From Candidatus Heimdallarchaeota archaeon (GTDB taxonomy: Archaea > Asgardarchaeota > Heimdallarchaeia > Hodarchaeales > Hodarchaeaceae), in contig DXJL01000206.1 in the NCBI GenBank assembly GCA_019057635.1, forward strand, positions 1 through 35,111: DNA of 35,111 nt, written 5' to 3'. Position numbers and translations under genes: made by a program. Shown here piece after piece: positions 1-35,111 of this stretch. Every line of letters begins with the position of its first letter. The first letter of the stretch is position 1. The notes under the pieces were generated by a model. The model ran no database searches. It was not told the origin of the DNA and saw nothing but the letters and a program-made list of their open reading frames with translations.

Positions 1-148
1 AATCACTTTTCTCCACATTTAAGTCTTTCTCCTTCGAGATTTCATGCCTATTACCTTCACCCATAGTTACGAAGTACTGTGCTGTTTGAAGACGTTTTTC
101 CATTGACAACCAAATTGAATTTCTCTTATTTGATAGGAATATTGGGCT

Positions 149-203
149 GAAATTGTACAATTTCTTTACCTAAATACACATTTTTCTGTTTGTCCGACAA
201 ATT
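149..203. promoter_or_regulatory. Two palindromic candidate operator sites: GAAATTGTACAATTTC (149-164) and GTTTGTCCGACAAATT (188-203)
   Basis: Perfect 16-bp palindrome and a 13-bp palindrome with a 1-nt centre, upstream of the SIS gene. The second recurs at 22060-22075 and 21730-21744. Confidence 0.4.
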
Positions 204-371
204 AAGTCGTACCAACTCCCCTTAGTGCGCCTAAGAAAACTTAAAATCATGAAGCTTAATGGATTTATCCTTAAAGTGCTTGGAAAATATCCAGATTATA
301 TGAAAAAAGAGTTATTAACTGATTATCAATATAAGCGTTTAAAGACCACATGAACTTGGTACAATTGAGGA

Positions 372-1532
372 ATGAAGTATATGAATATGCCAGATTATAT
401 GTTAACAGAAATGCTAGAACAACCTCGTATTCTCCAATCGATTTTAGTGGATAAAAATGTGGAAAAGATCGCTAGTGTAGTTAAAAATGAGAATATTGAG
501 AGAATAATTTTGACTGGGTGTGGTGATAGCTTCTGTGCCGCATGGTTTGGTGCTATCCTTGCAGAAAAATGGTGTCCTCAATTTGAAGTTCGCTATTATG
601 AACCCTTTGATTTCGTTAATTATTTTGATCCTAAAAAACTTAAAAACACATTAGTAATAGCGATTTCCGTATCTGGAGGAACATTACGAGTTTTAGAAGC
701 AATACGTTTTTCTCGAAAATATAATGCAACAACACTTGTATTAACGGATAATCCCAAAGGGAGAATGGTTAAAGAAACCGATATGCATCTCCTAATACAT
801 GCTTCTCCGCCTGAATCGTTACTTACTTCTTCTTATAATTCAGAAGTGGCAAAGCAATATACTGGTTATCAAAATGATGTAGCTCAAACCAAGACATTTA
901 TTGCTAATCTAGGGACATTAAGTCAGCTAATGGCTTATTTAGCTCCAGAGCCAGAAAATTACCTTGATAAAGTGCAAAATTCCTTTTCTTTAGTAAATAA
1001 GGCTATAAAAAATTGCGATGAATTTATTAAAATAGGCCAGTCACTAGCTAACGCTTCAGAGAACATTTTATTTGTTGGGTCGGGTCCTAATTCACCTACT
1101 AGTCTTTTTGGTGCCTATAAAATGTTTGAATTTACACTACATGGATTTGCTTGTGATATTGAAGAGTACTGTCATACACGATATTTTATTACAACCGATA
1201 AATCGTGTGTGATATTCTTGGCCCCTGATCAACAATGCTATAATCGAATCAGGGAAATAGAACCCGTTCTTAGAGAACAACTTGGAGCAAAAACTTTAAT
1301 CATCACCAATGAGGAATTTACGAATAAATTATTACCCAGTACTCTTCCACTTGCTTTGCCTGAGGATTCAATTCTATCTCCATTGGTTTTAACAATACCA
1401 ATAGAATTCATTTCCTATTCTTTAGCTAAAGAAAGGGGATTTAATACCAATACGTTTCGTGGAGGTGTGCAAACAGAGAAATATGTTGCGGGTTCATTTG
1501 CTACTATACGAAAATCTCGTCTACAGTATTAA
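372..1532 (+). CDS. Double SIS-domain sugar-phosphate isomerase/deaminase (GlmS C-terminal/AgaS/FrlB-like)
   Basis: EMLEQP N-terminus, TGCGDS, ISVSGGT, AQTKTF, second SIS GSGPN...YKMFE...EEYCH; no glutamine amidotransferase domain. Confidence 0.85.
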   Translation: MKYMNMPDYMLTEMLEQPRILQSILVDKNVEKIASVVKNENIERIILTGCGDSFCAAWFGAILAEKWCPQFEVRYYEPFDFVNYFDPKKLKNTLVIAISVSGGTLRVLEAIRFSRKYNATTLVLTDNPKGRMVKETDMHLLIHASPPESLLTSSYNSEVAKQYTGYQNDVAQTKTFIANLGTLSQLMAYLAPEPENYLDKVQNSFSLVNKAIKNCDEFIKIGQSLANASENILFVGSGPNSPTSLFGAYKMFEFTLHGFACDIEEYCHTRYFITTDKSCVIFLAPDQQCYNRIREIEPVLREQLGAKTLIITNEEFTNKLLPSTLPLALPEDSILSPLVLTIPIEFISYSLAKERGFNTNTFRGGVQTEKYVAGSFATIRKSRLQY

Positions 1533-1548
1533 ATTTGCTAAATAGAAA

Positions 1549-2259
1549 TTATCGGCTTTTTATCACACCTACACGCAAGCATTGAGTTAAAATTGGACAT
1601 TGGCTGCATTTAGGACTTGTAGGGGTACAGATATTCTGCCCCCATCTTACAAGTATATCATTTATTGGAATCCACCATTTTTTTGGTAGGATTTTTCGTA
1701 ACATCATTTCGACACTATCCGCATCATGAAATACAGCTTTATTCTCCTTTTTACCCTTTATTGGGATGATTCCGATTCGTTGTGTTATTCTAGCGACATG
1801 TACATCCACACAAATTCCTGGTTTACCGAATCCCATCGTAATAACAAGATTGGCTGTTTTACGTCCCACTCCTTTGAAACTCAACAATTCCTGTAAAGAG
1901 GAAGGTACTTTGCCATTATACTCATCTAGAAGTCGTTGACAAATATTGCGAATTGTTTCTGTTTTACGGCGGTAAAATCCGACTGGATATATGATTTTTT
2001 CAAGCTCCTCGATAGGTATTGCAAGGATTGTTTCTGGGGTGGCAGCTACATTGAAAAGGGCTCTACTTGCCTTGTAAGTCGTCTCATCTTTCGTTCGTAG
2101 ACTTAAAATCGTTGCAATGAGTATTTGAAACGGATCTCGTCGCGTTTTCGATAAATTCGTCACTAAAGGATCTTTTAGTTGTGATGTTGCGTTTTGTAAA
2201 GTTGTTAAGATATCATCAATTTTCTTCTCATCAACTAGGGTTGAATTGATCTTTGTCAT
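1549..2259 (-). CDS. nth: Endonuclease III (HhH-GPD DNA glycosylase/AP lyase, 4Fe-4S)
   Basis: PFQILIATILSLRTKD, HhH FKGVGRKTAN, VDVHV, C-x6-C-x2-C-x5-C (CTPTSPKCSQCPILTQC). Confidence 0.93.
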   Translation of the reverse strand: MTKINSTLVDEKKIDDILTTLQNATSQLKDPLVTNLSKTRRDPFQILIATILSLRTKDETTYKASRALFNVAATPETILAIPIEELEKIIYPVGFYRRKTETIRNICQRLLDEYNGKVPSSLQELLSFKGVGRKTANLVITMGFGKPGICVDVHVARITQRIGIIPIKGKKENKAVFHDADSVEMMLRKILPKKWWIPINDILVRWGQNICTPTSPKCSQCPILTQCLRVGVIKSR

Positions 2260-2337
2260 GAGTTTTCCTCAATTATAAGGATAGATTTAATACTTCTTTG
2301 AATTGATACAGATCACTAACATTACTAACCACATAAT

Positions 2338-2889
2338 CTAAATGGAACTTAAGTTTTTACCCATTTCAAGTCTAACTTCAATTCCGCCCCCCTGTTCCTG
2401 TGTATAAGCTTCTAGATCAAAGCCTATCAGGTTAAACCCATTTTTCAAATAAAAATTTATTGCTTTATGATTAGTATTTTGACATTCTAATACTAAAGCT
2501 CTAGATTTTAGCTTTCTTGCCTTCGTTTCTAAAAATTTCATTAGAAGCGTTCCATATCCATTTCTTTGATATTCTGGCTGAATCATAATATCCCAGATGC
2601 GTGTACGATTTGAATGGCTTAATTGTTCAAATGCCAGAAGACCAATCTCTTTATTATTCGTATTTTCCAATATATAATACTCAGCTTTTGTTTTATAAAG
2701 TTCGAATAAGTTTCCTTCCCATTTTTTCCTGAACTTTTCTTTAAATGGGGTTTTCTTCCATTCAAAAATCCATCCTTCACTCTTTGGTTTTTTTTTTGAT
2801 TCTAATTTATAATAATATCCAGAAGTATATTCTACGACCACTTTCTTATTGTCGGGATAATCTTTCTCAAATATTTGTTTGATTCTCAA
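2338..2889 (-). CDS. GNAT-family N-acetyltransferase (streptothricin acetyltransferase-like)
   Basis: Motif A IQPEYQRNGYGTLLM, LECQNTNHKAINFYLKNGF; TTG start. Confidence 0.85.
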   Translation of the reverse strand: MRIKQIFEKDYPDNKKVVVEYTSGYYYKLESKKKPKSEGWIFEWKKTPFKEKFRKKWEGNLFELYKTKAEYYILENTNNKEIGLLAFEQLSHSNRTRIWDIMIQPEYQRNGYGTLLMKFLETKARKLKSRALVLECQNTNHKAINFYLKNGFNLIGFDLEAYTQEQGGGIEVRLEMGKNLSSI

Positions 2890-3050
2890 GGTAAATCTCT
2901 CTCAATGCTCATCAATGTAAATTTATCAGAGTTAAAATCAAGGTCTAGCAAGTTAATGGAAATAATTTAATTTTGGTTTATGCCATTGTACTTCTCATAT
3001 TACAAAGTAGAAAAGGAAGAAGAATATAAAATGACACTATTGACGATCCA

Positions 3051-3266
3051 ATGATTGACTTGAATACTGACAAACCGTGTATGAGAGAAGAAATGATCCA
3101 AAAGCTGTTAAATGACCCAGATAAGTTTGAAAGGATGTTTGCAGCTCGTTATCTGTTCAAATATAATTATTCAGAAAGTAAGTCAATATTAGAAGATGTT
3201 TTAAAGGATAATGATCCAGAAGTAGCCTTTTGTATTGCTCGATTATTTGAAGTAAAAGAAAAATAA
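3051..3266 (+). CDS. Small HEAT/PBS-lyase-like repeat protein
   Basis: LLNDPDKFERMFAARYL and LKDNDPEVAFCIARL resemble HEAT repeats. Confidence 0.55.
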   Translation: MIDLNTDKPCMREEMIQKLLNDPDKFERMFAARYLFKYNYSESKSILEDVLKDNDPEVAFCIARLFEVKEK

Positions 3267-3311
3267 AACTAGGAAATTTTATGTCAAATAATTTTTTTCT
3301 ATGGGCATTCT

Positions 3312-4301
3312 TTACGGTTCATGGGCTTGTATTAAAAGAACTGAACTCATAGGAATAGTAATAGGCCTTTTTGAAGCTTTTCCAGCCAATACGACAAATA
3401 ATTGATCATCTTCAGAATCAATTCTTTCTATATGTGCTTTTTGCCCTCTATAGGGTCCATCAACAATTTTAATTAAATCGTTGACATGGAGACCCTTTTC
3501 AAGAGTTTTTTTGATATGTGCAAACGTTTTTATTCCAAATCGCAAATGAATGCGGAAATTCAAACGTCTCTCTGGTATTCCCATGAAAATTTGTTTTTGT
3601 AATCCACGGAGGATCGATAATTCAGGTAATGAGTCAGTTAAAGCCCGGATTGTCGGGTATTCAGAGATTTGATTCTCTATTGTATCTAGATCAACAGAAT
3701 TAACATTATTGGATGTTGAGTATACCATATTTAAATTCTTTGTATCAGAAATTTGTGCCTGATCGATATACGTCTGAAAAGAAAAGCGAGATGTTAGTAA
3801 TGGTGGAATCATTCGATCTAGAGAACTAAACAAATGGATAAGTGACAATGGAGATCGGGGATTATGGCTTTCCAAAATTAAACGTTTTCTGCACAATAGC
3901 AATTCAACAAGTTTTGATGGTATTGGTAAAGGCTCAATACTCTCAAAATCATCATACTGAAGAAGGCGATTTCCTGCTACCGCTAAGCTATTATTAAATA
4001 ATGGTGAAATAAAATATAAGGCTGTATTTTCGTTATAGAGGGAATTATCAATAATTAATGTATGCGTCTTTATTGCTTTTCTACCAAATTGATCAGTACC
4101 ATCATCAAAGGTAAATCGCAAACCAATTTTTCCTGAACTATGCAGAAATTTTGTCAAATATACCTCATTGAATTTACTGGGACGTTTTTTGGGTATATAT
4201 TGCGACAAATCTTGGATCTGACTTTTTGTAATCGTCGCAGCTACAACATCCAAACCCTTTGGGGGATTATTCCTCACAATTACCTGATGAATATTAGTCA
4301 T
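3312..4301 (-). CDS. GTPase-associated protein with GAP1-N2/GAP1-M (DENN-like) region and C-terminal Spt5/NusG-type KOW domain
   Basis: GTDQFGRKAIKTHTLII (D-x-x-G-R...H motif), IPPLLTSRFSFQTY, C-terminal NDLIKIVDGPYRGQKAHIERID...RPITIP KOW; directly downstream of a small GTPase. Confidence 0.6.
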   Translation of the reverse strand: MTNIHQVIVRNNPPKGLDVVAATITKSQIQDLSQYIPKKRPSKFNEVYLTKFLHSSGKIGLRFTFDDGTDQFGRKAIKTHTLIIDNSLYNENTALYFISPLFNNSLAVAGNRLLQYDDFESIEPLPIPSKLVELLLCRKRLILESHNPRSPLSLIHLFSSLDRMIPPLLTSRFSFQTYIDQAQISDTKNLNMVYSTSNNVNSVDLDTIENQISEYPTIRALTDSLPELSILRGLQKQIFMGIPERRLNFRIHLRFGIKTFAHIKKTLEKGLHVNDLIKIVDGPYRGQKAHIERIDSEDDQLFVVLAGKASKRPITIPMSSVLLIQAHEP

Positions 4302-4327
4302 AGACAGTCCAGTTCATTAATACTACA

Positions 4328-4954
4328 TTAATACAAAGCTTGTTTACACTTCTCAAATATGTAATCAATTTTTTCATAAGGAGAGTCTTGAACACTAATA
4401 TATACTCGTTCAAATACAGCAAAAGGAAATGTCATCTTGAAATCCTTGATGACGGTTTCAAAATTGTCTAAAAATTTGCTAGCTTGGGTTTCATCATAGT
4501 TTATTGTATCCATCTTATTGACTACGAAGACGAACAAGGTTTTCTTTTTTCGTGCTTTCTTATCTGCTTTATCTGGATCCAAGCTTAAACTATCAAGGAA
4601 ATAATTAAATGAATCTTCCATAGCAACACGCTGAGCTTCCACAGGTTGAGAAAGATCAAGCATGAAGAGAATTCCATCAGTTTTATATCTACGCATGGCT
4701 TCACGCCATTTTCGTCGTAATTTAAAGTCACCAGGATTGTCTACAGCAATAATGTTGTATTTACGATAACGTTCTAATGAAATTTTTGATTGTTTGGCTG
4801 CAGATAAAAGAACCATCTTTTTTTTCTCAATGATAATATCCATCGTCTTTTCAGTGGCTGCGGGGTCCTCGCCCTTTAATCTTTTTATAAGACTAGTCTT
4901 CCCAACGCCAGTGTGCCCTAAAATAGTCAATCTAATATCTCTATCTAGTACCAT
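4328..4954 (-). CDS. Ras-superfamily small GTPase (divergent, Arf/Rag-like)
   Basis: G1 GHTGVGKT, G2 T (EKTM), G3 DNPG, G4 NKMD, G5-like ISV. Confidence 0.85.
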   Translation of the reverse strand: MVLDRDIRLTILGHTGVGKTSLIKRLKGEDPAATEKTMDIIIEKKKMVLLSAAKQSKISLERYRKYNIIAVDNPGDFKLRRKWREAMRRYKTDGILFMLDLSQPVEAQRVAMEDSFNYFLDSLSLDPDKADKKARKKKTLFVFVVNKMDTINYDETQASKFLDNFETVIKDFKMTFPFAVFERVYISVQDSPYEKIDYIFEKCKQALY

Positions 4955-5331
4955 GAGTAGCCACCCTATAGTAAAGGGCAGAAGAACTCATTAAAAAGTA
5001 AGTTCCTCTACCATAATCGTGATGAAAGCTACTAATAAGACTAACCTTATTGATTAAATTACGGCTCTCAAATCAGGGAATATGGAAGACAAAAATAAAG
5101 AATTGTACAATGGTATGAATTCTCTAATTTACTTAGAAATAACCTTTCACACAATTATTAGACAAGAGATATAGCTAGAGAAAAATTAAACTCTTTTTAG
5201 CTAATATAAACAAGATAGTTAAAATCATAAAAAGAAGGATTTAATATAGCAAAATCAAAGGTATTCAAAAGATATTATTCTTAAGTAACAATGGACTAAT
5301 AATTCAGGGAATATAAAAGCGAAATACATGA

Positions 5332-5666
5332 TCGGGGTACAATAACTCTCATTAATCAGAAATTTATGCCTTAATGCAAAAAATAGGCTGAATCTAGCGA
5401 ATTTACTCAAGGAAATTTGGTGAAAAAGGCAATTGAGTCAAAATACCCTCGAAGAGAAGGTTTTAAGCAAACTTTCGAGTTTAGGGAACTTACCCCTAAC
5501 TTCGCCATGAACGAGTACAAATAGTGGATATGTGGACGAATTTCGATATTGTGAGGTAAGGGCACAATCACTGAATCAGGCGAAAACAAGATAAAAATAA
5601 AAAGCCTTTTAAACATGAAGCTTACCAATCTCTTCGTAAGAAACCTTCGGTACATCTCATACCGAA
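5332..5666. ncRNA. Candidate structured RNA or long structured leader in a ~775-bp intergenic region
   Basis: Dense series of helices: 5405-10/5433-38, 5448-53/5474-79, 5481-86/5494-99, 5501-06/5579-84, 5548-53/5563-68, 5646-52/5660-66; family not recognised. Confidence 0.3.
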
Positions 5667-5729
5667 AACACTTTCAAACATCGGAATACTCCCTAATAAA
5701 TATAATATACGTGGAGGCATAAAATTAGA

Positions 5730-6152
5730 ATGTCTGCAGTCACAATAGCAAAAATGATCCAATTACAAGAATCAAAACCCATATCACTACCCGCAGATTT
5801 CCTGGAAACTTTGCGACCGAAAGATGTGGAGGAAAGCTCAGCAGTTATGATCCTAGCCCCTTCAACCAAAATTATCCGGATTATACCAACAAAAAGCCCT
5901 GAAGTGGTAAAAGTAGCCATTGAAATCGGTGAATTGTCACCTGACTTTTTGCAAGAACTGGGCGTAGTGTTCATGCGTAGTAAGATCAAGACGTTATACA
6001 GTACAGGTTTGTGTTTCACACAGGATTCGTGTACTTACGAGGGTTACCTCGATTCTAGCGACTTGACTATCTCACGAGACCAACTCCAAGACGAATTAAA
6101 GGAAATCAAGGGTGTAAGCAAGGTCGATATCACGACTTTGACCGCTGCTTAG
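5730..6152 (+). CDS. Hypothetical protein, probable AbrB-like N-terminus plus ACT-like ligand-binding domain
   Basis: ISLPADFLETL (AbrB-like I-x-L-P), followed by a beta-alpha-beta-beta-alpha-beta pattern ending LKEIKGVSKVDI, typical of ACT folds. Confidence 0.55.
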   Translation: MSAVTIAKMIQLQESKPISLPADFLETLRPKDVEESSAVMILAPSTKIIRIIPTKSPEVVKVAIEIGELSPDFLQELGVVFMRSKIKTLYSTGLCFTQDSCTYEGYLDSSDLTISRDQLQDELKEIKGVSKVDITTLTAA

Positions 6153-6355
6153 ATTCCCGTTCGTCTCTCCTCTTTTTATAGTTATAATCATCTAAAAGCA
6201 TTTTTCGGGTTATTAGTGTAAGCTCTACCCCATTTTTTTTTGATTTCTTACAAATTTTTTTAATAGGTCGATCTTTTTCCATTCTCATTATAAATTTGAA
6301 TCGAAAGCTCAAGAATTGGAGTTTAATCAGTCCAATCTAGCAGTGGTGAGAAAAA

Positions 6356-7222
6356 TTGGAGGATTTGATAGATTTGCTCCAAAATATAGTTGAAGCAATT
6401 ATACCTTTCCTGATTATTATATGTTTGTTAATTCTGATCTGGTTAAGTGGAGTATTCCTTAAATCTTTTATTAGAAGGCTTCCAAAAATTCCTCCTGATG
6501 GAAAAAATGCTCTTAATCTAGTAATTAGTATTACTCAAATTCTCATTTTTGGATTTGTGATGTTTGCAATCCTAGGAGCCAGTCAAGAAGTGATATTAGG
6601 CTTTTCTGCAATATTAGCTACCGTTGTTGGATTTGCTTCAACTTCAATCGCAACAAACGTATATGGAGGACTTTATTTAATCACAACAAGGCCGTTTCGT
6701 GTTGGAGATTTAATTCAGGCTCAAGAAGCCATTGGAATTGTTGAAGAAATTGGTTTAACCTTTACACGAATTGTACAACTAGATAAAACGATTGTAATAA
6801 TCCCCAATAGTAATTTACTAAACGTTTCCTTATTAAATTACAGCATACGATCACCTTCAGATCAGGAAAAGCAGGAAGGGATGATAAATGCTCTAGATGC
6901 AGTTAAAGTAATTTCTACTGAATTATATTTTGATTCACGTTATACTAAATTGAGAAGGCTGATCCAACTACAGCTAAATGCAGTTACACCTCCAATTTCT
7001 CTTACAGAAGTTAACAAGCGTTTGAAAAAAGTGTGTGAAAAGTTCACCCCAATCTTTGGTCAAGAGCCAAAATTCTATTTTGGAAAAAGCGATTATCGTC
7101 AAAATACCTATCTATTAATTACCGCACCCGACGCCTATACCATTTTCAATACATGGCCATATTTAATGGAGTCGATAATGGAAACAGTGTTTGCTGAACT
7201 CCAGGAGGGAGCGTTTAATTGA
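6356..7222 (+). CDS. mscS: Small-conductance mechanosensitive channel (MscS family)
   Basis: 3 TM helices, VVGFAS...NVYGGLYLITTRPFRVGDLI...GIVEEIGLTFTRI...IIPNS. Confidence 0.9.
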   Translation: MEDLIDLLQNIVEAIIPFLIIICLLILIWLSGVFLKSFIRRLPKIPPDGKNALNLVISITQILIFGFVMFAILGASQEVILGFSAILATVVGFASTSIATNVYGGLYLITTRPFRVGDLIQAQEAIGIVEEIGLTFTRIVQLDKTIVIIPNSNLLNVSLLNYSIRSPSDQEKQEGMINALDAVKVISTELYFDSRYTKLRRLIQLQLNAVTPPISLTEVNKRLKKVCEKFTPIFGQEPKFYFGKSDYRQNTYLLITAPDAYTIFNTWPYLMESIMETVFAELQEGAFN

Positions 7223-8061
7223 TTCTTACCACATTTATTGATACTCTAACATCAGAATTCAAATTTCTTTTTTTTATTTTAATAGTAATAGCTCTTCTCA
7301 TAATAAACTGGATTATTCAGTTTTTTCTTTCATTTCAACTTCGTAAAATTAGTAGAGTTCCCTTAGACATAATAAATCTATTTAAAATATTTTCCAAACT
7401 TATCACGGCATTATCAATCCTTTTTTCAATAATGGCCATCTATGGTCTTTCAGTAGAGGGAATCATCGGGGTTTCAGCGTTTTTAGGTGCAATAGTTTCA
7501 TTTGGTTCTACTCAAATGCTCAGTAATCTCTTTGTAGGTGTCTATATAATTTTCATAAGGCCTTTTAGGGTTGATGACTTTATTGCAATTGGTAATGAAG
7601 TACGTGGCCAGGTTGTAGAAATTTCATTAAACTATACCAAAATTAGAACAATAAACAATATTTTTCATTATATCCCAAACAAAAACTTCATGAATTCTAA
7701 TATTACACTCTATAAACAAAAAGTAGAGCGTCGAATTGGGAATACAGAGGCTCAAGCTTTACATGCTAAAAAGTCCAAGATGCGAAGTATCCGATCCTTT
7801 GCGATGCAGTTGATTGAAGAAGAAGTGGTACGCTATACATTTATTTGGGGTGCTCCATTGGGAGATTTAAAATCGACAAAAGAGAAAATTCAAGAGGTCT
7901 GTGTCATATATACAGGAGTATTTGGTTATAAGCCCGAATTTTTCCTCTATTCGCTAGATTATCGAATGCAGTTTAAGATAATAATTACTACCCATAGTAC
8001 AGAGCTTTTGCTTAAAAATATCATGATTTTTCGAAACGAAATAGTTGCACGTTTCCATTAG
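7219..8061 (+). CDS. mscS: Small-conductance mechanosensitive channel (MscS family), paralog of upstream gene
   Basis: SNLFVGVYIIFIRPFRVDDFI...GQVVEISLNYTKIRT...IPNK; TTG start overlaps upstream TGA; GGAGG upstream. Confidence 0.9.
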   Translation: MILTTFIDTLTSEFKFLFFILIVIALLIINWIIQFFLSFQLRKISRVPLDIINLFKIFSKLITALSILFSIMAIYGLSVEGIIGVSAFLGAIVSFGSTQMLSNLFVGVYIIFIRPFRVDDFIAIGNEVRGQVVEISLNYTKIRTINNIFHYIPNKNFMNSNITLYKQKVERRIGNTEAQALHAKKSKMRSIRSFAMQLIEEEVVRYTFIWGAPLGDLKSTKEKIQEVCVIYTGVFGYKPEFFLYSLDYRMQFKIIITTHSTELLLKNIMIFRNEIVARFH

Positions 8062-8065
8062 GCTC

Positions 8066-8962
8066 TCAAGAAATGGATAGAATAAATGGTGTTAACAGCT
8101 CTCGAACTAGTTTTCCAGATTTTTTTGAGTTCCACTTAAGTAGATCCATATGTGTAGCACTTGGAACAGTCAGATTTGTAGCATGCTTTAATGGTACGCT
8201 TGAAGCATCTACAACTCCATCATTGGGGATCATTCCTATATGTATATATGGGAATTTTCGGTTTATCCAGAATTTTCTAAAAAGAAGAGGTTGCCAAACA
8301 GACTCTAATAGTCCAGAGGAATTTAATCCTCTCACTGTGAACCATTTTATAGATTTCTCTTCTTCTGTTAAATTTTTATTGAGGTTAACTAGAAATTTAG
8401 ACGTAGGTACCATTTGGATAAACTGAGATTTTAGAATCTGCCAATCACTCATACTCACTCCACCTCTGGGTAATTCCAGAGCTAAATTCAATCCTGTCAA
8501 AAGAAAGTCTGTTGGAATATTGATTATCCGTTGTGCAAGCCTTGTTCCATGATTCGGCGTCCCCAGCAAGAATATTCTGGAAAACTTGTATTTCCTGTCT
8601 CTAAAGGGAGCCAGATATTTGATCATTGCTCGTGTGACCAAACCCCCCATTGAATGGGCAAAAATATCGATACAAACTGGAGGTGGGTGATCCTGAATTG
8701 ATGAATTTATTAAATTAAGGAAATGATTGGATAACGTCTGCTCCGTTCCTGGATCGTAGATTGGAGTTTTCAAATCATAAGGACGACTGAAATCCAATCC
8801 ATATTTTGAGTTATAATAAGATACGTTTACTATATCGTCATATATATTAGTAAAAGAGGAACTTGTTAGACATTTCTCGATTTCATCCATAAAACCTCTT
8901 TTTCCAGCAAAACCATGGACTAGAATTGCTATACGATCACAAGTTTTGGAGGTAACGCTCAT
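8066..8962 (-). CDS. Alpha/beta hydrolase (lipase/PGAP1-like)
   Basis: LVHGF oxyanion region, AHSMGG nucleophile elbow, LGTPNHG, NDGVV Asp, TH His. Confidence 0.88.
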   Translation of the reverse strand: MSVTSKTCDRIAILVHGFAGKRGFMDEIEKCLTSSSFTNIYDDIVNVSYYNSKYGLDFSRPYDLKTPIYDPGTEQTLSNHFLNLINSSIQDHPPPVCIDIFAHSMGGLVTRAMIKYLAPFRDRKYKFSRIFLLGTPNHGTRLAQRIINIPTDFLLTGLNLALELPRGGVSMSDWQILKSQFIQMVPTSKFLVNLNKNLTEEEKSIKWFTVRGLNSSGLLESVWQPLLFRKFWINRKFPYIHIGMIPNDGVVDASSVPLKHATNLTVPSATHMDLLKWNSKKSGKLVRELLTPFILSIS

Positions 8963-9161
8963 AATGTAACTAAGAGGACCTAAAATTTTAAGTGTGTCGG
9001 ATCAAAAATGAAAATGAAGAAAAATTATCTATCGAAAATAAATTTCAGAAGTAACTAATTACACTCGATGAAGTAGAAATTCCTGTGAAGAACATTAATT
9101 AAATATATATCTTCTCTGCATATTAATCATACATATAATCTACTTAGGGTATGATTTCTAT

Positions 9162-9839
9162 ATGGCATTTAGTACGGATGAGACCGAGAGCCTTAGTTTG
9201 TTGTTACATCCCGTACGCCGGAAAATTTACTCCATCTTAGCTGAAAACCCAGGATCATATTTTTTTGATTTAGCAAAATTCCTTGAACTGCCTCAAGGGA
9301 CTCTTAATTGGCATTTAAAGCGTCTTGAGGAAGATTCATTGATTAAATCTATCAAATATGCAGGTAAACGAATTTATTATCCTGCGGGCCTTCGATCAGC
9401 TGAAGCCGAAAGAATTTATACGATTCTTCGTCCTCCTACTGCCAGTAAGATTTTCACTTATGTTCTAAATCATCCTGGATCATTTCAGAGTCAAATAGCC
9501 CAAGGGATCAAACCTTCAGTACATCATGATACCGTTCGTTATCACCTGACCCGCCTAGAAGATGTTGGTTTAATTGAAACAAAACGAAGTGGACGAACAG
9601 TCCAAATTTTTCCCGGACAGGTCGCAGAAAATTTACAAAATGGATCCTTAACCGCTATCTCTGATTCTTATGTACATTTTTTATTAGAGAAGTTACGAGA
9701 AGGATGTCTCCATCCTGAAGTTGTGTTAAAAAGCAAAAAACAACTAGTCCTGCGTGTGGAATGTCCAAATGGAGAAGATATGATATTAAATTTTAAGATG
9801 AGTGATTGGCAGTTATTTACTCCCAGTGAAGAGGAATAA
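9162..9839 (+). CDS. Tandem winged-HTH transcriptional regulator (ArsR-like, COG3398-type)
   Basis: Two repeats: RRKIYSILAENPG...LNWHLKRLE and KIFTYVLNHPG...VRYHLTRLE. Confidence 0.85.
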   Translation: MAFSTDETESLSLLLHPVRRKIYSILAENPGSYFFDLAKFLELPQGTLNWHLKRLEEDSLIKSIKYAGKRIYYPAGLRSAEAERIYTILRPPTASKIFTYVLNHPGSFQSQIAQGIKPSVHHDTVRYHLTRLEDVGLIETKRSGRTVQIFPGQVAENLQNGSLTAISDSYVHFLLEKLREGCLHPEVVLKSKKQLVLRVECPNGEDMILNFKMSDWQLFTPSEEE

Positions 9840-9957
9840 CTTCTTTAATTAGTTTTTAACGAGCTTTCTCATACATATTAACAAATGGTTGTTGATTATT
9901 CTGATAATCCAATCTCCACATTGAATATTTTTCTCTTTCAATAATTTAACTAAGGAC

Positions 9958-11229
9958 TTGCAGCGAATGGCCTCTCGATTTGATTCTAAAACTTATGTGC
10001 TGAACCAATTCAATGCCCTTGCGAGAAAATATTTCCCTCAGGAATATATGCGTGTGAATAGTGGGAAAAAAGGTTATCGTTTAAGTGATGGTACACAAAA
10101 TCTAATTGAAAAAGCGAAAACTATTGTCAATCGAGCTGAAGAAAGCCGTGAGATTATTCCACACTCAACCACCATTATCTACAAGTATGGGGTAGTCTTC
10201 CAAAAAATCTTTGAGGACTTAAGTCAGTTTCAAGCCTTTACTTCAGTAAAATCTCGTTCTCGAAGAGGTTATCGTAAAGAACTAGAGTTTATGGGATTTG
10301 ATCTGAAAAAAATTGAATTAGAATTGAAAAAAAGCTCTAATCCTCCTGTAAAGAGTCAAAAGGATGAAAAATATGTACGAGATATTAAAAAACAATATAT
10401 TCAGATGGTTGTCGATGGAGAGTTCCAAAATCTCAAATCTGATATCGAGGAAAAACAATCCTTGTTTATTCTGGAGAACTCTGTAGGGTATAAGTTTTTT
10501 GATATTCAAACTCGTCTCGTTACCTCCATTACTCAAAAATTTGACCAATTAAGAATGTTAAAGAATGAAAAAGAGAAAATAATCAATTCTCAAGAGACTT
10601 TTAGGACCAAGATAAATGAAATTACTCCCCAAATCCCCAAATATGAGAAAATCATACAGATTCAGAAGAAAGCACTGGGAGTTTACGAGAGGACAGATAA
10701 AAAAGAGGCGCTTCTAACAGATTCAGAACTTTCTCTTTTTCTCAAGATTCTGACAATCTCACTTGAGCGATATATAAAAATGATCGAACGACGAGAAAAA
10801 CAACGAATAGAGCAAAGAGATCAATATCTAAAATTAATTCTTGAACCTACTAAATATGAAGGTTTAGATGAAGCATTATGGAAAGAAGTCGTTTTTATAA
10901 TCGAATCACATGGAATAGAATTACTACAAGGGAAAAATTGGTTCCCTTTCAAATTTCCAGATGAATTAAGAGCTTATATCACAAATAAAGATGTATTGAC
11001 CAAATTTGCTGATCTAAGAACGCTTGAAAAAGAACTGGAAGAAATTGATAAAGAATTACAAAAAAAATCATCTTTTAATGAGGCATCTAATCTTATCAAT
11101 GATCTTAAAAATACAAAAAATTCTCTAGCTGAATCTAAAGAGAAGATTCCAAAGCTTAAATTGGAGATTCAGCAATTAATTGAATCAATCAATGAAGAGA
11201 AGCAGAATCTTCTCCAAACACTTGATTAG
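9958..11229 (+). CDS. Hypothetical coiled-coil protein
   Basis: 423-aa ORF, K/E/L-rich heptads, no catalytic motif recognised. Confidence 0.7.
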   Translation: MQRMASRFDSKTYVLNQFNALARKYFPQEYMRVNSGKKGYRLSDGTQNLIEKAKTIVNRAEESREIIPHSTTIIYKYGVVFQKIFEDLSQFQAFTSVKSRSRRGYRKELEFMGFDLKKIELELKKSSNPPVKSQKDEKYVRDIKKQYIQMVVDGEFQNLKSDIEEKQSLFILENSVGYKFFDIQTRLVTSITQKFDQLRMLKNEKEKIINSQETFRTKINEITPQIPKYEKIIQIQKKALGVYERTDKKEALLTDSELSLFLKILTISLERYIKMIERREKQRIEQRDQYLKLILEPTKYEGLDEALWKEVVFIIESHGIELLQGKNWFPFKFPDELRAYITNKDVLTKFADLRTLEKELEEIDKELQKKSSFNEASNLINDLKNTKNSLAESKEKIPKLKLEIQQLIESINEEKQNLLQTLD

Positions 11230-12002
11230 AGAGTCTCCAAAATTTCAATTAACACTTCTGCAGCTGTGGCTTTTCTTACTCGTTGATTGCTCAGATCCAT
11301 TATTTTTTGATTAGCTTCTGATAGCGTCTGCCCTTCAATTTCAGAGCGAACTTTTAAACTTTCAACCTTTGTCTCTAAAACCCTAGTTTCTTTTTGAAGG
11401 TCAACAAGCCAACGTCTAACTTTTCTTTCTTCCGTGGCTTTTTTGCGCTGTGTGGTAGCTAATTCGGATGAATATTCATCTTTTAAGGAATCATAAACTG
11501 CTCTCGACACATCCCCAGCTCTATTTTTATCTTCAATTTTTTCTAAACGCACGAGCCATTTTTTCTCTGCTTCTAGGAGCGTTTCTATTTCCAAAAATTC
11601 CGGTTTAAGGGTATCTTTCTCCTTTTGTAGGGAATTTATTTTTTCTTGAAGCTTCGCTGTCTGATTAGTTGATTGTGCATCATCAATTAACCCGATCTCA
11701 AGCTTTTTCCCAAGTTCATCAACATCTTTCAAGAGAGATTTCATTTCGTTATTGATTTGTTTCTTTCTTTTTCTAGCGTACAAAGAATCTACAACAGAAC
11801 TGGGGATTTTTTCAATTACATCTTCATGTACGGAGCGAATGGGTTCAGGAGAGGGTGTGTAAACATTTTCCACACGTCTTGCTACTGGAGGAGTAGTTGA
11901 TTCATCTTGTCCTCTTCGAATAGGACTTCCACAAAAGCGGCAAAATCGGGCCGTTTCACTGATTTCTTTCCCGCAATTCACACAATAAGTTGTTTGTGAC
12001 AT
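11226..12002 (-). CDS. Zinc-ribbon protein with CdvA-like coiled-coil C-terminal region
   Basis: CVNC-x10-CRFC zinc ribbon, Pro-rich linker, repeated L..K..IG.I / GDVSRAVYDSLKDEY / LKVRSEI motifs as in CdvA-like coiled coils. Confidence 0.6.
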   Translation of the reverse strand: MSQTTYCVNCGKEISETARFCRFCGSPIRRGQDESTTPPVARRVENVYTPSPEPIRSVHEDVIEKIPSSVVDSLYARKRKKQINNEMKSLLKDVDELGKKLEIGLIDDAQSTNQTAKLQEKINSLQKEKDTLKPEFLEIETLLEAEKKWLVRLEKIEDKNRAGDVSRAVYDSLKDEYSSELATTQRKKATEERKVRRWLVDLQKETRVLETKVESLKVRSEIEGQTLSEANQKIMDLSNQRVRKATAAEVLIEILETL

Positions 12003-12200
12003 TTTATGATCCTTCTAATGGTTTAATTAGTACTTCCTGATCGAGGTTTTTAAAACCTCTATATCGGTGTTTAAAATTGAGTGCGTTCAATTTCTTTTAG
12101 AGAAAAAGGAAGATGATCCTTCTATTGATGAAATTAAGTGATCTAACAAAATAAATGGCAGTATAAAAGAAGTAATGCTAGTGAATAAAGAACAGCAGAG

Positions 12201-12275
12201 TGGACCGGACGGGATTTGAACCCGTGACCTCCTGATTGCCAACCAGGCGCAACTACCAGGCTGTGCCACCGGCCC
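12201..12275 (-). tRNA. tRNA-Ala (anticodon GGC), no intron, CCA not encoded
   Basis: GGGCCGG/CCGGTCC-A acceptor with G3:U70 Ala determinant, anticodon arm CCTGG-TTGGCAA-TCAGG, T-loop GGTTCAAATCC. Confidence 0.97.
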
Positions 12276-12604
12276 ATGATGATTTCACGGCATCATACGT
12301 TGACACTCCTACGAATTTTATCTCTTTTCACGAATAGTTTCGAATAATTCCCCATATGGATTTTGCCTTGTGTAACGACACCTTTCCTGCAAAATGCATT
12401 TTTATGTGGTTGCTTATCAGCTTTGGATGAAATGTTCAAACTAGTGAAAGGATGTGTTTTGCTAACAATTTTGGGGAAAACAAATTAAAAAAAGTAAGAA
12501 TACAACTGAACTGAAGACATCTGGTGTCTATCGCTATCTTTTAAAAAACATTCAGATTTATTGTCATAAAAATCATAAAAAACTTCTTTACGAGGAATTC
12601 TGAA

Positions 12605-13171
12605 ATGATGACGGAAATTCGGATTGTATCACGAGGAGGTCAGGGTGGTGTTACTGGTGCTAAAATGTTAGCCTATGCAGGCCATCTTGATGGGAAATTT
12701 GTACAAGCTATACCGAAATATGGAGCTGAGAGAAAGGGAGCTCCAATATATGCAGATGTGAGAATTTCTGATGAACATGTGAAAACTCATGCCCCTGTTA
12801 TAACTGAGAATACTCATAGTTGGATTGTATTAGAACCTTCGTTAGTTCAAACCATACCTTTGAAAAAGCTCTCACCTGATACCTTAATTATAGTCAATTC
12901 TCAAAGCTTCCCTGAATCCCTGAAAAGCGATGAAAAGCTAAAGATAGGAAAAGTTGATGCCGTGAAAATTGCGCGTGAATGTGGTCTGATAAAATCCGGA
13001 ACTGAAATGGTTAGTACAATAATGTTGGGAGCTTGGGTGAAAGCTACTAGTTTAGTTAGCTTAGATTCCTTAAAAGAAGCAGTAAAACATCAGTTTGGGG
13101 AAGGAGCATTGACCGATGCAAACATTCGATCAATTGAACTTGCTTATTCACAATTTGAATTCAAGGAATGA
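12605..13171 (+). CDS. porC: Pyruvate/2-oxoacid:ferredoxin oxidoreductase gamma subunit
   Basis: EIRIVSRGGQGGVT, PKYGAERKGAP. Confidence 0.92.
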   Translation: MMTEIRIVSRGGQGGVTGAKMLAYAGHLDGKFVQAIPKYGAERKGAPIYADVRISDEHVKTHAPVITENTHSWIVLEPSLVQTIPLKKLSPDTLIIVNSQSFPESLKSDEKLKIGKVDAVKIARECGLIKSGTEMVSTIMLGAWVKATSLVSLDSLKEAVKHQFGEGALTDANIRSIELAYSQFEFKE

Positions 13172-13174
13172 AGG

Positions 13175-13471
13175 GTGTTTATGATGAATGAAGATATAGA
13201 ACTTAAAGATCCAGTTCTACCCCTTGGAAGACCTACACTTGGTTCTGCAGGTGAAACAGGGGATTGGAGAACATATAGACCGAAATTTATTGAAGAAAAC
13301 TGTATTAAGTGTTATAAATGCTGGTTATCATGTCCAGAGGGCACTATCCGTGTTGATGCTCATGGAGAATACCCTTATATAGATTATATCTATTGCAAGG
13401 GCTGTGGTATTTGTGTTCATGTTTGTCCAGGAAGGAAGAAGCAGAAAGCCTTGGAAATGATTCCCGAGTAG
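13175..13471 (+). CDS. porD: 2-oxoacid:ferredoxin oxidoreductase delta subunit (2x[4Fe-4S])
   Basis: TGDWRTYRP, CIKCYKCWLSCP, YCKGCGICVHVCP. Confidence 0.93.
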   Translation: MFMMNEDIELKDPVLPLGRPTLGSAGETGDWRTYRPKFIEENCIKCYKCWLSCPEGTIRVDAHGEYPYIDYIYCKGCGICVHVCPGRKKQKALEMIPE

Positions 13472-13482
13472 AAGTGAAAGAG

Positions 13483-14631
13483 ATGGTACAATCACTAGAA
13501 AAACCCCAAACAAAGCTAATGACGGGTGCTGAAGCTGTAGCGACAGCTGCAAAACTCTCACGGCCCCAAGTTATAGCAGCATATCCTATTACTCCACAGA
13601 CAAAAATTGTAGAGACATTATCAGGAATGGTTGCCCGTGGAGAGATGGATACAGAATATATCAACGTGGAAAGTGAACACAGTGCTATGGGTGCCGTAAT
13701 TGGTGCATCGCTGGCTGGGACACGGACATTTACAGCCACTAGTTCACATGGTCTTCTGTATATGGGAGAATTAGTCTGGTGGGCTGGAATGACAAGAATA
13801 CCTGTTGTCATGCCAGTAGTCAATCGTTCTCTAAATCCTTGGAACATTTGGCCAGATCATCAAGATGCAATGGCCTTTCGAGATGCGGGGTGGATACAAT
13901 TCTACGCTAAAAATAATCAAGAAGTTTTAGATCTTACGATTTGTGCATTTAAAATTGCAGAGCATCATAAAATCTGGATGCCCGTTATGGTATGTTTAGA
14001 TGGCTTTATCTTAAGTCATACTTCAGCACAAGTAGAAATCCCATCCCAAGCAATAGTCGATGCTTTTCTTCCTCCTTTTGAACCGTTAGCTATGCTAGAT
14101 CCCGATAACCCTTTTGCTCATGGTTCATTAACTGACTCAGAAGGAATCTGGGAACAACGAATGTCCCTAATTGATGGTTTTAACAATGCACGCGTTCTCA
14201 TACCTCAGATTCTCAAGGAGTATACTGATAAAATAGGAAGGCTTGGAGATTATCTGATAGAAGTAACAGGTAACATTGAAGAAGCAGAATGTGCGATTAT
14301 GGCATTAGGTACTTTAGGAGAAGAAGCAGAACAAACAGTAGAATTTTTATCTGAAAAAAATATCAAAACGGTTGTTTTTCGACTTCGAGTCTTCCGTCCC
14401 TTCCCAAGAAAGGAGTTAATTTCTCTCATAAAGAGAGTTCCAAGACTACTCGTCATTGATCGTGCTGTTTCTTTCGGAAATGCTGGACAATTAGCAATTG
14501 AAATCCAAGCTGAATTATTTGCACATAAAGTAGATGTCTTATTCTATCAAAAAATCATGGGGCTAGGAGGAATGGATGTTACATATGCTGACATCGCCGT
14601 TGAGGTAGAAAATATACTCAAGGAGGAATAG
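13483..14631 (+). CDS. porA: 2-oxoacid:ferredoxin oxidoreductase alpha subunit
   Basis: AAYPITPQT, VESEHSAM, TATSSHGL; start moved to the in-frame ATG at 13483, after the delta stop. Confidence 0.93.
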   Translation: MVQSLEKPQTKLMTGAEAVATAAKLSRPQVIAAYPITPQTKIVETLSGMVARGEMDTEYINVESEHSAMGAVIGASLAGTRTFTATSSHGLLYMGELVWWAGMTRIPVVMPVVNRSLNPWNIWPDHQDAMAFRDAGWIQFYAKNNQEVLDLTICAFKIAEHHKIWMPVMVCLDGFILSHTSAQVEIPSQAIVDAFLPPFEPLAMLDPDNPFAHGSLTDSEGIWEQRMSLIDGFNNARVLIPQILKEYTDKIGRLGDYLIEVTGNIEEAECAIMALGTLGEEAEQTVEFLSEKNIKTVVFRLRVFRPFPRKELISLIKRVPRLLVIDRAVSFGNAGQLAIEIQAELFAHKVDVLFYQKIMGLGGMDVTYADIAVEVENILKEE

Positions 14632-14635
14632 AGAC

Positions 14636-15523
14636 ATGAATGTTAAAATCCCAGAAATGATGGATCGTCCTGAAGTATTATTACGTGGAAATTTTGCCTG
14701 CGCAGGATGTGGATTATCTATTGCTTATAAAACATCTATATCCGCATTAAATCGTCCTATTGTTGTTATACCTGCCTGTTGTTCCTCTGTAATACAGAGT
14801 TTGCATCCAAATGTTGCTTATAATGTACCTACGCTGAATATCGCTTTTGCTGCTCATGCAAGTGCAGCTTCGGGAATAGCTCGGGCAAAAAAGATGCGAG
14901 GAGAGGACACAACAACGGTAGTATGGTCTGGAGATGGAGGTACTTATGATATAGGATTATCAACTTGGTCTGGGGCGGCGGAGAGAAATGAGAATATAAT
15001 ACATTTCTGTTATGATAATAATTTTTATTCGAATACAGGAGCTCAACGAAGTGGAGCGACTCCACGGGGTGCAGTTACAACTACAACTCCCAGAGGCAAA
15101 CGAGAAAAGCGGAAAAGCATAGCTCGAATTATGGCTGCACACGATATTCCATATATTGCTACTGCATCAATAGGTTATCTTCGAGACTTGTACACGAAAG
15201 TCAAAAAAGCCTCAATGATTGAGGGGTATAGATTCATTCTGATTGATGCACCTTGTCCTACTGGTTGGAACTCTGATCCTGCAATCACCCCTGAATTAGG
15301 AGAATTGTCCGTAAAAACTGGTTATTTTCCTTTGTTTGAAATTGAAGAAGGAAAGCTCACCTTTAGCAAACGCGGAATACGCTATAAGGATCCCATAAAC
15401 CGTCTATCAATTGAAAAATACCTTGAAAAACAAGGACGATTCAAAAGTATGACATCAGAGCAGACAAAGTTGCTTACTGACGATTTACAGTATGAATGGG
15501 ATATGTTATCAAAATTAGAATAA
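14636..15523 (+). CDS. porB: 2-oxoacid:ferredoxin oxidoreductase beta subunit (TPP-binding)
   Basis: ACAGCG, GDGGTYDIG...YDNNFYSNTGAQRS, APCPTGW. Confidence 0.93.
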   Translation: MNVKIPEMMDRPEVLLRGNFACAGCGLSIAYKTSISALNRPIVVIPACCSSVIQSLHPNVAYNVPTLNIAFAAHASAASGIARAKKMRGEDTTTVVWSGDGGTYDIGLSTWSGAAERNENIIHFCYDNNFYSNTGAQRSGATPRGAVTTTTPRGKREKRKSIARIMAAHDIPYIATASIGYLRDLYTKVKKASMIEGYRFILIDAPCPTGWNSDPAITPELGELSVKTGYFPLFEIEEGKLTFSKRGIRYKDPINRLSIEKYLEKQGRFKSMTSEQTKLLTDDLQYEWDMLSKLE

Positions 15524-15572
15524 TCTAAAACTTTGATATCCTTCCATTTCTTTAAATTTCAGCTTTTTTGCC

Positions 15573-17183
15573 TTATAAGGGTTTTCGCATATAAGGTCCA
15601 ATCTGGCTAAACCCTAATTTACGATAATAATCACGTACACCAAGACCGGATGTTACTAGGATTTTTCGATAATCTCGATCACGTGCGATTTCTTCTGCTT
15701 TTGCAATTAGCTTTGCCCCAAGTCCCCGATGTTGCCACTCTAGCTTTTTTGGTTCTTGACCAATTCCTACTAATTGACCATAAACATGAAGCTCTCGGAT
15801 AATCACTGCAGATTGATCTTTAATTTCAGGCCGATAAGATGCACTTGATGGTTCCCTAACTCGTAAAAATCCAAATAAAGTCTTTTTATCTTCAGTATCA
15901 AAGGATATGAAATGTTCTATACCACCAGACGCTGGATATTCATATGTGTGTAACTTTCTTTCCTTTTCTGACCATGACTGATCCTTCCGAAGAATCTGAT
16001 GTCCAACTTCTCTACATCGGATACAGGAACATACCCCTCCCTTGTTTCTAAGATGTTTATCTGCTAGTTCTCTGAGATTCCCATAACGCACTCCATCCGT
16101 GATTAAATAAGCAGGGATATCTCTTTGTACTCGTTGGATACGAACAAATTCTGGTGTGATTTCTTTAATTTTGGATATAACCTCAACCACTTTGTCTGAA
16201 TTGTATGGTACGTATTCTTTTTTCTGCCATAAATTGAACAATGGAGTATTTTGAAGTACTAATGTGGGGTAGATTTTTACAGCATCTGGAACATAGCGAG
16301 GATCTGTGTACATAGTTTTAAACATCTGTACGTCTTCTTCAGGAGTCTGGAATAGGTTAGGCATTAGATGTAAAGTGATTTTTAGACCTCCGTCCCGAGC
16401 AAAGCGAATTGCTCTTTCTACATCTTGAATTGTATGATGACGTTGCACGTGTTTTAAGACGTCATCCGATAATGTTTGTACTCCGATCTCGACCCACGTT
16501 CCCCCTAGTTCTAGAATTCTATTTACATGAGTTTTCTTGCAATAATCAGGGCGAGTTTCGAAGGTTATCCCGACATTACGTCTGAGACTTCGGTCAGAAT
16601 AATCCTTAGCCATCTGTAATGATGAGGATGATTCGCCAGTTATTCCATCAAGAGATTCTCTTATGTAATTCTCTTGATATTCTTCTGGGTTAGCTAAGAA
16701 GGTACCTCCCATAATTACTAAGTGAACTTTATCAAGTGGATGTCCAATGGCTCTAAGCTGATTTAATCTAGCATTAACTTGCTTTTTTGGATCGAAATCA
16801 TTTTGAATACCGCGCATTGCCGCTGGTTCTCTTCCAGTGTAAGATTTAGGGGCTCCTGGAACATCAGGACAGTAGATACATTTACCCGGGCAAGGTGACG
16901 GTTTTGTCATTAGAGCTACAACAGCAATACCACTTATAGTTCTAACTTTACGAACTCGCAGAAAAATTCGTAAAGATTCTTTATCGGAATTAGTCAAAAT
17001 ATCTGTCGATTCAACAAATTCTATAATTTCTGAATTTCGAACGAATCTATCTAAATTGTATTCCTTTGCCATTTTCCTCTTTAAACTTTCTAGCTTGGAA
17101 TGCTTTAACCCAAGATCATTCACGAGAGCGACCACAATTGCTTCAAGAGCTTGATTCAATTTATCGGTTAAATTTTGAGCCAT
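15573..17183 (-). CDS. elp3: Elp3 tRNA uridine(34) carboxymethyltransferase (radical SAM + GNAT)
   Basis: RTISGIAVVALM, CPGKCIYCP, PKSYTGREPA, ETRPDYC, RELHVYG, WQHRGLG, GVRDYYRKLG. Confidence 0.96.
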   Translation of the reverse strand: MAQNLTDKLNQALEAIVVALVNDLGLKHSKLESLKRKMAKEYNLDRFVRNSEIIEFVESTDILTNSDKESLRIFLRVRKVRTISGIAVVALMTKPSPCPGKCIYCPDVPGAPKSYTGREPAAMRGIQNDFDPKKQVNARLNQLRAIGHPLDKVHLVIMGGTFLANPEEYQENYIRESLDGITGESSSSLQMAKDYSDRSLRRNVGITFETRPDYCKKTHVNRILELGGTWVEIGVQTLSDDVLKHVQRHHTIQDVERAIRFARDGGLKITLHLMPNLFQTPEEDVQMFKTMYTDPRYVPDAVKIYPTLVLQNTPLFNLWQKKEYVPYNSDKVVEVISKIKEITPEFVRIQRVQRDIPAYLITDGVRYGNLRELADKHLRNKGGVCSCIRCREVGHQILRKDQSWSEKERKLHTYEYPASGGIEHFISFDTEDKKTLFGFLRVREPSSASYRPEIKDQSAVIIRELHVYGQLVGIGQEPKKLEWQHRGLGAKLIAKAEEIARDRDYRKILVTSGLGVRDYYRKLGFSQIGPYMRKPL

Positions 17184-17204
17184 TTGATAGATTCCCGATC
17201 AATC

Positions 17205-18242
17205 TTAGCGTGAAAACACTGCAAGTGAGAGTAGTAATGCCATAATTAACAGAAGAGTATGTACCAGTAATAATAGTTGTACATTCCTTTTTTCAGTAAG
17301 TTTAAAGTAGTAAGGAAGGATCCAATATGCCGTGTAAGGACAAGGTGCTACAATATTATTATCTTCATCTATTGTAGCAATCTTTTTTGTTTGTTGAGTT
17401 TTTAGGTATAAGATGAATAATGCAAAATTGATGAAATGGAGACCGAATGCACCAATTGCTAGTCGATCCATATTTCCGATGATCAGTGCCACTATTATTC
17501 CTGTTCCTAATGTTAAGGTACCTGTATCTCCTATTAAGATTTTTGCAGGATACCAATTGAACAAAAGTAACACAATAAATCCTCCTAATAATGCCGAGGT
17601 AAACATTGCAACTACTGGATCATCAACAAGAAAAGAAATAATTAAAATGGCAACCAAGGATATAACCCCATTTCCGACCTCGAGTCCATTAAAACCTGCC
17701 AACATATTGAAGGAGTTAAAGGCAAAATTAATGGCCAGTGGAATAATAATTAAGCTGTATAAGTTCAAACCACCAAGTGTCAAATCAATGTTTCCTAATA
17801 TGCCCAAATTGATACTACTATTTCCTACTTTCAACGCCATTAAAGGTAAGGCTGGTAAGAATCCTAATAGAATTTTATCTTTCCATTTTATTTTGAATAC
17901 GTCATCAAGAAAACCAATTAAACCAGCGATTACTACACTCATCAACCCAGCAAGTAGGGGCACAAATGACTGCTCCTCCGTTGCTTCAGTAAAAGGGTAA
18001 ACCTGTAGCTCAGTCATATACGCCCACCCGAAGATAAGAAGTAAAATTGTGATAATAAATGCTATCAGAGGCGCTAAACCTCCAGCTTCTGCAATTATGG
18101 GAGTATTTTTTTTGTGTGCATCAACAGTTGTTATACCTCGTTTGAGAGAAACATCTTTTACCCAAGGTACAAGAAATCTCGTTATTACTGCTGAAATCAG
18201 GAATGCAAATACTGTAGTAGGAATAATTACGGCGGATAGCAT
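17205..18242 (-). CDS. aglH: UDP-GlcNAc:dolichyl-phosphate GlcNAc-1-phosphate transferase (AglH/Alg7/DPAGT1 family, GT4/MraY-like)
   Basis: DAHK...AEAGG, GFLDD, NSFNMLAGFNGLE, FNWYPAKILIGDTG; about 10 TM helices. Confidence 0.88.
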   Translation of the reverse strand: MLSAVIIPTTVFAFLISAVITRFLVPWVKDVSLKRGITTVDAHKKNTPIIAEAGGLAPLIAFIITILLLIFGWAYMTELQVYPFTEATEEQSFVPLLAGLMSVVIAGLIGFLDDVFKIKWKDKILLGFLPALPLMALKVGNSSINLGILGNIDLTLGGLNLYSLIIIPLAINFAFNSFNMLAGFNGLEVGNGVISLVAILIISFLVDDPVVAMFTSALLGGFIVLLLFNWYPAKILIGDTGTLTLGTGIIVALIIGNMDRLAIGAFGLHFINFALFILYLKTQQTKKIATIDEDNNIVAPCPYTAYWILPYYFKLTEKRNVQLLLLVHTLLLIMALLLSLAVFSR

Positions 18243-18375
18243 AATCTAACACTTTTTAATGCTCTAATATGTCCATTCTTCCAGAGAGAAGAATTGATTA
18301 AAAGATTTTAACTAGCTGTTTTGTACGAATCTGTTTCATCAATATGTTTGAAATAGAACAAAAGAGGCTCTAACC

Positions 18376-19392
18376 GTGAAATGTATCATACCTGCAGCAG
18401 GTAAAGGAATTCGACTCCAACCACATACTCTAAATAAACCAAAAGCATTATTAACGTTAGGTAACAAACCTATAATTGCCCATATTGTAGATAAGATACT
18501 GGAAGCCAATATTTCGGACATCATAATCATTGTAGGTTTTGAGAAAGAAAAATTGAAAAATTTTCTTCTTACAGATTATTCAGACAAATGTAATTTAACC
18601 TTTATTGAACAAAGAGAAAGAAGGGGACTTGGACATGCAATTTACTTAGCATCAAAATATCTGGACGGAGAACCGACAATAATCACGTTAGGTGATTCTC
18701 TCTATGAGAACTCATATATTTCTATGTTGCAGGAGTATGATAAATGTAATACTTGGGATGGGTTATTAACCGTTAGAGAGGTTTCCAATCCCCACTCATA
18801 TGGTGTTGTTGTTACTGACTCGCATTCATCCATTATTAAATCTATGATCGAAAAACCTCAAGATCTTATCTCTAATAAAGCAATTACAGGAGTATACATA
18901 ATCCGAAATACAAAAGCTCTTGAGGATAATTTGAAAGATATCGTTGAAACTAATTCTACTGGAGCCGGAGGAGAAATACAATTGACTGATGCTTTACAAA
19001 AGATGATAGAAAAGGGATTCACCTTAGGAGTGATTGATTCTGGGGAATGGTTCGATTGTGGGAATAAAGAATCATTATTAGAAGGAAATCGATTTGTCCT
19101 ATCCTCTCTACAAATATCTGAAATAAAAAGTGAAATTATCAACAGCAGTATTATTCATCCTGTAGTTATTGAAGCTGGTTGTTCCATCAGCAATTCGATA
19201 ATTGGACCAAATGTAAGTATTGCCCAAGAGACTACAGTTACAAGGGGAATAATATCCTCTTCCATAATTGGCTCGGGGTCAGTTATAAAAAATGTGAATA
19301 TTAAAAATTCTATTATCGGGAATGAGGTATCAGTGGAAGGAGAATTACACGATTTAAATGTCGGAGATAACAAAGAGATTCAGATTTCATAA
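18376..19392 (+). CDS. Sugar-1-phosphate nucleotidyltransferase (RmlA/GlmU-like, with C-terminal hexapeptide repeats)
   Basis: IPAAGKGIRLQPHT..KPK, LGD, EKP, GEIQLTDAL, WFDCG, C-terminal left-handed beta helix. Confidence 0.9.
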   Translation: MKCIIPAAGKGIRLQPHTLNKPKALLTLGNKPIIAHIVDKILEANISDIIIIVGFEKEKLKNFLLTDYSDKCNLTFIEQRERRGLGHAIYLASKYLDGEPTIITLGDSLYENSYISMLQEYDKCNTWDGLLTVREVSNPHSYGVVVTDSHSSIIKSMIEKPQDLISNKAITGVYIIRNTKALEDNLKDIVETNSTGAGGEIQLTDALQKMIEKGFTLGVIDSGEWFDCGNKESLLEGNRFVLSSLQISEIKSEIINSSIIHPVVIEAGCSISNSIIGPNVSIAQETTVTRGIISSSIIGSGSVIKNVNIKNSIIGNEVSVEGELHDLNVGDNKEIQIS

Positions 19393-19405
19393 GGAATTCA
19401 CAGCC

Positions 19406-19705
19406 ATGACAAATAAAACGATTAAAGATTTCCAACAGTTGATGAAAGAGCTCTATCTTGATCGTGACCAACAACGGGGAATAGAAAAAAGTTTATTATG
19501 GCTACAAACAGAACAAGGTGAGCTAATAAACGCATATCTCAAAGAAGACACCTCAACAATGAATGAAGAAGTTGCCGACATATTCGCGTGGCTTTGTTCA
19601 GTATGTAATCTATTTAAAATTGACCTCGAAACCGCTGCGTGGAGTAAATATCCCGATAAATGTCCTAAGTGTATGAAATCTCCCTGTAATTGTTTAGCAA
19701 AATAA
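19406..19705 (+). CDS. MazG-like nucleotide pyrophosphohydrolase
   Basis: WLQTEQGEL, EEVADIFAWL, KYPDKCPKC..SPCNC; start moved to the ATG at 19406. Confidence 0.88.
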   Translation: MTNKTIKDFQQLMKELYLDRDQQRGIEKSLLWLQTEQGELINAYLKEDTSTMNEEVADIFAWLCSVCNLFKIDLETAAWSKYPDKCPKCMKSPCNCLAK

Positions 19706-19731
19706 AGAAAAATTTCAAGCTTTTTTCGAGT

Positions 19732-20460
19732 TCATTGCTCGTACACATTTTTTTTCCTGTCATATTCAATACGCGTCATTACCTGCCTTGCAGGTGAGCC
19801 CATCATCACAGCTTCTTTAGGAACGTTTTTTGTAACGATTGATCCTGCTGTTATAACCGAATTCTCACCAATGACAATTCCAGGAAGAATAACTGCTGCG
19901 ATACCAATAACTGCACCATCTTTTACGTGTGTTTCAATTAATCGACTACTCACTGGGTATAGATCATTTGTAAAGCGAACTCCCGGACCTAGAAAAACTT
20001 CATCTCCTAATCTTACTTTAGGCGGAATAAAATTGTTTGATTGAATTCGTGCGTTCTTCCCTACGACAACATTTCCATCTATAATTGTCCCACTACCAAT
20101 GATGCTCCCCAATCCAATTTTGCACTTCTCACGAATCACCACATTTGTACCAGTTTCGACATGGTCTGCTAATTCTGTTCCCTCATAAATCGTTGTAAAA
20201 GCTCTAATATGATTTTTTTTTCCAAGAATCGTGCCAGATGATTTTTTATCATAATGCATGTCTAAATTAGATATGCTTTCCTTTTTTGACATAATTTCTT
20301 TAGTTTTCGAACGAATAGGATAACCAATGATGACCGATGGATCAATTATTGAATTTTCACCTATTATTGACGCACCATAAATAAAACTAGCATTTGATAC
20401 GTATGGTGAGTGTATTTTTGCACTTTTAGAAAGAAAATTGGAAACTTCCATCATAAACAT
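19732..20460 (-). CDS. Hexapeptide-repeat acyltransferase (WbpD-like sugar N-acetyltransferase)
   Basis: Repeated [LIV]-G-x4, GPGVRFTNDLYP, AGSIVTKNVP...GSPAR. Confidence 0.88.
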   Translation of the reverse strand: MFMMEVSNFLSKSAKIHSPYVSNASFIYGASIIGENSIIDPSVIIGYPIRSKTKEIMSKKESISNLDMHYDKKSSGTILGKKNHIRAFTTIYEGTELADHVETGTNVVIREKCKIGLGSIIGSGTIIDGNVVVGKNARIQSNNFIPPKVRLGDEVFLGPGVRFTNDLYPVSSRLIETHVKDGAVIGIAAVILPGIVIGENSVITAGSIVTKNVPKEAVMMGSPARQVMTRIEYDRKKNVYEQ

Positions 20461-20465
20461 CTCAA

Positions 20466-20738
20466 TTATTGCTCAAGATTTGTTGATATAACCGGGGATT
20501 TTGTATCCTCTTCCTCTTTTATTTCGGGAGGTAAAAAGAAATAAGTAACAAGAGTGAAAATGAAAATAATAAGCAAAATAATTAAAAGAAAAACACCATC
20601 AAATGGTATAAATGGAACTAGTGGTCCAAGAATTATGACCATAAATCCAATAATCATGGATGATATAACGGCCACAAGAATTCCTCGAAGGATTTTAAAT
20701 AATGAATTTTCAACCATTGTATGCACCGTCTTTAGCAA
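20466..20738 (-). CDS. Small two-TM membrane protein
   Basis: Two hydrophobic helices, acidic tail; fits snugly between co-oriented genes. Confidence 0.6.
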   Translation of the reverse strand: MLKTVHTMVENSLFKILRGILVAVISSMIIGFMVIILGPLVPFIPFDGVFLLIILLIIFIFTLVTYFFLPPEIKEEEDTKSPVISTNLEQ

Positions 20739-20743
20739 AAAAC

Positions 20744-21643
20744 TTATGTTTGAATTTTTAACGAGAAATCTAAAGATCTTACTGAATGAGTCAAAGCACC
20801 AATTGAAATTATATCTATTCCTTTTATCAAGTATTTCTCGATATTTTCTGTTTTTATTCCTCCACTGATTTCAATAAGGGGTTTCCTCTCAGTAATCCGA
20901 TCATTCATAAAGGAAATTGCTTGTTGAATTTTTTCTGGAGTAAAATTATCAAGCATAATCACATCAGGGTGTAAATTTAGCACATTTTTAAATTCTTCAA
21001 GTGTTTCTACTTCGATATCAATTTTTTTACTGAATGATGATAGCTGTTGATATTTTGTAAGAATTTTTGCAATTGATTCTCCCTCAAATATCGCTAAGTG
21101 GTTTTCTTTTATTAAAATTTCATCAGAGAGACTCCAACGATGTGTGTCGCCGCCACCAACTTTAACTGCATATTTTTCGAAATATCTGAAGCCAGGAGTC
21201 GTTTTACGAGTTGATGCAATTCTTAAGGACGCATCAGAGGTTGCGACCATGTTTACTAGTCGTTTAGTTTGTGTAGTAATACCCGATAATCGCATAATGA
21301 TATTTAATATTGTCCGTTCAACCATGAGTATCATTTTACTACTTCCTCCAATAGTAAGAACGATATCATTCTGAACTACCTGATCTCCGTCATGTTTAAT
21401 TGTTTTTACTTCTAAACCGACGGCTTCTAGCAGAATAAGCGCGAATTCAAGGCCACAAACATATCCTTGTTCTTTTGCAATAAGATTGGCTTGGACAATT
21501 CTATCTGGTGTTATATCAGTGGTAACATCCCCAAATTCAAGATCTTCTTGGAGAAATTGCAGTAATTTTTTTTCTAGTAATTTAGGAGGAAAATACGCCA
21601 AGTTTTTCACCTTTATGAAGCTGATTAGTGCTTTAAAATTCAA
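20744..21643 (-). CDS. nadC: Nicotinate-nucleotide pyrophosphorylase (quinolinate phosphoribosyltransferase)
   Basis: EDLEFGDVTT, ERTILN, STRKTTPG, HRWSLSD..LIKENH, MLDNF, SGGI, GALTHS. Confidence 0.95.
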   Translation of the reverse strand: MNFKALISFIKVKNLAYFPPKLLEKKLLQFLQEDLEFGDVTTDITPDRIVQANLIAKEQGYVCGLEFALILLEAVGLEVKTIKHDGDQVVQNDIVLTIGGSSKMILMVERTILNIIMRLSGITTQTKRLVNMVATSDASLRIASTRKTTPGFRYFEKYAVKVGGGDTHRWSLSDEILIKENHLAIFEGESIAKILTKYQQLSSFSKKIDIEVETLEEFKNVLNLHPDVIMLDNFTPEKIQQAISFMNDRITERKPLIEISGGIKTENIEKYLIKGIDIISIGALTHSVRSLDFSLKIQT

Positions 21644-21721
21644 AAAGGGCTTCTGAATTTATTATGATATAAATTTTCGATTGATTTGTTTTCTAACATT
21701 CACGAGAAATATCAATTGAAG

Positions 21722-21953
21722 CATGACTAAATTTGTCAGACAACGCAGTAAAACCGCGTTCTGGACAGGATGAGTCACACATCCGCTATCCGGAAAAAAC
21801 CAATTCAAATGGTGAATTTGTTTTCGAGGGACTACTTGTTTCTATGGGGTTGGCGTTCTCTCTTGATTCCTCGAATTTCTGAAACCACTGGCCTTACCCC
21901 CCTCGCCTTTGACGGGTAACTCGTCTAACGTAGTTACGAGGAAGGTACTCCAG
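21722..21953 (-). repeat. Copy 1 of a ~230-nt non-coding structured element (inverted relative to 31916-32148)
   Basis: Reverse complement aligns with 31916-32148; about 28 differences in a 220-nt core by hand count, including a 38-nt identical run. Confidence 0.92.
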
Positions 21954-22059
21954 GAGTCTTGAGCTCTATTCTGTTCATCACCTCCAATTCTTGAGGAATT
22001 TAGGGGAGGAGTCCTTTTAAGGTTTTCAGACAGAGAGTGAGGTGAAAATGAGAATATGA

Positions 22060-22075
22060 GTTTGTCGGACAAATT
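22060..22075. promoter_or_regulatory. Palindrome GTTTGTCGGACAAATT, candidate operator between nadC and dph6
   Basis: Identical to 188-203 except for the central base. Confidence 0.4.
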
Positions 22076-22184
22076 TGACCATGTTTTTGTTATCATTGGA
22101 GGAGAAAGGATGATAAACTTTTTATTTAGAGAATTTTTACGAAAATACCAAAGAAATACCAATTTCTAAGCTCGAGGATTTAAA

Positions 22185-22871
22185 TTGAAAGTTTCATGTT
22201 TAATATCAGGAGGGAAAGACTCAGTTTTTGCATTATGGTGCGCCCTTCACCAATTTGAGGTTATTTCGCTTATAAATATTCAAGCTAGAACCTCTGATAG
22301 CTTTCTTTTTCACATCCCGAACACCCAGTACGTATCCTTAATTGCAGAAATGTTGGGTTTACCACTCCTTACAGTAAAAACTGCTTTCTCTAGTGTGAAT
22401 GAAGAAACATCAATGTTAAAGCAAATATTCATTGATTCTGAGGCAGAAGCCATAATTACTGGAGGTATTAGATCAGAATTTCAAAGGTACAAGTTCAATT
22501 ATGCGGCTTTGCAAGCTAATGTGAAGTGTTTTAATCCACTTTGGCGTCTTACACCTAGAACTCTTATGGATGAACTGCTAACAAACCATTTCCATATTAT
22601 TCTTGTTTCTGTTTCTGCAATGGGTTTCGGGAAAGACCTCTTAGGTAAGAAGCTAACGCCTAAGAAATTAAATATGCTTAGGGCCTCAAATACGGTTTCA
22701 GAATTAGCAACGACAGGAGAAGGAGGAGAATATGAATCATTTGTATTGAATGCTCCATTCTTTCCCTCCCGTATTATTGTGGATAAAGCCAAAGTACATT
22801 GGAACGAATTCAGGGAGGAAGGGCACTTCGAGATAATTAAAGCATATTTGGAACTTAAAAGACCTAGATGA
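22185..22871 (+). CDS. dph6: Diphthine--ammonia ligase (diphthamide synthase)
   Basis: PP-loop ISGGKDS, SFLFH, GGIRSEFQ, PLW, GEGGEYESFV. Confidence 0.92.
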   Translation: MKVSCLISGGKDSVFALWCALHQFEVISLINIQARTSDSFLFHIPNTQYVSLIAEMLGLPLLTVKTAFSSVNEETSMLKQIFIDSEAEAIITGGIRSEFQRYKFNYAALQANVKCFNPLWRLTPRTLMDELLTNHFHIILVSVSAMGFGKDLLGKKLTPKKLNMLRASNTVSELATTGEGGEYESFVLNAPFFPSRIIVDKAKVHWNEFREEGHFEIIKAYLELKRPR

Positions 22872-22874
22872 TAA

Positions 22875-23753
22875 CTACAGTGGTTCATAAGTTACCGATA
22901 GGCTTTCTATTGCTAAAATGCTTCCATTATCATTATCAGACAATGTAACAAAAATCAAATAAGGTTCTCCAGGATCAGTCAATTCGGATGAATTCAATTG
23001 GAAAAGATCCCCCTGAAAAGTGATTGATTCGAACCCTTCCAACGTAAAGATATGTGAACTACTGTTGATACTATTCATTATGAAGAATAATCCGCTTGAG
23101 GAAGCTACAGAAAAATCTAACCGCAAATTCATATCCATACTTCCATTATTACTCAAAGAAAAGTTCATCGTTAGTCCTTCCTGACTAAAAACTTGTGATG
23201 GATTTAATGAAACCAGAGTAGTTGGCCCATAGGTGTCTCCAATGGTTAACACATCAGAGCTGAATGTTTTTGCGGATCTAGAGCTAGTTTTTCCTTGCGG
23301 AAACACAGTAACTTCAATAAAAATTGTGTCATTCCCAGGAATTAATTCATTCTGATCGATCGTGTTATCGCATGTAAGAGGAATTGTTTCAATGGCTAAA
23401 CCTGGCAAGAGAATTTTCGATTGATCCATATACCAACCTAGAATTGGGGTTCTATTGAAATAAAAAAGCGAAAATGCATCAGCAGATATTTCAACGTTTG
23501 TTCTTTCGGTATTCTGTAAAGTTATATCAAATCTATCAACTTTGATATCACTATCAGTGGTTTCAAAAGAAGAGACGGCTATAACTTCAACACCTAAAGG
23601 ATCAGGAGCATTAATGGTACCAAACATCACTAAGGCAACTCCTAATCCAGCAACTACTACAAGTCCAATTAAAAGAACAGTGGCAATTACAGGACTAATT
23701 CCTCTTTTTGTTTTTTTAGTAATAAGCCAATTCTTCATTGTTTCACATCTCAC
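22875..23753 (-). CDS. Archaeal type IV pilin/archaellin-like surface protein (class III signal peptide)
   Basis: KKTKRG|ISPVIATVLLIGLVVV prepilin motif, beta-rich ectodomain, 7 N-x-S/T sequons. Confidence 0.85.
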   Translation of the reverse strand: MRCETMKNWLITKKTKRGISPVIATVLLIGLVVVAGLGVALVMFGTINAPDPLGVEVIAVSSFETTDSDIKVDRFDITLQNTERTNVEISADAFSLFYFNRTPILGWYMDQSKILLPGLAIETIPLTCDNTIDQNELIPGNDTIFIEVTVFPQGKTSSRSAKTFSSDVLTIGDTYGPTTLVSLNPSQVFSQEGLTMNFSLSNNGSMDMNLRLDFSVASSSGLFFIMNSINSSSHIFTLEGFESITFQGDLFQLNSSELTDPGEPYLIFVTLSDNDNGSILAIESLSVTYEPL

Positions 23754-24034
23754 ATCTTTTTTTAAATAGGGGTGATATTTACATAAAGGGAGAAATTAGT
23801 AAAGGAAATTCAACGAAATTGAAAATCAATCGTATTATGATCTTTGTCCAAGTCTTCTCTTTTTTATCTTTCCTAACAAACATAAATCCTGATTCTGATT
23901 TTTCTCCTTCAATTTTCGTAAGTTCATTTTTTAGTCTGTTATTACTGGAATAATTTTAAGATTCGCTCATTTTCCTTATCGATAGTAAAATAATTGAACC
24001 GGAACATCAATAAAGTTATCAGCGCAAAGCTTTT

Positions 24035-24101
24035 CTGCTAAGCCGGACGGTAATCAGCTTCATCGCAACGGGAAGGCCTCTGCTGACCGATACATTAGCA
24101 G
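24035..24101. other. GC-rich nested stem-loop of unknown function in intergenic DNA
   Basis: CTGCTAA/TTAGCAG outer helix, CGG-(TAA)-TCAGC/GCTGACCG inner helix, further CTTC/GAAG potential. Confidence 0.4.
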
Positions 24102-24131
24102 TCTTTATTGAAAAGATCCTCTAGTCTTGTT

Positions 24132-25970
24132 TTACCATCGTGAAAAACCAATTCCACAAGTTTCCGATATAAGTAACAAGAATAAAGCAATTTCCTCCAT
24201 TTCTTGATTTGATTCTGATGCAACAAACACAACTCCTTCTCCCTGATATAATGGTTGCATAATCATTGATAGTATTGCATCTAACGTTTTACCCAGAGTC
24301 CACAAAGCTTCTGTTTCAATTTGCTCACGAATTTCTTTTTCATAAATGAAAGTCTTAAATTTTGACGGAATTTTTTCCTTAATAAAATCACGATTGGGAG
24401 GAATTACCAAAATGGCTCCTTCTCTTGGTATGTTAAATCTTGAAGATAGTGTTTTAATATTCAGTTCTACTTGAGTAAGATATTCTACGATGCTTAGCCA
24501 TAATATTCCCCGTAAAGCAATTTTTTCATTTTCAGAAGAAACCCCTAAAGACACTGAACGTTCGTTGATTTCTAGGCTTCCTTCAACCCTTGCTGCTAAG
24601 TCTTTTAACGAATCATTTATGCTTTCGAGTCTTGGTCCATATGTAGAGATATGATATTCAAAGCGATCACGCTTGCGGAACAAACTAACTGTAATGTTTG
24701 ATTCACTAGAAGGTACAACGCTTGTTGGTGAGAGTTCAAGGGCCATGGGTGATGTATCTAGAACTACTGGAATGTCAGCGAAATTGTATTGTAAACCGCT
24801 CTCTCTGTTTTTCTGTAGTTTGGCTTTAAGTCCGGGACTTAAGGCCTCTATCGTGATAGAGCGTTTAATAACAGGTTTAACTATCGGTTGTTTTGTTGGA
24901 ATTGCATCTGGCTCAGAATCTAGTTCAATAATAGGTGGTGGTGTGGTTTCTTCAATCGCTGGAGTACCAATTGATGAGGATTGTGTCTGTAACTTATCTC
25001 TTCCAACAACTAGTTCTTGAAGTTCGGGAGGTTCCGTAGTTTCTATTTCTATTGATGGAGGAGTAAGTTCTCGCATCTTATACATGACTGGAGCTGACAT
25101 TGTTACTACAATGTCTTTTCCAGGTTGTATTACTGTTGATAGTAATACATTGTTTCTGAGATAATTATCCTCACTTGAGGGAAACAGTGCCATGGATTGA
25201 GCTATCTCTCGGGCATCCTCATTATCAATGAATTTTCTCATTTTTGCTGTATTGGTGTTCTCACCAAAAATTCTGCTAAGGACGTCATAAACATGCTCTC
25301 CTGCATTTGCAGAAAAATACTGTTTGAGAGGTGATTCCAAACCGAAAATCAATATATTATCATTTTCCTCAACTCCAGGTATAGGAGTAAACGACAGAAC
25401 TCGCGAAGTCTTGGAAGCATCTATAATGGATAAAAGATCGCTTGTGTCATTTGGGTCGATGAAAACCAGTCTGGACACGACACTCTCAACCCCATATCTC
25501 AGATCATGAGCAAAAGCTGTAAGTAATACCAAAGCAGAAAGCATGCCATCTGGTGTTCGAGGAATGACATATATAGAATTTGCAGGAGATGTCAATAATT
25601 GATAAAAGGTATCTAACTGTCTATTTTGAGCATCTAAGACATTTCCTTCCAGAAATTGTTCTACCAATTTTAATACAATTCCCATGGTAGGTACTACTTG
25701 ACGAGCACTTTTCTCTATAGGGATCAGCACAATTGCTACAAGATCGTCAGTTCTTCTTACCTGTGGGAATAAAAATACCATCCGATGATTGGCAAATCTA
25801 ATAAAGTGAATTCTTTCACCTCCCATAATCTTCTTTGAAAAAAGGGTGAGAACTTGGGTAACTGTTGCACTGATTTTTGAGTGTCGAGATAAAAGACCTT
25901 TACCGGAGCTAAAAATTACTCTATTTTGGTGAACGACAAGGAGATCGGTAGAACCCATTTGTGTATCCAT
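24132..25970 (-). CDS. Large hypothetical protein with N-terminal longin-like (uDENN-like) domain, alpha/beta middle, P/E/T-rich linker and C-terminal globular region
   Basis: beta-beta-alpha-beta-beta-beta-alpha pattern (LLVVH..RVIF..VLTLFSKKIMGGERIHFIRFANHRMVF..LVAIVLI..LKLVEQF); fold call is inference. Confidence 0.5.
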   Translation of the reverse strand: MDTQMGSTDLLVVHQNRVIFSSGKGLLSRHSKISATVTQVLTLFSKKIMGGERIHFIRFANHRMVFLFPQVRRTDDLVAIVLIPIEKSARQVVPTMGIVLKLVEQFLEGNVLDAQNRQLDTFYQLLTSPANSIYVIPRTPDGMLSALVLLTAFAHDLRYGVESVVSRLVFIDPNDTSDLLSIIDASKTSRVLSFTPIPGVEENDNILIFGLESPLKQYFSANAGEHVYDVLSRIFGENTNTAKMRKFIDNEDAREIAQSMALFPSSEDNYLRNNVLLSTVIQPGKDIVVTMSAPVMYKMRELTPPSIEIETTEPPELQELVVGRDKLQTQSSSIGTPAIEETTPPPIIELDSEPDAIPTKQPIVKPVIKRSITIEALSPGLKAKLQKNRESGLQYNFADIPVVLDTSPMALELSPTSVVPSSESNITVSLFRKRDRFEYHISTYGPRLESINDSLKDLAARVEGSLEINERSVSLGVSSENEKIALRGILWLSIVEYLTQVELNIKTLSSRFNIPREGAILVIPPNRDFIKEKIPSKFKTFIYEKEIREQIETEALWTLGKTLDAILSMIMQPLYQGEGVVFVASESNQEMEEIALFLLLISETCGIGFSRW

Positions 25971-26012
25971 GGTAATTCATTGGAATATTCTATAAGCTTG
26001 CTTATTAAGGTT

Positions 26013-26642
26013 TCAGGATCTAAAATTTGAAAGCTTAAAATCACCTTTTCGTAGGATTATTGGATCATCAGGGGACGTTATATCAATAATAGTTGAAGGT
26101 GATCTTTGTGGTAAAATACCTTGATCAATCCACAAATTTACGCCTCTTGTTGAAAGATCATTAAATACTTCAGAAAAATTTATACTTGGTTCGTGACCTG
26201 AGGTATTTGCTGAAGTACCGACAATTGGAGCCTCTATATTTCGTATAATACTTAGTAGAATATCATGTGCTGGTACACGACATGCAATAGTATTGTTACC
26301 AGATGTGTTTAAGTATGGAGATAGTTCTTTCAGGCCAGACATTTTCCAATTCACAATAAACGTAATTGAAGCAGGCCAGATATCTCTAAGACGATTGATA
26401 ACGCTGTCAGGAGCCTCTATATATTGACATATCATATCTAAGGTTATTAATACACTTAATGGCTTTTCAAAAGACCTTTTCTTAATTTTAAAGATCTTCT
26501 GTACATTTTTGTTGTTTTGTTTTGTGGCAATAGTTCCTAATCCATAAACTGTATCAGTAGGAAATACAGCAATATCCCCTCTCCTCATTAATAAAGCAGC
26601 TTTACTTACTATTTCAGGATCACTAGTATCAATAATTATCAA
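26013..26642 (-). CDS. tsaC: L-threonylcarbamoyladenylate synthase (TsaC/YrdC; no SUA5 C-terminal domain)
   Basis: FPTDTVYGL, KIKKR..KPL, IACRVP, GTSANTSG, PSTIID, LRKG. Confidence 0.92.
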   Translation of the reverse strand: MIIIDTSDPEIVSKAALLMRRGDIAVFPTDTVYGLGTIATKQNNKNVQKIFKIKKRSFEKPLSVLITLDMICQYIEAPDSVINRLRDIWPASITFIVNWKMSGLKELSPYLNTSGNNTIACRVPAHDILLSIIRNIEAPIVGTSANTSGHEPSINFSEVFNDLSTRGVNLWIDQGILPQRSPSTIIDITSPDDPIILRKGDFKLSNFRS

Positions 26643-26717
26643 GCGAATTCCTCTCTCAAAATTTTCATATGAGGAATTTAAAAATTCGTAATGAAAATTA
26701 GTAATATATTCTTTCAG

Positions 26718-27470
26718 TTATTGCTGTTGTTTCATCATGTGAATAATGATTTCTCTTACGAGGCTTTCTACTGGTTTTATCACGCGATTTACGCTTGTAG
26801 GTCTATATTCTTTTTTCAACCTACCATTTTCATTTACTATTTTACTCCGATCACTACTGGAAAGGAGTAGTTTCAAATCGTCACGTGCCTTCAGGCATGA
26901 AACTTCAATAATTCTGACCGCTGCATCTCTTAAACTGGTCACTGCACCAGATTCACTCAACAATTTTCCCACTTCAAATGAAGAAATGCGTTGTTCAACG
27001 GGGAGGTCCATTTTGTTTAGCATAATATGATATGGTAAAGAGCCGCTCGCTAGTTTATCTCCAACAAGGTCATTAATTTCTCGAAGTGCAAATTTATTTT
27101 CCTCCCATCTAGATTTTTCAGAATCAACAACACAAATTAATCCATGGGCTCCTCTTAAGACAACTTTCCTCTGTCCTGAGTGACGTTCCTGACCAGGCAC
27201 AGTAAATAAATGATATTTTAAAATAGGGAGACCTGCACTCGTTCTACCAATTCCAAAAATACCCTGATCAAAGAAAAGAGTGCGTCCTGTTGGATCTTCC
27301 AATTTTAAGAATTTATAGACATTTTCTGGATCTTCAAGGCTTTTTAACACCTTTGTTATTGTTAAAGCTGTGGTTTTCCCTGCTAGAGTAGGTCCCCAAA
27401 ATACAATTTTAACTACAGGGATTCCTTGGTGATCTCTTTTTATTGTTTCAAAGGTAGATTGTGCCTGCAT
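26718..27470 (-). CDS. MglA-like small GTPase
   Basis: KIVFWGPTLAGKTT, GRTLFFD (MglA switch I with intrinsic Arg), TVPGQ G3, VLRGAHGLICVVDS, NKMD; start moved to the ATG at 27470. Confidence 0.88.
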   Translation of the reverse strand: MQAQSTFETIKRDHQGIPVVKIVFWGPTLAGKTTALTITKVLKSLEDPENVYKFLKLEDPTGRTLFFDQGIFGIGRTSAGLPILKYHLFTVPGQERHSGQRKVVLRGAHGLICVVDSEKSRWEENKFALREINDLVGDKLASGSLPYHIMLNKMDLPVEQRISSFEVGKLLSESGAVTSLRDAAVRIIEVSCLKARDDLKLLLSSSDRSKIVNENGRLKKEYRPTSVNRVIKPVESLVREIIIHMMKQQQ

Positions 27471-27531
27471 GGTAAACACCTTGTTATGGATAGGGATGGA
27501 TGTGTGTATGCAAAAGAGCTTTTTCAAATTA

Positions 27532-28092
27532 TTAAGATATATTATCTTTCTCTATAACTTGTTTTGCTAAGCTATGGAAAATTTCAGTAATTTCGGAACC
27601 CCCCTCTTTTGCTGAGGTTTCATAATATGACATATTTAGTTCATCAGCAACTTTTCGGGCATCTTTTTCAGATACTACTCTTTCATCAACGAGATCGTTT
27701 TTATTTCCAGCTAAAGCAATGGGAACAGTTGGTGGGATGTACTTAGTAAATTCGGTTAACCATTTCGGAATCGCCTCGAAAGACTTTTCATCAGTAAGTG
27801 CAAACATAATCAAGCAAGCTGTAGCTCCTCGGTAATAGCTCGGTCTTAATTTGCCAAAGAACTCCTGTCCAGCAGTGTCTACTAAGATTAATTTAACTTG
27901 ACTGTTATTAACCTCAATCTTCTTTGTTGTAATGTCAACACCTAGCGTTGGTAAATAATTGGTTTCGAATTTGTTCTCTGCAAATCTACGGATGAGGGAT
28001 GTTTTTCCTACACTCCCAGATCCAATTGCACAAATTTTGAGTAAGTATTCATTAGTATTTGTCAAAGATGAAACTCCTATTAATACTGTCAT
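27532..28092 (-). CDS. Rab-like small GTPase
   Basis: GSGSVGKT, YLPTLGVD, DTAGQE, YYRGA, GNKND, ETSAK; no C-terminal Cys. Confidence 0.93.
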   Translation of the reverse strand: MTVLIGVSSLTNTNEYLLKICAIGSGSVGKTSLIRRFAENKFETNYLPTLGVDITTKKIEVNNSQVKLILVDTAGQEFFGKLRPSYYRGATACLIMFALTDEKSFEAIPKWLTEFTKYIPPTVPIALAGNKNDLVDERVVSEKDARKVADELNMSYYETSAKEGGSEITEIFHSLAKQVIEKDNIS

Positions 28093-29000
28093 AAACCCAT
28101 TTTTGAAAGATCTTGTAGTGATTGTCGCATATCGTCAATAAATTCGTCTCGTTCGGAACGTGTTTTTTCCCTCAACATATCAACAAAGAGAACCTGTCCA
28201 TTTTCAATATACAGACGAACCTCATAATGAGAAGCGGGGAATATGCCCCCAGGTAAATCATCCATCGGTTCTAACTTTACAACATCCTTAGAAAAGAGCT
28301 GTAAATGCTCTTTAATGACCGAAAATACGGTATTTCCAATAATAACAATTTCTCTTGTCAAATGTGAAGGAATCGTTAATTCTTTTAATTTTTCAGCTAC
28401 AACACTAAGGGGAGTGGAGGTCGTTGCTTCGACTTGACGTGTAACAACAACTTCTGTTTCCTTCACTACTCTAGGTTTTGAAACATGAGAAGGTGTTGGT
28501 GCACTACTTGGCTTGGATGTGGGAGCAGTTGAGGGTGTTGGAGTAGGTCGTGTTGGAAGTGTTGGTTCCGGAGCAGATCGTGCTCTTGGTGCGGCAGATG
28601 GAGCAGTACGAGTAGTTGAAACAGAAGTTTGAGAAGGAGCAGTTGTGGGACGTGAAACAACCTGAGATTCAGCCTTATCTGCGTCTGAAGAAATAGTTTT
28701 TGGTGATATTTCACCAAAAATTGCAAGAAAATCCTTCCCCTCTATTCCAGGGTCGAGACTATCAATACGGTAAACCATTCCATATTGTTCTTGTCGCATT
28801 TGCTGTGCAGCCTTGGCCGATATGAATTTTCTTCTCACTGGGGCCTCTTCCCCCTTCCAGATAAAAATCTTTCTTACTCCTTCATCTACAACAATATAAA
28901 CTGCATCATTTTGTAGTCCTTCAAGGGAAGACACATCACAAGGAGTTAGAGTTCCATCGTCGTTTACTGTAAACTTTTTAATAACATCAGAGTTGCTCAC
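28089..29000 (-). CDS. Single-domain gelsolin/villin-like protein with P/T/S-rich linker and C-terminal domain (Asgard 1DGelX-like)
   Basis: LQNDAVYIVVD..KIFIWKGEEA..RKFISAKAA..GIEGKDFLAIFG gelsolin repeat; ~90-aa PTS linker; C-terminal REIVIIG...LPGGIF...RLYIENG domain. Confidence 0.8.
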   Translation of the reverse strand: MSNSDVIKKFTVNDDGTLTPCDVSSLEGLQNDAVYIVVDEGVRKIFIWKGEEAPVRRKFISAKAAQQMRQEQYGMVYRIDSLDPGIEGKDFLAIFGEISPKTISSDADKAESQVVSRPTTAPSQTSVSTTRTAPSAAPRARSAPEPTLPTRPTPTPSTAPTSKPSSAPTPSHVSKPRVVKETEVVVTRQVEATTSTPLSVVAEKLKELTIPSHLTREIVIIGNTVFSVIKEHLQLFSKDVVKLEPMDDLPGGIFPASHYEVRLYIENGQVLFVDMLREKTRSERDEFIDDMRQSLQDLSKMGL

Positions 29001-29221
29001 AGGTTATCATCACACAGGGTCAAGTGTAAAATCATGAGTATTGGGCGATTTTCGCGGATTTTCTATATGTAAATGATATCAATACCACTTTTTAAAATCC
29101 ACTTAATAAATGAGTCATTAAAGGTTATGACATTCTTTCATAAATTTCTTTCTTTTCAACAAACATTTCTTATTAGATATATTTTTTGTTTAGTAGAGAT
29201 TTTGTTTTTAATTGTATAAAA

Positions 29222-30037
29222 ATGAAGATTGATAATTGGATTGAGAGAGGATTAGATTCATTAAGCTCAGGTGATTTTTTCGATGGGATGCAGCTGATTG
29301 AAGGAGCGATAAGACGAGTATTTAGATCAGATCATCCTGATACAGCTTTGAGAATATTTAAAAGGACTAGTGAGATTTTAATTCCAGAAGGACTTGAAGA
29401 TTTATATTGCCAATTCATTTTAGGGACTATTCCTCTTTTCAAAAAGAAAGTCGGGAATATTGATTGGTTTGATCTTATCCCTGAATTATTGGTCATTTTA
29501 AGAGAAAACAACATACCTTTGTGCATTCCCAAGTTTATTAACAAAATGATTTTGGAAACGAAAATTGCTCAGGAGGATTTTATTCAAACAATGATGTTAA
29601 ATGTTGCTAAAAGAAAATATTCCAAAAAAGTTTTGGCAGATCTGTACTATTATCATGCTGGATTATTTGTTTCGAAACAGGAATATGTAAAGTGCTTTAA
29701 TGTTCTGAAAGAGTGGAATGACTTAATAGCTTCTTCTCCACGAGTATTAACATATTTAACATTAGCTGAGTTAAATGCTTATGAAATTGAAGGTTGTGGT
29801 AAGTATCTAGAAGTAGCCAAATCGCTCCCTGATACCTCTCCGTATATTGAACTAGCGAGTCACCTCTACAAATCAGTTGAAACAGGTAATTATGATTTAT
29901 ACTCATCAATTATTGTTGAATATACTGATATAGTCAATGCTAAACATGATGTATTACTCAAAGGTTTATGTGATGGAATATCCGATTTCTTAAAACCAAA
30001 AGGGAATAAAGGACTTTTCTCATTATTTGGAGGTTGA
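29222..30037 (+). CDS. Alpha-helical solenoid protein, probable Get4/TRC35 homolog
   Basis: N-terminal SLSSGDFFDGMQL and C-terminal SPYIEL...VETGNYDLY...Y...D...DGISDFLKPK..GLFSLFGG match the recalled Get4 pattern; start moved to the ATG at 29222. Confidence 0.6.
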   Translation: MKIDNWIERGLDSLSSGDFFDGMQLIEGAIRRVFRSDHPDTALRIFKRTSEILIPEGLEDLYCQFILGTIPLFKKKVGNIDWFDLIPELLVILRENNIPLCIPKFINKMILETKIAQEDFIQTMMLNVAKRKYSKKVLADLYYYHAGLFVSKQEYVKCFNVLKEWNDLIASSPRVLTYLTLAELNAYEIEGCGKYLEVAKSLPDTSPYIELASHLYKSVETGNYDLYSSIIVEYTDIVNAKHDVLLKGLCDGISDFLKPKGNKGLFSLFGG

Positions 30038-30547
30038 AATTACTTCAATTATCTTTTTTACAGCTTCTATTCCCGTTTCAGCATGATAAATTTGTTCTGA
30101 AACAGGAGGGTTTTGTAATGATCCCCGTTCGCCAATTTCCTGACTCCACCCAGGGATTGATGTGATACAAACTATTGGTCGATCGTAAAGAGCTGCATAT
30201 GCTAATTCTGAAAGGGTACCGATATTTCCACCACAAGCAATGACACCCTCTGATGCGAGGACAACGAGAGGATTTCGTCCCCAATGTAAAAAAGTAGGAA
30301 TTCTCACAGTTAAATAAGGAGATAATTCTTCATCTTCCACTCCTGCGGGAAGAATTCCAATCGATATACCTTTGGCATCGTATGCTCCTTTTGTAGCCGC
30401 TAACATCACTCCTCCTCTTCCACCACATATCAAAATTGAGCCAGAATGGGCAATTTCTTGACCAATTTCATATGCAATCTTGTATTGTAAGTCTGATCGT
30501 ATTTGTGAATCCCCAATAACTCCAATCTGCAATTTTCTCTTATTCAT
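30023..30547 (-). CDS. LOG/Rossmann-fold nucleotide-binding protein (TIGR00725-like)
   Basis: IGVIG, ICGGRGGVM, SIGILP, RNPLVV, GGNIGTLSEL; probable start is the ATG at 30547. Confidence 0.88.
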   Translation of the reverse strand: MNKRKLQIGVIGDSQIRSDLQYKIAYEIGQEIAHSGSILICGGRGGVMLAATKGAYDAKGISIGILPAGVEDEELSPYLTVRIPTFLHWGRNPLVVLASEGVIACGGNIGTLSELAYAALYDRPIVCITSIPGWSQEIGERGSLQNPPVSEQIYHAETGIEAVKKIIEVISTSK

Positions 30548-31109
30548 ACAATTCACTTTCATCAAAATAGGTCTTTTTTCCTTCTACTGAGGGTTTAATT
30601 TTTTTCTTAGAATTCGAAAAATTTATTTCCAACGAGTTTGGAATTAATTTCTCAAGAAATATAGCTAAGGAACCAACTTCAGAGTGTGGTTGATTTGTAA
30701 CGGCAATATTCCAATCTGCATAATGAAATACCTTTGCAGGTACTTTTTCTCCTCCTACAATTACTAGAAGTTGTTTTAATGCTTCTCTAGAAGATTGTAA
30801 CATTTTAAATTGTTCATTAGATTGAAAATCTTGTATGTTTTCGCCATACATTGTGAGATGTACTATTTTTCCCTTTTTTTGTTTCCAGTCCTCTAAGAAT
30901 TGAGTCCAATCTTCATAAGGGAGAAATTCAATTGAAAAATCTCCTCCCCACTCCGAAACTACTTTAAAAACTGATTTGATAATGTTTTCATCAGTTTCCC
31001 CCGCAATTCTAATACCTGCGGATCCAAAAGCACGAGCTACTAAGGCCAAATGAGTAGTAACTCGTTTATCACGAAAAATACGATGACCAAGTCGAAACAC
31101 TGTTACCAA
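30540..31109 (-). CDS. trm56: tRNA (cytidine(56)-2'-O)-methyltransferase (SPOUT, archaeal)
   Basis: RLGHRIFRDKRVTTHLALVARAFG, HLTMYG, VGGEKVP, NIAVTNQPHSEV. Confidence 0.95.
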   Translation of the reverse strand: MVTVFRLGHRIFRDKRVTTHLALVARAFGSAGIRIAGETDENIIKSVFKVVSEWGGDFSIEFLPYEDWTQFLEDWKQKKGKIVHLTMYGENIQDFQSNEQFKMLQSSREALKQLLVIVGGEKVPAKVFHYADWNIAVTNQPHSEVGSLAIFLEKLIPNSLEINFSNSKKKIKPSVEGKKTYFDESELYE

Positions 31110-31132
31110 GTAGTGTTCACTCTTTCTATGAA

Positions 31133-31711
31133 TTATCTCTTTAGGTGGTTACGAATCGTATGAGCAAGAGTATTAAATGATTCGTCAACGTTTTCACCAG
31201 TTTTTGCTGAAGTTTCAAGATAGGGAACTTTAAATCTTATATCATACTGACCCTTAATTTCCTCAATATAAGCTTGGACGTCTTCTGGTGTGACAGGATC
31301 ATCAACCTCATTACGAAGATCCACTTTATTTCCTAAAATGGTTATTGGCATTATACCTCTTCCTGAATTGCGATAGAGTTCTTCTATCCAAGAAGACAGA
31401 TTCGTAAAGGAATCACGTCTAGTAATATCAAAGACTAGAAGTCCACCATGCGACCCTTTGTAATATAATTCTCGAACACTATTAAAACGAGGTTGTCCAG
31501 CCAAATCCCAAATTTGGAACTTAACGCTTTTTTTTCCTTCTTCAGTAGAGATTTGGGTCTTCTTAACAGCAAAATCTGCGCCAATGGTCATCACATAACC
31601 ACTCGAGAATTGTTTCCCAAGATATCGTTCACGTAAAGCTGTTTTTCCGACTGCACCATCGCCTAATAGACAAACTTTCATCAATAACAATTTACAGGCT
31701 CCTATCTGCAA
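31133..31711 (-). CDS. Rab-like small GTPase
   Basis: GDGAVGKT, YVMTIGADF, IWDLAGQ, YYKGS, GNKVD, ETSAKTG; no CAAX. Confidence 0.93.
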   Translation of the reverse strand: MQIGACKLLLMKVCLLGDGAVGKTALRERYLGKQFSSGYVMTIGADFAVKKTQISTEEGKKSVKFQIWDLAGQPRFNSVRELYYKGSHGGLLVFDITRRDSFTNLSSWIEELYRNSGRGIMPITILGNKVDLRNEVDDPVTPEDVQAYIEEIKGQYDIRFKVPYLETSAKTGENVDESFNTLAHTIRNHLKR

Positions 31712-31915
31712 AACAATAGATTAAATCTGAATAGATATTGGGTATGAGATGAAGAACTAGATATAATTACGCCATAAATAGCCATTTTTTTAAAGAATTC
31801 GATATCCAATATTAATGGAATTAGCAGTGGAATTTCGTAGAATTGCATTATATTGGTTAACTAAATTAATGATTTATAAATTTCTGATTGTTTGGATCGA
31901 GAATTATAAGCGTTT

Positions 31916-32148
31916 CTGGAATAACTCACTCGTAACTATATTAGACGAGTTACCAGTCAAAAGCGAAGGGGGTAAGGCCAGTGGTTTTTGAAATTCGTGG
32001 AATCAAGCGAGAATGCCAACCCTATAGTAACAAGTAGTCCCTCGAAAATTAATTTTTCAGTTGAATCGTTTTTTTCCAGAATAGCGGGCATGTGACTCAT
32101 CCTGTCCAGAACGCGGTTTTACTGCGTTATCTGACAAATATAGCCATG
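31916..32148 (+). repeat. Copy 2 of the ~230-nt non-coding structured element
   Basis: Aligns with the reverse complement of 21722-21953; a TTTATAAA box lies at 31873-31880 just upstream. Confidence 0.92.
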
Positions 32149-32474
32149 AGTAGATGAATACTTCTTTCTATATAATAATAGAAAAGCAGAGAAGAGATTT
32201 TTGATTTGAATGAGCAATTAATTGATTTTACTTATTAGTAAAGATAACCCTGTAATAGTCGATTCTAGTTGAATACAAAAATAAAAAAGGTTTTGATTTT
32301 ATTTTCTATTTACTTCATTATGATATCTAAAAGAAAATAGGTTGAGAATCACTTTTAAGATTCTGATAGAGATTATTGATCACTCTCCTACGAATGTGTA
32401 TTATAATACAGTTACAAGCTTTATAGTTCATGATTCTCATAAAATACAGATATTGAGTAAGATAGGTAATAATT

Positions 32475-34766
32475 ATGGTCGGATTGAAAATTTCATCATC
32501 TGAGTTGAAAGATATTATCGACATCCTCGGATTATCTGAGGATGAACAGGGTGTTGTATATATAAACTTGCTATCATTGGGTATGGCGACTCTAGGACAG
32601 TTAAGTCTTGTCTCTGGCATTGATTTCATCCAAACCCAAGAGGTTTTGAATGTACTCATAGGTAGTAACTTGGTAAAACGCATACCTGGGAAAGTTGGAC
32701 GCTATATAGCTCTTCAACCCTTCTTAAAAGCATTTTTTCTATCTTATGACCCAATAACTCTCATTAATATCAGGAAAGAATCAAAGGACGCTTTTGAAAA
32801 GAGTACAGAATTCCTTCAAAATATTTTTAATCAAACAAGTGAGAAATTTAAAGAACATACTTCATCCTTAACCCAGGATTTTTCAGAAAACCTAGAACCA
32901 ATAACTGAAGGTTTTTCGACGATCTCAACTGACCAAAGAAATCTTGTCACGTCAATTAATGAGGCTATTCAATCGGATATTCAATTTGTAAATGATCAGA
33001 TACAAACTATTATTAAAAAAGCCTCGGAATTGTACAACCAAATCAATGATGAAAATATTGAAGAAATCGAAAAGCTTCCTGAGTTATTTAATAATATTCC
33101 AACAATAAAGAACCAGCTCCAGAATGTTCAACAGCAGATTTCCTCTAGTTTTGAGGAAATACGAGCAGGACAGGTCGAGAAAGCTGATGTAATTAACAAG
33201 GCTTTTGGGGAGGAAATTGTACGACATATGAACGAAAATCATCGTATCATGGAAAATTTTAATTCTAACCTAGCCAAGAATCGTGAAAGTATTGAAGAAT
33301 TTACGTATGAGACTAAGAACAAGCTAGAATTAATTAGGAATAATGCGAAGGCTACTCAACCCAAATTTCAAGAATTCCGTTCTAGTTATCATGATATTGA
33401 AGAGAACCTTCAAACCTTATTCTCATCAATCCCCCTCAAATTAAACAACATAGAAAATGTGATTTCAGACCTAACGTCAGAAATAAAAAATCGAAAAATG
33501 TTTAGAGGAAAAGAAGAGTTTATTGATCAACTTAAATTAGTACAAGAAGAGAAATTAGCTATCTCTCAACTTATTTCCTCTTCTATGGGTAAAGCTGATC
33601 TATTAAATAAACTTAATCAAGATTTGGCTGAAATTGAGGATAAAATTGTACATGCTACAGATGTGGGTATTGACTCAACAATTAGTGTGTTTGAAGAAAG
33701 AAGAAAATTGTTTCGAGAGCAATTAAATAACATAGAAAACGAATTTAACCTTAATTTAGGTAAAGAAGTTAATGATTCTTTGTTAACCATAAAACAGGGA
33801 CTTAATGATCAAATAATGACTTTAAAAACTGATTCAGACAACTTATTCAGAAAATTAATACAGGAACTAAAATCAGAATTAGAAAATTCTACGAAAATAT
33901 TTTCAGAGGTAATCTTGAAATCTATTAACGAGTTCAAACAAAATTTCAAAGTGAATCTTGAAGTAAGTAAGACTAAAGTTATCGAAGAGAGTGAACTAGT
34001 CCAAAAAATTGCAAATATCGGTGAATTAAGCAATCAGGTAAAAATGAATCTCAATAATGCCTCTAAGAGTATAATAGATCTTGATACATCATTAAGTTCA
34101 TATTTTTCAGGGTTAACGAATTTTACTTCCAACTATGCTGATGAACAGCTCAATACGTTCGTTTCCAACTTGAATGATTCAAAAATGAGAATCGATGAAT
34201 TTCTTGAGCAGACAGAGAGACAACTTGAACACGAAGTCTCTGCTTTGATCTTTACTATCAAGGAAATGAAACAGAAATTGAGCAAAGTAACAAACGTGAT
34301 GAGTTCTGTTGAATTAAGTGAACTAGATCCCTCATTACTGGACACCGATCTTGTGATTGGAGAGCCAGTTATTATTTTGCTCCTTCGAGACTTAACTGTA
34401 AGGACAAAATCGTCTCTAACTATACTTATGCCTCGTCCTGAATTACAAACTTTAATAGCTGCCTCTAAATTGCCGTTTAAGACTCGTGTAACTATTATTG
34501 GGGATTTCCTTAAAGTACCTAAAACCACTCTAAAAAAAGTTACATCTTCCTCCAATATTCGCTTAAAACAACTTGATGGTATTGAATTTTGGGGGTGTAT
34601 TCGAGATGCAGAAGAACTTCTGATTTGCCCTGAACCAATAAATCCAGAAAAAGAAGAATTAGTTGGAGTAATCACAACAAATGGAAATCTAGTTGACTTA
34701 TTCACACAAGAAATTATTACCTATACTACTAGAAGCAGGGAAATTCTCCCTTCTGATTTAGAATAA
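32475..34766 (+). CDS. TrmB-like wHTH protein with ~500-aa coiled-coil insert and C-terminal TrmB/PLD-like domain
   Basis: LGLSEDEQGVVYINLLSLG.AT.GQLS..SGI..L..L..LV.RIPG..RY.A.P N-terminus; long heptad region; C-terminal RTKSSLTILMP...FWGCIRDAEELLICP. Confidence 0.75.
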   Translation: MVGLKISSSELKDIIDILGLSEDEQGVVYINLLSLGMATLGQLSLVSGIDFIQTQEVLNVLIGSNLVKRIPGKVGRYIALQPFLKAFFLSYDPITLINIRKESKDAFEKSTEFLQNIFNQTSEKFKEHTSSLTQDFSENLEPITEGFSTISTDQRNLVTSINEAIQSDIQFVNDQIQTIIKKASELYNQINDENIEEIEKLPELFNNIPTIKNQLQNVQQQISSSFEEIRAGQVEKADVINKAFGEEIVRHMNENHRIMENFNSNLAKNRESIEEFTYETKNKLELIRNNAKATQPKFQEFRSSYHDIEENLQTLFSSIPLKLNNIENVISDLTSEIKNRKMFRGKEEFIDQLKLVQEEKLAISQLISSSMGKADLLNKLNQDLAEIEDKIVHATDVGIDSTISVFEERRKLFREQLNNIENEFNLNLGKEVNDSLLTIKQGLNDQIMTLKTDSDNLFRKLIQELKSELENSTKIFSEVILKSINEFKQNFKVNLEVSKTKVIEESELVQKIANIGELSNQVKMNLNNASKSIIDLDTSLSSYFSGLTNFTSNYADEQLNTFVSNLNDSKMRIDEFLEQTERQLEHEVSALIFTIKEMKQKLSKVTNVMSSVELSELDPSLLDTDLVIGEPVIILLLRDLTVRTKSSLTILMPRPELQTLIAASKLPFKTRVTIIGDFLKVPKTTLKKVTSSSNIRLKQLDGIEFWGCIRDAEELLICPEPINPEKEELVGVITTNGNLVDLFTQEIITYTTRSREILPSDLE

Positions 34767-34823
34767 GATCTGTTGTTAAGATGATCTATAAGAGTCTGTC
34801 AGGATTTTATATTCATAATGAAT

Positions 34824-35111
34824 CTAGGATCCGCTTTTTGATTTTTCTAGGGCGGATTTTATGGATTCATCATCTTCAGCAACTCTTTCTGTCGAAAAAA
34901 TAGTTATTTCACCGTTTTGGACCTCAAAATCAATGCGTCCCTTGGAATATTCAACAGTAAAACCACTTTTCTGTCTTCTGAGATATACATCGCCGTATTC
35001 GCTTAAAGCAACAATAAAACTCCCCGCAATGTTCTCTGTTGGCTGATCTACCATTTCTGTCTTGGGTACCTTCGTTTGTTCAGATTCTTTGGAAATCGGT
35101 AATTCTTCAGG
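34824..35111 (-). CDS. 3' part of a hypothetical protein running off the window edge
   Basis: The frame of the 76-aa ORF stays open to position 35111 (PEELPISKESEQTKVPKTE precedes the Met). Confidence 0.55.
   Translation of the reverse strand, partial: PEELPISKESEQTKVPKTEMVDQPTENIAGSFIVALSEYGDVYLRRQKSGFTVEYSKGRIDFEVQNGEITIFSTERVAEDDESIKSALEKSKSGS

Follow-up and report, generated by a model that had tools for sequence, protein, structure and literature searches.

Repeats in a Hodarchaeales archaeon are probably gene-less derivatives of a tnpB-only insertion sequence that keep its omega-RNA region

Results

Two copies of a repeat in the window

The analyzed sequence, referred to here as the window, is a stretch of 35,111 nt (contig DXJL01000206.1, assembly GCA_019057635.1) from Candidatus Heimdallarchaeota archaeon. 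It contains two similar stretches in opposite orientations, copy 1 (21722-21953, minus strand) and copy 2 (31916-32148, plus strand). BLAST and alignment gave 86% identity across ~233 nt, and a preliminary description had counted ~87% by hand. Both copies are intergenic and, as had been described, GC-richer than their surroundings: G+C was 0.466 in the right part of copy 1 and 0.411 in copy 2, whereas the four flanks had 0.25-0.34 and the window as a whole 0.354. The gene nadC (quinolinate phosphoribosyltransferase; 20744-21643, minus strand) starts 78 nt downstream of the end of copy 1, and a gene for a TrmB HTH protein of 763 aa lies 326 nt downstream of the end of copy 2, in agreement with the estimates of ~80 and ~330 nt. 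Neighboring genes were annotated solely at these two copies.

A 106-aa reading frame across copy 1 matched no Pfam family. The search of the whole window against Rfam at the gathering score found a tRNA and nothing on the repeats, and copy 2 at E ≤ 10 gave just two chance matches to snoRNAs (E 0.43 and 7). The preliminary description had likewise recognized no Rfam family.

The ~230-nt unit first described is a real repeat, but it corresponds to the right two-thirds of a gene-less transposon of ~360 bp. Copy 1 extends ~130 nt further to the left, reaching 22079/22083, where its left end is a mirror image of the right one. According to the end-to-end alignment with 18 other ~360-bp copies and to an empty site in metagenome run X4, it is a complete gene-less element of 358 nt (21722-22079, minus strand) whose right end closes with CATG at 21725-21722. 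The CATG adjoining its left end (22080-22083, minus strand) represents the target, or transposon-adjacent, motif or else one half of a 4-bp duplication. On the same strand, the element carries a near-terminal palindrome at the left end (22059-22079), a TATA-like box from the tnpB leader (22013-22020), a 5′ block made of a 40-nt piece of tnpB with the codons just past the RuvC-I motif GIDLG (21901-21940), and a 3′ domain homologous to the tnpB 3′ end and right end (21722-21838), the predicted omega-RNA scaffold. This domain includes a long imperfect right-end hairpin with a covarying apical stem (21722-21780). By analogy with TnpB omega RNAs (PMC10691335), the flank directly past the right end (21702-21721, minus strand) would be the guide segment; conservation among copies breaks off at the right-end CATG.

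Copy 2 is a 5′-truncated element (31914-32148, plus strand) that runs from the 5′ block (31929-31969) through the right end. Its upstream sequence showed no left end (local alignment score of 16, shuffle mean of 16.8), and a similar match of equal extent is present in the relative G002. The 3′ domain (32031-32148) is again predicted, from homology and covariation, to be an omega-RNA scaffold, and the same analogy would place the guide segment at 32149-32168. A short solo remnant of the same family, similar to the right end, was found by motif scan and sequence at 190-213 (plus strand) and was missed by nhmmer.

Copy number, distribution, and empty sites

The search for further copies proposed in the preliminary description returned 45 BLAST and 53 nhmmer matches within the 3.19-Mb genome, which places the repeat far beyond chance. 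The whole ~235-nt unit was spanned by 20 of the 53 nhmmer matches, and 18 of these 20 share the ~130-nt left part. The gene-less element measured 355-365 bp (14 copies). There are ~20 separate loci, with mutually unrelated flanks. A very short form with only the termini also seems to be present (G000 C104:~23040-23082). The family was present in seven of 21 further genomes from the genus and in none of 19 genomes from other genera of the class; the parent element has so far been seen only in Hodarchaeales-type Asgard archaea.

In a contig of metagenome run X4, position 21721 is joined to 22080, so that exactly the 358 nt of copy 1 are skipped, with the placement of the junction ambiguous by four letters (CATG). 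The flanks of this contig have three mismatches in 308 nt relative to the window, and the empty site holds a single CATG. The site upstream of nadC was also empty in G020, and in G002 it was filled by a copy of another subfamily that points the opposite way. A site on contig C13 of G000 was empty and its counterpart in G002 filled. The copies have no conserved ORF; they are too short for a transposase and contain only relic fragments of TnpB with stops. Multiple copies, insertion polymorphism, and precise empty sites, as expected of a non-autonomous element, were all found.

The tnpB-bearing parent element

The parent is a tnpB-only insertion sequence of 1.43 kb with the same ends as the ~360-bp copies. 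Both termini and the leader are common to full tnpB elements and gene-less copies of the same genome. In the nhmmer search, a copy of the 3′ half lay directly downstream, on the same strand, of 10 of the 16 matches to the TnpB zinc ribbon (PF07282). The tnpB frame stops 18 nt short of the common right end, and the mini element is homologous over its final ~125 nt to the 3′ end of tnpB together with the right end.

The parent protein (423 aa) reached 235 bits with the NCBIfam model guided_TnpB (cut-off 100), and it also matched PF07282, PF01385, and solved TnpB and Cas12f chains. RuvC motifs are visible by eye in TnpB; the identity of the catalytic residues among them is our assumption. Intact TnpB is encoded in the same genome by open frames of 425-431 aa on contigs C133, C152, and C72. 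Pieces of the gene-less copies aligned in tblastn to TnpB residues 209-222 and 384/391-423. A CTTAWAAG block, conserved in the gene-less copies, lies ~30 nt upstream of the tnpB ATG in the full copies; this TATA-like box may act as an archaeal promoter. The 40-nt block from the tnpB interior was retained in every gene-less copy, with at least 90% conservation in 29 of 41 columns (28 copies), and within tnpB it is frozen at synonymous sites.

The preliminary description had noted a loose resemblance to omega RNAs linked to IS200/IS605. HEARO, the omega RNA of IscB, is the guide RNA of such a linked nuclease. The hint at an omega RNA is borne out by the homology to the tnpB 3′ end and right end. 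The repeats differ from HEARO in that Rfam gave no such match (copy 2 at E ≤ 10, the window at the gathering score) and in that the adjoining nuclease family is TnpB, not IscB. The suggestion of a non-autonomous mobile element was upheld by the ends, leader, and last ~125 nt in common with tnpB insertion sequences and by the polymorphism in relatives and metagenomes. The proposal of a candidate new RNA family was not: the repeats are copies of a tnpB-derived transposon, and gene-less omega-RNA elements as a kind are already known (PMC10055086; PMC10691335).

Ends of the element and search for a transposase

We compiled a table of 28 left and 48 right ends. One end and the reverse complement of the other agree at 18 of 21 positions, and a TTGTCnGACAA core lies 10-12 nt from each terminus; the inverted match owes partly to this common palindrome and to CATG. 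Empty sites have one CATG and filled sites two. This pattern fits either an adjacent motif that is identical to the four bases with which the element ends or a duplication of 4 bp (or 2 bp).

Inspection of the flanks, also proposed earlier, revealed CATG on both sides and parents with tnpB. No cognate tnpA was found in the 22 genomes of the genus. The Y1 transposase TnpA (PF01797) was not found in G000, a 91.6% complete genome. It was detected in two of the 22 genomes (incomplete assemblies), both times in an unrelated element without the ends of the family. Because these 22 genomes held no cognate Y1 transposase, a place for the family in the classical IS200/IS605 scheme of transposition is putative at best.

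The inverted ends, the one-versus-two CATG pattern, and the lack of a Y1 transposase linked to the family would also agree with a true inverted-repeat MITE. Some other transposase would move it as double-stranded DNA and duplicate CATG or only the AT at its center; the conserved hairpins would then bind proteins or act at the DNA level, and any activity as omega RNA would be a leftover. TnpB elements with symmetrical ends that are moved by an IS630-type DDE enzyme have been described (PMC10691335). We regard this explanation as possible but rather unlikely. The genome yielded neither a DDE_3 nor a mariner-type transposase, although the mariner control was silent everywhere and makes the mariner result a weak blank, and no DDE transposase adjoined any copy. 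Every terminus of the left-end type is followed by tnpB or by nothing, and the repeated elements recovered in a self-BLAST of the genome were just the tnpB-only and IS607-like ones. The flanks show a non-palindromic preference (A before the left CATG in 15 of 28 ends, A after the right CATG in 25 of 48), which suggests strand-specific targeting. Moreover, the "inverted repeat" is mostly a palindrome present at both ends, like that described for IS605-type elements and PATEs (PMC3119063).

Fold of the right-end domain

Of the helices drawn in the preliminary description, counted here on 28 copies, only the hairpin just before the right terminus had good support from covariation: it was paired in 95% of the cells, and five of its seven pairs had changed on both sides. 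The 5′ hairpin was paired in 94% of the cells with zero double changes. The long-range closing helix (73% and 65% of the cells) and the middle helices (35-65%, holding in one subfamily only) were less consistently paired. The middle 60-100 nt of the ~235-nt unit differ between subfamilies, and the helices there are not conserved.

A 31-pair model was then evaluated on the last 128 nt of 45 sequences (28 gene-less and 17 full copies). The structure was paired in 92.8% of the cells, compared with 80.6% in shuffles (0 of 500 reached 92.8%) and 33-46% when it was slid along the alignment. In this test of covariation on further copies, as had been recommended, 15 of the 31 pairs had changed on both sides, and compensatory changes were numerous in gene-less and full copies alike. 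G-U pairs were numerous on the tnpB strand, which is the strand that the preliminary description had taken as sense from a single G-U pair. The tnpB codons under the internal hairpin vary at first, second, and third positions, which shows that the fold and not the protein is conserved there. Single sequences did not fold with unusual energy (sense strand, z = -1.70 and -1.00; antisense strand, z = -0.49). For a candidate pseudoknot between guide-proximal nucleotides and the 5′ part of the scaffold, of the type usual in TnpB and Cas12 guide RNAs, the partner segments are invariant and covariation is therefore uninformative; a mutual-information scan gave nested pairs only. That no Rfam model matched is compatible with a lineage-specific omega RNA, and it is not positive evidence for one. 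A search of RNA runs found the locus in none of them.

The fold could instead serve excision and integration as single-stranded DNA, in the manner of the IS200/IS605 sub-terminal hairpins, in which case the gene-less copies would have no functional guide RNA. The best covarying hairpin and the palindrome are indeed at the right end, the place at which DNA hairpins are recognized by the transposases of IS200/IS605 (PMC10055086). We consider this doubtful: the covarying internal hairpin and its closing pairs (helices 1-2) sit 70-100 nt inside the end of the element, probably past what a transposase would need, the gene-less copies retain the leader with the TATA-like box, and the domain agrees in size and position with the 116-nt scaffold of ISDra2 (PMC10097598).

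A new cis-regulatory RNA (a riboswitch-like leader) or a housekeeping small-RNA family, to which the orientation of each window copy toward a downstream gene and the lack of an Rfam match had pointed, can practically be dismissed, given the unrelated flanks of the ~20 loci, the empty site upstream of nadC in a near-identical strain (X4) and in G020, the reversed copy of a different subfamily there in G002, and the transposon ends and tnpB-bearing parent of the copies.

Discussion

The homology to the parent element, the copy number, the exact boundaries, the insertion polymorphism, and the covarying fold of the tnpB strand were observed directly. We consider it probable that the repeats derive from a tnpB-only insertion sequence, as non-autonomous elements (PATE- or MITE-like) that have no gene but have kept the omega-RNA region. 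The preliminary description was partly confirmed in its observations and partly supported in its interpretation.

The closest parallels are the PATEs and core-deleted IS1341-type elements described in haloarchaea, which are also gene-less, multi-copy, and internally deleted forms of tnpB-only IS605-type elements (Dyall-Smith et al. 2011, PMC3119063). They share with the Hodarchaeales elements a near-terminal palindrome that is the same at both ends, a short target oligonucleotide, strain-specific insertions despite no intact Y1 transposase on hand, and apparently a very short form with only the termini. As defined in that description, PATEs lack inverted terminal repeats, whereas the ends studied here agree in inverted orientation and depart from the definition on this point. 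PATEs also insert beside a 4-6-nt targeting sequence with no target duplication; the one CATG of empty sites and two of filled sites seen here would fit such a mode or a duplication. Unlike the PATEs described there, the CATG target is a palindrome identical to the element's final four bases, and the host is an Asgard archaeon. The IS630-linked TnpB elements (PMC10691335) resemble ours in TnpB as cargo, symmetrical ends, and a short palindromic target, and differ in their DDE transposase.

Standalone or PATE-like elements with only an omega RNA (PMC10691335; PMC10055086) have neither effector nor transposase, keep the right-end scaffold, and coexist with effector-bearing copies in the genome, as here. 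The present elements, whose omega RNA is predicted, also retain 40 nt of the tnpB interior that are not known from any described omega RNA. In ISDra2 of Deinococcus radiodurans, the reRNA scaffold overlaps the tnpB 3′ end, where the encoded C-terminal tail is poorly conserved, and stops at the transposon boundary, as predicted for our elements; it measures 116 nt, compared with ~117-125 nt here, and both have a multi-stem fold (PMC10097598). There is no detectable similarity between the two scaffold sequences, the proteins are distantly related (E 7e-11), and the adjacent motif is TTGAT in ISDra2 (PMC10097598) and putatively CATG here. The block frozen at synonymous sites, the ends similar to inverted repeats, and the palindromic CATG target are unusual traits of the element.

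We propose that internal deletions removed most of tnpB from an ancestor, which retained the left end (including the leader of tnpB and the TATA-like box), the mid-tnpB 40-nt piece, and the last ~125 nt, the stretch that TnpB elements transcribe as the scaffold of their omega RNA. Each copy would be transcribed on the tnpB strand, and intact TnpB proteins made from other loci of the genome may bind its RNA in trans. It is common for PATEs to encode omega RNAs, on which TnpB would act in trans (PMC10055086), and standalone omega RNAs function in trans with compatible effectors (PMC10691335). The guide of a TnpB omega RNA adjoins the transposon end, outside the element (PMC10691335); by analogy, the guide here would be taken from the flanking DNA just past the right end. 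CATG could be the target-adjacent motif of TnpB, and the identity of the enzyme that moves the element rests on inference. The TnpB-RNA complex would cut the matching empty site, made of CATG and the flank, and repair from the filled chromosome may then favor the retention of the copies.

The repeated element and its boundaries

The preliminary description had put the identity of the two repeats in the window at about 87% by hand count; BLAST and alignment gave 86% over about 233 nt. The higher GC content described for both copies was also found, with a G+C of 0.47 in the right part of copy 1 and 0.41 in copy 2 versus 0.25-0.34 in their flanks (0.354 for the window). The downstream neighbors are the genes already named: 78 nt separate the end of copy 1 from the quinolinate phosphoribosyltransferase gene (nadC), and 326 nt separate the end of copy 2 from a gene whose 763-aa product has a TrmB-type HTH. 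This last gene (32475-34766, plus strand) has the TrmB HTH at its N-terminus and a long region weakly similar, below the cut-off, to apolipoprotein-type helical repeats. Copy 2 is also adjoined by a gene for a 192-aa small GTPase of the Ras/Roc/Arf type (31133-31711, minus strand); such genes are typical of Asgard archaea.

The search for further copies in the genome that holds the window (3.19 Mb, 214 contigs, 91.6% complete), as had been proposed, revealed 45 matches by BLAST and 53 by iterated nhmmer. Twenty of the 53 span the whole ~230-nt unit first described, about 18 cover its last ~120 nt alone, and 8 its first ~70 nt alone. Two of the 20, on contig C182 and at the start of contig C133, are flanked by the same sequence, perhaps because a single locus was assembled twice. 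Toward the left, 18 of the 20 copies have a further ~130 nt in common, so that the ~230-nt unit is a real repeat but a truncated one; the element itself is 355-365 bp long in the 14 copies in which a simple pattern found both ends. The left terminus is a mirror image of the right at 18 of 21 positions, and at both ends a terminal CATG lies about 10-12 nt from the palindrome core TTGTCnGACAA. Copy 1 is a complete element (21722-22079, minus strand, with CATG at 22080-22083). No left end was detectable upstream of copy 2, which starts inside the element. At 190-213 (plus strand) lies a short solo remnant, made up of the palindrome core and a degenerate terminus, that is similar to the right end found in a sister subtype of this TnpB element.

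The comparison with Rfam, the check proposed for known families, returned no relevant family: at the gathering score the whole window gave only a tRNA located elsewhere, and at E ≤ 10 copy 2 gave only two chance snoRNA matches (E 0.43 and 7).

Relationship to a tnpB-only insertion sequence

In the same genome, 10 of the 16 matches to the TnpB zinc ribbon (PF07282) lie directly upstream, and on the same strand, of a copy that consists of the 3′ half only. These parent loci are 1.43-kb elements with the same two termini and a single gene. The 423-aa product, of which an intact example is encoded at C133:54340-55611, scored 235 bits against the NCBIfam model guided_TnpB (cut-off 100), contains PF01385 and PF07282, and also matches solved TnpB and Cas12f chains. 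Open frames of 425-431 aa are present on contigs C133, C152, and C72, and the remaining copies are broken. The tnpB frame stops 18 nt short of the right end.

By tblastn, the gene-less element corresponds to TnpB residues 384/391-423, which form the tail, and residues 209-222, which lie just after the GIDLG motif of RuvC-I. A leader with a TATA-like box is common to the parent and the gene-less copies. These tblastn pieces, with the leader and termini in common, show the small element to be a derivative of the 1.43-kb insertion sequence produced by several deletions.

A second, unrelated tnpB-only family of about 1.66 kb, with a 439-aa frame, has at least three copies in this genome (C104:14208-15871, C139:3638-5298, and C152:3625-5286).

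Fold of the 3′ domain

RNAalifold analysis of 28 gene-less copies predicted a helix enclosing the 5′ block and a long imperfect hairpin, formed by the right terminus and an upstream conserved segment and capped by a short stem. A further hairpin was present in the last 128 nt of 45 sequences (28 gene-less and 17 full) and in 85 distinct 3′ domains (50 gene-less and 35 full); two covarying pairs close this hairpin, whose sequence is wholly different from one subfamily to the next. When the 31-pair structure was scored on the 45 sequences, 92.8% of the cells were paired, versus 80.6% in shuffled alignments (0 of 500 reached the value) and 33-46% with the partners slid. Fifteen of the 31 pairs had changed on both sides, and 54 further pair types were counted, with 44.3 expected (0 of 500). 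Several paired positions are G-U in most sequences, which argues that the tnpB strand is the one that folds. In the full elements all three codon positions vary in the variable hairpin (about 0.4), which indicates that the fold, rather than the protein tail, is what is kept.

Of the helices in the preliminary description, the apical hairpin at the right end was strongly supported across the 28 copies, but the closing and middle helices were not conserved; the 5′ hairpin is paired, though without double changes. The folding energies of single sequences were unremarkable (z of -1.7, -1.0, and -0.5). In ISDra2, a 116-nt scaffold is described that overlaps the poorly conserved, disordered C-terminal tail of TnpB (PMC10097598), and the Hodarchaeales 3′ domain fits this picture of a scaffold overlapping the TnpB tail.

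Mobility and target site

A contig from X4, one of four marine-sediment and cold-seep metagenome runs (X1-X4), joins position 21721 of the window to 22080. Exactly 358 nt are skipped, the four letters CATG fit either side of the junction, and the flanks have 3 mismatches to the window in 308 nt. The copy 1 site is also empty in G020, the genome of a relative. In a second relative, G002, the flanks are 94-95% identical and the same CATG upstream of nadC is occupied by a member of a different subfamily, 69% identical and in the opposite orientation (locus L062 on G002:C8, ~1160-1525, versus window 21722-22083). This occupant, together with the empty site of the near-identical metagenome strain, suggests that one target site has been used more than once, independently.

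Other comparisons between G002 and the genome of the window (G000) gave a site filled on G002:C82 whose matching place on G000 contig C13 is a single CATG, one site filled in both genomes, one with a 45-nt remnant, another with degenerate ends, and an 850-nt indel whose start coincides exactly with a right end. The 850-nt difference (locus L057, G002:C30, 1501-2353, versus G000 C133:18020-18030) runs from the right-end CATG of a gene-less copy to the start codon of the gene that follows, and may reflect either a deletion next to the copy or an insertion that brought cargo.

An A precedes the left CATG in 15 of 28 distinct left ends and follows the right CATG in 25 of 48 distinct right ends, and over these ends the preference in flanking bases is not palindromic. 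The CATG may be an adjacent motif equal to the last four bases of the element or a 4-bp (or 2-bp) duplication, and both fit the data. As an adjacent motif, the palindromic CATG would permit insertion in either orientation at one site. A very short, terminal-only form on G000 C104 (~23040-23082), apparently of the same family, recalls the 52-bp core-deleted palindrome-associated transposable elements (PATEs) of Haloquadratum.

Distribution of the family

Within the genus, the family was found in 7 of the other 21 genomes; elsewhere in the class, 19 genomes of other genera had none. An exact 20-nt word from the right end occurred in 42 stretches of a collection of 185,579 species, all of them in MAGs titled Candidatus Hodarchaeota or Candidatus Heimdallarchaeota B3_Heim. 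A metagenome scan retained 80 loci encoding TnpB relatives, five of them close (57-77% identity); the rest were at most 39% identical, and nearly all at most 35%. The five close loci have the tnpB-only layout as far as their contigs reach: all five contain the internal block, L127 has the left terminus, and L128-L130 have the right-end domain. Contig depth over the 40-nt block and the right-end block, the two most conserved blocks (summed over window 21751-21791 and 21915-21955), stood at 50-80 times the flank value in X1 and at roughly 5-75 times that value in X2-X4, so the family is abundant in these communities.

A conserved 40-nt block inside tnpB

Every full copy has, in the middle of tnpB and about 480 nt upstream of the 3′ domain, a counterpart of the first ~70 nt of the unit described initially. 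Within these ~70 nt lies a 40-nt block (window 21901-21940 in copy 1 and 31929-31969 in copy 2) that covers tnpB codons 217-228 in the RuvC-I coding region (for example, G000 C133:54925-54994). Diversity at third codon positions, computed from 11 full copies of several genomes, was 0.11 over these codons versus about 0.5 along the gene; the only other region to fall in this way is the last 20 codons (0.13-0.18). In the gene-less copies the block is the best-conserved part apart from the right end, with 29 of 41 columns at least 90% conserved, and it is near-constant in every gene-less subfamily while the surrounding sequence diverges. In the full elements the block has a GTCAGAC core, like the GTCnGAC of both end palindromes.

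Such a block may serve as the 5′ half of a bipartite guide RNA, or as an RNA switch in competition with the right-end hairpin. Duplex energies between the block and the 3′ domain were no better than those of shuffled blocks (mean z -0.8; 5 of 50 below -2). A candidate 5-bp pairing of the block with a conserved single-stranded segment was discarded, as by eye its variants do not keep the pairing. Alternatively, the block could be a third recognition site for the transposition machinery that moves the family. We regard it as improbable, on present evidence, that the family both has a second cis-acting module not described before and moves without a classical TnpA.

Search for a mobilizing enzyme

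No Y1 TnpA, the HUH transposase of IS200/IS605, was found in G000; 2 of 22 genomes of the genus have one, in an unrelated element without the ends of the family. The IS607-type elements of G000 (C54:5735-7584 and C56:27184-29285), in which a serine-recombinase TnpA gene overlaps tnpB, have ends unrelated to those of the family. One IS607-type element has a tnpB-only partner on contig C163. Homologues of Asgard Cas1 scored above the cut-off in 3 of 22 genomes, unlinked to the family. The DDE_3 transposase had no match in G000; neither did the mariner type, a weak blank since the control was also silent. Self-BLAST of G000 returned, beside paralogous host genes, only the two tnpB-only families and the IS607-like repeats. 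Among the metagenome TnpB relatives, 1 of 80 loci had a Y1 gene nearby in a tblastn search of low sensitivity. Thus, in the genomes searched, all of them incomplete MAGs, no Y1, serine, Cas1, or DDE enzyme was linked to the family. According to PMC3119063, Haloquadratum shows strain-specific insertions although its IS200-type transposases are pseudogenes; it poses the same puzzle as the Hodarchaeales family, insertions without an evident transposase.

Identity and significance of the element

Of the readings first offered, a mobile element is retained, now with a predicted omega (guide) RNA, and a new RNA family or riboswitch is not. PATEs are described as gene-less derivatives of IS605-type or IS1341 (tnpB-only) elements with near-terminal palindromes (PMC3119063). 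Meers et al. report that PATEs often encode omega RNAs, on which TnpB proteins from elsewhere would act in trans (PMC10055086), and Altae-Tran et al. describe mobilized standalone omega RNAs that work in trans (PMC10691335). As judged from its sequence, the Hodarchaeales element fits this kind, already documented, of gene-less TnpB derivative with a predicted guide-RNA scaffold. Its ends read as inverted repeats, which the strict definition of PATEs does not allow. In the papers searched, we found no description of the Hodarchaeales family.

The supposed "new RNA family" can thus be struck off as false. To the initial account it adds a natural empty-site allele, one site used in both orientations, the distribution of the family, and the synonymous-site freeze of the block. 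Two puzzles stand out: what moves a family without a linked transposase, and what role the frozen 40-nt block plays in tnpB. A compact predicted guide-RNA scaffold is now represented by about 85 distinct natural sequences, with intact TnpB partners of 423-431 aa, and could be tested as an editing system. The boundaries, the CATG target, and the subfamilies are fixed for an element in an Asgard lineage close to eukaryotes, and TnpB biology in this lineage is relevant to how the eukaryotic Fanzor nucleases arose.
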